Translations under genes and position numbers: made by a program
Shown here: positions 1 through 64,000 of the stretch, piece by piece
How the letters are laid out: each line of letters opens with the position of its first letter
How positions within the stretch are numbered: the first letter of the stretch is position 1
The notes under the pieces: model-generated
Told to the model about the DNA's origin: nothing
Databases searched by the model: none
The model's input: only the letters and a program-made list of their open reading frames with translations
Origin: a virus
Length of the DNA stretch: 64,000 nt
Virus record (IMG/VR): IMGVR_UViG_3300043399_000509
Reading direction: 5' to 3' (one strand)

Positions 1-119
1 GTCTCAAAATTATTTTGATTTGATGGATTGCTGACACGAGCACAATATGAAATCAACTGTTCGGCTGTTTCCATATTACCATCTATTGGTTCACTTATTG
101 AAATAAGTTTTACACTCAT
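1..119 (-). CDS. thyX: FAD-dependent thymidylate synthase ThyX, N-terminal part (runs off window start)
   Basis: Manual translation MSVKLISISEPIDGNMETAEQLISYCARVSNPSNQNNFE matches the phage ThyX N-terminus (YCARVSNPxNQ); ATGA overlap with the upstream stop. Confidence 0.85.
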   Translation of the reverse strand, partial: MSVKLISISEPIDGNMETAEQLISYCARVSNPSNQNNFE

Positions 120-559
120 ATAATCCTCACTTTTTTTGTTCTCTCAATAGGTACACGAAAGAATAACTCCCCATGTGAAATATTCTTGTTTGATACTGAC
201 TTCTTAGGACAACCAGAGACTATTTTTCCTGATGTGAAAAGAGCGTGTGTCTTCTCAGCATTTACTACACAGAAAAATATTGGCTTATCTAATTTTAGAA
301 ACTTCTCTTTTCTTTCCTCAATATTCAGTTCTTTATACGGAAAGTTATCACCTTTCCATGCCATTTTTTGTTGAACTTCACAATAGTATTCCTGTGAGTC
401 TATCACAACAATGAGGTCTGGACCATATTTATCTTCGTTTATGGTTGCTTTTACACCTTTTTGGGCAAAGTAGTCCAAAATATTTTTTTTCACATTATCG
501 TGAATATTATATAGTTTGGAGTCAAAAGTCTTGTATTCACCAATCATATTTTCTTCCAT
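116..559 (-). CDS. Hypothetical protein, possible PD-(D/E)XK nuclease fold
   Basis: GPDL...CEVQQK resembles the PD...ExK motif; lies between primase and thyX. Confidence 0.45.
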   Translation of the reverse strand: MEENMIGEYKTFDSKLYNIHDNVKKNILDYFAQKGVKATINEDKYGPDLIVVIDSQEYYCEVQQKMAWKGDNFPYKELNIEERKEKFLKLDKPIFFCVVNAEKTHALFTSGKIVSGCPKKSVSNKNISHGELFFRVPIERTKKVRII

Positions 560-1578
560 AAATCAAACTGAACTTTTGCTTTTAGTCCTGTGAAGGTATT
601 ACTATCTATAATACATTTTATATCGGTTGGTGTCATACCTTCCAGCACCATATCGTTTATATCCTTACTTGCGATATTTTGAGGCCAGATACATAATGTC
701 CTACCCTTTGCAATCGCCTTTTGCATAAACTTTACGATATGAGGATTTCGTGGTTCATTGTCAAAAACAAACACATAGTCATGGTCACCAACTGTTGAAT
801 ATACTGAAGTTAAGTTGGCGTCCATTGTGGCGATGGTATTAGGTAGGAACATGCTGTCAATGGGACCTTCAACCACATAAACTGTTTTTGAAAGGTCAAC
901 TATATCAAGACCATATACCTTGGCTACTGAATCATCTTTCTTCAGGGTGATATACTTTATTGGAGACCCAGAGATAGTTCTGCCCTGGACTGCAATAAGA
1001 TTATTGTCTTTGTCGAAGATTGGGATGATTACTCGTTTGTCATTCTTATGAAGACTCTTATTTGACATAGACTCAGGAAATAGAGTTTTAGCAAACTCAC
1101 CAAAGTCATCTGTATAATACAGTTTCGAAAACATGTTCTTTGGAATCTTTCTCCCAAGGACATACTGTCGTGCTGGATGATCTTGTGGCAACTCCGACAA
1201 TAATGATGCAGGCAACTTATTTTCTTTGGTTATTTGTTTGGAAAATACAGGCTTCTCTTTGAGTTCTGTGAAGTCTGGTTGTGCAACATTTGCGGATGCA
1301 TTTGTTTCCATGTATGTCTCTAACTTATGTTGATTGTACAACACAACATCCACAGACTTTAGGAATGATGAAAGAGACATGGATGCACCACAGTTGTGGC
1401 ATGTATAAAAAAGATTGTCCGTTTTTCTATACAGAAAGCCTCTTGCCTTACTCTTATTTTTCTTGGAATCGTTACAGATGGGACATCTAAAGTTCCAGAG
1501 ATAATCATTTTTTTGTTTGAATCTTTCCAATCTCATGGAGACCAGAGACACAAACTTTCTATCAACAAATAAAGACAT
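544..1578 (-). CDS. 61: DNA primase (T4 gp61-like)
   Basis: NFRCPICNDS...CHNC zinc-binding domain; TOPRIM VEGPIDSMF and DNE motifs; KDINDM. Confidence 0.95.
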   Translation of the reverse strand: MSLFVDRKFVSLVSMRLERFKQKNDYLWNFRCPICNDSKKNKSKARGFLYRKTDNLFYTCHNCGASMSLSSFLKSVDVVLYNQHKLETYMETNASANVAQPDFTELKEKPVFSKQITKENKLPASLLSELPQDHPARQYVLGRKIPKNMFSKLYYTDDFGEFAKTLFPESMSNKSLHKNDKRVIIPIFDKDNNLIAVQGRTISGSPIKYITLKKDDSVAKVYGLDIVDLSKTVYVVEGPIDSMFLPNTIATMDANLTSVYSTVGDHDYVFVFDNEPRNPHIVKFMQKAIAKGRTLCIWPQNIASKDINDMVLEGMTPTDIKCIIDSNTFTGLKAKVQFDLWKKI

Positions 1579-1615
1579 AGTGCCTCACATGAATGGATTT
1601 GGGGGAAGTCCATTC

Positions 1616-1644
1616 AACATACAACAGTTAGATGGTCATGTCAA
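1616..1644 (-). promoter_or_regulatory. sigma70-type promoter upstream of primase
   Basis: TTGACA-N17-TATGTT on the minus strand. Confidence 0.6.
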
Positions 1645-1651
1645 GGGGTTG

Positions 1652-2098
1652 TTATTTCAAGAAGTTTAGTGCTTGGGCGATGAGGAACACTGCCAGAGAT
1701 ATACCACCCATGATCATATATCTCCAGGTTTCGATAACATTTATTTTTTTCCCAAGGTCTTCCTTGACCTTTTGAAGTTCTTGTAAAATTGCATTTTCAG
1801 TTCTATCAATTTTTTGATTTAGTTCCTTAATATCGGTCGTATGCTCTTTCTGTTGTCTTTCCAATATTACTTCTACTTCTTTGTTTATCTGCTCTTGTGC
1901 CTGCATCTTTTGCTCTTGAAGTGATACTATTTTTGATAATTCAGTCGCAACCACCTGAAGTTTATCAATCGTTGTATCCATTTTTTCGCAAAGTTTAGAA
2001 ATCATACCTATGTCTTTTTTCATAAGTTCAATCTCAACCTTTTGGCTATAGGCTGATACAGCATTATTATAATCTGGAAAATCATTACTGTTGGTCAT
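1652..2098 (-). CDS. Coiled-coil protein with C-terminal transmembrane helix
   Basis: Heptad-rich; hydrophobic C-terminus WRYMIMGGISLAVFLIA. Confidence 0.6.
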   Translation of the reverse strand: MTNSNDFPDYNNAVSAYSQKVEIELMKKDIGMISKLCEKMDTTIDKLQVVATELSKIVSLQEQKMQAQEQINKEVEVILERQQKEHTTDIKELNQKIDRTENAILQELQKVKEDLGKKINVIETWRYMIMGGISLAVFLIAQALNFLK

Positions 2099-2472
2099 TA
2101 GTCCCTCTTTTTACCGTATTTTGCATAGAACATATAACCAGTTTTTTCATCCTCAAAAATGATAGGAGACTTAGGATTTTTCCTAGCATATTCTCTTATT
2201 TCAGGATGTAGATCATTATCTTCAATATATTTTCGCCAATGCTTTCCTTTTAGTTTTTCATATCTGGCTTTTTCAAAAATATTTGATGGAACCTTGAATG
2301 TCTTATTTCCAGCAAATATTCCTGTTTGTAGCCGCCTCATAATCGCACTTGAATCTTTTTCATTCTGTTTCTTGTACTTGTTGTCTGCTCTTGGAAAGGC
2401 TTGTGCATCATCACCAGTTCCAGGAACAGCGGCACCTGTGACATTTGCAATCTCTTCTCTGATCTTAGTCAT
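2098..2472 (-). CDS. Conserved T4-like hypothetical protein
   Basis: ORF; likely start MTKIREE after a GAGG RBS. Confidence 0.6.
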   Translation of the reverse strand: MTKIREEIANVTGAAVPGTGDDAQAFPRADNKYKKQNEKDSSAIMRRLQTGIFAGNKTFKVPSNIFEKARYEKLKGKHWRKYIEDNDLHPEIREYARKNPKSPIIFEDEKTGYMFYAKYGKKRD

Positions 2473-2483
2473 TGTTTTACCTC

Positions 2484-2511
2484 TTGACAAGCCTTGACAA
2501 CCCTATATAAT
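2484..2511 (+). promoter_or_regulatory. Consensus sigma70 promoter in antisense orientation
   Basis: TTGACA-N16-TATAAT on the + strand, with duplicated CTTGACAA. Confidence 0.55.
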
Positions 2512-2567
2512 CGCTGTGTGGCGGTTTCAATGAATATATTTATCTGTATTGTATTTTATAGGTTTTC

Positions 2568-2954
2568 TTAGATGTCTCTAAGTCTCTTAGCTACAAACAA
2601 GTCAATACTAATGGTTGATGACAATATGTTTGTGTCGTTTATACCAAAGACTATTTTAGGCATGTAGTTAAGGAATAGTAGGAAGGTTTTTAGTATTTCA
2701 TAATCTTCTTTATCGAACTTATAGAATAACATTCTAACAGCAGCTTCTGTACCAAAGACATTAGAAAGGACAATGATATGATTTAATATCAATCGTTCTT
2801 TTAGTTCTCCTGTTGTCTTATATCTCTTGATAAGTCTTTTTATGTATTTGATTCTTTTTAGGTCTTCTTCAAACTCACTCATCACACAGTTAGGATTATC
2901 ATAACACTTTATCGCATACATAATAAAGTTATCTTCATTCAAATTATTAAACAT
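2568..2954 (-). CDS. Conserved T4-like phage hypothetical protein
   Basis: LNEDNFIMYAIKCYDNP...ERLILNHII...NVFG resembles a widespread T4-like family. Confidence 0.75.
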   Translation of the reverse strand: MFNNLNEDNFIMYAIKCYDNPNCVMSEFEEDLKRIKYIKRLIKRYKTTGELKERLILNHIIVLSNVFGTEAAVRMLFYKFDKEDYEILKTFLLFLNYMPKIVFGINDTNILSSTISIDLFVAKRLRDI

Positions 2955-2960
2955 TTATTA

Positions 2961-3167
2961 TTAAATTTCAGTTTCTTTCTTGCTTGATTCTATACATTTA
3001 AATTTTTCAATCTTCCAGTCCTCATGTTCTCTAAACCAATGAGTAAGGTTGATCATTGAACTTTGAACACATTGTTGCATAGTGACTTCTTCTTCAAACT
3101 TTACTTCAAACTCTTTACATTTAGCAGGATCGTCTATCAAACATGCCAGTATTATTAAAGATATCAT
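2961..3167 (-). CDS. Small Cys-containing hypothetical protein
   Basis: ORF with RBS; hydrophobic N-terminus, 4 Cys. Confidence 0.5.
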   Translation of the reverse strand: MISLIILACLIDDPAKCKEFEVKFEEEVTMQQCVQSSMINLTHWFREHEDWKIEKFKCIESSKKETEI

Positions 3168-3182
3168 AACACATAGTGTCTC

Positions 3183-3374
3183 CTATTTTTGTTTGTGCAT
3201 TCCCGGTAGTAGTTTGTCTGGATGATAGATTTGAGACATTTCAGCTTTACGCCTTCGTTCTCTCACATATTGTGCTGCCTTTTCGGGGTCATTCTTAACA
3301 CCAGGAAACTTATCCAGATATCTTCTTGGCATTTGATCTAGAAAATCAGTATACTGCTCTTTTATCTTATTCAA
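3183..3374 (-). CDS. Hypothetical protein
   Basis: ORF in operon. Confidence 0.45.
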   Translation of the reverse strand: MNKIKEQYTDFLDQMPRRYLDKFPGVKNDPEKAAQYVRERRRKAEMSQIYHPDKLLPGMHKQK

Positions 3375-4429
3375 GACTTTTTTTTTACATCTTCATTGAC
3401 TGTTTTTGAAGATGGTGCATTTGCCTTGGAAATCATTTCAATGTCTTTATTTGTTCTGTATGCTGATCTGGCAACTCTTTTTTTGATTCCAGCGACTTTT
3501 CTAAGTCTATCAGTAAGCACATCAACTTCCTTATCTGGAGCACCTCTTTGTGTTGCTCTCATTAAAGATGATTTAGCATCTGCAATCTTGGCTTCTCTTT
3601 TACCTTCAGCCAAGATAGACATTGCGGCTTCTTTGGCTTCTTTTAGATTTTCTTTTTTAGGGAAATACTTTTTATACTTTTTTTCTAGTTTGAGTCTTGT
3701 ATATGCATTTCCATTTTTCTTATAGTCATCAATAAGAGACCTTAGATCAGTTGCCTTTTCTTCTTCACCTTGATCTTTTAGTGTTTTATGTGTCATTTCC
3801 CATTTAGAAATAGGAGCAGGTATAAGTTTATCACCTATTTCTGGACCCATTGCTCCGGCAGCACCCATTGTCATGGCAGCAAGACCAGCAGCCATGTTTC
3901 TCATGCTGTTGTCTTTGGCTTCTTCTAACTTTTCTTCACGACGATCTTCTGCTGACTCCAGGCTTTCTTCATCGTCGCCTTCATCTGTATTGTCATTGAG
4001 TTCGTCTTCAAGATCGTTCATGATTTCATCAAGTTCATCCTGAGAAACAATCTCACAGAAAACATCAAATAGTCCTTTATCATTCATTCTATATTCAAAG
4101 TATAGAGAATATGGTGAGGTGTTTTTTGTGACAACCTCACCATTATTCTGCATACCAAACTTATTTCCAAACTGAGAAATATTGAAGGTTACCATTCCTG
4201 AATCATTTTCAAGGAATGTTGTCTTTGGGACATGAATATGAAAGTTTCCAAGAACCTTGGCAACTCTTTCCATGGCAATGTATGGTGTGACAAAGCATCT
4301 ACCAGTAACACCATGTAGTAGAGTATTGATATTATCTCTCACAGAAGAATCGTCAATATCCATACTTCCACTTCTTACATATGGAGTCAAATCTACTTCT
4401 TCTGTTGTAAAAGTCTTGAAGGTTTTCAT
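3371..4429 (-). CDS. Putative internal head protein with capsid-targeting N-terminus
   Basis: Start MKTFKTFTTEE resembles the T4 IP targeting sequence; acidic (L/I)xE linkers. Confidence 0.6.
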   Translation of the reverse strand: MKTFKTFTTEEVDLTPYVRSGSMDIDDSSVRDNINTLLHGVTGRCFVTPYIAMERVAKVLGNFHIHVPKTTFLENDSGMVTFNISQFGNKFGMQNNGEVVTKNTSPYSLYFEYRMNDKGLFDVFCEIVSQDELDEIMNDLEDELNDNTDEGDDEESLESAEDRREEKLEEAKDNSMRNMAAGLAAMTMGAAGAMGPEIGDKLIPAPISKWEMTHKTLKDQGEEEKATDLRSLIDDYKKNGNAYTRLKLEKKYKKYFPKKENLKEAKEAAMSILAEGKREAKIADAKSSLMRATQRGAPDKEVDVLTDRLRKVAGIKKRVARSAYRTNKDIEMISKANAPSSKTVNEDVKKKS

Positions 4430-4452
4430 TGTTCTATGTCCCAATCTTTATA

Positions 4453-5058
4453 TTATACGCCAGAATACCAAACGTTGTCTGCTGGATCATCACCAGTGAT
4501 TGAACCCATGGCAATGAGAGTTTCAGTCTGGATACGGCCTGCACGACCACCAAGAGTAACTGTAAATGTGGGTGCTGAAGTATTGGCACCATTTGTTGCA
4601 ACAGTGATTGCACTAACATTGGAGAATCCATCCCCACCATTTACAATGGTAAGTGTACCAATGGTATTCCAGGCAGAGTTGGTTGAAAATACTTGAAGTG
4701 TATTCTGTGAGTTGGCTGTGGTGAAGGAAATATTGACATTTGCACCCTTACCCAAAGAACTGCCATCTGTTACAATAAGGAAGCCTGAAGCATTGATACC
4801 TGTACCACCAGTTGCAGTAATGCTTGCGATTGGGCCTGTACCAACCTTTAGGCTGACCCAACCAGCATGTGTTGGATGCTGTGGAAGGCTATTTGCTCTT
4901 TCTTCTTCAGTTACAGATACACCGGCAACAACACCATAGTACTTGACAGTATTAGCTGCTGTTCCGTTGATAGTTGATTTGGATGTGGTTAGTGATGTGT
5001 TGGCAAATAGTGGTTTTTGATTACCTGTTGCATTATCTAAGTTACCCCAAAGGCTCAT
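4453..5058 (-). CDS. Putative virion structural protein
   Basis: MSLWG start, Gly/Thr/Asn-rich beta-type composition, late promoter upstream. Confidence 0.6.
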   Translation of the reverse strand: MSLWGNLDNATGNQKPLFANTSLTTSKSTINGTAANTVKYYGVVAGVSVTEEERANSLPQHPTHAGWVSLKVGTGPIASITATGGTGINASGFLIVTDGSSLGKGANVNISFTTANSQNTLQVFSTNSAWNTIGTLTIVNGGDGFSNVSAITVATNGANTSAPTFTVTLGGRAGRIQTETLIAMGSITGDDPADNVWYSGV

Positions 5059-5094
5059 TTTTCTTTACTCCTAAAATAAGTTTATGTTCGTTTA

Positions 5095-5102
5095 TATTTA
5101 TA
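5095..5102 (-). promoter_or_regulatory. T4-type late promoter
   Basis: TATAAATA. Confidence 0.7.
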
Positions 5103-5133
5103 TTCTGTAGATAATCCTAACAGATACGGCAAA

Positions 5134-5367
5134 CTACCTTGTTTGGTCTATTGTATCCAAAGAAGGGTCCATATTTAGTTCTTGATTGGCACCTTTATGA
5201 ATGTTGGTTTTATCTTCTTCTTGTGCCAACTTATTTTTTCTTTTTACCAATCTTGCTTTTCTCATACTTTGATGAGAACCATTGTATCTTTGGCCGTGAG
5301 ACTCATCTAGTTTTGCTAATGATTCACGGCCAAAAGACTTTATTGTTTCAATAAGTTTAGATGACAT
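5134..5367 (-). CDS. Hypothetical protein
   Basis: ORF in late block. Confidence 0.5.
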   Translation of the reverse strand: MSSKLIETIKSFGRESLAKLDESHGQRYNGSHQSMRKARLVKRKNKLAQEEDKTNIHKGANQELNMDPSLDTIDQTR

Positions 5368-5369
5368 GA

Positions 5370-6911
5370 TTATCCTTTTAAAAACTTATTGCGAAGGAAC
5401 TGCTCAAATGATTCTTTGATTGGCTTTGGTGATTCTGTTTCTTCACGAATACCAATGGCTCTGTTCATAATATCACCTGTTGTTTCTGGTCTTCTCACCA
5501 TTTGTCTTGACGTGGGTCTTGACATTCCTGGTCTCTGAGACATTCCTGGTCTAGTTGCTTGTCTTTGTATTGGCCTTACAGATGATGTTCCTGGTTTAGA
5601 TACTGCTCCAGGTCTTTGTACAGACTGCTGTGGTATATTTGGGGTTGTTTTTCCACCGGGTTTTGTTACTGGACCAGAAGGCTTTGATTTTCCAACATCA
5701 TATCCTTTTGGTAAAAGTGAATTTGTTTGGGATGGGGTCCCAAGAGCACCAGTTCTACCTTGTGGGGATACTGAAGGACCTTGTGGTGCAGCAGGTACTG
5801 GACGTTTTTGTTGTGCACCAGATAATGGTCCGCTCTTTGAAGTAACAGGACCGAGATTTCCAGCAGATGTTGATCCACCCTTTAGTGGTGTTACCACATT
5901 ACTTGTTCTGTTGCCTTGACCAGTTGTTAAAGGTGTTGAACTGCTTGATGAAGTTGGTGCAGTAGCAGCAGGCTTCGCTAATGGTTCAATTGAAGGTTTA
6001 TTATCTACATTTTTTAGTGGAATTGATGGAGCATCTCTAGATTTACCATAAACATTTGTTTCACCTGCTTCCATCAAACCAAGAATTTCAAGTTGTTCTT
6101 CTGTAAGCGAACCAACAAAATTAGTAAACGCAGATTCATCACCAGACTCATAAACTGCGACCAATCTTTCTTCAAGATTTGTGCGGATTTCTTCTAGGAT
6201 TGATTCAATATCTTCATTCATCTTATCTTTCTTAGATAGCCCAGCCTGACTTAGAGCAATAGCAACTGCCTGCTTTTGGCCTTTCTTGGTCATAGGAACA
6301 GTCTTTTCTGACTTACCAATATGTTCCTTACCCTGCTTCCACTTGTGCATAACCTTGGCAACCTTTTCTTTTTGTGACTCAGTTGCCTTTTCTTCTTCAA
6401 CCACACCACGGCCTTTTAGAACATCACCATGTGTGATCTTATTTGGATCACCATGAAGCTTGGCCAATGCTCTTTCCTTGGCGTTTCTTGGAGTAGAACC
6501 TTCGTCCTTGGCTTCATCCAAATCCTTTGGATATTCAATCTTCTTGCCTGTCATTCTCTTGTATGCATCTTCGTGTTCTTTCTTCTTAGCAACAAGATGA
6601 GGCATTCTTCCACCAGATTTGATTGCCTTATGAATGCGGATAGCTTCGGCTCTGTGATGCTCTGGTGTTGCAGGAGACGATTTTTTATCCTCGTCCTTTT
6701 TATTATGAGATTCTTCTTCCATGGCACATCTCTTTGTTTCCTCAAAGATGGCATCATATTCAGCATGGTATTCATGAGGTAGGGCTTTCTTGGAAACAAC
6801 TCCAAAATGCTCATTCACAGCGGTTTCTACTCTGCGTAGAATATCGTTGTGTTCCATCACATTCTTGATTGATTCAACGAGTGGGTCATTCTTATTGGTC
6901 TTTGTGAACAT
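5370..6911 (-). CDS. Putative internal head / prohead-core-like protein
   Basis: Charged modules separated by LDE/VVEE/MNE linkers; P/G/S/T-rich tail; late promoter. Confidence 0.55.
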   Translation of the reverse strand: MFTKTNKNDPLVESIKNVMEHNDILRRVETAVNEHFGVVSKKALPHEYHAEYDAIFEETKRCAMEEESHNKKDEDKKSSPATPEHHRAEAIRIHKAIKSGGRMPHLVAKKKEHEDAYKRMTGKKIEYPKDLDEAKDEGSTPRNAKERALAKLHGDPNKITHGDVLKGRGVVEEEKATESQKEKVAKVMHKWKQGKEHIGKSEKTVPMTKKGQKQAVAIALSQAGLSKKDKMNEDIESILEEIRTNLEERLVAVYESGDESAFTNFVGSLTEEQLEILGLMEAGETNVYGKSRDAPSIPLKNVDNKPSIEPLAKPAATAPTSSSSSTPLTTGQGNRTSNVVTPLKGGSTSAGNLGPVTSKSGPLSGAQQKRPVPAAPQGPSVSPQGRTGALGTPSQTNSLLPKGYDVGKSKPSGPVTKPGGKTTPNIPQQSVQRPGAVSKPGTSSVRPIQRQATRPGMSQRPGMSRPTSRQMVRRPETTGDIMNRAIGIREETESPKPIKESFEQFLRNKFLKG

Positions 6912-6960
6912 TTCTGGGTTCCTTTTATCCTTGTGATTTAGTTATAAATGGGATTTACTA

Positions 6961-6968
6961 TATTTATA
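6961..6968 (-). promoter_or_regulatory. T4-type late promoter
   Basis: TATAAATA. Confidence 0.7.
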
Positions 6969-6981
6969 TATTTATCTTTTC

Positions 6982-9822
6982 CTATTCCTCACAGTTCCAT
7001 TTCCTTAGGGATAGGGCCTTTCTGGTTGGACGGCCCTTTTCATCCTTCATTGGTCCTGGCATTCCACCCATACGTGCACAGAATGATTTACGACGTTTCC
7101 ATGACTTGCTGCCCTTCTTGAGCTTTGATGGCTTGGTGGTTACAGCAGTCTGTAGTTTAGAGCCGGGGTTTTCACGTCTATATGATTCAACGCCCTTTTT
7201 ATTTAATCCACCTTCAGGGTTTTTACCTTCTTTACGTTGCCATGCAGGAGATTCTTCACCAACAACACGACCGTCATCATCATCCTTATATCCCTGTGAT
7301 GCGACAGTTCCTTGAGCAATAAACTTGTCCATACCTTCACGAAGCTGAGTAAATGTCTTCTTTTCCTCTGCAATACCATATGTGCCAAAAGGATATACTG
7401 ACATATAGGCACCCTGAGACATTGGTGATACACCTGTTAATCCACCAATAAGAGATGGAGACTTGGCAACACCAAACTCAGGACCAATACTATCAGAGAC
7501 AGGTAATCCTACAGCACCAGAAGCAGTATCTAAAATACCATCCTCCTGGGCTAATACTTTTTTCTTCTTTACAAGCTTCATTTGTTTCTTTGATTCAGGG
7601 ACAAGTGGGTGGCGTATGATAGTTCTTCCTGGTAGAGTATCGCCAGCATCTGGAGCATTATGACCTGATACAATAAACTTTTCAAATTCTTCATTGACTG
7701 ATTTCCAGCCACCACCCTTGGACTTATACCATTTTGATGCCCAACCGTTTGCGTATGCTGATGGATATACATCAAACTTTTGCTTGGCCAAGGATTTTGC
7801 TCTTGCCCATAGTTCTGGATTGGTTGGCTTATTTTCTTCTTCAAGCTTACCCTTCCCAAAGTTGGATACATTTATTGGCTTACCCTTTCTTTCAGGATTA
7901 GGATCATTTCTTCTTTTTGAGGACACGGCGGCTGCTCTTTCTTTTTTGGTTAGCTTTGCTCTTTTTTCATTAGACATACACTTTGGTTTTGGTTCACCTT
8001 CTTCACGGGCACAAGGACCAATGGCTTCACCTTTTGCATTGATTCGCTTCCATCCACCCTCTGGATGCTTGGGATCAAACCATTTTCTAAGGTCCTCTTT
8101 TATGTTTTCTGGTCCAACAGATGTCTTGCGTATTCTAACTAACTTATCACCAACAGTTTTATGTGTTATGATTGGTGTGCCTTTTGGACCTTTCTTTCTT
8201 GGACCATGGAAACCAGAACCCCAATGCTTCAATCCAAGTGATTTGGCCTGTGCGGTCACCTCTGGAGAAACAACAGATGTGATTGTTTTCTTGGTTGGTT
8301 TTTTTGGTGCTGGTGTGCTTGTTGGTGCTGCTACTGTTGGTTTTTTTCTTGCCTTTAGCTTTTGTTCAAGGGCTGTTGCACCGATAGGATTGGATGGTTT
8401 TGATCTTGCCCATTTGCGGATTGTCTTGAATACATTAGTAAACTCACCTTTCTTGGCAAGCTTTTCTTCTTTACTAGCAGTGGAAAGATCAAGTGAGTTA
8501 TCCACATGATGAAAATTTTCATCACCAAACATTTTTTTGTAATGAGGTATTGACTTCTGGGCTTTCTTCCAATACTCTGATCTTGTCTTTTCAGGAACAG
8601 TCCGGCCACCACCTTGACCACGAGCAATATTTCTTTGTTTTGATACAGCATCTGAGGTATTGACAAATACCATTTTGGTATCATAACCCATACCTTCAAG
8701 CTTATCTTTCATCTTTTTGATTTTTTCATGATCATGGCCTGTGGTGTTTATGATGATACCATTTCTTGCATTCAGGTGTAGGTTCTGTCTTGTCTTGGTA
8801 ATACCCTTGGCCTTTTCACGGACTGATGTTCTTTTTGGTTCTTCTTCTGGGGGCATGGTCTTAGAAAGACCTTCCTTACCAAGTAAATGCTCAAAGGCAT
8901 GATCAGAGTTGATTTCGGTTAGGCCATGGCCATATCCTGTTTCTTTGGCAACATAATCCTTACCAGAACCAGGACCACCAGCATAAAACAGAGCCTTATA
9001 TCTTGCTCTGTTTGGTGCCATTTTTGTCATTTCAGCAAGATATTCTTCAACAAGAGCACCAGACTCAAACATCTTTGGATTCTTTTTTCCGTACTTACGC
9101 ATTATTACTCCTGCCTCTGCGTTTGCTTTGTTTTCGATATGACTGCCTGTCTTGCCAGATTCTTCCACATTCTTATCTGTAATCTCACCTTTTTCTTTTT
9201 GACTATGATGAACCAGTTCATGAGCCAATGTCCTTAGCACATCAATGGGATGTCTGTTCTTTGTTTGTATGACAATCTCACTTGTTGCGGGAGAGTATGC
9301 ACCAAAGCTTGAAAACTTTTCATCAGGTGATTTATATCTTACCTTGGGTAATGATTTGATGCCCAGATGATCTGATGCAAACGACACAAATGAGTCCATC
9401 ATAGGACCAAACTCTTTGTGTGTGATTTCTTCGTTCAATGCTTTGATTGTGTTTAAATATTCTTTTGACATTCGTAATAACTCTAATATTGGTAAATCGA
9501 CAATATACGCTTCGGTTGATCCATCCTTATTATGATTTGCCAACCAACGATGATGACCATCCAAAACATAATCATCATTAGACACAATAATCTTATTGCT
9601 TCTATCATCTTCATTTTGAAACATTATATTAGTGATCTTGTCGGCATCAAACTCAGATTGGGTTGACTTGAGATTATTTGTATCAACTGTTCCAGTTTTG
9701 CATTTTACGCCCTTGGTCTTCAAATAGGAAATAAATCCTTTGATGTTATCAGCAGAAAACTGAGGCATCAACTCTCGACTAAGGGTCATTCCTATTTTTG
9801 GAACAGCAATCTGATTTGTCAT
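6982..9822 (-). CDS. Multidomain protein: ParB-like, HExxH zincin, P-loop kinase (zeta-toxin-like) and basic phage modules
   Basis: VLDGHHRW; LAHELVHH; GGPGSGKD with RNIARG; C-terminal SFCARMGG...LRKWNC. Confidence 0.7.
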   Translation of the reverse strand: MTNQIAVPKIGMTLSRELMPQFSADNIKGFISYLKTKGVKCKTGTVDTNNLKSTQSEFDADKITNIMFQNEDDRSNKIIVSNDDYVLDGHHRWLANHNKDGSTEAYIVDLPILELLRMSKEYLNTIKALNEEITHKEFGPMMDSFVSFASDHLGIKSLPKVRYKSPDEKFSSFGAYSPATSEIVIQTKNRHPIDVLRTLAHELVHHSQKEKGEITDKNVEESGKTGSHIENKANAEAGVIMRKYGKKNPKMFESGALVEEYLAEMTKMAPNRARYKALFYAGGPGSGKDYVAKETGYGHGLTEINSDHAFEHLLGKEGLSKTMPPEEEPKRTSVREKAKGITKTRQNLHLNARNGIIINTTGHDHEKIKKMKDKLEGMGYDTKMVFVNTSDAVSKQRNIARGQGGGRTVPEKTRSEYWKKAQKSIPHYKKMFGDENFHHVDNSLDLSTASKEEKLAKKGEFTNVFKTIRKWARSKPSNPIGATALEQKLKARKKPTVAAPTSTPAPKKPTKKTITSVVSPEVTAQAKSLGLKHWGSGFHGPRKKGPKGTPIITHKTVGDKLVRIRKTSVGPENIKEDLRKWFDPKHPEGGWKRINAKGEAIGPCAREEGEPKPKCMSNEKRAKLTKKERAAAVSSKRRNDPNPERKGKPINVSNFGKGKLEEENKPTNPELWARAKSLAKQKFDVYPSAYANGWASKWYKSKGGGWKSVNEEFEKFIVSGHNAPDAGDTLPGRTIIRHPLVPESKKQMKLVKKKKVLAQEDGILDTASGAVGLPVSDSIGPEFGVAKSPSLIGGLTGVSPMSQGAYMSVYPFGTYGIAEEKKTFTQLREGMDKFIAQGTVASQGYKDDDDGRVVGEESPAWQRKEGKNPEGGLNKKGVESYRRENPGSKLQTAVTTKPSKLKKGSKSWKRRKSFCARMGGMPGPMKDEKGRPTRKALSLRKWNCEE

Positions 9823-9854
9823 AAAAATCCTTTAGTATGTATATACATTATTTG

Positions 9855-9862
9855 TATTTATA
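9855..9862 (-). promoter_or_regulatory. T4-type late promoter
   Basis: TATAAATA. Confidence 0.7.
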
Positions 9863-9864
9863 TA

Positions 9865-10845
9865 TTATTCTAATCTAAACTCAATATCATCCGCTTTTGG
9901 CATTGTTTTTAGCGTAAAGTATATTTTGTTCTTTTTGACATCCCTGAAGTTGATATTTCTTCCAGAGGATGATACATAAAGTTTTGTTGACTTCTCCAAA
10001 TCATCGATATCTTCCAACTGTTTTGATGCCTGTGTGGATACAACATCAACCAAAGACCCTGCAATTCTTAGAAACTCATAGATGCGTCTGGAAGCATCGA
10101 CTTTATTTTGAACTATCAGTTTTAGCAGTTCATCACACATATCACGGAGGATTTGACTGCGTTTTTGTTTCTCGGCACCAGTGATAGCTTTCTTTTTTAT
10201 GTCATTATAGTCAGCAATATTTTTCCATTTGATTTCAAAGGCTTCTGCTATGGATACCATCTTATTGTATGATTCGATATTCTTTGGGTCTTCTTCGGCA
10301 GTCTTCAAACTAAATGATAGAGTTTCTGTAAGAACATCTTCAGGTTCTTCATCAGCAATTTGTGCTTGCATGGATACAGTTATTCTACCATTGACCACAG
10401 ATTCACCTTCCGCACCATCCGCTGTTATAACAAATGTTATACCTTCTTCTTTTGAATTATTGAGGTATTCGTCTCGTGCTTTTAGGAGTCGGGCAACTTG
10501 TGGCATCTTGAATGGAGAGGCAAGATTTATAAGTTCATCAATCTTATCGTTTAGGTTTCCGATCTCAGATGACGAGTTATAGAGAATCTTGTTCTTTTCT
10601 GTTCTTCGGGGTCTTGTTGAGATTGATAAAGACACATTGAAGATATCGGCTGGATTACTACCCTTTTCTCTTTTGGCATCCTTGGTGATAATGCCTTCGT
10701 ACTTACCAGATGAAAAAAGTGATGGTTCAACAATAGAACGAGCAGCATTCACATCACTTTTGTTCACTCTACCCTGAGAAACAACAGTACCAATGATTAT
10801 TGCAAAAAGACTTTCAAGAACATCACCTTCACTTAGTTTGGACAT
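9865..10845 (-). CDS. Hypothetical protein
   Basis: 326-aa ORF abutting the upstream gene. Confidence 0.6.
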   Translation of the reverse strand: MSKLSEGDVLESLFAIIIGTVVSQGRVNKSDVNAARSIVEPSLFSSGKYEGIITKDAKREKGSNPADIFNVSLSISTRPRRTEKNKILYNSSSEIGNLNDKIDELINLASPFKMPQVARLLKARDEYLNNSKEEGITFVITADGAEGESVVNGRITVSMQAQIADEEPEDVLTETLSFSLKTAEEDPKNIESYNKMVSIAEAFEIKWKNIADYNDIKKKAITGAEKQKRSQILRDMCDELLKLIVQNKVDASRRIYEFLRIAGSLVDVVSTQASKQLEDIDDLEKSTKLYVSSSGRNINFRDVKKNKIYFTLKTMPKADDIEFRLE

Positions 10846-11859
10846 TTAATTATTCGGTCTATATTTCTCAGAATAAGTAGTTTGCTTTACATCACCCAAT
10901 TCTTCTTTACCTGACGATGACGTATTTGGTGTATAGGTTGCAATATGATTTGCCCTTTTACCAGTTCTATGACCATAAAACCTCAGCCCACCTCGCTCTC
11001 TTTTTGCTTCTATGTGGTCGAATGAGTCTAACATATGTTTCCAATTTTCGGTGTGATTTTGAATTTCAGAGCCAGAAGAACCTTTACGTCTTATAGTAAT
11101 TTCATCAAGTCCGGGTGTTTCTGCACTTCTTGTCAATCTTTTCATGGCCATCTTTTTCTTTTCATGGTCCATTCTATTAAAACCTTTTTGGAAAGTATTC
11201 AATAGAACATCTCTTATACCAGACCTAACTTTTCTAAACTCTGGACCTTTTCTTTCGCCCGCTGAACCCAATCTCTTTTTAATTTTTTCTGTTGACTTTT
11301 GTGCCACTGCTTTTATTTTTCCACGTCTTATTTGTTTTTCTTCGGGTGATTCTTCTCCTTTGAACATACCTCTCCTCAATAAACCTAACATTGGACCAAT
11401 GGTCATTTTTCTTAGACTTGGTGTGGATTTGGCATACTTGGCTTGAATACCGATGTGCTTATTCTCATTTGGTTTGCTTGTATTGTGATGAGGATGTTGG
11501 ATGATAACATCTGCTGAACTTTCAATTTTATCTGTATTTGGGTGTTTCATCACTTCAGCAATTTTCTTTTGGCTATCAGCAGTATGAATAGCTTTCATAC
11601 CAGGGACTATTCTTCCCATCTTGTTGTAATGATCATATATTTTTTTAGCATCTTCCTTGGCGTGAAACTCAACTGTGTTCTGTGGGGTTGCTGGTTCTGG
11701 TGCTTTATCAGTTCCATGATGCTGTAAATGATGATTTAGATAATTGGTGAGACTTAGTTCATATTGTTTATCAGGCTTTATAGATGGTTTATTATCACCA
11801 AATAAATCTAATTGCTTTGGATTTTTTGCTTCTGCCAATATCTGTCTAAATGATTTCAT
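10846..11859 (-). CDS. Putative packaged protein, possible PD-(D/E)XK nuclease
   Basis: MKSFRQILAE targeting-like start; SADVII...IGIQAKY motif. Confidence 0.5.
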   Translation of the reverse strand: MKSFRQILAEAKNPKQLDLFGDNKPSIKPDKQYELSLTNYLNHHLQHHGTDKAPEPATPQNTVEFHAKEDAKKIYDHYNKMGRIVPGMKAIHTADSQKKIAEVMKHPNTDKIESSADVIIQHPHHNTSKPNENKHIGIQAKYAKSTPSLRKMTIGPMLGLLRRGMFKGEESPEEKQIRRGKIKAVAQKSTEKIKKRLGSAGERKGPEFRKVRSGIRDVLLNTFQKGFNRMDHEKKKMAMKRLTRSAETPGLDEITIRRKGSSGSEIQNHTENWKHMLDSFDHIEAKRERGGLRFYGHRTGKRANHIATYTPNTSSSGKEELGDVKQTTYSEKYRPNN

Positions 11860-11894
11860 CTATGTTATCTCTGCTTACTGGATGGATAGTATAA

Positions 11895-11902
11895 TATTTA
11901 TA
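11895..11902 (-). promoter_or_regulatory. T4-type late promoter
   Basis: TATAAATA. Confidence 0.7.
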
Positions 11903-12018
11903 TTATGGTGTTATCACACACTTGTTATTTCATGTTACTGGATTTTTGAGACAATTTGTCATATATATGTATGTGCGTCAATACGGCGTAGCATAATAAT
12001 TATATGGAGAATATTCGT

Positions 12019-12108
12019 ATGAAGAACTGGACAAAGCCTGAAGTTCGTGAAGTAGGGACAGCAATGGAAGTTACATCATATCTACCAGCAGAGATTGATA
12101 TCATCTAA
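12019..12108 (+). CDS. pqqA: Pyrroloquinoline quinone precursor peptide PqqA
   Basis: MKNWTKPEVREVGTAMEVTSYLPAEIDII: WxxP leader plus E-x3-Y core (MEVTSY); GGAGA RBS at 12006-12010; downstream terminator. Confidence 0.9.
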   Translation: MKNWTKPEVREVGTAMEVTSYLPAEIDII

Positions 12109-12113
12109 ACAGT

Positions 12114-12138
12114 AAGGCGGGTAACCCCCGCCTTTTTT
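12114..12138 (+). terminator. Intrinsic terminator between convergent pqqA and dps
   Basis: AAGGCGGG-taacc-CCCGCCTT followed by TTTT. Confidence 0.8.
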
Positions 12139-12580
12139 ATTTCTTTAATGCTGTGACCTTCAACATCCAACGATGCTTAAAGTGAGCAGTCAGTCTATCC
12201 TGTAGAAAGTTTGAATATCCATACATCTTTTCTTCTTCAGCCATTTCATAAGCCTCAGTAAGTGTTTGAATAACCTTCTCATTTGTGTCGTATAGATTTG
12301 ATACCATATTCTGTGGTGTAGGAATCGAATCACCTTCTTCAAGGGTTGTAAAATCAATAATACGACGCAATGAACCTGGAGCAAATGAATCAAGTTGTCT
12401 CACATGCTCTGCAAGATCATCAACAGCAGTATGAAGTTCTTCATAAAGATCACCAAAGAAATCATGTAGTTGTGGAAAGTCTGGGCCAACAACATTCCAA
12501 TGATAACTATGTGACTGAAAATACATGGTGAATGTATCTGCCAAAACGACCTTGGACTTTTCGATTAGTTCTGCTGACAT
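12137..12580 (-). CDS. dps: Dps / ferritin-like DNA protection protein
   Basis: HSYHWNVVGPDFPQLHDFF, DDLAEH, KHRWML. Confidence 0.92.
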   Translation of the reverse strand: MSAELIEKSKVVLADTFTMYFQSHSYHWNVVGPDFPQLHDFFGDLYEELHTAVDDLAEHVRQLDSFAPGSLRRIIDFTTLEEGDSIPTPQNMVSNLYDTNEKVIQTLTEAYEMAEEEKMYGYSNFLQDRLTAHFKHRWMLKVTALKK

Positions 12581-12585
12581 AACAA

Positions 12586-12777
12586 TTATTCCTTATATGA
12601 TTGCCACTTATTTATTGGACAGGATGACGACATGATGAGAGACTTGTAGTTCATAAAACACCCACACTTTTTACACCTGCTATTATCTTTTTGATAATGC
12701 TCACATTCATTACAAATCTTCAATCTTTCATCGGCCACTCTTTTACGAGCAGTCCATACAGTATCAAGTAGAGGCAC
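12586..12777 (-). CDS. Small Cys-rich protein
   Basis: RLKICNEC...CKKCGCFM...CPINKW. Confidence 0.6.
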   Translation of the reverse strand: MPLLDTVWTARKRVADERLKICNECEHYQKDNSRCKKCGCFMNYKSLIMSSSCPINKWQSYKE

Positions 12778-13504
12778 TTTTTTTAGGTTTAATCAAAACA
12801 TGATCACCATTATTATTTGTAGTATATTTCCAGCCAAGTTTTCTGCCAAGTCTATTAAAAAAGATTCTCTGGACGCCAATCTTTTTTTCTTTCCCTGATT
12901 GCTTCGGCTCACTATCATACTCTGGGTCTTCTGTGTGGGCCACCAGATGATCTCCTTCACCAACATGATTGCGGGCATGGTGTTCTATTGCTTTAGCAAT
13001 ACCACGCATAGCAGCCTGTCGGCTCTTGGCAGGGAGGTGTTCACTACCCGCTCTGGTTGAAAGTTTTCCACCTACAAAAAAAGCCAACTCATGAACGCCT
13101 TTTTCTTTATCGTGAGTAATGTTTAATTCAACTTGTTTTGACGATCCATCTCTGGTTGGAACAGAAAATATATGATCGTATTCTGTTACTCTTTTATATG
13201 GTGTTACTTTCCATTGTGGTTCTTCCTCGTCCTCGTCTTCTAAAAGAAAACCAAAGACATAATCCCAATCAATATCTTCTTCAAGGTGAGCCTTGTTGAG
13301 TTTGCTGTAGTAGTCTGGTCTTTCACCAAGATGGTCTCTGGCAATCTCGTCAGCAACCTTGGAAGATTTGGTATGTTCTTTTTCTACCTTGTGTCCCATA
13401 CCAAGTTGTCTCTTGATTTGTGCCAGAGAAACATCATGCTTGCTGGCGATCTGTTCAGGAGTCAGGGTCTTGCGATTAAGTAGTTCCTTGATGGTCTTTA
13501 CCAT
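12764..13504 (-). CDS. Two-module hypothetical late protein
   Basis: GHKVEKEH...EIARDHLGERPDYYSKL module, then a LEE linker and a second domain. Confidence 0.55.
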   Translation of the reverse strand: MVKTIKELLNRKTLTPEQIASKHDVSLAQIKRQLGMGHKVEKEHTKSSKVADEIARDHLGERPDYYSKLNKAHLEEDIDWDYVFGFLLEDEDEEEPQWKVTPYKRVTEYDHIFSVPTRDGSSKQVELNITHDKEKGVHELAFFVGGKLSTRAGSEHLPAKSRQAAMRGIAKAIEHHARNHVGEGDHLVAHTEDPEYDSEPKQSGKEKKIGVQRIFFNRLGRKLGWKYTTNNNGDHVLIKPKKSAST

Positions 13505-14418
13505 TACTTTTTGCTCCCCAAAGTCCTTGCTGCTTCCATTCTAACATATGAATCAGGATCATTTACTAACTTACCAGCATGTTCTGGATGTTTGGCAACT
13601 TCTTTACGAACTTTCCAATGAGGATCATTTACTAACTTACCAGCATGTTCTGGGTATCTAGCTACTGTCCTACGAACTAACTCATCAGGGTCATTTATTA
13701 ACCTACCAGCGATTTCAGATTTTGCTTTTTGTTTTAATTCTTCTTCCTTTTTTTCATTACCAAAAAATGCACCCCATTTACTATTTTGTAGGTGCTCTGA
13801 TTTCTGTAGGTCTGGGTACTGTCTAACAAGATGTCTCAATCCAACTTCATCATTTTTTTCGTCTCTTGCTACAGCATTTTCTCCTTCATGGTAAGCATAA
13901 CGTTTATTATCTGGGGTGTGGATAACATACATTTGGTTTTTTTCTTTACCAGAATATCTATTGAAAAAATTTGTGCCGGTTTTCCCCTTTGAACTAACAC
14001 ACCATTTGGTTCCTTTACAATGTGGTCCTTTTGCTGCTTCTGGTGTTTCTATATGTCTTACTTTTAGACCATTTCCATTATCATAAACGACCGGAGCACC
14101 ACTCTTGGCTGTTTCTGTTTCAGCTTCCTTTGATTCTGCTTTTTCAACATGTGGTTGTAACTGCTGCCGAACATGCTCAAATGAAGGATGCTGACTAAAA
14201 TCTTTTAACTTACCTTGGAGTTTGGAACCATGTTTATCAAAGGCGTTTAGAGTAGATGTTATTTTTTCATTGTCTTTTGGTAAACCTGACATTTTAGCCA
14301 AGGCTGATCCATACTTCACAAGATGTCTATCTGACAGGCCAGCCAAATGTGGATGTTGCTGCCTGAGATCATCAGCCTTACCTTCCAATAATATGGTATA
14401 CTCTAAAAATGACAACAT
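13504..14418 (-). CDS. Putative internal protein with C-terminal HEAT/LRV-like repeats
   Basis: MLSFLEY...LLE start; KWCVS domain; three 21-aa (H/I)AG(K/R)L(V/I)NDP..VR repeats. Confidence 0.6.
   Translation of the reverse strand: MLSFLEYTILLEGKADDLRQQHPHLAGLSDRHLVKYGSALAKMSGLPKDNEKITSTLNAFDKHGSKLQGKLKDFSQHPSFEHVRQQLQPHVEKAESKEAETETAKSGAPVVYDNGNGLKVRHIETPEAAKGPHCKGTKWCVSSKGKTGTNFFNRYSGKEKNQMYVIHTPDNKRYAYHEGENAVARDEKNDEVGLRHLVRQYPDLQKSEHLQNSKWGAFFGNEKKEEELKQKAKSEIAGRLINDPDELVRRTVARYPEHAGKLVNDPHWKVRKEVAKHPEHAGKLVNDPDSYVRMEAARTLGSKK
13552..13710. repeat. 63-bp coding tandem repeat (about 2.5 units)
   Basis: aggatcatttactaacttaccagcatgttctgg recurs at 63-bp spacing. Confidence 0.8.
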
Positions 14419-14690
14419 TATTTTTTGCTCTTTAGTTCTTTGGTAATGGCACGACAGGCATCTCTCATTTTGCTATAGTCAGTGAGCATTACAGTAAGTT
14501 GTGAGCTATCTGGAAGGGATTTTAGTTCTTGTGCTGCCTTTGTCAAGGCATCTTTACTATATTGTTTTAGCACAGGACATTTGGCAAGAACAAGGGTCTT
14601 TGCCTGTTGCTTTTCTTGGGCAGTCATATCAGAAATGGTGGCACAACCACCAAGCATCAATGCAGATGCTAAAATAAAAATATTTTTCAA
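14418..14690 (-). CDS. Lipoprotein, putative o-spanin
   Basis: Lipobox LGGC; overlaps the upstream TM gene. Confidence 0.6.
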   Translation of the reverse strand: MKNIFILASALMLGGCATISDMTAQEKQQAKTLVLAKCPVLKQYSKDALTKAAQELKSLPDSSQLTVMLTDYSKMRDACRAITKELKSKK

Positions 14691-14914
14691 AACGAACCAT
14701 CCTCCATTTTTTTTATAACATCTTCTTTTGTTCTATCCTGGGATAGAATCTCTGTTTGCCTACGATTTATTTCAATTTCTTCTTTGGCAAGTTCAGCCTT
14801 GGCTTTTTCTTCACCCCAGGACACCAATCTTAACTCTTTGAAATAATCAGCAAATCTGTTGAATAGTCCTAGGGCACCATTAAGGAGCCCTAGGATGACT
14901 GACATAAAAGTCAT
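14687..14914 (-). CDS. Putative i-spanin
   Basis: N-terminal hydrophobic segment plus coiled coil; precedes the lipoprotein. Confidence 0.5.
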   Translation of the reverse strand: MTFMSVILGLLNGALGLFNRFADYFKELRLVSWGEEKAKAELAKEEIEINRRQTEILSQDRTKEDVIKKMEDGSF

Positions 14915-14921
14915 TTATATC

Positions 14922-15104
14922 CTACCGCATACCGGGAGGAGTTGTGGTGATGGCACGCATTACTGCCATTAGAACAGCCATAATAACAGTTGCCCAACCA
15001 GCGGAAGGGTCTGTTAGAACGGCATTCCAATCAACAATGGCAAGAGCACCAAACATAGCAGCAAGGGCTGCTACAATATATGTACGATAACCTACAAGAT
15101 TCAT
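14922..15104 (-). CDS. Putative holin (2 TM)
   Basis: GYRTYIVAA...; two hydrophobic helices; RAITTTP tail. Confidence 0.55.
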   Translation of the reverse strand: MNLVGYRTYIVAALAAMFGALAIVDWNAVLTDPSAGWATVIMAVLMAVMRAITTTPPGMR

Positions 15105-15164
15105 TTTATCATTCTCCTTTCAAGAGATATTTTCGTATATTTAGTGACTAAATGATTTAGACGA

Positions 15165-15665
15165 TTACTCAGGCTTTACTTCTTCAACAACTGGTTCAGC
15201 AACAGGAGCTTCTACTGGATTATCATGTGAGGTTGAAATAGCAGCAGCAAGAGCATCTGTTGATGCATCAAGCTTGGCAACCAGATCATCAAGAGCTGAT
15301 GTGTCGATCTTTTCTTCGTTCTTTACCTTTAGTTCTTCGGTAACAGCCTTTAGTTCGTCTGTTAGTTTGGCAATAAACTGTATTGCTGATTCATGGACTG
15401 TCTGTACTCGTGTGACTTCTGCGGCAAGGGCTTCTACATTAAGGCTCATTTGGTTCATCCTTCCTTCTAAGATTAGAACTAGCTTCTGTATATTCACATC
15501 GACACTGGCATTATCATATGGTGGAAATATATGTTCGTCCCTAAACTCTTTGATTTTTACCGAAACTTTCGATAACAGGCACTTCAAAGGATCAAGGTTT
15601 AGACTAAAAGAGTAAGATTTCATGGGATTTGATACCTCATATAGTGGTGGATTCCTATCCACCAC
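15165..15665 (-). CDS. Coiled-coil protein (true start probably further downstream)
   Basis: Ala/Glu-rich heptads. Confidence 0.5.
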   Translation of the reverse strand: MVDRNPPLYEVSNPMKSYSFSLNLDPLKCLLSKVSVKIKEFRDEHIFPPYDNASVDVNIQKLVLILEGRMNQMSLNVEALAAEVTRVQTVHESAIQFIAKLTDELKAVTEELKVKNEEKIDTSALDDLVAKLDASTDALAAAISTSHDNPVEAPVAEPVVEEVKPE

Positions 15666-15670
15666 AAAGG

Positions 15671-15684
15671 TATTTATATAAATA
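15671..15684. promoter_or_regulatory. Overlapping divergent late promoters
   Basis: Palindrome TATTTATATAAATA reads TATAAATA on both strands. Confidence 0.7.
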
Positions 15685-15717
15685 TGATGCTATTAGAAGC
15701 CAATAAAGGAAATAATT

Positions 15718-16014
15718 ATGCCAACCAAAACTGTAAAAGAAAATGTAACAATAACATACTCAAATGGAGTAATAACAATAACAGGAAAAACATTTTCTTT
15801 GGAGGGTGTTGTGCCTTCTTCAGAACTGATGTCTGTCTATTGGGGCAGTAAAGGAAAAGGCACGGCCAAACTATCTGTTAAGATAGATGAACCCGTGCCA
15901 GTTAAAAAGCCAGAAGTTAAGGTTTTAAGAGATTATATCAATGACCTTGCAGATCAAGGTCTAACAGAAGATGAAATTTTTGCTAGTAAAATCTCTATGC
16001 CCGAGACTGATTAA
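15718..16014 (+). CDS. Hypothetical protein
   Basis: ORF with AAGGA RBS behind a late promoter. Confidence 0.6.
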   Translation: MPTKTVKENVTITYSNGVITITGKTFSLEGVVPSSELMSVYWGSKGKGTAKLSVKIDEPVPVKKPEVKVLRDYINDLADQGLTEDEIFASKISMPETD

Positions 16015-16165
16015 GTTTACTTAGAAGCTGTTTCTTTGTGTATCTCAAATCATTGATTTCTGTGTGACGATACTGAAGCTTCTGTTTAGTTTCTTTTAAT
16101 TCTCTTTTGAGTTGTTCGTTTTCTTCTTGAAGATTTTGAACAAGAGTTTTGACAGACTTTAACAT
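15995..16165 (-). CDS. Small coiled-coil protein (56 aa)
   Basis: Manual translation MLKSVKTLVQNLQEENEQLKRELKE... Confidence 0.45.
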   Translation of the reverse strand: MLKSVKTLVQNLQEENEQLKRELKETKQKLQYRHTEINDLRYTKKQLLSKLNQSRA

Positions 16166-16195
16166 CTATATCATACCTTTTGTTGTTTAAAAAAT

Positions 16196-16318
16196 TGGCG
16201 ACCCGTTAGCCGTCCGGATTTGGAACCCTGGACAATGACCCCCAACCATACTCTAGAACTTCGGTTGGGACTTATATACCGCTACGAGCCGAGAGCGGTT
16301 GGAGCAAATGGCAGTCAC
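16196..16318 (-). ncRNA. Unassigned structured RNA ending in CCA
   Basis: GC-rich non-coding stretch; terminal stem plus three hairpins; TATAAATA at 16346-16353. Confidence 0.55.
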
Positions 16319-16353
16319 GAGTTCAAAGTTCGTTTTACCATTTTCTATTTATA

Positions 16354-16430
16354 TGGCGATCCCGGCAGGATTTGAACCTGCGACCTAATGCTTAGAAGGC
16401 ATTTGCTCTATCCAACTGAGCTACGGGACC
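16354..16430 (-). tRNA. tRNA-Arg(TCT)
   Basis: Cloverleaf, loop CT-TCT-AA, GGTTCAAATCC, CCA. Confidence 0.95.
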
Positions 16431-16435
16431 TGACT

Positions 16436-16684
16436 TTATTCATCATGTTCACTTAATATAGCACGCTTTTCTTGGATTGTCAACTCATTAAAATGCTTCC
16501 GGGGATTTCCACACACCCAACACGAGCAAGAAGCAAGATGATCTGCATTTTTGATGATTGCTTCTTCTGGTATATTCATAAACCAACTGCTCTGTTCAGC
16601 AAACCTAATCGCCTTTTGTTTCTGTACCTGATTTCGGTAGCGGCGTTCAGCTCGCTTCTTGTTCTTGGTTGGAAAGTCGTTCAT
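16436..16684 (-). CDS. Hypothetical phage protein
   Basis: CSCWVCGNPRKHF motif; likely start MNDFPT. Confidence 0.55.
   Translation of the reverse strand: MNDFPTKNKKRAERRYRNQVQKQKAIRFAEQSSWFMNIPEEAIIKNADHLASCSCWVCGNPRKHFNELTIQEKRAILSEHDE
16455..16483 (-). promoter_or_regulatory. sigma70-type promoter for tRNA-Arg
   Basis: TTGACA-N17-TATATT. Confidence 0.7.
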
Positions 16685-17000
16685 GAAGTTCCTTTCTATC
16701 TTCTTCCTCGGCCAGAAGCCCTCTATGAATAAGATTGTGTATGGACATATACCCACTATCCATTCCTATCATATAGGCTTCTGGTCCGAAGTTAAACACA
16801 TCATACAATACATAACGAAAGCTGCCTTGTTCTTCAATATCTCCCTTGAAGATTCTTTTACATACTGAATAGAAAGCTTTTAGTTTATCGTCTGGTGACA
16901 TAGCAGACCAAAAAGAATCTGCATCACTGTCGTATAGTACTGACTGTTGACGCCATACTTGTGCTACATTTTCTAATTGTTCTGCTATGTCTTTTGCCAT
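16647..17000 (-). CDS. Hypothetical protein
   Basis: Likely start MAKDIAEQ; GSFRYVLYDVFNFGPEAY. Confidence 0.55.
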   Translation of the reverse strand: MAKDIAEQLENVAQVWRQQSVLYDSDADSFWSAMSPDDKLKAFYSVCKRIFKGDIEEQGSFRYVLYDVFNFGPEAYMIGMDSGYMSIHNLIHRGLLAEEEDRKELHERLSNQEQEAS

Positions 17001-17001
17001 A

Positions 17002-17313
17002 TTATTCCACCACATCCATAACAACTTCATACTGTCCGGGTGCAACTTCACAAACAACGGCACTCGTGACAGATGCCTTACCAGACTTTTCAAACCGCTT
17101 GAGAAGAACACCATAGCCAGCAACAGCCGAACCACAATCTTCCAAACGACGACCAGTTACAAGAGAACCCTTGTAGCCGTTCTCGTCCAACCACTGTAAC
17201 ATACCAACCGTGCCATTGTCAAGTACCATTGGTTCATCATAAACCTTGGCACTCGTGGTAGCACAAGCAGCAAGAAAGGTGGTTGAAACAAGAGCCATAA
17301 TAATCTTTGTCAT
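17002..17313 (-). CDS. Lipoprotein
   Basis: Lipobox LAAC. Confidence 0.6.
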   Translation of the reverse strand: MTKIIMALVSTTFLAACATTSAKVYDEPMVLDNGTVGMLQWLDENGYKGSLVTGRRLEDCGSAVAGYGVLLKRFEKSGKASVTSAVVCEVAPGQYEVVMDVVE

Positions 17314-17325
17314 AGTGAGTTTCCT

Positions 17326-17589
17326 TTATTCGTCGATTTGAATCAGGTTACCTTCTTTGAAACACATATTCTTACCATTACTCTGTACATAGACACCACT
17401 CATACTTTGACATGCTGCCATATAGACCTTTTCTTTCTCTGCTCGCACAGGATCATGGTTGATCGATTGTATAACAAAGGATATAACTCCAATAAAAAGT
17501 GTAATAACAAGAATAATAAGAAAGCCAAAAACAACAAAGAAAAAACCTTCAACAACTTTTTCAACCCAATGTTTTGTTTCACCGTACAT
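17326..17589 (-). CDS. Membrane protein
   Basis: Long hydrophobic helix. Confidence 0.55.
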   Translation of the reverse strand: MYGETKHWVEKVVEGFFFVVFGFLIILVITLFIGVISFVIQSINHDPVRAEKEKVYMAACQSMSGVYVQSNGKNMCFKEGNLIQIDE

Positions 17590-17611
17590 TTTTCATATCC
17601 TTAAAAAGAGT

Positions 17612-17687
17612 TGGTGGAAGCACCAGGACTCGAACCTGGAACCAATCGGTTATGAGCCGATAGCTCTAACCATTGAGCTATGCTTCC
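17612..17687 (-). tRNA. tRNA with CAT anticodon (Ile2-like or Met)
   Basis: Cloverleaf, loop CT-CAT-AA, CCA; body resembles lysidine-type tRNA-Ile2. Confidence 0.9.
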
Positions 17688-17692
17688 TTTGT

Positions 17693-17777
17693 TGGTGCGG
17701 TCAGCCGGACTTGAACCGGCACAGCCGAAGCCCAGAGTTTTTAAGACTCTTGTGTCTACCGATTTCACCATGACCGC
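17693..17777 (-). tRNA. tRNA-Leu(TAA)
   Basis: Cloverleaf with long variable arm, loop CT-TAA-AA, CCA. Confidence 0.93.
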
Positions 17778-18272
17778 CTATTCTTCAATATAATCCTTAA
17801 CAGCCTTTTCCATATACTGGTTTAGTGTAAGGTCTTGTTTATGTGCTGCCAACATCAACTTATATAATGTCTTGGGGTCGATGTCAACAGGCACTACCAC
17901 ACGGTCATCATAATCTTCATCATTGACAATGGCATCAAGCTTTTCAAAGAAGTCTTGTTCTGTTTCCAGATCAATATACTTCACTTCATCCCAGGCCTGA
18001 TTTCCATCAATACCTCTTTCCTCAGCCTCTAAGGTATAGTCCTTTTTATAGTCTGGGTTGATCAAACGATAAGCCCGTTGGAGTTTGTAATCACAAACTG
18101 TGGCCTCATATATCATTTGAGTAACCGAATCAAACACAACAGAGGCTGAGTATTCATTAAGTTCAGCACAATCTAAGATACGTGCATTTGGTCCATAACA
18201 ATCCCATTCAAACTTAGAACCGTCAGTGATATTATATTGTGTTGTTTCAAGGAAATCTTTAAGAGTGATCAT
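17778..18272 (-). CDS. Conserved phage hypothetical protein
   Basis: Likely start MITLKDFLE; C-terminal LAAHKQDLTLNQY resembles a ribbon-helix-helix. Confidence 0.6.
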   Translation of the reverse strand: MITLKDFLETTQYNITDGSKFEWDCYGPNARILDCAELNEYSASVVFDSVTQMIYEATVCDYKLQRAYRLINPDYKKDYTLEAEERGIDGNQAWDEVKYIDLETEQDFFEKLDAIVNDEDYDDRVVVPVDIDPKTLYKLMLAAHKQDLTLNQYMEKAVKDYIEE

Positions 18273-18404
18273 AGTAAGTGTCCTCTTTGTTATATCCAAC
18301 CTGGAACTTCTCTGCTTCGGCAAGATGATCATCAACAAAGCCCCAAGTTGTAAGCTTACGGGCAAACCGAATAAACTTTAGGGCTAACCAGTTTCTAATA
18401 ACCA

Positions 18405-18980
18405 TCATGTCCATAATCCTGTATAATATTTACCGAACAAACGGTATCCATTCTGCTTTCTCTTATGATACTCCTTCCACTCGTTGCTGTCAAACCCTTT
18501 TTCATAAAAAGGTTCTTCTGGGTTAATATTATAACGAGTATTCATTTCATCTTGTTCAAATGCCCAGATCATTTCATCAAGGACCCAATCCCAACGCTTG
18601 AAGTGGTTGTCATCAGGGATACCCATATTAATATCCTCTTGTGAAAGGATAGGTGCTGCTACTGACCGAAGTTCCAAAGGAACATCTTCATCATCAACAA
18701 ATGGGGCACCATGCTTCTGTTCTTTAAGTTGACGTAGCATTGGCGTAATGATTATGGAAAGTGTGCTATCCATATTCCAAGTATCATATTGATCAATACG
18801 AACCTTGATCTTACGCTTTCTCTTGGATTCCACCCACTCACAAAAGTTCCTAAGACGAGTATTAGCAAGCCATTCACCAATCGTGTCACAACGATCTTCG
18901 CTCACACCTACTTTTTGTAGTAGGTCAGCAATCTGGTATGGACCCCACCAGTTTTTATAGGGGCCAATGTACACTTTCAT
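18405..18980 (-). CDS. Conserved T4-like hypothetical protein
   Basis: MKVYIGPY...DTWNMD...WDWVLDEMIWAF...LFGKYYTGLW. Confidence 0.7.
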   Translation of the reverse strand: MKVYIGPYKNWWGPYQIADLLQKVGVSEDRCDTIGEWLANTRLRNFCEWVESKRKRKIKVRIDQYDTWNMDSTLSIIITPMLRQLKEQKHGAPFVDDEDVPLELRSVAAPILSQEDINMGIPDDNHFKRWDWVLDEMIWAFEQDEMNTRYNINPEEPFYEKGFDSNEWKEYHKRKQNGYRLFGKYYTGLWT

Positions 18981-18981
18981 A

Positions 18982-19125
18982 TCACTTCGCTCCGAGGTAG
19001 AGTCCAATATTTGAGAAGGCATATCCAGCAAAGACAATAGCCATTGATGGATTGCCTTTCATCATCTGCTCAAATGCGATGTAGCCATAGATAACACCTA
19101 CAACAGCAATCAATGTGCTAGACAT
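18982..19125 (-). CDS. Small membrane protein (47 aa)
   Basis: Manual translation MSSTLIAVVGVIYGYIAFEQ...GYAFSNIGLY; AGGAG RBS; promoter upstream. Confidence 0.65.
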   Translation of the reverse strand: MSSTLIAVVGVIYGYIAFEQMMKGNPSMAIVFAGYAFSNIGLYLGAK

Positions 19126-19153
19126 AATATTTGCTCCTTCATTCTATAGAAGG

Positions 19154-19182
19154 ATTATAGCATATGATTTGCTGTTTGTCAA
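19154..19182 (-). promoter_or_regulatory. Consensus sigma70 (early) promoter
   Basis: TTGACA-N17-TATAAT with TG extension. Confidence 0.85.
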
Positions 19183-19205
19183 GTAGGGTGAGTTGTAGGT
19201 AAAAT

Positions 19206-19850
19206 CTACTTTTTGTTTCTGTGGATCAGTCCAGCAATCCTACCGGGTGTCACATTCAGGTCTTTGGCAATCTGCCTATGAGAATGACCTTGGGCTTTTC
19301 TTGCCATAATATCATCAATCATAGGCTGGCTTGCCATTTCCTGCTTTGGTTTATTTCTGGCAGCATAATCTGGATGATCTTTATATTTTGATTCAATATA
19401 TGAACGAAGTCTTTTTACAGACCTTCTTTCTTGTCCCCGGAAAATCTGAGCGTCCCCAGCACCAGCCTTTCTTTGTTTCATAATCTTATCGATTCCACCA
19501 GCTTTTTTTATTTTGGTCTCATATCCATAATCATAAGAACCATGTTCCCTCTGTGGAACCTGTAAGGGACCATGAATCAATCTTCTAACAGATTTTAGAT
19601 CAAGTGTCTTATCACCATCTGGATAATGAAATGCGGATGCAGTATCTGTGATCTTGCGATATGCGTGTTGAACAGGCTTTTGTGGAGGCTTTATTTCACC
19701 TTCAGTTTCAGCAATGTCATATGCTTTTGTTATTGGGTGCCCGAGTGCCATCGCATGGATAAGTCTTACCGTTCCTGGGTTTTCATTATTCAATCTTTCG
19801 TGAAAAGATATGTTAGTTGATTCAGTGATAAACTCCTGAAAGGTTTTCAT
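19206..19850 (-). CDS. Putative internal head protein with C-terminal HTH
   Basis: MKTFQEFITE start; SHRQIAKDLNVTPGRI helix-turn-helix. Confidence 0.65.
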   Translation of the reverse strand: MKTFQEFITESTNISFHERLNNENPGTVRLIHAMALGHPITKAYDIAETEGEIKPPQKPVQHAYRKITDTASAFHYPDGDKTLDLKSVRRLIHGPLQVPQREHGSYDYGYETKIKKAGGIDKIMKQRKAGAGDAQIFRGQERRSVKRLRSYIESKYKDHPDYAARNKPKQEMASQPMIDDIMARKAQGHSHRQIAKDLNVTPGRIAGLIHRNKK

Positions 19851-19878
19851 TGGATGTGTCCTCTATATTTTCATATAT

Positions 19879-20061
19879 TTATGAAAACAGAACATCACCC
19901 GCATCTTTAGGAAATGTAGAACCCCATTCAGCAATCATTTGAATATCTTTCTTTTCATCATATCCATCAATATGGCGGATGTAATATTTGATACCATCAA
20001 ACTCATCTTCGACCTTGACAATACCAGCACCATTGAACCATCTTACATCAAGAACTTTCAT
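19879..20061 (-). CDS. Hypothetical protein
   Basis: ORF with AGGTG RBS. Confidence 0.55.
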   Translation of the reverse strand: MKVLDVRWFNGAGIVKVEDEFDGIKYYIRHIDGYDEKKDIQMIAEWGSTFPKDAGDVLFS

Positions 20062-20085
20062 TGGTCACCTTTGTGTAAAAGAAAA

Positions 20086-20161
20086 TGGCTCCCCAACCTG
20101 GATTTGAACCAGGAACCTGATGATGCTACAGTCATCTACTCTACCGTTGAGTTATTGGGGA
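20086..20161 (-). tRNA. Atypical tRNA: Asn-like body, 8-nt anticodon loop CUGUAGCA
   Basis: Perfect acceptor, D, anticodon and T stems; U1-A72, G73, CCA. Confidence 0.8.
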
Positions 20162-20168
20162 ATAATAT

Positions 20169-20243
20169 TGGAGCGGATGGTCGGATTTGAACCGATCTTC
20201 TCTAGCTTGGAAGGCTAGGGCACAACCCTTATACCACACCCGC
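20169..20243 (-). tRNA. tRNA-Gly(TCC)
   Basis: Cloverleaf, loop CT-TCC-AA, ends UCCA. Confidence 0.93.
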
Positions 20244-20288
20244 TTTGTGTTCTCTACGATATATAGTAACACCGTAGAGAACTTTTGG

Positions 20289-20828
20289 TTATACATGCCG
20301 ATATGCAATCGGCATTCCAGTACGATGCTTCAATGAGCGAGGACGCTCACGAACTGCATTTCCATCATTACCAGACTTCACAATCCAACGACCATCAGCC
20401 GCCTTGCCTGTAATGATGCCTACGTGTCCACGCCATACTACGACAACACCAACTTGCGGACCACTGGCTGGACTACCACGCTTAGCCCAGTTACGAGCCA
20501 AGTTATATTCAGGACCGCCACCGAACTGTGTTCGCATCCACCAACCACACCAACGCCCAGGCTTTGCACCGGCATTGAAACGTGAGGCTGTGTTAACGAC
20601 GACCTTACCAACATCATTTGCCAGCATACCTGTTGCTGTAAAAATATTTGTTGGTGTATTATGCTTCTTCTTAGAAATCTTAGTCTTACCTTTTTTAGAT
20701 TTCATTGGAGCATTATCATCATAACCAGCACCCATGGCCCCGTAAAGAGTTGTTGCTGATGCTGTGTTTACCATGCTCGCCGTACAAAAAAGCATACCTA
20801 GAGCAAGGGCTGTGATAAAGTTCTTCAT
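20289..20828 (-). CDS. Secreted CHAP/NlpC-like peptidoglycan hydrolase
   Basis: Signal peptide; WCG...GHVGII...SGN. Confidence 0.7.
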   Translation of the reverse strand: MKNFITALALGMLFCTASMVNTASATTLYGAMGAGYDDNAPMKSKKGKTKISKKKHNTPTNIFTATGMLANDVGKVVVNTASRFNAGAKPGRWCGWWMRTQFGGGPEYNLARNWAKRGSPASGPQVGVVVVWRGHVGIITGKAADGRWIVKSGNDGNAVRERPRSLKHRTGMPIAYRHV

Positions 20829-20855
20829 TACTTTCTCCTTATTTTGAGGGGGGTA

Positions 20856-21419
20856 TTACGAATCAACCCCGTTGATACTGCCACCAGAAGGCTTGTTTAG
20901 GTTGGCAGGTACTTCACGCAAACACTGCCCCATAAGACCGACAGCATTGCGAGAATTCTTTAATTGGACCTCTGCATTTTCAACGGTCCCTGGCATAATC
21001 ATTACCATCTTGTCATAAACCGTGAATGCCTTAAGAAACTTCTCATGATCCAAGCCACGAATCTGAATTGTATTCTTATCTATAAGAGTGAAGGTGGCCT
21101 GCCATGACTCTACTCTATTACCGCTATACATATTCAGTGTCATTTGATGACTATTTCCATATGGGCCTTCAACGTTCCAGATATTGTTATTCATCTCAAG
21201 CAGAAGTTCACCATCTGCCAAGTCCTGAATAAGCAGAAATGTTGAACCATCATCCCACGATGCGGAAGCAATACAGGATGGATTTGTTTCACTATCACCA
21301 GAGAAACCAAACACCCGCCAATAACCAACACTCTGGTCAAAGAAGTTATCAGCAAATGTGGGTGTCACAAGAGCCAAACTCATTGCCGTAGCCATAAGCA
21401 TTTTCTTAATCATTGTCAA
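20856..21419 (-). CDS. Secreted hypothetical protein
   Basis: Sec signal peptide (TFA/D). Confidence 0.6.
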   Translation of the reverse strand: MTMIKKMLMATAMSLALVTPTFADNFFDQSVGYWRVFGFSGDSETNPSCIASASWDDGSTFLLIQDLADGELLLEMNNNIWNVEGPYGNSHQMTLNMYSGNRVESWQATFTLIDKNTIQIRGLDHEKFLKAFTVYDKMVMIMPGTVENAEVQLKNSRNAVGLMGQCLREVPANLNKPSGGSINGVDS

Positions 21420-21428
21420 TATATCCTT

Positions 21429-21623
21429 TTAATCAGTATCTCTAACTGGAATAACATCACATTCAATTGTTAGCCACATCTTTAGAAATGGATGTGGATA
21501 AGATTGAACAAACTTTTCTGCTTCCTCTTTTGTGTATGTGACTTTTAGGATCACATGTCTATTTGGCCATGCATAGTATGATGGTAAGCAAACCTTATAT
21601 ATCTTAATGTTGGAGTCGCTCAT
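21429..21623 (-). CDS. Hypothetical protein
   Basis: ORF in operon. Confidence 0.45.
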   Translation of the reverse strand: MSDSNIKIYKVCLPSYYAWPNRHVILKVTYTKEEAEKFVQSYPHPFLKMWLTIECDVIPVRDTD

Positions 21624-21638
21624 TGTTTTACACCAGTA

Positions 21639-21896
21639 TCAGTTCATCATACTCGGTCTTTCGAGGTCTTTAAGCTGTTTTGTTTCATCAATCATAATAG
21701 AAACCACTTTACTTAGAGAATCGTTAGTAAGGGCATCAATATCCTTGATGATCAGCATTATACTAGAGGCAATCAATGCTATTCGTTCTTTATCACTCAC
21801 ACCAACGCCTTCAAACTTATCGGCAAATATTTCAATAATATCATTAGCAACATCATTGACTCGCACTGCCTTTTCTTCAATGTCCATAATATTCAT
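21639..21896 (-). CDS. Hypothetical protein
   Basis: ORF downstream of a promoter (TTGACA-N17-TATTAT, 21922-21950). Confidence 0.5.
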   Translation of the reverse strand: MNIMDIEEKAVRVNDVANDIIEIFADKFEGVGVSDKERIALIASSIMLIIKDIDALTNDSLSKVVSIMIDETKQLKDLERPSMMN

Positions 21897-21950
21897 CCTC
21901 ACAGGTTTTCATCATGAAAGTATAATAGCACAACACCAGGAGCGTGTCAA

Positions 21951-22289
21951 CTACATTTTTGAGATTGTAACGTTTGCCAATCCACCCATACCAATAGCCT
22001 TTGCAGCGGCACGAGACAAATCAATAATACGACCCTTAACAAAGGGGCCACGGTCATTAATTGTAACCACAACCGACTTGCCATTGCTCTTGTTTGTCAC
22101 ACGAACTTTTGATCCGCAAGGCAATGTCTTATGTGCTGCTGTCATTGCATTTGGATTGAATCGACCACCACAAGCAACTGCCTGGGGCTGCCAATAGAAG
22201 GATGCAATACCCGACTGAGCACTTGCATCAGGAATAAAAGAACACGAGACAGCGAGCATTGCCGCTGTGGCAATAAACATATTTTTCAT
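21951..22289 (-). CDS. rlpA: RlpA-family lytic transglycosylase (DPBB domain)
   Basis: [26 protein letters not shown]. Confidence 0.9.
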
Positions 22290-22302
22290 GAATGAATCTT
22301 TC

Positions 22303-22476
22303 TTAATCTACCAGAAGCTTCTTTTCAGACTTTTGGATAGTGATGTTGCTATTGACGTTTTCCAGTTTCATCTGGTTGTAGACATCAAGGGCTTCATCAT
22401 ATGAGTTGAACTTGATGCTTTTTGTAGATCCATTATCAACCATCTCAACTACCCATTCAACGATTGTGCTTGCCAT
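22303..22476 (-). CDS. Hypothetical protein (57 aa)
   Basis: Manual translation [16 protein letters not shown]...; AGGAGA RBS. Confidence 0.55.
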
Positions 22477-22493
22477 ATTGTTTCTCCTATCGT

Positions 22494-22781
22494 TTAGTCA
22501 CATACAAGTTCTTGACGAATATGACGAGTGCCATAACGGTCTGTGAAATAGACATTATCATAATAACAGTATTCACGACGATGACGGCGTGAAGATTCAG
22601 CAGCAATACCTAGTCCAATGATGGCAGCGGCAGCACCAATACCGATTGCAATCTCTGCACCCCGGCCATGTCCACGATGGTGATGATGGTGATGATGATC
22701 ATGATATCCACGACCATGAGCAAAGGCTGCTGTTGGTAGAATGGTGGCAGCAATCAATGCAGCAACTAAAACTTTCTTCAT
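22494..22781 (-). CDS. Secreted His/Gly-rich protein of alphaproteobacterial type
   Basis: Signal peptide, poly-His, Gly-zipper-like IGIGAAAAIIGLG; own promoter TTGACA-N17-TACTAT (22819-22847). Confidence 0.65.
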   Translation of the reverse strand: MKKVLVAALIAATILPTAAFAHGRGYHDHHHHHHHRGHGRGAEIAIGIGAAAAIIGLGIAAESSRRHRREYCYYDNVYFTDRYGTRHIRQELVCD

Positions 22782-22852
22782 ATTACATAATCCCTTTTTG
22801 CATGTTATGTCTTACTATATAGTATCCCAAAGTCGGTTTGGTGTCAAGCCCA

Positions 22853-23314
22853 TTAAAGTTTTTCCACATCCTGTTCATTGGTGGTGTAATATACATCAGG
22901 AATATTGTATGTTACAATACATCTCAAACAACCACAACAAGGTTTAGCCAACCCAAACTCCACAACCTTTCGTGAGCAATCCTGAAACTTGATTCGACAA
23001 ATATAAAGACTGGCCTTCTCAAGTTCATTTTGAGATATATACCGGAGTGCATTCTTGATTGCAGAAGTCTCGGCATGTAGAAAAACAGCATCAGAGTTTT
23101 TACCGTAGCGTGCCTGAAAGGGATGAGACTTCTTCTCGTTGATACCAAATGAAATAATGTCATTACGATAAACGACACATGCCGCCAGACGGGCATTGCC
23201 GCTGACAGGATTTACAATATCAGCGGCAACTTTAGCAAGGATGTTCATGTATCGTGAAGTTTTAGTTCCGCCAACTACCGTAGTAGTTGGCATGGTCGGT
23301 GCAACATCAATCAT
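22853..23314 (-). CDS. Cytidine/dCMP deaminase-family protein
   Basis: HAE and KPCxxC zinc motifs; start codon uncertain. Confidence 0.8.
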   Translation of the reverse strand: MIDVAPTMPTTTVVGGTKTSRYMNILAKVAADIVNPVSGNARLAACVVYRNDIISFGINEKKSHPFQARYGKNSDAVFLHAETSAIKNALRYISQNELEKASLYICRIKFQDCSRKVVEFGLAKPCCGCLRCIVTYNIPDVYYTTNEQDVEKL

Positions 23315-23777
23315 TGAGTAGTTCTTTCTCTCTCTTTCGCATGTGAATGACATAGGCATCATGCAGATACTTTTCTGACAAATGAGCCTCAATCTCCCAT
23401 GGCATCTTCTTATATTGCTTTTCTGTCATGTGCATTTGTTTACCCATCCACTTATAGTTGCCCTGGTCATACACCTTGAACTCACCACGAGCGAATTGCT
23501 TGATGTGGACCATTTCATGGGCTATGGTCTTGATTGTTTTCTTTTTAGAAAGATTTGATGACAGAAAGATTTCAAACTCACGAGGGAGTTTGCGTTCATA
23601 GTCTGTGGGTAGACATAGACCCCATATAGTACTAGGTAGTGATCCACTCACAATAACATCAAGTTCGACATTTTTAGATAGTCGTTTACCTAAAAGAATC
23701 TCAGCAAAGAAGTTTAGAATATACTTCATTTCCTTCTTTGTCAAAGATTCTGCGTTACCTCTTATTGATATTTTCAT
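23307..23777 (-). CDS. Zinc metallopeptidase-like protein
   Basis: AHEMVH, PWEIEA; promoter TTGACA-N17-TATATT at 23815-23843. Confidence 0.75.
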   Translation of the reverse strand: MKISIRGNAESLTKKEMKYILNFFAEILLGKRLSKNVELDVIVSGSLPSTIWGLCLPTDYERKLPREFEIFLSSNLSKKKTIKTIAHEMVHIKQFARGEFKVYDQGNYKWMGKQMHMTEKQYKKMPWEIEAHLSEKYLHDAYVIHMRKREKELLND

Positions 23778-23872
23778 GCAGATATAATCCTGGTATATCT
23801 TCTATTGATCGTATAATATAACATAAAACCTGAATGTTGTCAAGCAAAAAATATGTCAACAAAATCAATGGG

Positions 23873-24112
23873 TTAGGCAAACTCCCCAGTAAAGGCGGTA
23901 TCTACATCATCAATATTCACCTGTTTGAGCATAAAGTTTGGAGTGAAACCATCGAAGGCACCACCCGAATTTAGGAAGGATATACAACTCTCGGCATCAT
24001 CAAGGAAGTAGAAGAAATCATAGACCTGTTGAGTTTGCTCCTCAAATACACAAAAGAATGTATTTTGATCATCATCTGTTAAAGTGTGGAGAGTGTAGTT
24101 TTCGATTGTCAT
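23873..24112 (-). CDS. Hypothetical protein
   Basis: GGAFDGFTPNF motif. Confidence 0.55.
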   Translation of the reverse strand: MTIENYTLHTLTDDDQNTFFCVFEEQTQQVYDFFYFLDDAESCISFLNSGGAFDGFTPNFMLKQVNIDDVDTAFTGEFA

Positions 24113-24129
24113 TGTGTGACCTTTCTTTT

Positions 24130-25530
24130 CTACTGAACTTTCAACTTCTTAAACTTGTTGTTTGTTACATTCAATGTTCTTGTATTACTTGAGTTTAGAG
24201 GCATTTGACCACTATCTGCAATGTTCTTTTGAGCAGAAGCGTCACAATCATACAGCTTCATCTTGCTTCTGTCAATACCTATCACAAACCGCTTGTTTAT
24301 GGTTGGATCATTATACCTGTTCTTCAACTGTTTGATTAGTACCTGATTAAGTTGCTGAAGCTCCTCAGAAGAAATGATGGCAAACATAAAGTCCGCTGTT
24401 GCAGGTAGACCGAAACTTTCTGATGTATCTTCAAGTCCAACATCAGAAGATACAAAGCCTGTTCGATTGACCTGTGTTGCAGAAAAGATTGGCACATCAT
24501 GTTCTACACCAAGACCTCTAAGTTCTTCGGCAATAGACTTGACATAGGTATAACTGTTGACGTTACCTCCTGGCTTTATTCTTGAAGATGCACAAATGTT
24601 TAGATAGTCAATAAAGATGATATCTGGCACAAATGACTTCTTGAGTTTTAGTTCATTCAACAATGCCTTGAAGTGGATTGTTGAGGCACCAGCGGTTGGA
24701 TACTCCTTTACAATGAGTTTTCCGTTTGACTTCGATTTTACTTTCTCGATTCTCTTGATGTATTCATTCTTGTTTAGAGCCATCAAATCATCAAATGAAA
24801 TGTTCAGTAGATTGGCATCTATTCGCTTTGCAACTTCTTCTTCGGCAAGCTCAAGAGTAATATACAGAACATTCTTACCTTGATTTAGATGTGATGCTGC
24901 CACATGACACATAAACAAAGATTTACCAACACCTGTGCCAGCCATAGCAATATTCAAGGTCTTCTTAGGTAAGCCACCACGAGTAATCTCATTGAAGTAT
25001 TCCAGATCGAATGGAAGCCTTTCCTGAACTCTATGGTAATAATCAAACCGCTTTTCATAGTCCTCAGTATAGCTATGACCTACATTTGGATCAAAGCTAA
25101 CTGCAAGGGCATCAGAAAGAAGTTGTGGTATGGCTCCCTTGGTCATGGATAAGTTCTTGGACTTATCATCCATAATCTCAATGGATGTCATGATGGCATT
25201 GTAGATTGCTCGCTCTTGACAAAACTTCTCAGTCTTGTTGATCAACCATTCATCATTTGGTGGTGGTTCATTGCCAGATGACTCAAACTCTGCCAGAATA
25301 GATTTCATACCCTTATGGATATCATCCCTGAAGGTTGATGTATCAATCTCAACCTTCAGGGAATCAATCGTTGGCGGAATATTATACTTGACAATAAAGT
25401 CCTTTATAACACCAAACAGATTCTTCTCTGCCTCAACAGAGAAGTACTCTGATTTTATAAATGGTAGAACCTTACGAGCATATTCATCATTCTTGAGTAA
25501 TGACTTTAGTATAATGTTCTCAACATTCAT
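24130..25530 (-). CDS. 41: Replicative helicase (T4 gp41-like)
   Basis: AGTGVGKS Walker A, IDYLNI, SATQVNR, SESFGLPATAD. Confidence 0.96.
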   Translation of the reverse strand: MNVENIILKSLLKNDEYARKVLPFIKSEYFSVEAEKNLFGVIKDFIVKYNIPPTIDSLKVEIDTSTFRDDIHKGMKSILAEFESSGNEPPPNDEWLINKTEKFCQERAIYNAIMTSIEIMDDKSKNLSMTKGAIPQLLSDALAVSFDPNVGHSYTEDYEKRFDYYHRVQERLPFDLEYFNEITRGGLPKKTLNIAMAGTGVGKSLFMCHVAASHLNQGKNVLYITLELAEEEVAKRIDANLLNISFDDLMALNKNEYIKRIEKVKSKSNGKLIVKEYPTAGASTIHFKALLNELKLKKSFVPDIIFIDYLNICASSRIKPGGNVNSYTYVKSIAEELRGLGVEHDVPIFSATQVNRTGFVSSDVGLEDTSESFGLPATADFMFAIISSEELQQLNQVLIKQLKNRYNDPTINKRFVIGIDRSKMKLYDCDASAQKNIADSGQMPLNSSNTRTLNVTNNKFKKLKVQ

Positions 25531-25535
25531 AATGT

Positions 25536-25847
25536 TTATTTACCGCCTGTTTCTTCCACAATTTCTTCTTTATCATCAACATCCACAGTATCCAAAATAA
25601 GCTGATTTAGTATCAACCCGATATGAGTAGTAAACTTTGGATCAGCCCTCAAAGATGCTTCTGTATGTTCTGCTGTTTCATGCAAGTAATAGTCAAACTG
25701 CATAACAGCAGAATCATCTTTCGTTTCTTTGATGGATACCTGAGTATATCTGTATACTACACCATTATACGGACCAGTCAATAGGTGAATAGGAACTGTA
25801 TCTGCCTTGATATCGTCACGAAACTTATAATCAATATTGATAATCAT
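25536..25847 (-). CDS. Conserved protein at the gene 40 position
   Basis: Synteny between uvsX and 41. Confidence 0.55.
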   Translation of the reverse strand: MIINIDYKFRDDIKADTVPIHLLTGPYNGVVYRYTQVSIKETKDDSAVMQFDYYLHETAEHTEASLRADPKFTTHIGLILNQLILDTVDVDDKEEIVEETGGK

Positions 25848-25852
25848 AGGAT

Positions 25853-26350
25853 TTATTCAGCCTCCGTGGTATTTGAAACATTTGACTTTCCATAAAGGAA
25901 CTCGTTCTTACACATTTCATCAATCTGTTTTAGAACATCCTCTGTGAAAAACTTTTCTGGTGTCTTGTGAATTTGAGATTCAAAAGCCTTGGTTCCATCA
26001 GGAAACTCGTATCTTGTGGATACCTTCTTTGCAATCCCAAACTTTACAGCAAGATCAAGCAACCCATAGTATGGATCAAGACCAGATGCATAGTCAAGTA
26101 GAGTTTCAACTTCCTTGTTCTCAATAGTCAATCGTGCCTTCTTCAAAACAGTTTTGATGATTGCACCAGTGACTTCATTGTCCTTGTCCTTGTTTTTCTT
26201 CTTGGAAAGAAATACAATCGAGGATGCTGCATAATCGAGGCCTGAGTTATGTGTGATAGTTCCATTTTCTAAAATGTAGTGATGAGCAGTATTTACCGTA
26301 AAATCATAAACCGGCTCAGTTTGAACTTTTTTGATTGATAATATTTTCAT
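25853..26350 (-). CDS. uvsX: UvsX C-terminal half fused to a C-intein (35 aa)
   Basis: MKILSIKK...VYDFTV..HHYI..THN then SGLDYAASSIVFL (RecA C-terminal part). Confidence 0.92.
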   Translation of the reverse strand: MKILSIKKVQTEPVYDFTVNTAHHYILENGTITHNSGLDYAASSIVFLSKKKNKDKDNEVTGAIIKTVLKKARLTIENKEVETLLDYASGLDPYYGLLDLAVKFGIAKKVSTRYEFPDGTKAFESQIHKTPEKFFTEDVLKQIDEMCKNEFLYGKSNVSNTTEAE

Positions 26351-27024
26351 CAAGAATCTCCTTTATGTTGTATTTGCTCCATAAATGTCTCTTTATAGAG
26401 CATAGATGAACTCCCATTGATTTACTGACACCCAATAATGATCCTATATCAGTTTTCTTTTTACATTGTTTTTTGGTGCCATCAATAAAAATAATAGTTA
26501 CAGGCTCGCTTTGGTTTTTAGATATGATATCTTTCGTAGTTTTAGAATGCGTTTTTCCATAGAAATGATTATCTTTTCCGCATTTTTTTGGTCTATTTTT
26601 TAGTTTCTGTATTGTCTCATTAGAGTGTTTTTTTCCATAAAATGGATTGTTCTCTCCACTAAATCTACTATCACCATAAAATGGATTGTTCTCTCCACTG
26701 TATAACTCTCTTAGTCCTACTCGCAAGGTTTCATATAGTTTACCATTACCAACTCTTACATAACCGCTTTTATTATTAGAGACTTTCATTTTTATAAAAG
26801 CAAAAGCCATTGATATTTTATCTCTTTTATCTTCTACCATTTTTGTCAATAATGCGTGTGATATAAAATGTTCTCTTGGTGTCAAATATGCAATATTGCC
26901 TTCGCTATTTGATCCACCAAGAGATTTTGGTATTATATGATGGGCTTCACAGATCAAAGGTTTTTCACGCTGCTTCGATCTGTCCATAAGAGAGAAGTAG
27001 ATTTTTGTATATTTGTTTTTCATA
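26316..27024 (-). CDS. HNH homing endonuclease with NUMOD3 repeats
   Basis: [12 protein letters not shown]...[10 protein letters not shown]; [12 protein letters not shown] repeats. Confidence 0.9.
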
Positions 27025-27978
27025 AACATCGAGGTCTCCTTGCATATCTGCAACCTCAATATTTAGTGTTTCTGTATTTTTGACCGAATCCAGCATAGCA
27101 TATACAGATTTCCATTCACCGTCTACCAAAAACTTATGATCACCAGAACATTTTACTTTTGATCCATCATCAAAAGTAAGTTCGAATACTTCTTTATCAT
27201 CAAAGGAAAAAGTTTCAGTGATCATCTTATCACCATATAGGGTAGATACAAAGTCTCCAACTTTTAGGTTTTGTATTTCTATTAGCCCGTCAGGAGTTTG
27301 TATTTTTGTTCCTTTGACCAAACAACCACCACCCATCTTCTTGGTTGGAACATAGGCACCTACCACATCATAGATGTGATTCGTGACAACCAGAGGCACC
27401 TTTGCCTTACCCAACTTTAATGTGAGAACACGGAAGGCTGCACGAATAAGCTGTGCCCGTGTCATATCACGCTTGTCTTCACCTTTTGTCATATCATCAA
27501 TCTCTTTGTCGGTTGATAGATTACCCAAAGAGTCAAGTACAAATAACATTGGTGGGGCATCCTTGGTTTTCATGTAAGTATCAAGGATTTTGATTGCCTG
27601 AGTTCTAAACTCTTGAACTGTGGCGACAGGAACAATAGCAATACGCTTTGTGTCCACACCACGATCTTCAAGCATCTTCTTTGAGATTGCAGACTCTGAT
27701 TCAAAATAGAAGACAAAGGACTTATCATTATCCTTTTGAAACTGCCTGACAATATTGATTGCAAAGAAGGTTTTACCAGTCGAAGGCTCACCAGCAAAAG
27801 CAGTCACTTTATTATTGGGCAGACCGTCATAGATTGAACCGGAAAGAAGGGCATTTAGGCTGTATGAGCCAGTGCCGATATATCCGGTAACATCACCAGC
27901 ATCAATGCCTTCATCAGCAATACCGGCGTACTCGTTGTCAATCTCTTTGAGAAGAGATGAAAAAATATCATCTGTCAT
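26965..27978 (-). CDS. uvsX: UvsX N-terminal half fused to an N-intein (119 aa)
   Basis: [20 protein letters not shown] then CLVKGTKI...LKVGD...CSGDHKF (intein blocks A and B). Confidence 0.93.
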
Positions 27979-28034
27979 AAGGTTCTCCTTATTGTATGTG
28001 TTAAATGAATAGCAATCTCGCCATTCAGGTCTAT

Positions 28035-28379
28035 TTATAATCTTACGATATCTTCTTCACTACATGTATGGCCTTGTTGTAGTTCCAGGATTACCAAAGG
28101 TGTATCCTTGGATGTATTAGTGACCTTGTGTATATCTCGAACATGTATCTTATGCATATCACCAGCACAGATTTTATATCCAAGTTCATTTATCTTCAAA
28201 AGTCCTTCTCCTGAAATAACAATCCAGGCCTCGGATCGTAGATTATGATACTGAAGACTAATGCTGTTTTCTGGAAGGATGGATAACTTCTTTACTTTAT
28301 ATCCATCCCCTCTTTCCAGAACATACCATGATCCCCAGGGTCTTTTACAATAATCAACATCATCTAACTTTTTTGACAT
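28035..28379 (-). CDS. Mannose-6-phosphate isomerase type II cupin domain
   Basis: RPWG, SLQYH..RSE.W, EEDIVRL. Confidence 0.85.
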
Positions 28380-29236
28380 TAAAATTCACCACCATCATTA
28401 TGTGTTGTTTCTATTTTCTTTTTCCTTCTTGGTTCTTTGAAGGACTTGGGGGTTTTCATTTCCAAGAACTCCATTCTTTCATAGTCATCTTTACGAGATA
28501 TTGTAATATTGAAAGCAAGCAGCAACATAACTGCCAGTGGATCAAATACAAATATCACCAATAGTATCACAAATCTTACTGCTTTGTCAATGACTTCATT
28601 GGACGAATCCTCGTAGATAACCTCTGCGACATATTTGAGAGGACCTACTTCTGCTTCTAACTTTTTGACTTCAGCATCACCCTTGATCTTTTCAATACGC
28701 ATAGGCTTTAGTTCTTCAAGAAGTTTATTCTTTTGATCTACAAGCTCTTGGCGATTCTTCTTTTGTTCTTTAGAAGCAGAAAGAGCAGATGTTCCGCTTT
28801 TCTTTTCAATGATCTTATTGATTGAATCGTCAATGACCTTGATTTGCTTATCAATATCAGCAATCTCCTCTTGTTTGAACTTTATTTGCTCATCAAGAAT
28901 TGTTTGTCCGCTGGCTGCACCAGTCTCAATAGATACCTGATGTTCAATATGAGCACGAGACAGAAAACCAAAGATGCCCATTGATGTGATGCCCATAAGG
29001 ACGACTATCGCTAATAGAAAATATGACTTCACCCTCCATTTGATATATGACCAGTTATGATATAACCAGGATACTGCGACAAGTTTACCTATTTCAAGAA
29101 TTGATCCCATAATAACAACTGGCCAAAACGCACCAGCAAAGATTGCTGTAAGACCGATGATGCTGTAATAAGCAGCAACACCAGACAATGCCAACCCTGT
29201 TATTAGCACAAGGAAGGCTAAAATATTGTGTTTCAT
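28379..29236 (-). CDS. Conserved membrane coiled-coil protein
   Basis: TM helices; ITSMGIFGFLS, EVGPLKY, FVFDPLA. Confidence 0.75.
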   Translation of the reverse strand: MKHNILAFLVLITGLALSGVAAYYSIIGLTAIFAGAFWPVVIMGSILEIGKLVAVSWLYHNWSYIKWRVKSYFLLAIVVLMGITSMGIFGFLSRAHIEHQVSIETGAASGQTILDEQIKFKQEEIADIDKQIKVIDDSINKIIEKKSGTSALSASKEQKKNRQELVDQKNKLLEELKPMRIEKIKGDAEVKKLEAEVGPLKYVAEVIYEDSSNEVIDKAVRFVILLVIFVFDPLAVMLLLAFNITISRKDDYERMEFLEMKTPKSFKEPRRKKKIETTHNDGGEF

Positions 29237-29268
29237 GACACCCTTCTGTTGTATATGTTAGCTTTTAT

Positions 29269-30018
29269 TTATGTGAAAAAGTCGTCTAATGATTGTGTGT
29301 TATTTTGTTCTACTAATCGCAGCATTTTGTTTCTTTTTCTTGATTCAAAACATTTTTTTACAGTTTCTGGATTCTTCATTCCATTATTAGCAGATAATTT
29401 TGCTCTTGCTTCTGGATTATTTTCGAAATATTGTTTTACTGATTTTGATACTTTCGCTCTTGATTCTGGGTTTTTCGAAGGATGTTTATTTGGATTATCC
29501 TTATAATATTGTTTCATTGATTTCGATATATTTGCTCTTGCTTCTGGATTATCCTTATAATATTGTTTTATTGATTTTGATGTGTTTGCTCTTGCTTCTG
29601 GATTATCCTTATAATATTGTTTTACTGATTTTGATTTGTTTGCTCTTATTTCAGGTCTTTTCATAGGATTATTTTCACCAGTTATGAAGAAAGGATGAAC
29701 CATTTTTCCGGCAGTAGCATTTAGACAAGACCCTTTCCTATCTTTACCATACAATCCGTGTTTTTGCCAGCCTTCTTTTATAAGTTCAGGTTCTTCGTCT
29801 CTAAATGTCTCAAAGAACTCATCATACACACCATACTTCAATATCTCTTTTGTCTTCACATATGATTCATCTTTCCATAGGTCAGCATAGGTTGTTGGGC
29901 TTCCCATATAAGAATCTTCTTCCGGTAAACAATAGCAAGACCTAATACCAAAGTAATATAGTGGTCTTTGTCTCTTTTTCTTCAAAGTAATTTTGTAGAG
30001 ATACACATATTTTGACAT
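29269..30018 (-). CDS. Putative GIY-YIG (Seg-like) homing endonuclease with tandem repeats
   Basis: YVYLYKI...YYFG...YMGS; GENNPMK; repeated KSxKQYYKDNPEARA; directly after DNA polymerase. Confidence 0.7.
   Translation of the reverse strand: MSKYVYLYKITLKKKRQRPLYYFGIRSCYCLPEEDSYMGSPTTYADLWKDESYVKTKEILKYGVYDEFFETFRDEEPELIKEGWQKHGLYGKDRKGSCLNATAGKMVHPFFITGENNPMKRPEIRANKSKSVKQYYKDNPEARANTSKSIKQYYKDNPEARANISKSMKQYYKDNPNKHPSKNPESRAKVSKSVKQYFENNPEARAKLSANNGMKNPETVKKCFESRKRNKMLRLVEQNNTQSLDDFFT
29398..29650. repeat. 54-bp coding tandem repeats
   Basis: tttgctcttgcttctggattatccttataatattgtttta recurs. Confidence 0.8.
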
Positions 30019-32567
30019 TACGAAAAGAAATCCTCCAGACTTGCTACTTTCTCAGTCTTCCAACCAATGCAATCAAGAATGATTTTTAGTGGTTCAAGAA
30101 AACTCTTTTCAAACTGTGTATTATAGTCGATATACTTCTTTATGTCAAGGTCTTCTGGTATTGCCTGCGGAAATGATATCACATTGCTTCTAATCGTGTT
30201 TGGCTCTTTTAGATAGATGAACTTGATCTTATCGGCATCCTTGATTAATGGATATTTCTTGGTTAGTTTCTTGGATTTGATGAGGTTATTATAAACAATA
30301 GACCCCCGAACATGAATAGGTGTACCCTTGGCATATGATCCAGTTTTATTGTCAGTATATGTATCAATACCGTTCACACCACGAGGAAACGCAATCTGGT
30401 CTTCTGGTAGATTAGTAAACTCTTTCCTAAAGGACTCAATGAACTCAATCATTTCATCTTCTGTCTTGGATAGCATAAAATCAACAGAAGCAAGCAACTT
30501 TTCACGACAGGCTGAAGGTGTGGAACTTTTGATCATTTCAAGTCCCATAATCTTTACCTTGGGCTTTGTATATTCCACACCTTCGTTGTTGTATACATTT
30601 AGAATGTATCGTTTCTTTGCCGTCCAAATTCCTTTGTCCGCCAAGGCTTCTCGCTTCATAATCATCTTCTGTGCTAACGCATTAGTATATTCAGCAAGCT
30701 CATTATAAGACTTGTCAATATACGGCTGAATCTTATTTTCACAGACCTTATCCAAGAATGCGATAGTTTGTTTTGTTCCAGAAGACGGATTTGATGTAAG
30801 TACAGTTTTGCACACCAAGTCATCAAGAGATAGGTAAATTGAGTCAGTATCTGAGGCAATTACATAGTCCTTGTTAGATGATCCTAACACTCTATTTAGA
30901 TAATCATTTAGTTTCTTTTCAATCCACCGAATAGCCAACTGACCAGATGTGGTAATGGCTGATGCCTGACGAACATCAAAGAACCTGAAATATTGATTTC
31001 CCAAAGCACCATAGGCTGAGTTTAGACAAACTTTCTTAGCCAACTGGAGATTGTTGAAACGAGCGATTCTCTTTTCAATCTCGATTCTCTTTTCTTTATC
31101 AGTTTCTTTTTCAAGTTCCTTCTTTGCTTCAATCGCTTTTTCTTTATACTTCGATCTGTCATTATACATAGTCTCCATAATATGGGCAAGAAATCCCTGA
31201 CCATCCACCTTGAACAACTGTCCATTTGGTGTGAGAGTAACACCAAGTTCTTTCAGGGCTCTTGTATCAACTTCTTTGTTGAGCATAGAATCAATGCTAA
31301 TATTCTGCGAAATGATTTTACGCATTTCATTTGTGTAGTTTTCAGGCTCAATAAACTTGTCTGGACTAATATTGAACTGCATAATCAAATGTGGATAAAG
31401 CGAGTTCAAGTCAAAGCTTGCCACCCAATTATGTAATCCAACCATAGGGTCTTTGACATATGCACCAACATATGCTTCATCCTTATCGTGTGATGTGATA
31501 GGAGGTAGAACCTTATGGTCTTTTCTTAGTTCATTGAAAATGATATTATCCCACATACGAACCTGGGCGAACACATCATCATAGTTTGATTTGCTGTCAT
31601 ATGCCAGAGTAAGAGCAAGGTCGATAAGCTTTAGTTTGTCGTCCAGCTTATCAACAAGCTCAACGTCACGAATATTATACTCAATAAACTTTTGAAAATC
31701 TTCTTTGTATAGATTGTGCAGGTTACCGTATTCAGCATAGGATAACTTACGCTCACCAAGTTCTTCGTGGCAGATATGGTCTAACTTATATGACTCTTGT
31801 GGTTTGAGAACAAATTTCTTATAGAGTTCAATATAATCCAGTGTACCAATACCCAGGAGAGAGTACGCAATCTGTTCCTTGCCCATAATATATGTGGTAC
31901 GGTTTGTAACCTTATGCCAGGGAGAAAGTCTGTTCGCCTGTGTTTCACCAAGTATCTTTGTGATACGATTGATAAGATATGGAATATCGAAGAACTTGAT
32001 GTTCCATCCAGTTACAATATCTGGATAGTTCAAAGTCCAACGATCTAGGAATCTTTTGATGAGATCAATCTCGTCACTACATCTAACATATGTAACATCA
32101 GCACGATTATTAACAAACTCACCGCAGCCATATACAAAAATACCATCATGCATCCGGCAAGTAATAGCAGTAATAGATTCATTAGCCAATCCCGGATCAG
32201 GGAAGCCGTTTTCACTACCCACTTCGATATCGATGTTAGCAACATGTATTAAATTCTTATCCCAGTCTACATACGCATCTGCGTATAAATCAGAAATATA
32301 CGCATACTCGTATTTTTGGTTTCCATAGACTTTGAAGTTGTCTACGTCCTTGTATTTATTGATAAAATCACGACAATCCCTGATTGTCCCAGGCTTGATG
32401 CTGGACATATACTCACCAGAGATTGTCGTGTACTTTGTTGGTGTGTTAGTTCGTAGAAAAAAAGTTGGATGATAGTCCAACTTCTTCATTACTTTTCTAC
32501 CGTTCTCAACCCCTCTATACAATATTTTAGAACCGTAGACTTGTACGTTAGTATAGAAGGATTGCAT
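30018..32567 (-). CDS. 43: Family B DNA polymerase (T4 gp43-like)
   Basis: DIEV exonuclease, SFDLNSLYP, KVCLNSAYG, DTDS, KKRY. Confidence 0.97.
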   Translation of the reverse strand: MQSFYTNVQVYGSKILYRGVENGRKVMKKLDYHPTFFLRTNTPTKYTTISGEYMSSIKPGTIRDCRDFINKYKDVDNFKVYGNQKYEYAYISDLYADAYVDWDKNLIHVANIDIEVGSENGFPDPGLANESITAITCRMHDGIFVYGCGEFVNNRADVTYVRCSDEIDLIKRFLDRWTLNYPDIVTGWNIKFFDIPYLINRITKILGETQANRLSPWHKVTNRTTYIMGKEQIAYSLLGIGTLDYIELYKKFVLKPQESYKLDHICHEELGERKLSYAEYGNLHNLYKEDFQKFIEYNIRDVELVDKLDDKLKLIDLALTLAYDSKSNYDDVFAQVRMWDNIIFNELRKDHKVLPPITSHDKDEAYVGAYVKDPMVGLHNWVASFDLNSLYPHLIMQFNISPDKFIEPENYTNEMRKIISQNISIDSMLNKEVDTRALKELGVTLTPNGQLFKVDGQGFLAHIMETMYNDRSKYKEKAIEAKKELEKETDKEKRIEIEKRIARFNNLQLAKKVCLNSAYGALGNQYFRFFDVRQASAITTSGQLAIRWIEKKLNDYLNRVLGSSNKDYVIASDTDSIYLSLDDLVCKTVLTSNPSSGTKQTIAFLDKVCENKIQPYIDKSYNELAEYTNALAQKMIMKREALADKGIWTAKKRYILNVYNNEGVEYTKPKVKIMGLEMIKSSTPSACREKLLASVDFMLSKTEDEMIEFIESFRKEFTNLPEDQIAFPRGVNGIDTYTDNKTGSYAKGTPIHVRGSIVYNNLIKSKKLTKKYPLIKDADKIKFIYLKEPNTIRSNVISFPQAIPEDLDIKKYIDYNTQFEKSFLEPLKIILDCIGWKTEKVASLEDFFS

Positions 32568-32587
32568 TTTTCACCTTTTTGTAAAGA

Positions 32588-32899
32588 TTAGTCTGGCATC
32601 ATAATCTTGGATGATGGCATTACAATACCACCAAAAATTGAGTTATACTGGTTGATAAACTCTTGAATAGGCTTCATTATAAGCAAAATATGATCTTTAT
32701 CAAGGGTAAACTCTTTCTCATCAGAGAACTCAGCCCAAGGAGCAAGACCTACTGTTGGAGTCTTTGGATCAGCCTTACTAGGAACAATGGCAATCCTAAC
32801 CGGATTCTTAATCTTTAAGAAATTGCCACCATCCATAGTAACTTCAGTCAAAATTTCTTCAGTGTTTATTAACTTCAATAATCTAATGTCTAGTGCCAT
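32588..32899 (-). CDS. Conserved Sm-like T4-type protein
   Basis: IRLLKLINTEEI...GLAPW...YNSIFGGI; upstream of gene 43. Confidence 0.65.
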   Translation of the reverse strand: MALDIRLLKLINTEEILTEVTMDGGNFLKIKNPVRIAIVPSKADPKTPTVGLAPWAEFSDEKEFTLDKDHILLIMKPIQEFINQYNSIFGGIVMPSSKIMMPD

Positions 32900-32902
32900 A
32901 TA

Positions 32903-33109
32903 TTATACCTCTTCCATAACAAAGTCATATACACCAATAGTCATCCACTTTTCAGGAATCAGAGTCACCTTTGATCCTGATTCATTCTGGTAGGTGTATG
33001 CATTTTCTCTATCCATAATCTTCACAATCTTCTCCCAGCGGCCATCAAATGCACGCTGGACCAATTGTGTTTCAAGGATTTCACTTACAAGCATCCAATT
33101 TTCCTCCAA
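32903..33109 (-). CDS. Hypothetical protein
   Basis: ORF. Confidence 0.45.
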   Translation of the reverse strand: MEENWMLVSEILETQLVQRAFDGRWEKIVKIMDRENAYTYQNESGSKVTLIPEKWMTIGVYDFVMEEV

Positions 33110-33287
33110 TAAAGGCTTTCACTTCTTCATATTCATTACTAACATCCTGAACAGAACCATTGTTAAACCTTATGGTAAGGCTACCAGGATTGTTTACTGA
33201 TTGTGATATGCTAGTAATATGGTACTTATTGATTAGTATATACGATCCATCCACCCTTGTCAACTCAACAAAGTTGCTCATGTTCAC
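33081..33287 (-). CDS. Small hypothetical protein (FlbD-like spacing)
   Basis: FVELTRVDGSYILIN...V...EEV. Confidence 0.45.
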   Translation of the reverse strand: MNMSNFVELTRVDGSYILINKYHITSISQSVNNPGSLTIRFNNGSVQDVSNEYEEVKAFIGGKLDACK

Positions 33288-33454
33288 TTCTTTTTCCTTG
33301 GTGCTGCTGGTTTCTTTGTGGTTGATTGCTTCTTAACAAACTCAGGAACAATTGTCTGTTCTTCAGTTGGCTTGACTTCAATATTCTCAACGGCTTCCTT
33401 TGCCTTTATCAGCCCTACTCCAATATAGTCCTTTACCTTATCCCAAAACGACAT
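33284..33454 (-). CDS. Small hypothetical protein (56 aa)
   Basis: Manual translation MSFWDKVKDYIG...; GGAG RBS. Confidence 0.45.
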   Translation of the reverse strand: MSFWDKVKDYIGVGLIKAKEAVENIEVKPTEEQTIVPEFVKKQSTTKKPAAPRKKK

Positions 33455-34322
33455 TTACTTTCTCCTTTATCTCTTTATATAATTGTTGCTCACCCGAATA
33501 TGTGATAAACTTATAATCACACTTTGTAGGTATATTGTATATATGGCAATCCTGTGGATTAGCACCAAAACAAATCATTTTTTTATTTGGGTCATTCACA
33601 TTATCATCAATTAGACTAAACACAAAAGGTCCTGAACTTTTTCCAATAATCACATCACAAAATTTAGAAAGATATGCAATCTCATTTAGATCAAAATCTT
33701 TCCTTTGATTTATATTATCTGTGAAGAATACATTTTGATTGTTAGAAATAAACTTATGTGTTGCAATAAAAATAACATTTGGATTTTCATCAGCCATATG
33801 ATTTATCATATCGGCCATGTTACCATTATACTGACATTGACCAGAAAGGCCAGGACCATTACTCAGTAGAACCTTCTTTTTATCTTTATGAGTTTCTAAG
33901 AATGTGTCTTGTAATGAATGATCTAATTTATCAAAGTTGATTGTTAGTTTGTATTCATCAATATCCTTGATTTTTAGATTTGTTCCAAGATCATTATTCA
34001 AAGACTTATAGATTAGATCATACATCTTGTGCATAAAAAGAAGATTACATGCAGCTTCCTTTTCAAAGAAACTGAAATATGATCCTACCCAAGTATTGAT
34101 AAAAACTGCTGTATTGGTTGCGGCCAACTTACCATTTTGACCTAGAGGGAAGTTATTCCCAAATGATAATGGCTCACAATCAATATCAAAAAGCACCTTT
34201 GGGCTATTGAAATGTGCATAGAAATACTTACCCTCTAGTTGGGACATAATGTCTTTTATAAAGGGTTTACTGAGAAACACATCACCATTATGATAATGAT
34301 TGAAGAATATAATATCCTTCAC
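33438..34322 (-). CDS. Glycosyltransferase-like protein (GT-B/GT9-like)
   Basis: HNGDV near the N-terminus; CDVIIGKSSGP. Confidence 0.6.
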   Translation of the reverse strand: MKDIIFFNHYHNGDVFLSKPFIKDIMSQLEGKYFYAHFNSPKVLFDIDCEPLSFGNNFPLGQNGKLAATNTAVFINTWVGSYFSFFEKEAACNLLFMHKMYDLIYKSLNNDLGTNLKIKDIDEYKLTINFDKLDHSLQDTFLETHKDKKKVLLSNGPGLSGQCQYNGNMADMINHMADENPNVIFIATHKFISNNQNVFFTDNINQRKDFDLNEIAYLSKFCDVIIGKSSGPFVFSLIDDNVNDPNKKMICFGANPQDCHIYNIPTKCDYKFITYSGEQQLYKEIKEKVNVVLG

Positions 34323-34666
34323 TGCTGAACACCCCTATAAATCTTTACTGAGTCTTCACGCAACGATCTACCCTTTGCAATAGAGTCATCAACAAGTAGA
34401 TTGATTGCCTGTACAAGATTTGGCCGCTTCACCTTGAAGCAAATATCCAGCTTTCGCTTGATGTCTGCAACCTCACTGTCTGACTTGGCTTCCTGAATGA
34501 TATCTTCTAACATCCAGGTTCGAATGTGGAGAATGACAAGCTTTTCAATAATCTCTCCCAAGTTATCCGTCTTCACATATTCAATCTCATTTGGGAGGTC
34601 TTGTTGAGATAAAATCTCATTTACCTTGTCTTTGATCAAGAAGTCAATCATTTCAGCAAAATCCAT
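34319..34666 (-). CDS. Hypothetical protein of sugar loci
   Basis: LGEIIEKLVILHIRTWMLED. Confidence 0.55.
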   Translation of the reverse strand: MDFAEMIDFLIKDKVNEILSQQDLPNEIEYVKTDNLGEIIEKLVILHIRTWMLEDIIQEAKSDSEVADIKRKLDICFKVKRPNLVQAINLLVDDSIAKGRSLREDSVKIYRGVQQ

Positions 34667-34667
34667 T

Positions 34668-35831
34668 TTATAGTTCTCCTATAATCTTATCTAATAGTTT
34701 TATATCGCTTTCTGTCACAAACTGATTATTCCCCACATATATGCCATTGCTATGAATGATATCAGCATTTGGAAACTGTGTTAGGTCAGTTACAAAATCT
34801 TTCAAGTATGGTTGCTTCAATAGATTTCCTGCAACGATAGGTCTATATTCAATATTATTCTCATTTAGCTTATTTGTCAATATCTTTTTTGTGTCCTGGT
34901 TGCGACAAATAATAGGGAAACAGAAACTACTGTTGTTTGGGTGGTAATAGACTGGATATATTTTATCTGTATGTTTTGTCATGGCCAGATAAAATTCCAT
35001 GTATCTTTTTCTTCTATTGTTGATAAATCCATCCAGTTTTTGAATTTGAGATAAACCAAGAACAGCAGCAATTTCTGTATTTCTAAAGTTATATCCATCT
35101 GTTACGAACAAGAAAGATGGTTCAATACCAGGGTTTTCTTTTTGAATGTCCTCAAAGTTATTAGAAAATCTGGACAAACCGTGTGATCTTTTCATCAACA
35201 TCAAATCATACAACTTATCATTGTCGGTACAAACCATACCGCCTTCAATAGTTGACATGTGATGTCCAAAGTAGAAACTAAAGGTAGCACCTTGTGAGTT
35301 TGCTCCTACTCTATAACCATCCAAAGTTCTGGCACCATGAGATTCACATACATCATCCAAGAAGATAGCCTTTGGGAATATCTTCTTATATAGGCTTATA
35401 TTAGCAGGAATGCCTAAAAGATGTGTGGTAAATACTATCTTGATATCAGGATGTTCTTCTGCAATCCTCTCCATATGATCAGCATCAAAACTAAAATGTT
35501 TGAGACTTACATCACAGAATATTGGTGTGAATCCCAACTGAAATACAGGATTGATATTTGTAACCCAAGTACAGGCCGGAACAAGAACCTTATCACCATC
35601 CTTTAGTGAATAAAGTTCCTTGATAGCAGCCAATAAAAGAAAGTTGGCAGAGCTTCCAGAAGTCACAAAGACGGCATGTTTACACCCAAGCCAATAAGAC
35701 CAAGCTTTCTCAAACTCCTCAACCTTTGGTCCTTGAGTAAACTTATTAGATTTCAAAACAAACTTGGCCAAGTTCCATCTGTCACAGAAGGTTAGTGTAT
35801 CCTTCATCAAAGGCCATTTATACTCTTTCAT
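34668..35831 (-). CDS. DegT/DnrJ-fold PLP enzyme, ColD-like GDP-4-keto-6-deoxymannose 3-dehydratase
   Basis: SGSSAN, DVCESHG, SFYFGHHMSTIEGG (His at the Schiff-base Lys position). Confidence 0.75.
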   Translation of the reverse strand: MKEYKWPLMKDTLTFCDRWNLAKFVLKSNKFTQGPKVEEFEKAWSYWLGCKHAVFVTSGSSANFLLLAAIKELYSLKDGDKVLVPACTWVTNINPVFQLGFTPIFCDVSLKHFSFDADHMERIAEEHPDIKIVFTTHLLGIPANISLYKKIFPKAIFLDDVCESHGARTLDGYRVGANSQGATFSFYFGHHMSTIEGGMVCTDNDKLYDLMLMKRSHGLSRFSNNFEDIQKENPGIEPSFLFVTDGYNFRNTEIAAVLGLSQIQKLDGFINNRRKRYMEFYLAMTKHTDKIYPVYYHPNNSSFCFPIICRNQDTKKILTNKLNENNIEYRPIVAGNLLKQPYLKDFVTDLTQFPNADIIHSNGIYVGNNQFVTESDIKLLDKIIGEL

Positions 35832-36762
35832 ATGTATTCCTATTCTCTAAAAACCAATCAATTGTTGTCTTCAGGCCATCTTCAAGTGATGTCTTGGCTT
35901 TCCAACCCATAGCATCAAGCTTTGATGTGTCCAGTGCTCTGCGTGGAGTTCCATTAGGCTTTGATGTGTCCCAGACAATATTTCCTGTATAACCAACCAA
36001 ACCAGCAATCATTTCAGCGAGTTCTTTGATTGAGATTTCTCTATTTGGACCAATGTTGATGATTTCTGGATCATCATATTTTTCCATGAGGAAGATGCTG
36101 GCATCAGCCATATCATCAGCATATAGAAACTCTCTGGTTGGTGTGCCGTCACCGAAGCAAATGACCTCAGGATCGTTATTCTCTTTTGCAGCAATGAAAC
36201 GATTGATAAAGCTTGGAATGACATGGCATTGATTGACCCGGAAGTTATCATTGATACCATAAAGATTGTTGGGCATCACAGATACAGTCTTTAGCCCATA
36301 CTGTTCTGTGTACTTCTTACACATAATGTAACCAGCAATCTTGGCAATGGAATAACTGATATTAGTTTCTTCCAACGGACCAGTCATCAAATATTCTTCC
36401 TTGATAGGAACAGGAGCAAGCTTGGGATAGATACAGGCTGAACCTAAGAACAAAAGTTTTCTTGCACCTTTGATTAGTGATGCATCAATAATATTAGTCT
36501 GTATTAGTAGATTTTCACGAATGAAATCTGCTGGATTAGATTTGTTATAACCGATACCACCAACCTTGGCAGCGGCCAAGAAGACATACTTGGGTTTATG
36601 ATAGTCAAAGAAGTCATACACACGATCCTGATCTGTCAAATCAAGATACTTATGATCCATCGTGATAATGTTATCATAACCCTTTTGTTTTAGCTGCCTG
36701 ACAAGTGCGGACCCAACCAAGCCTCTATGTCCTGCCACATATATTTTATCATTACTTTTCAT
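35818..36762 (-). CDS. fcl: GDP-fucose synthase / ColC-like reductase
   Basis: AGHRGLVGSA, AAAKVGGI, YSIAK, PTREFL. Confidence 0.92.
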   Translation of the reverse strand: MKSNDKIYVAGHRGLVGSALVRQLKQKGYDNIITMDHKYLDLTDQDRVYDFFDYHKPKYVFLAAAKVGGIGYNKSNPADFIRENLLIQTNIIDASLIKGARKLLFLGSACIYPKLAPVPIKEEYLMTGPLEETNISYSIAKIAGYIMCKKYTEQYGLKTVSVMPNNLYGINDNFRVNQCHVIPSFINRFIAAKENNDPEVICFGDGTPTREFLYADDMADASIFLMEKYDDPEIINIGPNREISIKELAEMIAGLVGYTGNIVWDTSKPNGTPRRALDTSKLDAMGWKAKTSLEDGLKTTIDWFLENRNTYERV

Positions 36763-36895
36763 CAAGGGCCTCATTCAAAAACTTTTGTATTTCCTGTAAC
36801 TGCTTTCTATAATAATCTTGAACATAACCATCATTATATCCACTTTTCATTTCTGTGATCATTTTTCTAATCTCATATTCAACACTATTGTCCAT
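36752..36895 (-). CDS. Small hypothetical protein
   Basis: MDNSVEYEI...SGYNDGYVQ between gmd and fcl. Confidence 0.45.
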
Positions 36896-37889
36896 GAATA
36901 ACCATATCCTCCACAAGTTGCTTGAATGTATGCTTTGGTTTCCAACCAAGAACTTTGTGGGCTTTGGACGCATCACCAAGAAGACTTTCAACTTCAGCAG
37001 GTCTAAAATACTTGGGGTCAACACGAACTATTTCTTTACCTGTTCGCTTATCAATACCAACCTCATTCAAACCTTCGCCCTTCCATTCAATAAACATACC
37101 AAAGTATGGAGATGCTTCTTCCACAAACTGACGAACAGAATATTGTTCTCCGGTTGCGATGACATAATCATCTGGCTTATTTTGCTGGAGCATCAACCAC
37201 ATTGCTTCCACGAAGTCCTTGGCATGACCCCAATCTCGTTTGGCATTTAGATTACCAAGATAGAGACAATCCTGTCTGCCACTTGAAATTTGTGACAGAC
37301 CACGAATGATCTTGCGTGTCACAAAGGTTTCACCACGACGAGGGCTTTCATGATTGAATAGAATGCCGGATGAGGCGTGCATATTATATGCTTCACGGTA
37401 GTTCTTTACAATCCAGAAGCCATAAATCTTGGCAACACCATATGGTGATCGTGGATAGAAAGGTGTTGTTTCTTTCTGGGGTGTTTCCTGAACCAAACCA
37501 TAAAGTTCTGATGTGGATGCCTGATAGAAGCGAGTATATTTTTCAAGCCCAAGAAGCCGGATTGCTTCAAGCATTCGTAACGTTCCAACAGCATCAACCT
37601 GTGCTGTATACTCAGGCATTTCAAACGATACCTTGACGTGAGATTGTGCACCAAGGTTATATACTTCATCGGGACGAGTCTCACGCATAATACGAATAAG
37701 ATTAGATGAGTCTGTCAAATCACCATAATGAAGCTTCAGTCTTGGGTAAATATGATCGATACGATCTGTGTTGATAAGTGATGCTCGCCGCACAATACCA
37801 TGAACTTCATATCCTTTGGAGAGGAGCAGTTCAGCCAAATAAGAGCCATCCTGTCCAGTGATACCTGTAATCAATGCTACTTTATTCAT
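36885..37889 (-). CDS. gmd: GDP-mannose 4,6-dehydratase
   Basis: [34 protein letters not shown]. Confidence 0.97.
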
Positions 37890-37891
37890 AA

Positions 37892-38920
37892 TCAATCCTT
37901 CAATAACAAGTTCAGTTTATCTGAGTTTCTTTCAATGTTTATGGCTTCACATGTTGGGAATGGATTTGATGATGCAAAATCATTGATAATGATGCGTCGG
38001 GCATGGTTCACATCCATTACCAAATCACAATCTCCAAAACCAAGGTCTTTCAGCATCTTATATGTCACATTTCTATATTGTGAAGGTCGGGCTGTCATAA
38101 ACACAATCTTACATCCCCTACTCATATACTTATGAAGCGTCTCAACATTCTTTTGAATGGGGGTATATTGTTGTCTGTAATAGGAGTTCTTACCATGTGA
38201 ACTTTGATTGTAGCACACAACACCATCCAGATCACATACTATAGTAGGTCTGTCATTGAAAGTCAACCATTCCTTTAATGTTCCAACATTTACATAGTTT
38301 GTAACAGTAGATGTTGTGAAAATATGTCCCTGAGAAATCATGTATCCAATGATATTTGATATAAAGAGTTCTTTACCAAAATCTTTTAGATTTTCATAGG
38401 CTTTCTTATATTCATCAACAGATGCAAACTGATATCCACCAACACAGAAGGTATCAGACACAACTTGCTTTTCTACAATATTAGTGATTGTACCCTGATC
38501 ATTTTGAATGATATAACTCAAGGCAGCAACACCAGCAAGATTCATATTGTCTGTCAATGTAGATGTATAAACAACATTACCCTCAACTGTCTGCATATCA
38601 AAGAAACTATCACAGTCTCTTACCATGAATGGTCCTGTAATATCGGTTCGTAGTAAGGCTTGATAAACAGTTTCAGCAGGTCCGCTGGTGGGTGTTTCAA
38701 GAATGATGATGTCCACAATATCTCCCAAACAATCCAGAATGATCTGTTCGGCATCATACATCTTTACATGTTCTCTCAAAAGAACAATGTGAATCTTACC
38801 CGGAGTTTTCATCAAAGCCCGTTCAACCATAAGCTTCTTTGAATAATCTGTTAGAAGATACTTTGGTCTCATGCCAGGAAATCTACTTGAAAGCCCAGCA
38901 CACGGAACAATCACATCCAT
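37892..38920 (-). CDS. Sugar nucleotidyltransferase fused to a HAD-like domain
   Basis: [12 protein letters not shown]; C-terminal CDLDGV, TAR, IIND. Confidence 0.8.
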
Positions 38921-39645
38921 AGTTTATTTACCTCATTTATAATATATTGTTTATCAAAATCATTTTTGCAATAGGGCAGAACCCTTAGTAACATTAGAAT
39001 ATTCATTTCATTTGTAATATTAATATATTGTAATGCTTGACGGATGACTAATAGTTTTTCTTCCGCTTTGTATTTTTCATGACGAACAAACCATTTACAA
39101 ATCAAATCCTGATTTAGTTTTGCCAAATCAAATACAATCGAATCATATTCACTTGTAATCAAATCAATGAAAACAAACCTATCGGCTTTCATATCGTAAA
39201 GAATGTTTTCTAATGTCAAATCTCCCAGATACTTGGTACTGAATACCATCCTTGGTAGTCTATCAATCAACATTTTTTTGGTAAATGGAAAGCTCCCAAA
39301 ATCAATGTTTTCAAGTTTTTGATGATATGTTTGTGTGTAATCCTTGAACTGCCCATCATACAATAATGTATCAATGCTGTCAAGAAAAAAGTCTATAAGT
39401 TTATCTGGATTGTTATATGATAGATATGTTTTCATATCAAGCCCATGAATATATTCCATATCTAGTATATCACCAGATACCGAATAAATCTTTGGTACAT
39501 TTACAATACCAGAAAGGGATTGAAGTCTTTCAACATTTCTGGCAACATTACCTATCTTACGAACAAATAGTTTTTCACTGTCCTGTATAAGATAGACTTT
39601 GCTGCCAGAATGTCCTTGTAGTTCCTTTATTACTTTTTCTTCCAT
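38911..39645 (-). CDS. APH/choline kinase-like sugar kinase
   Basis: GHSGS, GDLTLENIL, FID. Confidence 0.7.
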   Translation of the reverse strand: MEEKVIKELQGHSGSKVYLIQDSEKLFVRKIGNVARNVERLQSLSGIVNVPKIYSVSGDILDMEYIHGLDMKTYLSYNNPDKLIDFFLDSIDTLLYDGQFKDYTQTYHQKLENIDFGSFPFTKKMLIDRLPRMVFSTKYLGDLTLENILYDMKADRFVFIDLITSEYDSIVFDLAKLNQDLICKWFVRHEKYKAEEKLLVIRQALQYINITNEMNILMLLRVLPYCKNDFDKQYIINEVNKLWM

Positions 39646-40337
39646 AGGGGCATATCATCACGAATCAAACTATGTGGTGTTCCATTATATAACCCTGGTG
39701 GAAACGGATTTTTCATATCAACATATATTAATCTTTCACCAACCAAACCATTATGGTGTAGATTAGCAGACATCATTTCTTCACCATTCATTTGATATCC
39801 AATCTTATAATACGTCTCCATGTTGATATATGTAGACATGTACTGATTCATAACATACGACGAACCAAATGCAAACTGATCATTTCCAAAGTCACGGGAG
39901 GGCACCATACGGCAGTTTGGAATGTATATTTTTGTTGGGTCTAGTTGATCAAATGGAATAGAAGAATTCAAAGCATAATCAAATCTAGTTTTCACAACCC
40001 AATCATACTGCTGTGTCTTTACCTCATGGTCAATCTTATACAGACAGGATCGAAACATTGAATAATAGGCATATGCTGAACTTGATGCTGGAAACTTTAC
40101 TGCATCAGGTGTGCGAGTATATTTGTTGTTTAGAACCTGTGAAAACACAAAGTATTCTTCTTCAACACCCTTTACTGGTTTATATAGATCAAATACATCA
40201 TTGTTGTCATACACACCATTTTTCCAGGTGTGAATGAAAATATCACAATCATGATGATCAAGAAGATTTCGTTTTAGATATTCATAACCTTGCTTATAGG
40301 CTCTGGGCTGACCAGAAATACATACCGCTATTCTCAT
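39630..40337 (-). CDS. Glycosyltransferase-like protein
   Basis: MRIAVCISGQPR, HTW, TRFD, NDQFAFG. Confidence 0.65.
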   Translation of the reverse strand: MRIAVCISGQPRAYKQGYEYLKRNLLDHHDCDIFIHTWKNGVYDNNDVFDLYKPVKGVEEEYFVFSQVLNNKYTRTPDAVKFPASSSAYAYYSMFRSCLYKIDHEVKTQQYDWVVKTRFDYALNSSIPFDQLDPTKIYIPNCRMVPSRDFGNDQFAFGSSYVMNQYMSTYINMETYYKIGYQMNGEEMMSANLHHNGLVGERLIYVDMKNPFPPGLYNGTPHSLIRDDMPLWKKK

Positions 40338-41200
40338 ATCACACCTTTATAAACATTATTCATAAACCATTTACTAAATCTATTTGTATCGAGTTTATTA
40401 TTTCTAGGATTTAGTACAGGCTTGTTCAACATATCATTATACTTATCATCGTTTTTATCAAGGTCTATGATAAAATCAATCATGTCTTCATCACTATCAA
40501 AATCATGTCGATTGATAAATGCATCTGGATTGAAATCTATTTCTACTGTTGGACTTCCCCAATAGATTGGAATAGTTGAGCAGTATAATGCATGAAATAT
40601 CTTCTCTGTCACATAACCAGGATATGATGAGTTCTCATAGCAAATATTGAACTTATGCTGTGCTAGAAAATGGAACTTGGATTTTTGAGCATTGATTCCA
40701 TCTCTTGGTAGTACAAACCCTACATTGTTGAAAAGTGGTCCTCCACTATTCACTCTCTTATAGTTCGATATCCTATGAAAGATATTATTTCTTTCTTGAC
40801 ATCCACCATTAGCAACCACAAAACTACAAAACTGTTTTTGGTCAGTAGAATATAGTCTGCCCTGTCTAATATCAGGCAATCCAATCTTCTTTAGATGAAC
40901 CCAGTTATCCAATACATACAAAGGAAGTCTATAATGCCTTGAATCTTCCATATGATCAAAAGACAAGAAGAAATCGGCATTATAGTTCCAAGGTCTTCGA
41001 TTTTCACCTGTAAAGAATATCTTCACACAGTTATTATATTTTAGATTACTTTGACCAAAGGTTTCATCAGCAAAGATGAGATATTCTGGATTCACATCAT
41101 CTCTAACAATATCAAATGCTGAGGATAGAGTATCAATAAAGAACTCGTCCATTGTTGGAAAGTAGTCTGTGAATCCAAGTTTTAGTAATGGCTTTGTCAT
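40334..41200 (-). CDS. GT10 alpha-1,3/4-fucosyltransferase
   Basis: HKFNICYENSSYPGYVTEKI...TIPIYWG (GT10 signature). Confidence 0.9.
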   Translation of the reverse strand: MTKPLLKLGFTDYFPTMDEFFIDTLSSAFDIVRDDVNPEYLIFADETFGQSNLKYNNCVKIFFTGENRRPWNYNADFFLSFDHMEDSRHYRLPLYVLDNWVHLKKIGLPDIRQGRLYSTDQKQFCSFVVANGGCQERNNIFHRISNYKRVNSGGPLFNNVGFVLPRDGINAQKSKFHFLAQHKFNICYENSSYPGYVTEKIFHALYCSTIPIYWGSPTVEIDFNPDAFINRHDFDSDEDMIDFIIDLDKNDDKYNDMLNKPVLNPRNNKLDTNRFSKWFMNNVYKGVI

Positions 41201-41814
41201 ACTGTGTATACCGCATCTCTACCATGAATCATTATCTGCAACTTGTAACCTTTACTGTGTAGAAAACTATCAATGTCTGGTGTTGGGTCTTCTATTGTAA
41301 TAACTGGTTTGTATTCATTGATTATGTTCTCTGCTCCATATAGGATATTCATCTCATATCCTTCAGTATCCAAAGCAATAAGATCACATGAAGCCAAACA
41401 CAAATCATCAATACGATATGTCGGTAGAAAAGATGATTCGGTTGGTCTTACAATGTTCATACCTTTGTTGTGTGCATTTGTTCTAAACACCTCAACAAGA
41501 CCATTGGACTTTCCCAATGCACCTTGTGCCTTGATAACATTATCAGTTTGACAGTTCAATGTCAAACAAAAAAAGTTTAGTGGGTCTGGTTCAAAGGTAT
41601 AGACAGTATCAAATGATTCGGCAAGTAATCTGGGGAATACTCCACAATAACCCCCAGCCTGAATAGCAACCCCTTTATTTTTTACAAGTCTACTCCATAC
41701 AGTGTTATATGCATCAAACCCTTCAAGGATTGATTCAAATGCAGTATCACCAATAATCTTCAACCATCGACGCTCACCGATAGTAACATTCTCAACCTGT
41801 TCTGCATATGACAT
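41197..41814 (-). CDS. FkbM-family methyltransferase
   Basis: IQAGGYCG, FEP, DTEGYE. Confidence 0.85.
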   Translation of the reverse strand: MSYAEQVENVTIGERRWLKIIGDTAFESILEGFDAYNTVWSRLVKNKGVAIQAGGYCGVFPRLLAESFDTVYTFEPDPLNFFCLTLNCQTDNVIKAQGALGKSNGLVEVFRTNAHNKGMNIVRPTESSFLPTYRIDDLCLASCDLIALDTEGYEMNILYGAENIINEYKPVITIEDPTPDIDSFLHSKGYKLQIMIHGRDAVYTV

Positions 41815-41817
41815 GTA

Positions 41818-42423
41818 TTATGCCTTCACCCAAAATGAAACCTGATTTTTTGATCGTAGGAGTGGAATACGAATCTTATTTTCATCCTTAAAGGATTTGA
41901 TAGCATCATGGACATGAGGAACATGTGTATCATGTATAAAAATATAACCGCCCGATTTGATCTTGGGATACCAATCTTTTAAGTCTCGTTTGATACCATC
42001 ATATGTATGATCCCCATCAAGTAAAACAAAGTCAAGGGACTCTTTACGAGAAGTCATAGCAGCCTTGTGTGAATCCATAACTTTTAGTTCATAACGATCC
42101 TTGTATGGTTCAAGGTTCTTTTCAGCAATAGTCTTATACTGATCCATATCTTCCTGACTTCTTACAGTTTCATAATCAGTATGGGGTTTATATGAATCAA
42201 CCCCATATAGCATTTTGATATTTGGACATTCTTCCAGGAGAACATACGAAGATTCACCTTTGAGAACACCCACCTCCACACCAGTAATATCATCACCACG
42301 CATTCTCTTGATATATGGAACCATGGCATAGGCAGATAAGAATGTGAAAGGCCACAGTCCTGCTGACTTACATTCTTCAATAGAAAAAAACTCTGGATTA
42401 CCAAGCATATCATACATCTCCAA
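41818..42423 (-). CDS. Class I SAM methyltransferase (Methyltransf_24-like)
   Basis: VEVGV, LDGDHTY, GG..HD. Confidence 0.85.
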   Translation of the reverse strand: MEMYDMLGNPEFFSIEECKSAGLWPFTFLSAYAMVPYIKRMRGDDITGVEVGVLKGESSYVLLEECPNIKMLYGVDSYKPHTDYETVRSQEDMDQYKTIAEKNLEPYKDRYELKVMDSHKAAMTSRKESLDFVLLDGDHTYDGIKRDLKDWYPKIKSGGYIFIHDTHVPHVHDAIKSFKDENKIRIPLLRSKNQVSFWVKA

Positions 42424-43312
42424 ACTTTGATTTAATCCTGCTCACGAGTTCTGGAATACGATCCCACTGATGAACAACCACAAATGGCTTATCATACTTA
42501 TTGACGATTGTACCATCCTCTTTTATTGTTGGTTGAGTATCCTCATAGTACATATAATATTTCTTCCAGTTTTCTGGATTGTCCTTTATCGAACCACCAA
42601 GATCACCTGATCCAGCTTCCACAGCCTTTACTGATGTTCCAAGTTGAACTGCCCAGCCATCATCATTGGTTGTAAACCATGTATCATTTAGAAATGGTTC
42701 TGTATTGATAAGGAAGTTATAAACAGCCTGATCAACAATAGAAATCTGTCGATTTACACTCATTTGGAAAATAAGAAGCATCAACCCCTTGACATGCATC
42801 ACATCTCCGGCAATAACACCAACATTGTTGATCATCTTGGTCTTGAGCTTATCATGGAAATATGGACCAAAGGTATCATAAAGATTCTTATTGCCCCAAG
42901 GCTCAAACTGATATTGCATACCCTCTGATGATGCAACAAGAGAATGGAAAACCATTCCGTTTTCTAACCATGTGGATGGATTATCCTGAAACACAACATC
43001 CCTAGTATCTGTTGTAATAACATTTCGATACTTATTACCATGAGTGTTCAAATAGTTCCACAAATAGAAAAATCTCTCGACATGAGGAGCACCATTGTTG
43101 TGTGCAACCACATCACCATTTTCCTTTTGCTTACCATAAAGAGCAAGTTCAACACCATTCTCTGTAAGTTTATCAATTGTTGCCTTTGTCATATTTGTAC
43201 CGACAATAGCAACATCACCAGTAAAGCCAGACTTACGAATAGAGTTTACCCAATACTTGAGTTTATCCCAATCATAACCAACGGCTGCACCAATAATCAA
43301 GTCTTTTTCCAA
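42410..43312 (-). CDS. Putative glycosyltransferase
   Basis: TDTRDVVFQ, NVGVIAG, DQAVYN, HQWDR. Confidence 0.7.
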   Translation of the reverse strand: MEKDLIIGAAVGYDWDKLKYWVNSIRKSGFTGDVAIVGTNMTKATIDKLTENGVELALYGKQKENGDVVAHNNGAPHVERFFYLWNYLNTHGNKYRNVITTDTRDVVFQDNPSTWLENGMVFHSLVASSEGMQYQFEPWGNKNLYDTFGPYFHDKLKTKMINNVGVIAGDVMHVKGLMLLIFQMSVNRQISIVDQAVYNFLINTEPFLNDTWFTTNDDGWAVQLGTSVKAVEAGSGDLGGSIKDNPENWKKYYMYYEDTQPTIKEDGTIVNKYDKPFVVVHQWDRIPELVSRIKSKFGDV

Positions 43313-44046
43313 GGGTATTCTCCATTATGCTTTTGTTTCATTATTTCATTATACTTTGAGAAGATATCAATATCTCCACCATATGCTTTATTCATGTCAG
43401 GTAGATTGTAGTTTAGAGTATGTAGACCAGTAGTATCATAGTTAGATTGATGTTTAACAAACGTGAAGAACCGGCGATCACCACCCCAACCATAATGCCA
43501 TATTTGGCATACATTTATGAACCATTCCCTTTTGAAGCAATATGATGATGTGTCAACCAGATGCTGAGTACCATCAGACCATGCTATGGGCCATCTTCCA
43601 ATAGCCTCACAACAATCATCAGCCAAGTATTCATCGCCAACATATACTTTACGCAAGGAATAGGCAAAGTCAAGTTGTTTTTCTTCTATTGTATTGACAA
43701 GAGATTCAATATGATTTTCATCAAACCAGTTGTCTTCATCCAAAAATGCAATATAATCAGTATTGATTAGGTGTGGAAAAGCTGCATAGATACGGTGCCC
43801 ATAGAAACCATTTGATCCCGTATTTTCAGGTAGAGTTGCAAACCGAACATATTCATCTTGGTTTAGATTTCGGGATTGCTCAAAAATATCTATTGTTTTC
43901 TGATAATGATGTGGTCCATCAATAACCAATAGATGATGAATATTTTTATAAGTTTGATTATGTACGCTTTGAATACATTTTAGTAGTTTATCATTACCAG
44001 TTGTTGGTGTTAGAACCGTAACTGACTTTTCTATTTTCAGTTCCAT
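43297..44046 (-). CDS. GT2 glycosyltransferase
   Basis: SVHNQTY, FLDEDN. Confidence 0.8.
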   Translation of the reverse strand: MELKIEKSVTVLTPTTGNDKLLKCIQSVHNQTYKNIHHLLVIDGPHHYQKTIDIFEQSRNLNQDEYVRFATLPENTGSNGFYGHRIYAAFPHLINTDYIAFLDEDNWFDENHIESLVNTIEEKQLDFAYSLRKVYVGDEYLADDCCEAIGRWPIAWSDGTQHLVDTSSYCFKREWFINVCQIWHYGWGGDRRFFTFVKHQSNYDTTGLHTLNYNLPDMNKAYGGDIDIFSKYNEIMKQKHNGEYPWKKT

Positions 44047-44049
44047 ATA

Positions 44050-44616
44050 TTACTCCGCATAGTGTAGGTAAGAACTCAATAAAAACTTTTCGCCTTTGAT
44101 GACTGGACAGCCTTTATGTGGAAATAACCACATGGGTGGAAACATAAACACACTACCCTTGTTTGGTTTATTACTAATACCAAGAAGTGGAAAATCAGTA
44201 TGACCACCTTCTTCAACATCATTGAGGTACCAGAAGAATACAAGGAATCTTTTGGCTGTTGAGTTGGAAACAGCATCAACATGAGTATCAAACTCATCAA
44301 TGCCGTTAGCTTGATAATGCTTTATTCTAAACTCTTCAAAAGCATACTTTTCTGGCCAATAAGTAGTTTCTTCAGGCAAACGAGATTTATATTCATTGAT
44401 AAGAGAGAATGACATGCCCATGATATAATCATGTATCACAGGATGAATCATTTGATGTTTGGTTAGATTTAGTTGAGTAAAGTTGGGTCTGGCTTTTTGA
44501 TCATATCGTTCATGTAGTTGAGGGTTTGTACGAAACAAAGAAACCATCTCGTCACAAACCCTTGGGTCTAATGTATTATCTTTTGAGAAACAGAAATCAC
44601 TCAATATTCTATTCAT
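44050..44616 (-). CDS. 2OG-Fe(II) oxygenase
   Basis: HVD, YLNDVEEGG, HKG; start codon uncertain. Confidence 0.85.
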   Translation of the reverse strand: MNRILSDFCFSKDNTLDPRVCDEMVSLFRTNPQLHERYDQKARPNFTQLNLTKHQMIHPVIHDYIMGMSFSLINEYKSRLPEETTYWPEKYAFEEFRIKHYQANGIDEFDTHVDAVSNSTAKRFLVFFWYLNDVEEGGHTDFPLLGISNKPNKGSVFMFPPMWLFPHKGCPVIKGEKFLLSSYLHYAE

Positions 44617-44665
44617 AATAAAAAGCCTTTCACAGTCAATAGTATATAGTAATATTTTTACAGTA

Positions 44666-45538
44666 TCATAGTCTGGCGAACTGGAAATGCATCCAGTCGT
44701 AATTCCTTTCAATACCTAGTGAAATAGCACCTTCATCATATACAAATTCCCAGAACTTCTTGTATACTGGTCTTGCTAATGTAGCATTGCTGCGACCCCA
44801 TTTCAACTGGTTATTATCAGGATCGATATCAACTGCGATACCCCAGGAATGCATTGACCATGCAGAACCGCCACGCATCTTACGAACATTCAATGTGCCG
44901 CCCCACATATCAAGGCGAAGCTCACGAATCTTTTCCATACCATAATAATCAAGTGTACGCTGAAAGATTCGCTCCATATTGTCATGAACTTTTCTGTGGC
45001 AGGACCATGAACGAACAGTTTGCTTTGGTTCCCAAGCAATACGCATTGGATATGGTAGATTTAGAGTTACCTGATTTGACCCAGGTTTACCATAAAATGA
45101 TGTACAATCACTTTGTCTTGGCCAGTTTGATGCTGGTGTTTCTTTTACAGGCTTAGCTGTAGGAACAGGGGCAGGAGCAGGCTTTGCTCTGGCTTCATTG
45201 ATATCTTCGATTCTATCCCGCCAAGTTGTAGCCAATTGTGCTGTGTATGCTTCTCGGGCATAGTTTGTCTGTGGGCCAACCAACCCATCAATGTCTAATC
45301 CAGTTGAACCTTGAATCTTCATTGAACGATATACTGCTTGCTCAGCCGCAGTGGTGAGTCTCTTATTATTCCAACCCTTGGTATCGATCTTATATGACTT
45401 CAATAGACTTTGAATAGCAGCAATTGTTGCCGCATCAATCTTGCCGTTAATATCACCATTATAGTGATTGTCAGCCTTTAGTAGAATTTGAATAGCAAAG
45501 TTGATATTCTCAACATGTTTTATTGTTGTGGTTGTCAT
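44666..45538 (-). CDS. Endolysin: peptidoglycan-binding domains plus M15 peptidase
   Basis: DGLVGPQT; R...SMHSWGIAVD...DWMHFQ. Confidence 0.88.
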   Translation of the reverse strand: MTTTTIKHVENINFAIQILLKADNHYNGDINGKIDAATIAAIQSLLKSYKIDTKGWNNKRLTTAAEQAVYRSMKIQGSTGLDIDGLVGPQTNYAREAYTAQLATTWRDRIEDINEARAKPAPAPVPTAKPVKETPASNWPRQSDCTSFYGKPGSNQVTLNLPYPMRIAWEPKQTVRSWSCHRKVHDNMERIFQRTLDYYGMEKIRELRLDMWGGTLNVRKMRGGSAWSMHSWGIAVDIDPDNNQLKWGRSNATLARPVYKKFWEFVYDEGAISLGIERNYDWMHFQFARL

Positions 45539-45599
45539 TGGCTTTCTTTTTCACTCCGTATGTTATAAATTCCCATTCCTCTATAGTGTATGGTAACAT
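45510..45599 (-). CDS. 29-aa peptide overlapping the endolysin start
   Basis: MLPYTIEEWEFITYGVKKKANDNHNNKTC; AGGAGA RBS. Confidence 0.45.
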   Translation of the reverse strand: MLPYTIEEWEFITYGVKKKANDNHNNKTC

Positions 45600-45626
45600 T
45601 TTAGTTCTCCTGATATATATGAGACG

Positions 45627-45656
45627 AAATAGGCGGGGTTTTACCCCCGCCCATCT
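45627..45656 (-). terminator. Intrinsic terminator
   Basis: GGCGGGG/CCCCGCC stem followed by TATTT. Confidence 0.65.
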
Positions 45657-45660
45657 TTAC

Positions 45661-45807
45661 TTACTTTGCTGGCTCAGTCGTTGCTGGTGCAGTTACAGCA
45701 GGAGCATCCTTCTTTTCGGAGTTTCCATTTGTTACATCACCCTGTACCTTACAGGCACCAAGAGCAACAGCAGATAGTGCAGCAAGTGTAATTGCAAATA
45801 GACGCAT
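45661..45807 (-). CDS. Small lipoprotein (48 aa)
   Basis: MRLFAITLAALSAVALGAC lipobox; AAAGGA RBS. Confidence 0.7.
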   Translation of the reverse strand: MRLFAITLAALSAVALGACKVQGDVTNGNSEKKDAPAVTAPATTEPAK

Positions 45808-45826
45808 GATATAGTCCTTTCTCATA

Positions 45827-46372
45827 TTAGAGATTTAGATTTTCTAGTCGGTCTCTTTCTAGTGCATCCCGATCAAGATTACCAAGATTAACATTACCAA
45901 TGTCAGCATTACCAAGGTCAACATGGAAAATTCTGCGTTCATTGATTTCAATCTTCTTAGCTTTCTTTGATTCAGGAATAAATCGCTCAAGCCAAATCTT
46001 GAGCATTCCGTTGATAAGATCGGCATTCTTTACTTCAATTGTGTCAGCAAGAGTAAACTTGCGAGTGAAGGCCCGATCTGCAATGCCCTTGAAAACATAA
46101 TCATGTGTATCGTCTGTGGAAACAGAGCCTTTGATTGTAAGCACTCCATCTTCAAGCACAAGTTCAATGTCCTGTTTGCCAAATCCGGCAACAGCCATTT
46201 CAATCACATAAGTGTTTTCTCCGGTCTTTTTGATATTGTATGGAGGATAGGAAGGAAGTTTGGCTAAGTTGGTGTGAAAGTCACTCATCTTTTTGAAAAC
46301 ATCATCAAAGCCTACAGCACCCTTAGCAAAGTCATTTAGAAGTGATGTATTGAAAATATCTAGTTTAGTCAT
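45827..46372 (-). CDS. Small heat-shock protein (IbpA/Hsp20)
   Basis: YPPYNI, AVAGF, GIADRAFTRKF, NGML. Confidence 0.95.
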   Translation of the reverse strand: MTKLDIFNTSLLNDFAKGAVGFDDVFKKMSDFHTNLAKLPSYPPYNIKKTGENTYVIEMAVAGFGKQDIELVLEDGVLTIKGSVSTDDTHDYVFKGIADRAFTRKFTLADTIEVKNADLINGMLKIWLERFIPESKKAKKIEINERRIFHVDLGNADIGNVNLGNLDRDALERDRLENLNL

Positions 46373-46472
46373 TGTTCATACTCCTTGAATAAGCGAGTTG
46401 TTTTTAGTTAGTTATTCTTCCGTTCGGCAAGAATGGGTGTTGGGTACGCAAAACCTTTTTAACCCCAACACC
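46370..46472 (-). promoter_or_regulatory. ROSE-like RNA thermometer in the hsp20 5' UTR
   Basis: ACUC(G)CU pairs with the AGGAGU SD leaving a bulged G; two upstream hairpins; promoter TTGACA-N17-TATATA at 46477-46505. Confidence 0.75.
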
Positions 46473-46509
46473 ATTATATATAACACATTTTATGTGGTTT
46501 GTCAAGTGG

Positions 46510-46803
46510 TTAGTAACAAAAAGTATCACCGCTTCCTTCAGCAGTTTGATTTTCAGTTGGAGCAAGATGTTTCGGGCTTGCACAATCACTTGTTGTTTGA
46601 TCCGGCCCATGAACAATGATATTCTTATTTTCTACAAATATTGTAGACCCTGTGGTGTTTGTTAAAGCACCACCCCCGTGTGTATTTTTATCACCAACAA
46701 CAGCCCAAAGTTGATTATTTACATAAACCGTGGATTGTCCTGTTACCACTGTTGTGGCACCACAAGCACGAGAATGGCCATGAATGTGTGCTGCCTTTGC
46801 CAT
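46510..46803 (-). CDS. PAAR-domain spike-tip protein (gp5.4-like)
   Basis: GHSRACG, TVYVNN, GD..THGG, GSGDTF. Confidence 0.75.
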   Translation of the reverse strand: MAKAAHIHGHSRACGATTVVTGQSTVYVNNQLWAVVGDKNTHGGGALTNTTGSTIFVENKNIIVHGPDQTTSDCASPKHLAPTENQTAEGSGDTFCY

Positions 46804-47096
46804 TATGAACCACACCTACAAGTTCCACAACCACAATCACTCTTTTCATAATCGTCAGTTGTTTCTGTTTTTTTATGTGGGTTCAAATGAATAGAATCAT
46901 CACCCTTGAGTACCAACTTTTCCTTGGCATGAATCTCAATGTTATCAGCATTGAAGTTCATTTTTTCCGATTCAAATCTCATTTCTTTAGCACCTACTAC
47001 ATCAACTGTGCCATCAGGATTGATAGTAACCGTAACACCATAGGCACTAAGAACTTCTTTTGAAGGTACCAAATATCGTAGATTAGACTTTGGCAT
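46803..47096 (-). CDS. Hypothetical protein, possible spike-related beta-helix
   Basis: ...IEIHAKEKLVLKG..IHLN resembles gp5 C-termini; adjacent to PAAR. Confidence 0.4.
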   Translation of the reverse strand: MPKSNLRYLVPSKEVLSAYGVTVTINPDGTVDVVGAKEMRFESEKMNFNADNIEIHAKEKLVLKGDDSIHLNPHKKTETTDDYEKSDCGCGTCRCGS

Positions 47097-47604
47097 CTGC
47101 TTTTACTCCGGTTGAACCAAGACCGCCAACTCTATCTGTTCTTTGCTTTGGGGCCTCTGTTGTTTCTTCAATGATATATGAAAGACTTTTCACAAGTTCT
47201 GCCTGTGCAATTCTATCGCCATTTGAGATTCTAACCTTATTGCTTGATGTATTCTTTAGAATGATGAATGTTTCCTGGAAATAGTCTGAGTCAATCACAG
47301 CTTCAAGATTGGCAAGGACAATACCCTGCTTATATGAAAGACCAGATCGTGGATGAATACGAACAGAATGTCCTTTTGGAATATCAAAGATAAGTCCTGT
47401 TGGAACAAGAACTCGGTCTCCAGGCATAATGGTTATTTCATTGTTACTGGTAAGCAAACCTTCAAAAGGTGTGTTTGTTTCTTTATATCCATTGTATGTC
47501 TGCTTACCAAAAAACTGGGCAGCAATATCAAAACATGCTGCTTCCTGTGTAGCAAATGATGGTAACTTGACTTCAGGATGAGTTTTATAAATCTTCAGTT
47601 TCAT
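47083..47604 (-). CDS. dut: Trimeric dUTPase
   Basis: ACFDI, PRSGL, IDSDY, GDRIAQ, RVGGLGSTG. Confidence 0.95.
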   Translation of the reverse strand: MKLKIYKTHPEVKLPSFATQEAACFDIAAQFFGKQTYNGYKETNTPFEGLLTSNNEITIMPGDRVLVPTGLIFDIPKGHSVRIHPRSGLSYKQGIVLANLEAVIDSDYFQETFIILKNTSSNKVRISNGDRIAQAELVKSLSYIIEETTEAPKQRTDRVGGLGSTGVKADAKV

Positions 47605-47634
47605 TCATTTCTCCATAATAAAGTTTATGTATAG

Positions 47635-48978
47635 TTAAGTTATTTCTTCCCAATCAATAGTGGCAAAAATATCATCACCAGCCTTTGATGTCTGTGCCGC
47701 AATCATAAAGACTGTGTTAGTTCCATTGAAAGAGTTTCTTTCAAGCTGATATTTAAATAGTCCATCTCCAAGTTTTACTGGTGTTGATGCTTGGTTTGTC
47801 ACAGTCACAAATCCAGAAACAAAGTCTGTGCCTCCTGTAAATGAGGCAGCATTGATATTATACTGAACCGATGAATCTGTTCCTCCACTTATCCACAATC
47901 CACCCGTAACATCGGCACCGACAACAACCTTATACTTTACGACTGAACCAGAAGCAGACGCAGCCGCAATATTTACATCCTTGGGAATAACAATAGCACC
48001 ATCCCGTTCAGATTTCAAGCGAATACATACCACTGGATACCAAGTATCTGCTGATGCCAGATCATAACCTGTGTTCGCACCATGACCAACCGATCTTGGA
48101 CGACCTCTTAGGTCATAACCACCCTCTGAAATGACTGATGCACAAACAATACGAAGATTGCTGGCATTACTAGTGTTAGCGGTGTTCTGAATCTCTGCAC
48201 GAACTGGTAAGCAGGCTGTTCCCATATAAGGAGCATCAAGAATATTGGCGTGATGGAATGAATGACAATGAATCAATCTACCGTTGATAACAAAGCCACA
48301 CCGAACTGAACCCATACCAAGCCATTCAATATCAATAAACATGATCTGGGCCTTTGACATATCCAAAGTAAGACCAGATGGATTACGATTTTGAACGGGC
48401 TGACCTTCAGTCCATGCACCTGTATTTGTGCCGTCAAGAGTATCAATATTCCAGTCAGCCTTGGCTACACGGATTTCCTGAACTGTACCATTTGAGTTTG
48501 TGCGTTTCACAAAATAAAGATTGTGTCCGTCCTGCTCAATAAAGATACCGTTCTGTGTTCCAAAGTATCCATATCTTTGTCTCAGGCCAGTCTGGGCTGG
48601 TGCCATGACATAGGTCTGTAGAATCTGTAGAGACTTACCGGGCTGATATGCAAACACACGAGAAGACTCACGATAGACATAGGCACCATTTGATGTGCCA
48701 AGTGAGCAAATGATTGATGATGAGTTGGCATCATGTCTATAAGAACTATCAAAAGCAGAGTTGGCAGTATTGATCCTACCATTATCCTGATAACGGTGGA
48801 AGGAATCAAAGAGAGTTAGTGGTTGTGAAATTCTGGCTCGACCGAAAGCATCAACAGCCATACCTGATGGATTTGCTCCACCAATAACATTACCGTACTG
48901 ATCTGCCAACATGACAGTTTCAAATAGGGTTTTTTCTTGTGGTAAGAACTGGTTGGTGTCTTTACGATACTGTGCCAT
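47635..48978 (-). CDS. Putative virion structural protein
   Basis: DAFGRARIS, YQPGKS, IEWLGMG, DWEE; conserved myovirus family. Confidence 0.65.
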   Translation of the reverse strand: MAQYRKDTNQFLPQEKTLFETVMLADQYGNVIGGANPSGMAVDAFGRARISQPLTLFDSFHRYQDNGRINTANSAFDSSYRHDANSSSIICSLGTSNGAYVYRESSRVFAYQPGKSLQILQTYVMAPAQTGLRQRYGYFGTQNGIFIEQDGHNLYFVKRTNSNGTVQEIRVAKADWNIDTLDGTNTGAWTEGQPVQNRNPSGLTLDMSKAQIMFIDIEWLGMGSVRCGFVINGRLIHCHSFHHANILDAPYMGTACLPVRAEIQNTANTSNASNLRIVCASVISEGGYDLRGRPRSVGHGANTGYDLASADTWYPVVCIRLKSERDGAIVIPKDVNIAAASASGSVVKYKVVVGADVTGGLWISGGTDSSVQYNINAASFTGGTDFVSGFVTVTNQASTPVKLGDGLFKYQLERNSFNGTNTVFMIAAQTSKAGDDIFATIDWEEIT

Positions 48979-48979
48979 T

Positions 48980-49693
48980 TTATTCCGCTACCTTTTTGAG
49001 TTTGGCTTGTTTGCCCTGAACATGTATTCCACTAAACTCCACACCAGGATGAAGTTCTCGTAATGTTTGTCCTGATGGATTTGCTGCAACACCATGGATC
49101 GATGTGACATTTGCTGGATGATCATCATAACCTACAACCTTTTTGATTGTATGTCCTTGAGCACCAAGCCTACGAATAACCTTGTTTAGAGTTCGGGCTT
49201 TGTTTACATGGGTTGGATTCTTACCTTCATTGCCTGCTCTATGAAGATGAATCTTATCCATATCAAGACCCATTTGTTTCAAAGAACCAAGAAGAATATG
49301 GGGTTGCTGCATATCTGATCTGGCAGTAATGATATGGACATGATGGCCAGCATCAACAAGCCTTTGAGCATGACGGATCATCTTATGAATAGGAGAAGCA
49401 GACTCAGCAAACTTTTTAGAACTTGCAAACTCGCTGTAATCATATGAATGTCCTGGTTTTAGCTTATGGCTATTGTAACCGGAAGTAGAAAGAGTTTCTA
49501 CTCTCTTACCATTCTCATCTTTCACATGAATCTTGGCACCTTTTTCTGGATCGTGATGGACGAGTGTATCATCCATATCAAACCAGTGAAGATGTTCCTC
49601 TGGCTTTACTCCACCTTCAGGCTTGGTATACATGGCCTGAGTTAGTTTCTTCCTCAAAGATTCTTCTTCTAAAAATGCCTTGAATGTTAGCAT
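48980..49693 (-). CDS. HAD-superfamily phosphatase with capsid-targeting-like N-terminus
   Basis: MLTFKAFLEE; FDMDDT, ITAR, K, YDD. Confidence 0.7.
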   Translation of the reverse strand: MLTFKAFLEEESLRKKLTQAMYTKPEGGVKPEEHLHWFDMDDTLVHHDPEKGAKIHVKDENGKRVETLSTSGYNSHKLKPGHSYDYSEFASSKKFAESASPIHKMIRHAQRLVDAGHHVHIITARSDMQQPHILLGSLKQMGLDMDKIHLHRAGNEGKNPTHVNKARTLNKVIRRLGAQGHTIKKVVGYDDHPANVTSIHGVAANPSGQTLRELHPGVEFSGIHVQGKQAKLKKVAE

Positions 49694-50104
49694 TTAGGAT
49701 GCTTCCCTTTTCTTTTTGCCTATTGTGTATTTCTGCACCAAGTTCCATTCACCCTTTTCTTTATGAGAGATAATCTTGATTTGTGAAATAGGGACTGTTG
49801 GTGATTTGCTTTTTTCCTCATCAACAAGATCAACCAATTCCCATTCGTGAAGAAGATTGGCTATTGTATTTCTTCGGGCCACATCTTCTTCTGTAAAATC
49901 AGAACTCTTTCCATCCAATAAAAATAACTCTTTAAAATGAAGAATGTAATACTTAGATTGTTTGTGTAGAATATGACAGCTTTGATATAGTGTCTTTTCT
50001 TTACGTGAAGAAATTCCAATCCTGGACAGTGTTTCTCTCACCTTTAGAAAGTCATCAGGCTCTACGAGTTTCACTTCTATTAGTTCGTTTAGATTCAATG
50101 CCAT
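49694..50104 (-). CDS. regA: Translational repressor RegA
   Basis: DDFLKVRETLSRIG, LYQSCHILHKQ..YYILHFKELF. Confidence 0.95.
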   Translation of the reverse strand: MALNLNELIEVKLVEPDDFLKVRETLSRIGISSRKEKTLYQSCHILHKQSKYYILHFKELFLLDGKSSDFTEEDVARRNTIANLLHEWELVDLVDEEKSKSPTVPISQIKIISHKEKGEWNLVQKYTIGKKKREAS

Positions 50105-50480
50105 TATTCAATCCACCCTTATGTATCCTTTTTCTTAGGTCATCGACTTGTTCTTTCGATAGCAAGGTCATAACAACTCTGGCTTTCTCGTCCGAGTATT
50201 TATAATACTCTTTGATAACCTCTAGGTCTTCTACCTTTTCCCTTTTGAGCCATTTTTGATATGGTCTTTTGTAAGGTCTGACTATATTTAGCAAATAAGA
50301 ATATTGCATGGTTTTATCAGTATTGGGTAGCATATTCATTTGATTAGCATACATAACACAATCCATATGTTGTGAAAGAGCCTTATTCACAACATATGGA
50401 ACATAGTCTTTTTCATTATCAAGACAAGGTTTCTTGGTCTGTAGAATAGAGGGAATAAGTTCTTTGAATAGGTCTGTCAT
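50055..50480 (-). CDS. 62: Clamp loader small subunit (gp62)
   Basis: YVPYVVNKALS, ANQMN, KEYYKYS; start MTDLFKE. Confidence 0.9.
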   Translation of the reverse strand: MTDLFKELIPSILQTKKPCLDNEKDYVPYVVNKALSQHMDCVMYANQMNMLPNTDKTMQYSYLLNIVRPYKRPYQKWLKREKVEDLEVIKEYYKYSDEKARVVMTLLSKEQVDDLRKRIHKGGLNNGIESKRTNRSETRRA

Positions 50481-51366
50481 TTTTATCACTATCCAATCTT
50501 GATGAGTATAATAAAATCTCTTTAGCTTTTTTAGCTTCTTTTTTACCATCACTAGTTGTTGATCTTCTACCAGCAGTATAAACTATATCATACATCTCGT
50601 GATGGAGTCCTCCCATATTATCTTCATAGAATGAATCATTTGTATCTCTATTACAATAATAGACTAGATGACCTTCATTATCAGCCTTCTTAGAAAAATC
50701 AATCAGTTTTTTGTGATCATCGTCTGTAAAAGTTTGGCCGTATTGAGTATACGAGTTTCTATAGGGTGGGTCAAAAAAGAAAAAACATTTTCCTTTTAGT
50801 TTTGAGCAACAGTCTTTCCAATCTCCAGAATAAATATCAACATTTTGAAGAAACTCGTGCCATTCTATAACATTTCTCTTGTCATAAACATGGTTTTTTT
50901 GGTTTAACAAACCTGCTGGTGTTGCAAATCTCCCATTAGAATCTTTCATTGTTTGAAAGATTCCATTGAATGCAGTCTTCATCAAAAAGTATAGAGTAGC
51001 AGACTCTTTTGTTGGAGTGAGTGTAGTGTAGTGTTTAGTGTAAATATCTCTTATTTCATAAAAGAATGCCTTGCGGTCAGTTTTATTCAATGACAAATAT
51101 TTGTTTGACAGGATATCACAATCTTCAATAAAACTTTGTACATCATTTTTAATCGTTCTATAAAGATTCATAATCTCGGTATTGATATCATTAATAACAA
51201 ACTTTACTCCTGAAGGTCTTTTTGATGCAATATGAATCGTCATCGCCCCACCACCAAAGAATGGTTCAACATATGTATCATAATCTTGATATGGGATACC
51301 AGGAGATATTTGATACTTGATGATCATTTTGTTCTTACCGCCTGCCCACATATACAATGGCTTCAT
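50419..51366 (-). CDS. D12-class DNA adenine methyltransferase
   Basis: WAGGK, EPFFGGG, NDIN, FDPPY. Confidence 0.92.
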   Translation of the reverse strand: MKPLYMWAGGKNKMIIKYQISPGIPYQDYDTYVEPFFGGGAMTIHIASKRPSGVKFVINDINTEIMNLYRTIKNDVQSFIEDCDILSNKYLSLNKTDRKAFFYEIRDIYTKHYTTLTPTKESATLYFLMKTAFNGIFQTMKDSNGRFATPAGLLNQKNHVYDKRNVIEWHEFLQNVDIYSGDWKDCCSKLKGKCFFFFDPPYRNSYTQYGQTFTDDDHKKLIDFSKKADNEGHLVYYCNRDTNDSFYEDNMGGLHHEMYDIVYTAGRRSTTSDGKKEAKKAKEILLYSSRLDSDKNDRPIQRTYSLYSTDQETLS

Positions 51367-51926
51367 TCGAGTCCACTTTCTGTTATTACATTTATCATAT
51401 ATTGCTTTATTTCTTCTCTAGTAAATCCGACAGGACTAATAATCCAAGACTGACCATATTTATAAAGGATGTTTGTTTTTTTATTGTTATCTTCCATCAT
51501 TAAAAATGTTTTTGCGAAACGAGTACAATAAGAATCTTCATCAAATCCTTCACGGGAACCAAATGTTACATAACGAATATTTCCAAAAAGATATTTTGAG
51601 ATACTATAATTTTTTGACCATCTTTCAATAGCATTACCACCCCTACCCTGCTTTTTGGCTTCAAAAATGCCCACTACATTACCATTTTTATACCAAATGC
51701 CCCCATCTGGCACAAATCCTATTTCAATACCTTTACTCTTGAGTAAAGATTTATCAAGAGATTTAGAATATGTATACCCAAGATGGGAAATTTCTTTATA
51801 TATTTCTTCTCTAAGTTCTTTTAATGTACTATCCAAAGATTTGGCATGAATATCAGTCGCAACTGTTCCTTTTTGGATGCCTCCTTTAAATATATCATCT
51901 CTTTGAGATGCAGTTTCCATTTTCAA
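51363..51926 (-). CDS. EcoRI/MunI-like type II restriction endonuclease
   Basis: PDGG...EAKKQG..GNAIERWSKN, as in EcoRI PDGG/EAKHQG/GNAIERSHKN. Confidence 0.75.
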   Translation of the reverse strand: MKMETASQRDDIFKGGIQKGTVATDIHAKSLDSTLKELREEIYKEISHLGYTYSKSLDKSLLKSKGIEIGFVPDGGIWYKNGNVVGIFEAKKQGRGGNAIERWSKNYSISKYLFGNIRYVTFGSREGFDEDSYCTRFAKTFLMMEDNNKKTNILYKYGQSWIISPVGFTREEIKQYMINVITESGLE

Positions 51927-51930
51927 TTTC

Positions 51931-52869
51931 CTATTTTATCTCACATTCAACCATGATTTCTGTTAGACATGCAACCATGTTGATCTCTTGGTCTGCCACA
52001 AATGCAGCCTGATACTGATACTTACCCAAGATCACCACTGCAATAGGAATACTATCAGGTTTTAGGTATTCTGTCAAGCCCTCGTATATCTTACGAAAAA
52101 TCCTAGAAGAATCAATATCAGAGTTCATCACAACCCATTTACGCATTGCTGTGAAGTCTTTGTTCTTAATGCTCTTAATGAGTTCATCCAAGTTTCGAAC
52201 ATTGCTGATCTGTGCCAGAACACCAGCATCAATGTTTCCGCCCGATGCATATCGTTGAATTTCATTTAGAGTACGACGATAATCAGGAAAGAACTTTTCA
52301 ACGATCTTTACAAGAACAGTCTTATCATATGTGATATTCTCTGTTGATAGAATTGTCATAAGACGCTTTAGAAAAGCCAAGGCCATCTTCGGCTTCTCAT
52401 CCGATTTCAATGTAAAGTCAATAACAGAACATCTGGAATGCAAGGCATCAATCAAACGGGACTTGAAGTTACATGTAAGAATGAACGAACAGTTTGTTGA
52501 AAACTCCTCAATAGCACCACGTAGGGCAGCCTGTGCTTCTGGTGTGATATAGTCTGCCTCATCAAGAATGATGACCTTACGTCCACCAGATATTGAAACA
52601 GTGGATGCGTAGGACTTGATCTTGACACGCAGGGTATCAATACCTCGCTCATCAGAAGAGTTGATGAAAAGAGGATTGATACCTAGTTCATTACACATGG
52701 CCAGGGCAATAGTAGTCTTACCCACACCTGCTGTTCCTGTCAGCATCAGGTTTGGAATATTTCCTGATTTGACATATGACTCAAATGTATTTTTTAGACG
52801 GTCAGGTAAAATACAATCGGCCACTTTATGTGGCCGATATTTTTCTACAAAAAGATATTCCTCAGTCAT
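51931..52869 (-). CDS. 44: Clamp loader large subunit (gp44)
   Basis: EKYRP, GVGKTT, DEAD, SRC. Confidence 0.96.
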   Translation of the reverse strand: MTEEYLFVEKYRPHKVADCILPDRLKNTFESYVKSGNIPNLMLTGTAGVGKTTIALAMCNELGINPLFINSSDERGIDTLRVKIKSYASTVSISGGRKVIILDEADYITPEAQAALRGAIEEFSTNCSFILTCNFKSRLIDALHSRCSVIDFTLKSDEKPKMALAFLKRLMTILSTENITYDKTVLVKIVEKFFPDYRRTLNEIQRYASGGNIDAGVLAQISNVRNLDELIKSIKNKDFTAMRKWVVMNSDIDSSRIFRKIYEGLTEYLKPDSIPIAVVILGKYQYQAAFVADQEINMVACLTEIMVECEIK

Positions 52870-53126
52870 TACGATAGAACCTCGTTATAAAACGTCTCAA
52901 ATGCATCATTCTGTTCAACCTCATCCTTGAAGTTGGCCTTATGATACACCTTGGCTAGTCGCCGCACAACCTTTTTATCGAGTGTTAGTTCTTCAGTTAC
53001 CTTGTTGATAATCTCTTTTTGTAGATCACGCTCTGCTTCAATGCGTGTCATGGAGTTTGACATTTCCTGAATTGCATCACGCAGCTTCTTACGATCTTCA
53101 GTTGATAGTGAGTTCACAGTTGACAT
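52869..53126 (-). CDS. DsbA/GapR-like dsDNA-binding protein
   Basis: MTRIEAERDL...VRRLAKVYHKANF; synteny. Confidence 0.65.
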   Translation of the reverse strand: MSTVNSLSTEDRKKLRDAIQEMSNSMTRIEAERDLQKEIINKVTEELTLDKKVVRRLAKVYHKANFKDEVEQNDAFETFYNEVLS

Positions 53127-53139
53127 GATATATTATCTC

Positions 53140-53799
53140 CTACTTAATCGCTTCGAACGCATTGAAGTATGTGATCTTCCGTGTCTTGGATTTGAACCGG
53201 GCAAACATAGGAAGCTTGATATCTACAGTATAATCATCAGATAGTAGTTTGATATTCTCGGTTTTGATAGTAGCAATAAAATCATCACCTGAATATTCAC
53301 CAATACTTGTCTTTGCACTGTTACATGTATCATCCTTACGGTCATGAACAATAAGTGTGAGTTCACCATTCTTACCCTGAACAGAAAGATGTGGTAGATT
53401 GTTCATTGACGCAATACGCAGAAGTTTTGTTAGAGTTGCCTTTGGTAGATCAAAAGACACATTTGGATTTTGAACAGTTAGACTCTTATCCTCGGGTGGT
53501 GTCTTGATCAACTCAGGACTACATGCATAGTAGGTTAGATTTAGAGAACCATCATCAAGAGTAACCTTCTTATCATCAAAGGTTAGCTCTGGTGAGTTTA
53601 AGGCTGAGATATTTCCAATAAAATGATTTAGGTCATACACAGCAAACTTGGATGGAAAGGTATCCTCAAACTCAGCCTCAGCCATGATGCTATGATCTTC
53701 TGAGATTGTCTTTTGAATATTACCCTTTAGAAAAACAACACCTGTATTGATCGTGGAAAAGTTCTTCATTACAGTCATAGTATAGTCGCTTAGTTTCAT
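53140..53799 (-). CDS. 45: Sliding clamp (gp45)
   Basis: MKLS..T...KNFSTIN, FAVYDL..F. Confidence 0.93.
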   Translation of the reverse strand: MKLSDYTMTVMKNFSTINTGVVFLKGNIQKTISEDHSIMAEAEFEDTFPSKFAVYDLNHFIGNISALNSPELTFDDKKVTLDDGSLNLTYYACSPELIKTPPEDKSLTVQNPNVSFDLPKATLTKLLRIASMNNLPHLSVQGKNGELTLIVHDRKDDTCNSAKTSIGEYSGDDFIATIKTENIKLLSDDYTVDIKLPMFARFKSKTRKITYFNAFEAIK

Positions 53800-53815
53800 A
53801 TCAAATCTCCTTGAC

Positions 53816-54451
53816 TTATTTGTTCACATTACCACATCCACGGAATACAGTCAACATATATTCGATGTTGGTTTCAAGTTGTTCCTTTGATCCATCATTG
53901 TATAAATGATAGTGGAAGTGCTGCCCAATCCAGGCCCATTCAGAAAGATGAATGTCTGGATGCCTTTTGTACATTTCAAACTTTTCACTTATGTTATGAT
54001 CATATGCTGTGTCGTACCATTCAGGATCAGGACCACGAATAACACGGACCACAAATCCACCCTTTCTTTTGATGAAATCAATCTCATTTGGAAATCTCAC
54101 ATCAGTGATGACAACATTTTCTATACCATCAATCTTGCGTTCCAAAGAATCAATCCAGATATTGTTCCCCAGAACATCACGACAAGCCTCTGTTCCAAAG
54201 AACTGTAATGCCCATCGTGGAGTTATTTCACGCCTGAACTTGGCACTCCAGAATGCATCTGCTTTTTCTCTAAAGGCTCTACTTTCATCTGTATCACCTT
54301 CCAAAAGGTGCCGTGGCCATCCAAAGATGGAAGCCACAGCGTCTTTTAGATTATCAGCAAATGCTACTTTTTGAAAGCCAAACTTTGATACAAGAACATC
54401 ACCTGCGGTCCCTTTCCCCGAACCAGCAAAACCAACAACACCTAGTATCAT
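53816..54451 (-). CDS. dNMP kinase (gp1-like)
   Basis: GFAGSGKGT, FADNLK, LQFFGTE, DVRFPNE, HLSE. Confidence 0.9.
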   Translation of the reverse strand: MILGVVGFAGSGKGTAGDVLVSKFGFQKVAFADNLKDAVASIFGWPRHLLEGDTDESRAFREKADAFWSAKFRREITPRWALQFFGTEACRDVLGNNIWIDSLERKIDGIENVVITDVRFPNEIDFIKRKGGFVVRVIRGPDPEWYDTAYDHNISEKFEMYKRHPDIHLSEWAWIGQHFHYHLYNDGSKEQLETNIEYMLTVFRGCGNVNK

Positions 54452-54460
54452 ATCAACCTC

Positions 54461-55278
54461 TTATAGCGAACCAGTTAATGATGCGATTCTTGGCATATCA
54501 CCAGGGAACTCATAAGTTCCAATGTGGCCAGTCTTCATCCAAGGACACAACCAAACCTTACCGCCAATGGCTCTCCAATACTGACAGAACATATAGTCTT
54601 CACTCAAGTATCGATGTGAATCTGGATCAATGATTGTATCAAAGAATGCATGGATATATCTTGAACCATCAAAGTTGGCTTGGCCGATATGATCTGGCTT
54701 ATAGTTTAGATGTGGATATTCTTCCTTGAACTTTTCAAAGACTTCACGCTTCACCATCATAAAGCCTGTACCGATTTCCATAACTTCTAGTGGTTCGGTT
54801 ACTTTAAACTGTTTTGTGCCAGGAACAGGATTGAAAACATAGTCACCTGTCAGTCCAGATAAATCTGATGGATTCCATTTTGAATCATCAAAGTTGGGAT
54901 CAGCAAGAACTTTCTTTGAAGCCTTCCATACCTGATTCCAATTTAAACTCTTTTTTGGATAGGGTGCACCAACAATTTCTTTGTCGAGTGCCAGGAGTGC
55001 CAGGACATCCTCTGGATTGAAATGAATGTCTGAGTCGATAAAAAGTAGATGTGTGAAACCAGAACGTAGAAACTCGTCTACCAGATAGTTTCTTGCTCGG
55101 GTGATTAGGCTTTCATTGAATAGGAATGAGAATCGAATCTCAATACCATACTTCATTGCAACTGTTTGAAGGTCGAGGCAGGACTTCATATAAAGTCCGT
55201 GGTTGAAGCCACCATACATAGGTGTCGCAATAAACAACTTACACTTCCTTAGGTCTTCAACTTTGATAGATAGTTCCA
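54461..55278 (-). CDS. GT-A-fold glycosyltransferase-like protein
   Basis: ATPMYGG, ESLITRARN, FIDSDI, GTGFMM, LSEDY. Confidence 0.8.
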
Positions 55279-55341
55279 TACTACACATTCTCCATTCTGT
55301 ATCATTATATCGGGAGTGCCATCCCGCTAGTATATATGTGC

Positions 55342-55375
55342 GAAAATAGGGCCAGCGGTTTGCCAGCCCTATTTC
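55342..55375 (-). terminator. Hairpin terminator after the cobS-like gene
   Basis: AAATAGGGC...GCCCTATTTT. Confidence 0.6.
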
Positions 55376-55391
55376 TTTTAGACTTTATTTC

Positions 55392-56708
55392 TTAGAAAGG
55401 AATCTCATCTGGTGTTGTCATCTTTACTGGAACCGTGACTGTGTACTGAAATGATGCTGCATCATAAAGAATTGTATTCAACAAGCCTACATCAACAGTA
55501 CCTGAACCATCAGCAAACTGCCAAGTACCACCTACATTAGAAACGACTTTCTTTTCAGTGGTTGGCTGTGCTGCTGGAGCAGGAGCACCAATGGTCTCGT
55601 CAATCTTTTTGTACAAGTCCATAAACGAGTTCTTAGTATCAACATCAAACCGATTGAGACACAACTGAATTGCCTTTTCACGGTTGCCCTTGAAGATTGC
55701 AAAGGCTTCGCAGATGTGAACCAGACGACGAGTCGAAATGATTTCTGAGATTGCACCTTCGGCAAAAGTCTTACGAACAATCTCAGCCCAAGTCACAAGC
55801 TTCTCAACAAACTTGTCATCGGCCATACCAGACTTGGCAAGCACTGCGTTTAGAATCTTTGCCTCAGTCTTTGCATTGGGATATTCCTGTTCCATTGTAA
55901 CAGAGAAACGCTCAAGGAACGCTTCGTTCATAACGTTGGTGCCGATAAAGCGACCATCATCAGAACCCTTACCCTTTGTATTGGCCGTGGCAACGATATT
56001 GAAGCCAGTAGCAGGGGCAACATACTTGTTGATCTTCTTTAGATAGATGCCCTTACCTTCAAGGATAGGCTGGAGACACATCAGCTTGTTAGAACCAAGA
56101 TCAACCTCGTCAAGCAGTAGAAGTGCACCACGTTCCATTGCGACAATGACCGGACCATTCTGCCATACGGTCTTACCGTCAATCAAACGGAAGCCGCCGA
56201 TCAAATCGTCTTCATCAGTTTCAATCGTAATGTTGACACGGATGCACTCACGCTTTTCGGCAGCACAAACCTGTTCAACCATCATTGTCTTACCGTTACC
56301 AGATAGGCCGGTGATATACAGGGGATAGAACTTACGAGAAGCAATGATAGAACGAACATCCTTGAAATGACCGAACGGAACATAACCAGCAACCTTTTCA
56401 GGCACAAGCGACACTTCGGTCGTTACGGTGGAATCAGACTTTACCAAAGAAAGAGCCATATTTACGGTTGCCTCATTATCCATTGTTACAGGGGCGGGTG
56501 TTACTACTGGTGCGGCAGCAACAGGGCCAGAGAGAGAATACACACCACGAGAAACACGCAGGGTGGAATCATTCAAAAGCCACGTAGGTAAACCAATACC
56601 AGATTCCTTACATACTTCGGTAACCTGCTGCCGAGTAATACTTGTAATAGTACCATACTTTGCGGCAACAGCATCAGTAAACTTTTGACGGTCAACAGTC
56701 TTAGCCAT
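55392..56708 (-). CDS. cobS: CobS-like (MoxR-type) AAA+ ATPase
   Basis: GLSGNGKT, LLLDE, TANTKG, NEAFLERF, STRRLV; start MAKTV. Confidence 0.9.
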   Translation of the reverse strand: MAKTVDRQKFTDAVAAKYGTITSITRQQVTEVCKESGIGLPTWLLNDSTLRVSRGVYSLSGPVAAAPVVTPAPVTMDNEATVNMALSLVKSDSTVTTEVSLVPEKVAGYVPFGHFKDVRSIIASRKFYPLYITGLSGNGKTMMVEQVCAAEKRECIRVNITIETDEDDLIGGFRLIDGKTVWQNGPVIVAMERGALLLLDEVDLGSNKLMCLQPILEGKGIYLKKINKYVAPATGFNIVATANTKGKGSDDGRFIGTNVMNEAFLERFSVTMEQEYPNAKTEAKILNAVLAKSGMADDKFVEKLVTWAEIVRKTFAEGAISEIISTRRLVHICEAFAIFKGNREKAIQLCLNRFDVDTKNSFMDLYKKIDETIGAPAPAAQPTTEKKVVSNVGGTWQFADGSGTVDVGLLNTILYDAASFQYTVTVPVKMTTPDEIPF

Positions 56709-56740
56709 CTTTAGAACCTTTCTCTCATCATCATAAGAAT

Positions 56741-56803
56741 AATATATCACAGTGAAACGGGAAAGTCAAGGGCTGATTTTATCAATGTTTTCAGCCCTTG
56801 ACT
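56741..56803 (-). promoter_or_regulatory. sigma70 promoter with its -35 inside a 13-bp inverted repeat
   Basis: TTGACT-N17-TATATT; AGTCAAGGGCTGA...TCAGCCCTTGACT. Confidence 0.65.
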
Positions 56804-56810
56804 AGTTGAC

Positions 56811-59015
56811 CTATGCAACCCGACAAACCTTATCCATAAACTTGGACAGTAGCACTCGGTTTACAGTTTTCTTTTCGGCAAACTTGATAAAGGCACTTGC
56901 GAGTCTCTGTTTGGATATGCCAGGGGCAACAGACTCAAACTTATCAGCCGATTTAGTTTGAGTGTTGATGATGTAGTAATCATCATAGCCCTTGCTTGAA
57001 ATTGCAATGTAACCGTTATCACTCCACTGTTTCTTATTCTCAGCATTGTATGGATCAAGCAAGTAACCAGCATTACGCAATGAACCACTATGAAGATAGA
57101 AGCCAATAACATTACTTTGTGTTCGATCCTTGAGAATTTTCAACAAGGTATCAGTCATAACCTGACCGTGCATACTATTGATGTTATATGACTTCTTCAT
57201 AACGGTATCATTTAAAATATACATATTACCCTTTGGTTTGTGGGGCAAGTATGTTCTGCTTTGATCGTGGTAACCAGTAATAGAATCCGATCCACCATCA
57301 GTCAAGAAAATGGTATTCACACCCTGCAACTTATTCTTTTTACGGAAGTCATTGACGATAGTTTCGGCAACAACAATCGCTTGGTTGAGCGGTGTGGATT
57401 CCATCTTATCACAAGGATAGTAAAGCCTATTCGTTGCGTGAGCAAACAGGATTTCAAATGCCTTGTTTAGAGTAGAGGTGTTCATCCGTGAAGATAGGAT
57501 GTTTCGCAGTTTGAAGTTATGAAATGTGATATCGTTTGTTTTATAATCAAACTGCTTACTAAATCTTTCCTGTGAGTCGGCTTCACGGAACAGATACACA
57601 TCAAAAGGAATCTGCACTCGCTTACAGAACATCACAAGAGACATTAGCTGCTTCATTGTATATTCAATGTTATAGACCATTGAACCTGACCAATCAAGGA
57701 ACATACAGAAGCCATAGTTTTTACCCTCGGGCACTACCGATGTACGACGGAAAATATCATCATTGTACTTGTATGAAAACATCTTGTTTGTGTCAATAAC
57801 ACCAGTCTTAGCAATACGAGTGCGAGAGTAAGCATCGGCACGTTTCTTCATTTCAAACTCTTTGACCATGAAAGAGATTGAGTCGTTTTCCTTTTGCTTG
57901 AATGTCACAAAGTTTTTCTGGGCACTCTGTACACTAGTCCAGTTAGACTTGTAACGAGCATACTCCTTTTCCATTTGTGGAATAACAACAGAGAAGTCAT
58001 CAACAATGTTTTTGATATCATACTTTGGAATCGTCAAATAGACATAGTTGACATCATCATTACGAACAATGGTATCCAAGTTTTTGTTAGCGGCTTTTTC
58101 AGTTTCGCTATCTGGGATATCGTTTTCTGTTGAATCAAATGACCCACCAACCTCACTATTCTTGCTTGGCTTTGACTTTACTTTTGATTCAGTTTCATCG
58201 TCACCAGATTCTGAGTCTGCGTCACCATCGCCTTCATCACCATCAGCAACATCATCAGATTCATCGTCACCATCAGTGCTAACACTTCCAATACCATCAT
58301 CAGAGTCATTGCTATCCTCACCATCACCATCAACATCTTCATAGTCAAAGTCCATATCATCTTCATCAACTTCATCTAACTCAATGTCATCAGATGCAGT
58401 TTGACTCTTGATCTTATTGGCATCAAGACAGAACTTATAAACATCTTCGGTCAATGCAATCACATCTTCAAATGTTTCGGCATTGTCAATACGATTGACG
58501 AAAACCATTTCAGGGGCAGAAAACTTGATACCAAGTAATACGCCACCCTTGAAGTACATATTGAGACGATCAATAAAATTGAAAGAGTTTACATCCTTAC
58601 CAAGCGTACCAAAGAAATTGCGTTCAAACAATTCCTTATAGCCAGCAACATAGTTGCGGCGTGAACCAGGATAACGACGCTTTTGACGCTTGTCGATACG
58701 AGCATCTTCAATGACGTTCATAAAGTTTTTGATGGCACCCCTTGCCTTATCAGGGTTTTCAGGGTGATACTTTTTCGCAATGGCATTGATATGTTCAATC
58801 CAGGCATCACCCGGAGTGTCCAAAGCGTGGCCCGTTTCGTGAACCACAAGCATATCATACAAGTCATCAGAAATATTCTGCCATACAGGTAGAATAAGGT
58901 TGCGATTCTTTACATCAAAAGAGGCAGTCTTTGCACCGGGACTATGCATAACAGTAATATTTTCAGTGGCCAATAGTCGGGCCAACTGAGATTTGATTTG
59001 ATTTGTTGCGGTCAT
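56811..59015 (-). CDS. CobT-like protein (HExxH domain, acidic linker, VWA domain)
   Basis: HETGHAL, EDARI, DWSGSM MIDAS, TPL, LTDG. Confidence 0.85.
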   Translation of the reverse strand: MTATNQIKSQLARLLATENITVMHSPGAKTASFDVKNRNLILPVWQNISDDLYDMLVVHETGHALDTPGDAWIEHINAIAKKYHPENPDKARGAIKNFMNVIEDARIDKRQKRRYPGSRRNYVAGYKELFERNFFGTLGKDVNSFNFIDRLNMYFKGGVLLGIKFSAPEMVFVNRIDNAETFEDVIALTEDVYKFCLDANKIKSQTASDDIELDEVDEDDMDFDYEDVDGDGEDSNDSDDGIGSVSTDGDDESDDVADGDEGDGDADSESGDDETESKVKSKPSKNSEVGGSFDSTENDIPDSETEKAANKNLDTIVRNDDVNYVYLTIPKYDIKNIVDDFSVVIPQMEKEYARYKSNWTSVQSAQKNFVTFKQKENDSISFMVKEFEMKKRADAYSRTRIAKTGVIDTNKMFSYKYNDDIFRRTSVVPEGKNYGFCMFLDWSGSMVYNIEYTMKQLMSLVMFCKRVQIPFDVYLFREADSQERFSKQFDYKTNDITFHNFKLRNILSSRMNTSTLNKAFEILFAHATNRLYYPCDKMESTPLNQAIVVAETIVNDFRKKNKLQGVNTIFLTDGGSDSITGYHDQSRTYLPHKPKGNMYILNDTVMKKSYNINSMHGQVMTDTLLKILKDRTQSNVIGFYLHSGSLRNAGYLLDPYNAENKKQWSDNGYIAISSKGYDDYYIINTQTKSADKFESVAPGISKQRLASAFIKFAEKKTVNRVLLSKFMDKVCRVA

Positions 59016-59079
59016 AATGTCCTCTCACAAGTTATACATAATAATAACACAGCCAAAATGAAATCGCAACATACAAAAA

Positions 59080-59096
59080 TGCATGGCTGCTATGCA
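59080..59096. promoter_or_regulatory. Palindromic operator TGCAT-N7-ATGCA, copy 1
   Basis: 10 bp upstream of TTGCGA-N17-TATTAT. Confidence 0.6.
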
Positions 59097-59098
59097 AA

Positions 59099-59302
59099 TC
59101 ATACTTTGGGTAATCGCACTTTCATCATTTGCGATGATGACATATCCCTGGGTGGAACCTTTGTAAGCTTCCAGGGTGTCCACTTGTATCCAAAACGTGG
59201 ATCACGGTACTGTGATCGTCTAAACCACTTACCATCCTTATTTTGAACATGGTGTGATTGTGATGTGTAGTCCATAGAATAAGTTGTATAAACTATATAC
59301 AT
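59099..59302 (-). CDS. Small hypothetical protein
   Basis: ORF with GGAGG RBS and own promoter. Confidence 0.6.
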   Translation of the reverse strand: MYIVYTTYSMDYTSQSHHVQNKDGKWFRRSQYRDPRFGYKWTPWKLTKVPPRDMSSSQMMKVRLPKV

Positions 59303-59374
59303 TTGTCTACGACCTCCATCAGCGATTATGTAAGTATATTACCACCATCCAACCCAAAATTCAATAAATGATAA

Positions 59375-59390
59375 TGCATAGCAGCCATGC
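59375..59390. promoter_or_regulatory. Palindromic operator, copy 2 (inverted)
   Basis: TGCATAGCAGCCATGC is the exact reverse complement of copy 1; 10 bp upstream of TTGAAT. Confidence 0.6.
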
Positions 59391-59414
59391 TAAAAACGCA
59401 TAGCTACATACAAC

Positions 59415-59606
59415 TCAGGCTTCCCAAGCCCCATGTATTACACACCAGTCAGCAATACATTTCTCTTTTGTAATAAGAGAACTACGTTCACCAAACTTGC
59501 GAATCATTCTGTGTCGCCAATGATGCCAGTACAACTCCAAAATCTCATCCTCGGTTTTATACACAAGTTCTGGGGCACCGGGCTCATTATAGCAATAAGT
59601 TTTCAT
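59415..59606 (-). CDS. Hypothetical protein
   Basis: CIADWCVIHGAW motif. Confidence 0.55.
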   Translation of the reverse strand: MKTYCYNEPGAPELVYKTEDEILELYWHHWRHRMIRKFGERSSLITKEKCIADWCVIHGAWEA

Positions 59607-59791
59607 TTATCAACCTCTAAACTTTTGTCTAATAATGCTTCTACAAGATTTGTGTATTCTTTTAGAATTTCTGCTTTTTTGTTGACAACGATCCACACAT
59701 TTCTATTTTTTGCGTGGACCAATGCCAAGTCTCCTTTTTTACCTAAAAGGAAGCAATCTTGTGTAAGCATATCAAACTTCATTATTGCCAA
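59603..59791 (-). CDS. Hypothetical protein
   Basis: ORF in operon. Confidence 0.45.
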   Translation of the reverse strand: MAIMKFDMLTQDCFLLGKKGDLALVHAKNRNVWIVVNKKAEILKEYTNLVEALLDKSLEVDK

Positions 59792-60003
59792 CCTGTATCA
59801 AAGTCATCAACAAACCAAGAGTTATAGAATGTTCTACGCTTTTGAGACATAGGTGGAGTGAAGTCAATCTTATCGAAAGAAACGGCAGACTTACAACAAG
59901 TACAGGTACCAATATACATAACCATTTCGTTTTTCTTTATGGCTGGATAATAACTCCAGCTATGATAGTTGAAAAAACAGGCTATTCTTCTTAGAAATCT
60001 CAT
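59782..60003 (-). CDS. Small Cys/His protein
   Basis: MRFLRRIACFFNYHSW...CTCC; ATGA overlap with pit. Confidence 0.5.
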   Translation of the reverse strand: MRFLRRIACFFNYHSWSYYPAIKKNEMVMYIGTCTCCKSAVSFDKIDFTPPMSQKRRTFYNSWFVDDFDTGWQ

Positions 60004-60995
60004 ACCGTGAACTCCATAGCTAAGAACCAGAATGCATAGGCTAACAACGCAGAACAGGGAATAGTAAGAATCCAGGCAACCACAATATCTCGTGCTTTCT
60101 TCCATTTTACTTTTGGTTCGGGCTCGCTGGCACCTACACCAAGAATAGCACCTGTGATTGTGTGAGTTGTGCTAACAGGAATACCAACAGCACTGGCAAC
60201 AAATAACATACCACTACCACCAGCCTCAGCACAGAAACCCTGTTTACAGTTTAGACTTGTAAGTTTGAAACCAAGTGTTTGTACGATCTTCCATCCACCA
60301 GCAAGAGTACCAAGACCCATAACAGTAAATGAAACAAAAACAACCCACATTGGAATAGCATCTTCTTTTGTGAGATAACCACCAGCAATAAGGATTAGAA
60401 AGATAATACCTGCTGTCTTTTGGGCATCATTGGCACCGTGTCCCATTGAATAACACGCCGCTGAAACCAACTGTAGTCTTTTGAACCATTTGTTTGTGAT
60501 TGGTGTATCTTTTGGAAACATATTTCGCATTGCTGTATGAATACCAGCACCAAGAATAAATCCAATCATTGGAGCAACGACAATAAATGCCAGAATGGGA
60601 TAGAACCCAGGAAGAACCGCACCTGTACCAAAAGAAGGTACAGCAGCACCAATCAAACCACCAATCAAGGCGTGTGATGAACTTGTTGGCATTGCCAAAT
60701 ACCAAGTAATCATATTCCAGGTAATAGCACCCATCAAACAACCAAACACAACTTGTAGGGTGATTGCTTCAGGGGTGATAATACCTTTACCCATTGTTGC
60801 TGCTACTTTGAGCGAAATGAAAAACATAACAATAAAATTAAAAAATGCTGCCATACAGACAGCTTGAAGTGGTGTTAATGTTTTTGTTGCCACGACTGTT
60901 GCGATACTATTAGCAGCATCGTGGAATCCATTTGTGAAGTCAAATATCAGGGCGATAATGACTAGTGCACACGTTATATAAAATACTGTATCCAT
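60000..60995 (-). CDS. pit: PiT-family inorganic phosphate transporter
   Basis: NGFHDAANSIAT, PTSSSHA, HGANDAQK, PVSTTH. Confidence 0.95.
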   Translation of the reverse strand: MDTVFYITCALVIIALIFDFTNGFHDAANSIATVVATKTLTPLQAVCMAAFFNFIVMFFISLKVAATMGKGIITPEAITLQVVFGCLMGAITWNMITWYLAMPTSSSHALIGGLIGAAVPSFGTGAVLPGFYPILAFIVVAPMIGFILGAGIHTAMRNMFPKDTPITNKWFKRLQLVSAACYSMGHGANDAQKTAGIIFLILIAGGYLTKEDAIPMWVVFVSFTVMGLGTLAGGWKIVQTLGFKLTSLNCKQGFCAEAGGSGMLFVASAVGIPVSTTHTITGAILGVGASEPEPKVKWKKARDIVVAWILTIPCSALLAYAFWFLAMEFTV

Positions 60996-61003
60996 AAAAT
61001 CCT

Positions 61004-61459
61004 CTATTTTTTTCTACACCAATCAGTTGACTTTTTTTCGCCGTGATATTCAACTGCATGGCCTTTTTCAATCATTAGTTTACTAAGATATTTACCATCA
61101 ATCTCCAAGTCTCCCAAAACTCTACCTCCATACTTGTCCCACTTTTTCAAGTGAATCTTTACATCCTTTGCCTTAGATAATGTTTCTTCAACAAACTGTT
61201 TGGCAGCAATGGATTTCAAGTCTTCAAGTTTACATTTGGCAAGAATGCCTTTCTCTGGTGTATCAATACCAAGAACTCTCAGATTTAGTTTTTGATTTAG
61301 TTCTTTGGGTAAAAATGGTGCTTCAATCTCAATCGTGTCGCCGTCTATCACTCTATTGATTGGATAAGAATATGTTCCAGGTATTTGTACAAAATGACTT
61401 AGAACTGCCAGGGTAGCAGTAGCAGCAACGGCTGTCAATGTGGTTTTATTTTCTTTCAT
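61004..61459 (-). CDS. Thermonuclease (SNase-like)
   Basis: VIDGDT, RVLGIDTPE, DKYGGRVLG. Confidence 0.9.
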   Translation of the reverse strand: MKENKTTLTAVAATATLAVLSHFVQIPGTYSYPINRVIDGDTIEIEAPFLPKELNQKLNLRVLGIDTPEKGILAKCKLEDLKSIAAKQFVEETLSKAKDVKIHLKKWDKYGGRVLGDLEIDGKYLSKLMIEKGHAVEYHGEKKSTDWCRKK

Positions 61460-61461
61460 TC

Positions 61462-63177
61462 CTATGATATTATCCTACTGAAGTTTTTCACTTTTCCAAA
61501 CTTATATACTTTTTTGAACTTATCAATGAGTGAGTCTGTTTTGTGGCTGATGATAAGAACATTGGTATCCCCAACCAGCGACCACATAATCTTTAAAAAC
61601 TCATCTGTGCCATTGGCATCCAAAGAACCATCAAAGACCTCATCAAAGATAAGTAGATTGGTACTGGCACTGTTTCTTAGTTTTGCTATTGATCGCCAAG
61701 CCATAAGAATGGCAAGGTCTATACGAAACTTTTCACCCTCACTGAAGTTTTGATAACTAAACTCATCTCTGTATCTGGACTTTATTGTTTCTTCAAACTG
61801 TTCGTTGATATTGAAGTTCACAAAGAAACCCATATCCAGCAGGTATTTATTGATCTGTTTATTGATGATAGGCAGATACTGCTTGATGATTTTGGTTTTG
61901 ATACCGCCATCCTTGAGTAGTTGTGCGGCTGTATCAATATACTTTCTTTCTTCAAAGAGTTCAGTCTTTTCATTATAAAGACTCGATAGTTCGTTTGTGA
62001 TCTTATCAAGTTCTGCCTGACTGCTTTGAGATAGAGTATCAGCCTGTGATATATTATCGGCCTGTGCTTTCAGGGTCTTTATGTTGGAGTTGATATAGAC
62101 AATATTGGATTTGATCTGGGCTTGCTTTTCTCTCAGTTTGGATGCTTTCTGTAGCTTTGATTCAATCTCATTCAGTTCATCCACAACAGCAGACATTTGC
62201 TTGGCAATATCAGCAAGACCAGTTTTCAACTTGCCTATGTGTTCATTATGCGAACATATCTTGTTAGACTTGAATGTCTCATCCAAGTTTTGCTGACAGG
62301 TAGGGCAGGTAACATTCTCACCCAGAAACTTTACTTCACCCTCATATCTATTGAGATTGGTTGAAATCTGAGATTGAAGTGTGATAAGTTTTTTGTGCTT
62401 ATTCTTCAACTTGAACTGAGCCGTTGTTTCATCCAATAGACTATCGTGTTCTTTGGTAATTGTTTCCAAATCAGCAGTATACTTCTCAATAGCCTCTTTG
62501 TTTTCAGCAATAAGAGTTTCAATGTCTTTAATTTTGGAGGCATTATTTTCTTTTAGATTTTCCAGTGTCTTTTCTACAAAGACCTTTGAATCTTCCTTTG
62601 ACTTGATTTCAATCTTGTTCTTTTCAATGTTTTCTTTGTTGGCTTGAAGTTTCTGCTTTACAATACCAGACATCACAGAAAATACTTGAATATCAAGCAG
62701 GTCTTCAATCACAGCCCGTCTATCAGCAGGAGTCAACTGCATAAATGGTGTGAATGATGCTGATCCAAGAATAACAATCTGGCAGAATGTCTTGTAGTTC
62801 ATCCGCAAAATGAACTTTTCAAGGTAGTCCTGGTAATCCTTGGATGCTGAGTCTTGGTTGATAAAGACACCATCACAATGTATTTCAAATATAGTGGGTT
62901 TGATTCCCCTGATGATTTTATACTTCTTATTGTTTGTGGAAAATTCAATCTCAACCACACAGTTCTTCTCATTGATAGAATTACATAGTTGTGGTTTATT
63001 GATCTTCCTGAACGGCTTACCAAACAAAACAAAGCATAGAGCATCCAGGATTGTTGATTTCCCAGCTCCATTTTCACCAATAATCAAGGCATTTGAATAC
63101 TTGTTTAGTTCAATTTCCGTAAAGACATTACCAGTTGATAACAAGTTCTTCCAGCGGATTTTTTCGAATACGATCAT
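61462..63177 (-). CDS. 46: Rad50/SbcC-like recombination ATPase (gp46)
   Basis: GENGAGKST, CPTC zinc hook, FSEGEK, DEVFD. Confidence 0.96.
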   Translation of the reverse strand: MIVFEKIRWKNLLSTGNVFTEIELNKYSNALIIGENGAGKSTILDALCFVLFGKPFRKINKPQLCNSINEKNCVVEIEFSTNNKKYKIIRGIKPTIFEIHCDGVFINQDSASKDYQDYLEKFILRMNYKTFCQIVILGSASFTPFMQLTPADRRAVIEDLLDIQVFSVMSGIVKQKLQANKENIEKNKIEIKSKEDSKVFVEKTLENLKENNASKIKDIETLIAENKEAIEKYTADLETITKEHDSLLDETTAQFKLKNKHKKLITLQSQISTNLNRYEGEVKFLGENVTCPTCQQNLDETFKSNKICSHNEHIGKLKTGLADIAKQMSAVVDELNEIESKLQKASKLREKQAQIKSNIVYINSNIKTLKAQADNISQADTLSQSSQAELDKITNELSSLYNEKTELFEERKYIDTAAQLLKDGGIKTKIIKQYLPIINKQINKYLLDMGFFVNFNINEQFEETIKSRYRDEFSYQNFSEGEKFRIDLAILMAWRSIAKLRNSASTNLLIFDEVFDGSLDANGTDEFLKIMWSLVGDTNVLIISHKTDSLIDKFKKVYKFGKVKNFSRIIS

Positions 63178-63365
63178 ACTTTTCTATCTATTGTGAGATT
63201 ATTGTCTATACGAATATGTTTGTTGTTCCAGGTCCAACATTCACCTGTCTCTTGTTGAAAGCATACCCAAAGCAAATCAATTTCCAAGCCATAGTCAATA
63301 AGAAAGTGTGCTACTGCTTTTCCTTTGGGTGTTATCATCATCAAAGGTGGATTCAATTGTATCAT
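63174..63365 (-). CDS. Hypothetical protein
   Basis: QLNPPL..TPKG..A..LIDYG...GECWTW. Confidence 0.6.
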   Translation of the reverse strand: MIQLNPPLMMITPKGKAVAHFLIDYGLEIDLLWVCFQQETGECWTWNNKHIRIDNNLTIDRKV

Positions 63366-63367
63366 CA

Positions 63368-64000
63368 TTATTCAATATGTTCACTTTCCAATGCTTCAGC
63401 ATATATGTTTTTCATATAAGACTTCATTCTACCATTATCAATATTCAAAGTCAAGCCATCAATATACTTGTTCAATAGTGTTGGTGTATCCTGTGCCTGA
63501 TCCACAACCTCATCATCATTATCTATGATAGTAGAAATGTCTTCAACGATTGATATGTCCACTGGTGATACAGCATAGAGTTTATCCAACAGTAAATCAA
63601 AGGCATATGGATTTGTTCTGTTAGAGCATAGGACTTTGATATAACAATGGGCATACTCACTATAATCTGTTGATTGGATATGCTTCAACATATCTGGTTC
63701 TTTTACATCATCATATTCAATCGTTTTGAATATTCTGTGTGGATTACGAATAAACTCAAACTTCTTTGTTTCAGTATCAAAGACTGTAAATCCACGGGGA
63801 TCGCCATAGTCTGCCCAGGTATGTTCAGTAAAGGCACCAAGATAATGAATATTGCCTTGTGATGATTTAGAATGATAATGACCAGAAAACACCAAGTCAA
63901 AGTCTTTGAAAATACTTCTATCATCACCGTGATCTGAGACAATACCCTTGAATAACTGAAATCCAGTTATTTCAAAATGACCCATCAAAATCTTGGAAGA
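63368..64000 (-). CDS. 47: Mre11/SbcD-like nuclease (gp47), C-terminal part
   Basis: GHFEITGF, SGHYH, YLG; upstream of gene 46; runs off window end. Confidence 0.92.
   Translation of the reverse strand, partial: SSKILMGHFEITGFQLFKGIVSDHGDDRSIFKDFDLVFSGHYHSKSSQGNIHYLGAFTEHTWADYGDPRGFTVFDTETKKFEFIRNPHRIFKTIEYDDVKEPDMLKHIQSTDYSEYAHCYIKVLCSNRTNPYAFDLLLDKLYAVSPVDISIVEDISTIIDNDDEVVDQAQDTPTLLNKYIDGLTLNIDNGRMKSYMKNIYAEALESEHIE

Follow-up and report, generated by a model that had tools for sequence, protein, structure and literature searches.

The question raised by this locus is whether a very short reading frame in a viral genome, antisense to its neighbours, is a functional pqqA gene, and what a phage could gain by carrying it on its own. 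PqqA is the peptide that bacteria consume to make the cofactor PQQ, one peptide being used for each PQQ made, and methanol, alcohol and glucose dehydrogenases depend on PQQ as their cofactor. The window analysed here, i.e., the whole stretch of 64,000 nucleotides, is part of an IMG/VR record of 156,381 bp (38% GC) that has direct terminal repeats and is rated complete. The genome encodes the T4-like functions gp43, gp41, UvsX, gp44, gp62, RegA, and Hsp20, of which the gp43 polymerase is approximately 51% identical to that of cyanomyophages and the gp41 helicase is 57-61% identical to those of cyanophages, Melnitz, and HTVC008M. Within this complete phage genome pqqA is a host-type metabolic gene with viral genes on both sides and neighbours that belong to phage families, and its own composition is phage-like (GC 40%, GC3 34%). 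Judged by its gene content, the record is a bona fide T4-like phage that carries pqqA.

The gene and its immediate surroundings comprise the following features.

10846-11859, minus strand: gene encoding a 337-aa protein, divergent from pqqA
11860-12018, no strand assigned: intergenic region between the 337-aa gene and pqqA
12006-12010, plus strand: ribosome-binding site GGAGA, read directly, 8 nt 5' of the ATG
12019-12108, plus strand: pqqA coding sequence, 29 codons and a stop (protein P0001)
12028-12030, plus strand: Trp4 codon of pqqA
12061-12063, plus strand: Ala15 codon of pqqA, at the site of an otherwise invariant Gly
12067-12069, plus strand: codon of the cross-link residue Glu17 of pqqA
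12079-12081, plus strand: Tyr21 codon of pqqA
12114-12144, plus strand: intrinsic terminator, consisting of a G+C-rich hairpin (12114-12134) and a T-tract
12137-12580, minus strand: Dps/ferritin gene, convergent with pqqA (Pfam Ferritin, 91.8 bits; phrog_3636)

Translation of the plus-strand frame at 12019-12108 yielded exactly the peptide that an earlier note on this DNA had quoted, and the GGAGA motif that the note had placed 8 nt upstream was found at 12006-12010. The strong terminator claimed just downstream could be substantiated, as a hairpin of 8 pairs (6 G-C) at 12114-12134 precedes a T-run and has a folding energy of -14 kcal/mol (z = -4.1 versus shuffled sequences); its T-tract covers the stop codon (12137-12139) of the convergent Dps gene. 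The opposite orientation of the gene was also borne out, since all sizeable neighbours are encoded on the minus strand, as is nearly every other gene of the window. With a ribosome-binding site and a terminator of its own, pqqA resembles the autonomous expression unit that had been proposed. An in-frame ATG at 12004 would give a 34-aa form and lacks a ribosome-binding site, while the starts of the homologues all align with 12019 and not with 12004. Inspection of the upstream region yielded no convincing promoter for pqqA, with neither a sigma-70-like site directly upstream nor a plus-strand T4 late motif. The T4-type late-promoter motif TATAAATA that is present in 11860-12018 lies on the minus strand, ends at 11902, and serves the leftward 337-aa gene. 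Genome-wide this motif occurs 30 times on the minus strand and 4 times on the plus strand, against approximately 11 expected per strand, and its surplus on the minus strand matches the leftward orientation of the genes.

Elsewhere in the window, a 946-aa protein (6982-9822, minus strand) has a Zeta_toxin/AAA_33 kinase-like domain together with DUF6321 at its C-terminus, and several related contigs encode short segments of it at 79-88% identity. A tRNA predicted by ARAGORN at 20086-20161 (minus strand), of undetermined identity and with a four-base anticodon (gtag), belongs to a group of five clustered phage tRNA genes (Arg, Met, Leu, Gly).

Assignment of the peptide to the PqqA family could be examined with the two profiles that the earlier note had suggested, and P0001 scored above the curated cut-offs of both. 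Against Pfam PqqA (PF08042) it reached 35.6 bits (cut-off 21.1, E = 8.9e-9) with the full 19-position model covered, and against the NCBIfam equivalog TIGR02107 it reached 32.9 bits (cut-off 20, E = 4e-8). When the 34-aa in-frame form was compared by phmmer with 1.84 billion representative proteins, 156 matches were obtained, of which approximately 150 are PqqA peptides at 60-79% identity; three long matches (P0003, P0069, P0146) were rejected as repeat proteins. P0001 is a small peptide of 29 aa, within the norm of about 20-40 aa for PqqA, and both sequence hallmarks that had been pointed out are there: the W-x-x-P leader as WTKP, and the Glu-x3-Tyr pair that provides the PQQ skeleton as Glu17 and Tyr21 within an EVTSY block. 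The core from Trp to Tyr spans 18 residues, equal to that in all 465 other PqqA occurrences that were collected. The frame is very short, and since short open reading frames are plentiful, a chance frame or a non-coding sequence that merely resembles PqqA deserves consideration; this explanation is, however, scarcely credible for a frame that passes both curated profile cut-offs, matches some 150 PqqA peptides, and has a start context and a terminator that fit a gene. The profile scores and phmmer matches effectively refute it, and on the evidence of its sequence 12019-12108 is confirmed as a genuine PqqA-family gene.

The rest of the pathway is apparently not encoded by the phage. The earlier note had stated that the window contains no pqqBCDE genes, which is true and extends to the complete 156,381-bp genome, where profiles for PqqB, PqqC, PqqD, PqqE, and the PQQ_2 dehydrogenase repeat gave no match at E <= 1. 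The genome-wide search that had been advised for pqq genes and PQQ-dependent dehydrogenases thus returned neither pqqB/C/D/E nor a PQQ_2 match, the result for PqqC being a weak negative because the PqqC profile also matched none of 14 control genomes. Linkage of pqqA in cis to pqqBCDE is common among bacteria and is not required for membership of the family.

The type of PqqA points to a particular bacterial group. The core-tail block of P0001 was found in at least 120 genome contigs, overwhelmingly from Hyphomicrobium, Hyphomicrobiaceae, and Filomicrobium, with a GC content at the locus of 51-68% and with 29-residue peptides of which 20-22 positions are identical to P0001. The nearest peptides are orphan PqqA copies of Hyphomicrobiaceae (e.g., L097:1085-1174, minus strand; approximately 76% identity, 22/29), which share with P0001 the 29-residue length, the Trp-to-Glu spacing, 10 of the 11 leader positions, and the whole of the core and tail, which begins at Glu17 and contains the SYLPAEID block. 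These copies resemble the phage gene in standing alone, apart from pqqBCDE, whereas they reside in chromosomes of 51-68% GC and the phage gene in a genome of 38% GC. The earlier note had likened the peptide to the Methylobacterium type, which holds in part: that type, encoded at L002, L003, L300, and L313, has MEVTSY and AEID in common with P0001, but its overall identity is approximately 58% (about 15/26), its leader reads WSAP, and its tail reads TFN, so that the Hyphomicrobiaceae type (22/29) is nearest. The Methylobacterium-type peptides on the IMG/VR contigs L002 (4409-4495, minus strand; a 265,895-bp contig) and L003 have 29 residues and are alphaproteobacterial, and these contigs differ from the phage in their GC content of 55-62%.

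Orphan pqqA genes are typical of the bacteria with the nearest peptides. Hyphomicrobium sp. LHD-15 (G001) contains 8 dispersed pqqA copies, one of which is beta/gamma-like (L287), Filomicrobium insigne contains 3 copies, a Hyphomicrobium contig (L044) carries three pqqA genes in tandem, and in L038-L042 pqqA is found alone next to guaB. In a methylotrophic production strain, five pqqA copies have been reported, three of them stand-alone, and transcription of two copies goes up with the rate of PQQ synthesis (PMC9851590).

These similarities suggest a Hyphomicrobiaceae-like PQQ system and make an alphaproteobacterial methylotroph a plausible host. In a sample of 400 genomes drawn evenly from the class, a type close to P0001 was detected only in the Hyphomicrobium centre genome, and a different alpha type was detected in a 1.4-Mb genome of 28% GC. 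A comparison of the 23-aa peptide that is found in other phages with 400 genomes of the phylum gave no match above 70% identity. The core proteins of the phage are equally distant from cyano-, pelagi-, and methylo-myophages. The low GC content of the phage was considered as a case against a high-GC host, the gap being 20 points, and this argument was rejected: Caulobacter has about 67% GC, and its T4-like phage Cr30 has 38.4% GC (first 50 kb). More generally, the class of the PqqA peptide might serve as a host marker.

Comparison with related phages indicates how the gene arrived. The closest syntenic IMG/VR relatives (L005 and L006, the latter within a complete record of 163,885 bp) encode a Dps that is 61% identical and retain the gene order around it, with no gap and no pqqA after Dps, which argues that pqqA is a lineage-specific insertion of approximately 280 bp. 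No PqqA match was obtained in the complete 163,885-bp record or in four other records that share Dps, using the same search that detects pqqA in the present genome. The Dps/ferritin gene (12137-12580) itself is common to 34 IMG/VR contigs at 41-63% identity and is a frequent accessory gene of this phage group. The search for a close phage relative with the same pqqA found none among the viral contigs and metagenomes scanned; relatives sought through the upstream 337-aa gene were likewise not found, and metagenome scans with the exact MEVTSYLPAEID block and with an AT-rich-codon version of it gave no close relative. Only two other viral contigs contain the Hyphomicrobiaceae-type block, L164 (60% GC) and L165 (36% GC); the latter encodes a 29-aa pqqA of this type with the canonical Gly (5893-5982) at the end of a 6-kb contig and has no gene in common with this phage. 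A tblastn search of P0001 against GenBank phages gave a sole match, within the glycosyltransferase of a Streptomyces phage (E = 0.4), which was dismissed as chance.

The phage peptide departs from its bacterial counterparts mainly in one segment. Residues 12-16 read VGTAM in P0001 and QEVGL in Hyphomicrobiaceae-type bacteria, with the Trp-to-Glu spacing kept, and outside this segment only residues 3 and 28 differ from the bacterial consensus. As a consequence of this rewriting, the position two before the cross-linked Glu is Ala15, whereas it is Gly in 465/465 other PqqA occurrences (183 distinct peptides), a set that comprises bacterial and viral PqqA and was assembled with search patterns that did not impose Gly. 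This conserved Gly is no formal criterion of the family, and P0001 is the peptide that departs from it; no mutational data on the invariant Gly were found in the published literature. With a rewritten five-residue linker and Ala15, the competence of the phage peptide as a substrate is not assured, and the single Gly-to-Ala change constitutes a natural test of the role of the invariant residue.

Substitution patterns of the phage gene were determined against a set of 128 distinct bacterial genes that share its Hyphomicrobiaceae type. For the codons outside 12-16 this gave a pS of 0.86, a pN of 0.10, and a pN/pS of about 0.11, values in which bacterial and phage branches are mixed, and for codons 12-16 it gave a pN of 0.67. 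Synonymous sites between the phage and the bacterial genes are saturated, while conservation extends over the leader, the E-x3-Y core, and the tail. Because pS is 0.86 against a pN of 0.10 and the composition is phage-like, the peptide appears to have been constrained while the DNA diverged; this is supportive of constraint on the leader and the core/tail, in a comparison that spans both branches. Published hydrogen-deuterium exchange (HDX) and NMR work assigns the binding of PqqD to the leader of PqqA and that of PqqE to the C-terminal core/tail region with the Glu and Tyr (PMC10906245). By analogy, the conserved parts of the phage peptide would be its functional parts, i.e., those that contact PqqD and PqqE.

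Taken together, these data favour a role of phage pqqA in supplying precursor peptide to the PqqD/E/B/C pathway of the host, to which we assign a probability of roughly 0.6. According to the proposed sequence of events, a cassette of approximately 280 bp, with its own ribosome-binding site and terminator, would have been inserted between a late gene and the Dps gene. The phage PqqA would be translated during infection, the host chaperone PqqD would bind its N-terminal leader, a cross-link between Glu17 and Tyr21 would be introduced by host PqqE, and PQQ would be completed by PqqB/C and proteases of the host. Because each PQQ costs one peptide, an additional phage-driven copy would maintain or increase the supply of the cofactor, which could then serve PQQ-dependent periplasmic dehydrogenases (methanol, alcohol, or glucose) and sustain the energy supply as host transcription declines. 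We infer expression of the gene, recognition of its product by the host enzymes, and an effect on the PQQ level. Under this role, the fact that a phage carries pqqA would point to the supply of precursor as a limit on host energy metabolism during infection.

Several other roles were weighed against precursor supply. The cassette could be a neutral passenger of host origin that has little or no effect or is unexpressed, as its absence from the closest syntenic relatives, the lack of an identified promoter, and its status as a singleton subtype among viral contigs might imply; we regard this as unlikely, since pqqA has an intact frame with an intact ribosome-binding site and terminator, its leader and core show no protein-level change although its composition is fully phage-like, and unrelated phages have taken up pqqA time and again, which speaks for a benefit. 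The rewritten linker raises a different prospect, namely that the peptide is a decoy or inhibitor, a poor or dead-end substrate that ties up PqqD/PqqE and lowers PQQ synthesis or radical-SAM turnover in the host. Such activity gains a little weight because the Gly two before the Glu, which is invariant in 465/465 other PqqA from bacteria and phages, is Ala here, and the clustering of changes in codons 12-16 (pN 0.67) with retention of the binding modules would also suit it. However, the Gly-to-Ala exchange is conservative, the profile scores are well above the cut-offs, the Trp-to-Glu spacing is exactly kept, hundreds of other phage-encoded PqqA have the canonical Gly, in keeping with use as a substrate, and it is not apparent what a phage would gain from lower PQQ, which together make inhibition distinctly improbable. 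It is similarly a long shot, and slightly more so, that the peptide is an evolved variant, either a dead-end PqqD/PqqE ligand or a substrate with altered processing, that would manipulate this RiPP-type cofactor pathway instead of feeding it.

The supply of precursor by phage pqqA can also be viewed against the distribution of viral pqqA in general. The core pattern of the beta/gamma type was found at 118 or more viral loci in IMG/VR, and all 118 of those listed are intact PqqA reading frames of 23-25 codons on contigs of 31-47% GC. A 23-aa pqqA is present in all Methylophilales phage records returned by a GenBank phage search (four Melnitz isolates, Venkman, P19250A, MEP301, MEP401, and MEP402), and five of these phages were inspected.

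L286:2998-3069: 23-aa pqqA in Melnitz
L345:1501-1569, plus strand: 23-aa pqqA in Venkman
L346:1501-1569: 23-aa pqqA in P19250A
L347:1501-1569: 23-aa pqqA in MEP301
L348:621-689: 23-aa pqqA in MEP402

In all five the pqqA frame is unannotated on its own strand, its product passes the Pfam cut-off (37-43 bits), and neither PqqD nor PqqE was found in these complete genomes. In Melnitz an opposite-strand hypothetical coding sequence (gp152) is annotated across pqqA, and in Venkman the locus-tag numbers jump over gp28 at the site of pqqA. A further 24-aa alpha-like class with an E-I-N-C-Y core was found on at least 115 additional IMG/VR contigs (within L350-L469, e.g., L351:7945-8016, minus strand; 31-41% GC), and 3 of 4 tested members scored above the Pfam PqqA cut-off, with the fourth just below. 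A peptide like this class is encoded in the 1.4-Mb alphaproteobacterial genome of 28% GC (L307). Phages thus appear to have acquired pqqA repeatedly and independently, in at least three peptide classes. Viral pqqA was already published in 2020 and is common, occurring in more than 230 IMG/VR contigs, and the present copy is a rare subtype; it is a Hyphomicrobiaceae-type case of a gene that phages of methylotrophs have often acquired, and because viral pqqA is published and common it contributes mainly breadth and no new principle.

Many of the contigs with the 23-aa and 24-aa classes are T4-like relatives with core proteins that are 40-67% identical to those of this phage. In several of them pqqA lies in the slot that regA/hsp20 and gp43 enclose, oriented as they are, whereas in this phage that slot is occupied by a glycan island and pqqA lies approximately 18 kb away. 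The pqqA of Methylophilales phages (e.g., L345:1501-1569, plus strand) and that of the present phage are both stand-alone genes in complete genomes without PqqD/PqqE. The Methylophilales phage peptide, however, has 23 residues, is of the beta/gamma type, and ends on a basic residue, whereas P0001 has 29 aa, and the 23-aa pqqA of the T4-like relatives is co-oriented with core genes, whereas the present gene is antisense to its neighbours. Among the papers searched, none connects PqqA with phages of Methylophilales, pqqA goes unmentioned in the paper on Melnitz, and a reservoir study from 2026 counts viral pqqA among the genes of phosphorus cycling. The nearest published system is that of the T4-like phages of Lake Baikal (35% GC), which carry PqqA together with methanol dehydrogenase and have Methylophilaceae as predicted hosts (Coutinho et al. 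2020, Microbiome 8:163, PMC7678222). The aquatic Baikal phage population VP_266, in which PqqA was read as an auxiliary metabolic gene, and the present phage are both T4-like, have a low GC content, and carry pqqA; they differ in that VP_266 encodes methanol dehydrogenase and has predicted betaproteobacterial hosts, whereas the present genome has no methanol dehydrogenase (PMC7678222). Viral PqqA was proposed by Coutinho et al. (2020) to boost the supply of PQQ (PMC7678222), and the role of precursor supply that we favour for the present gene would match that proposal.
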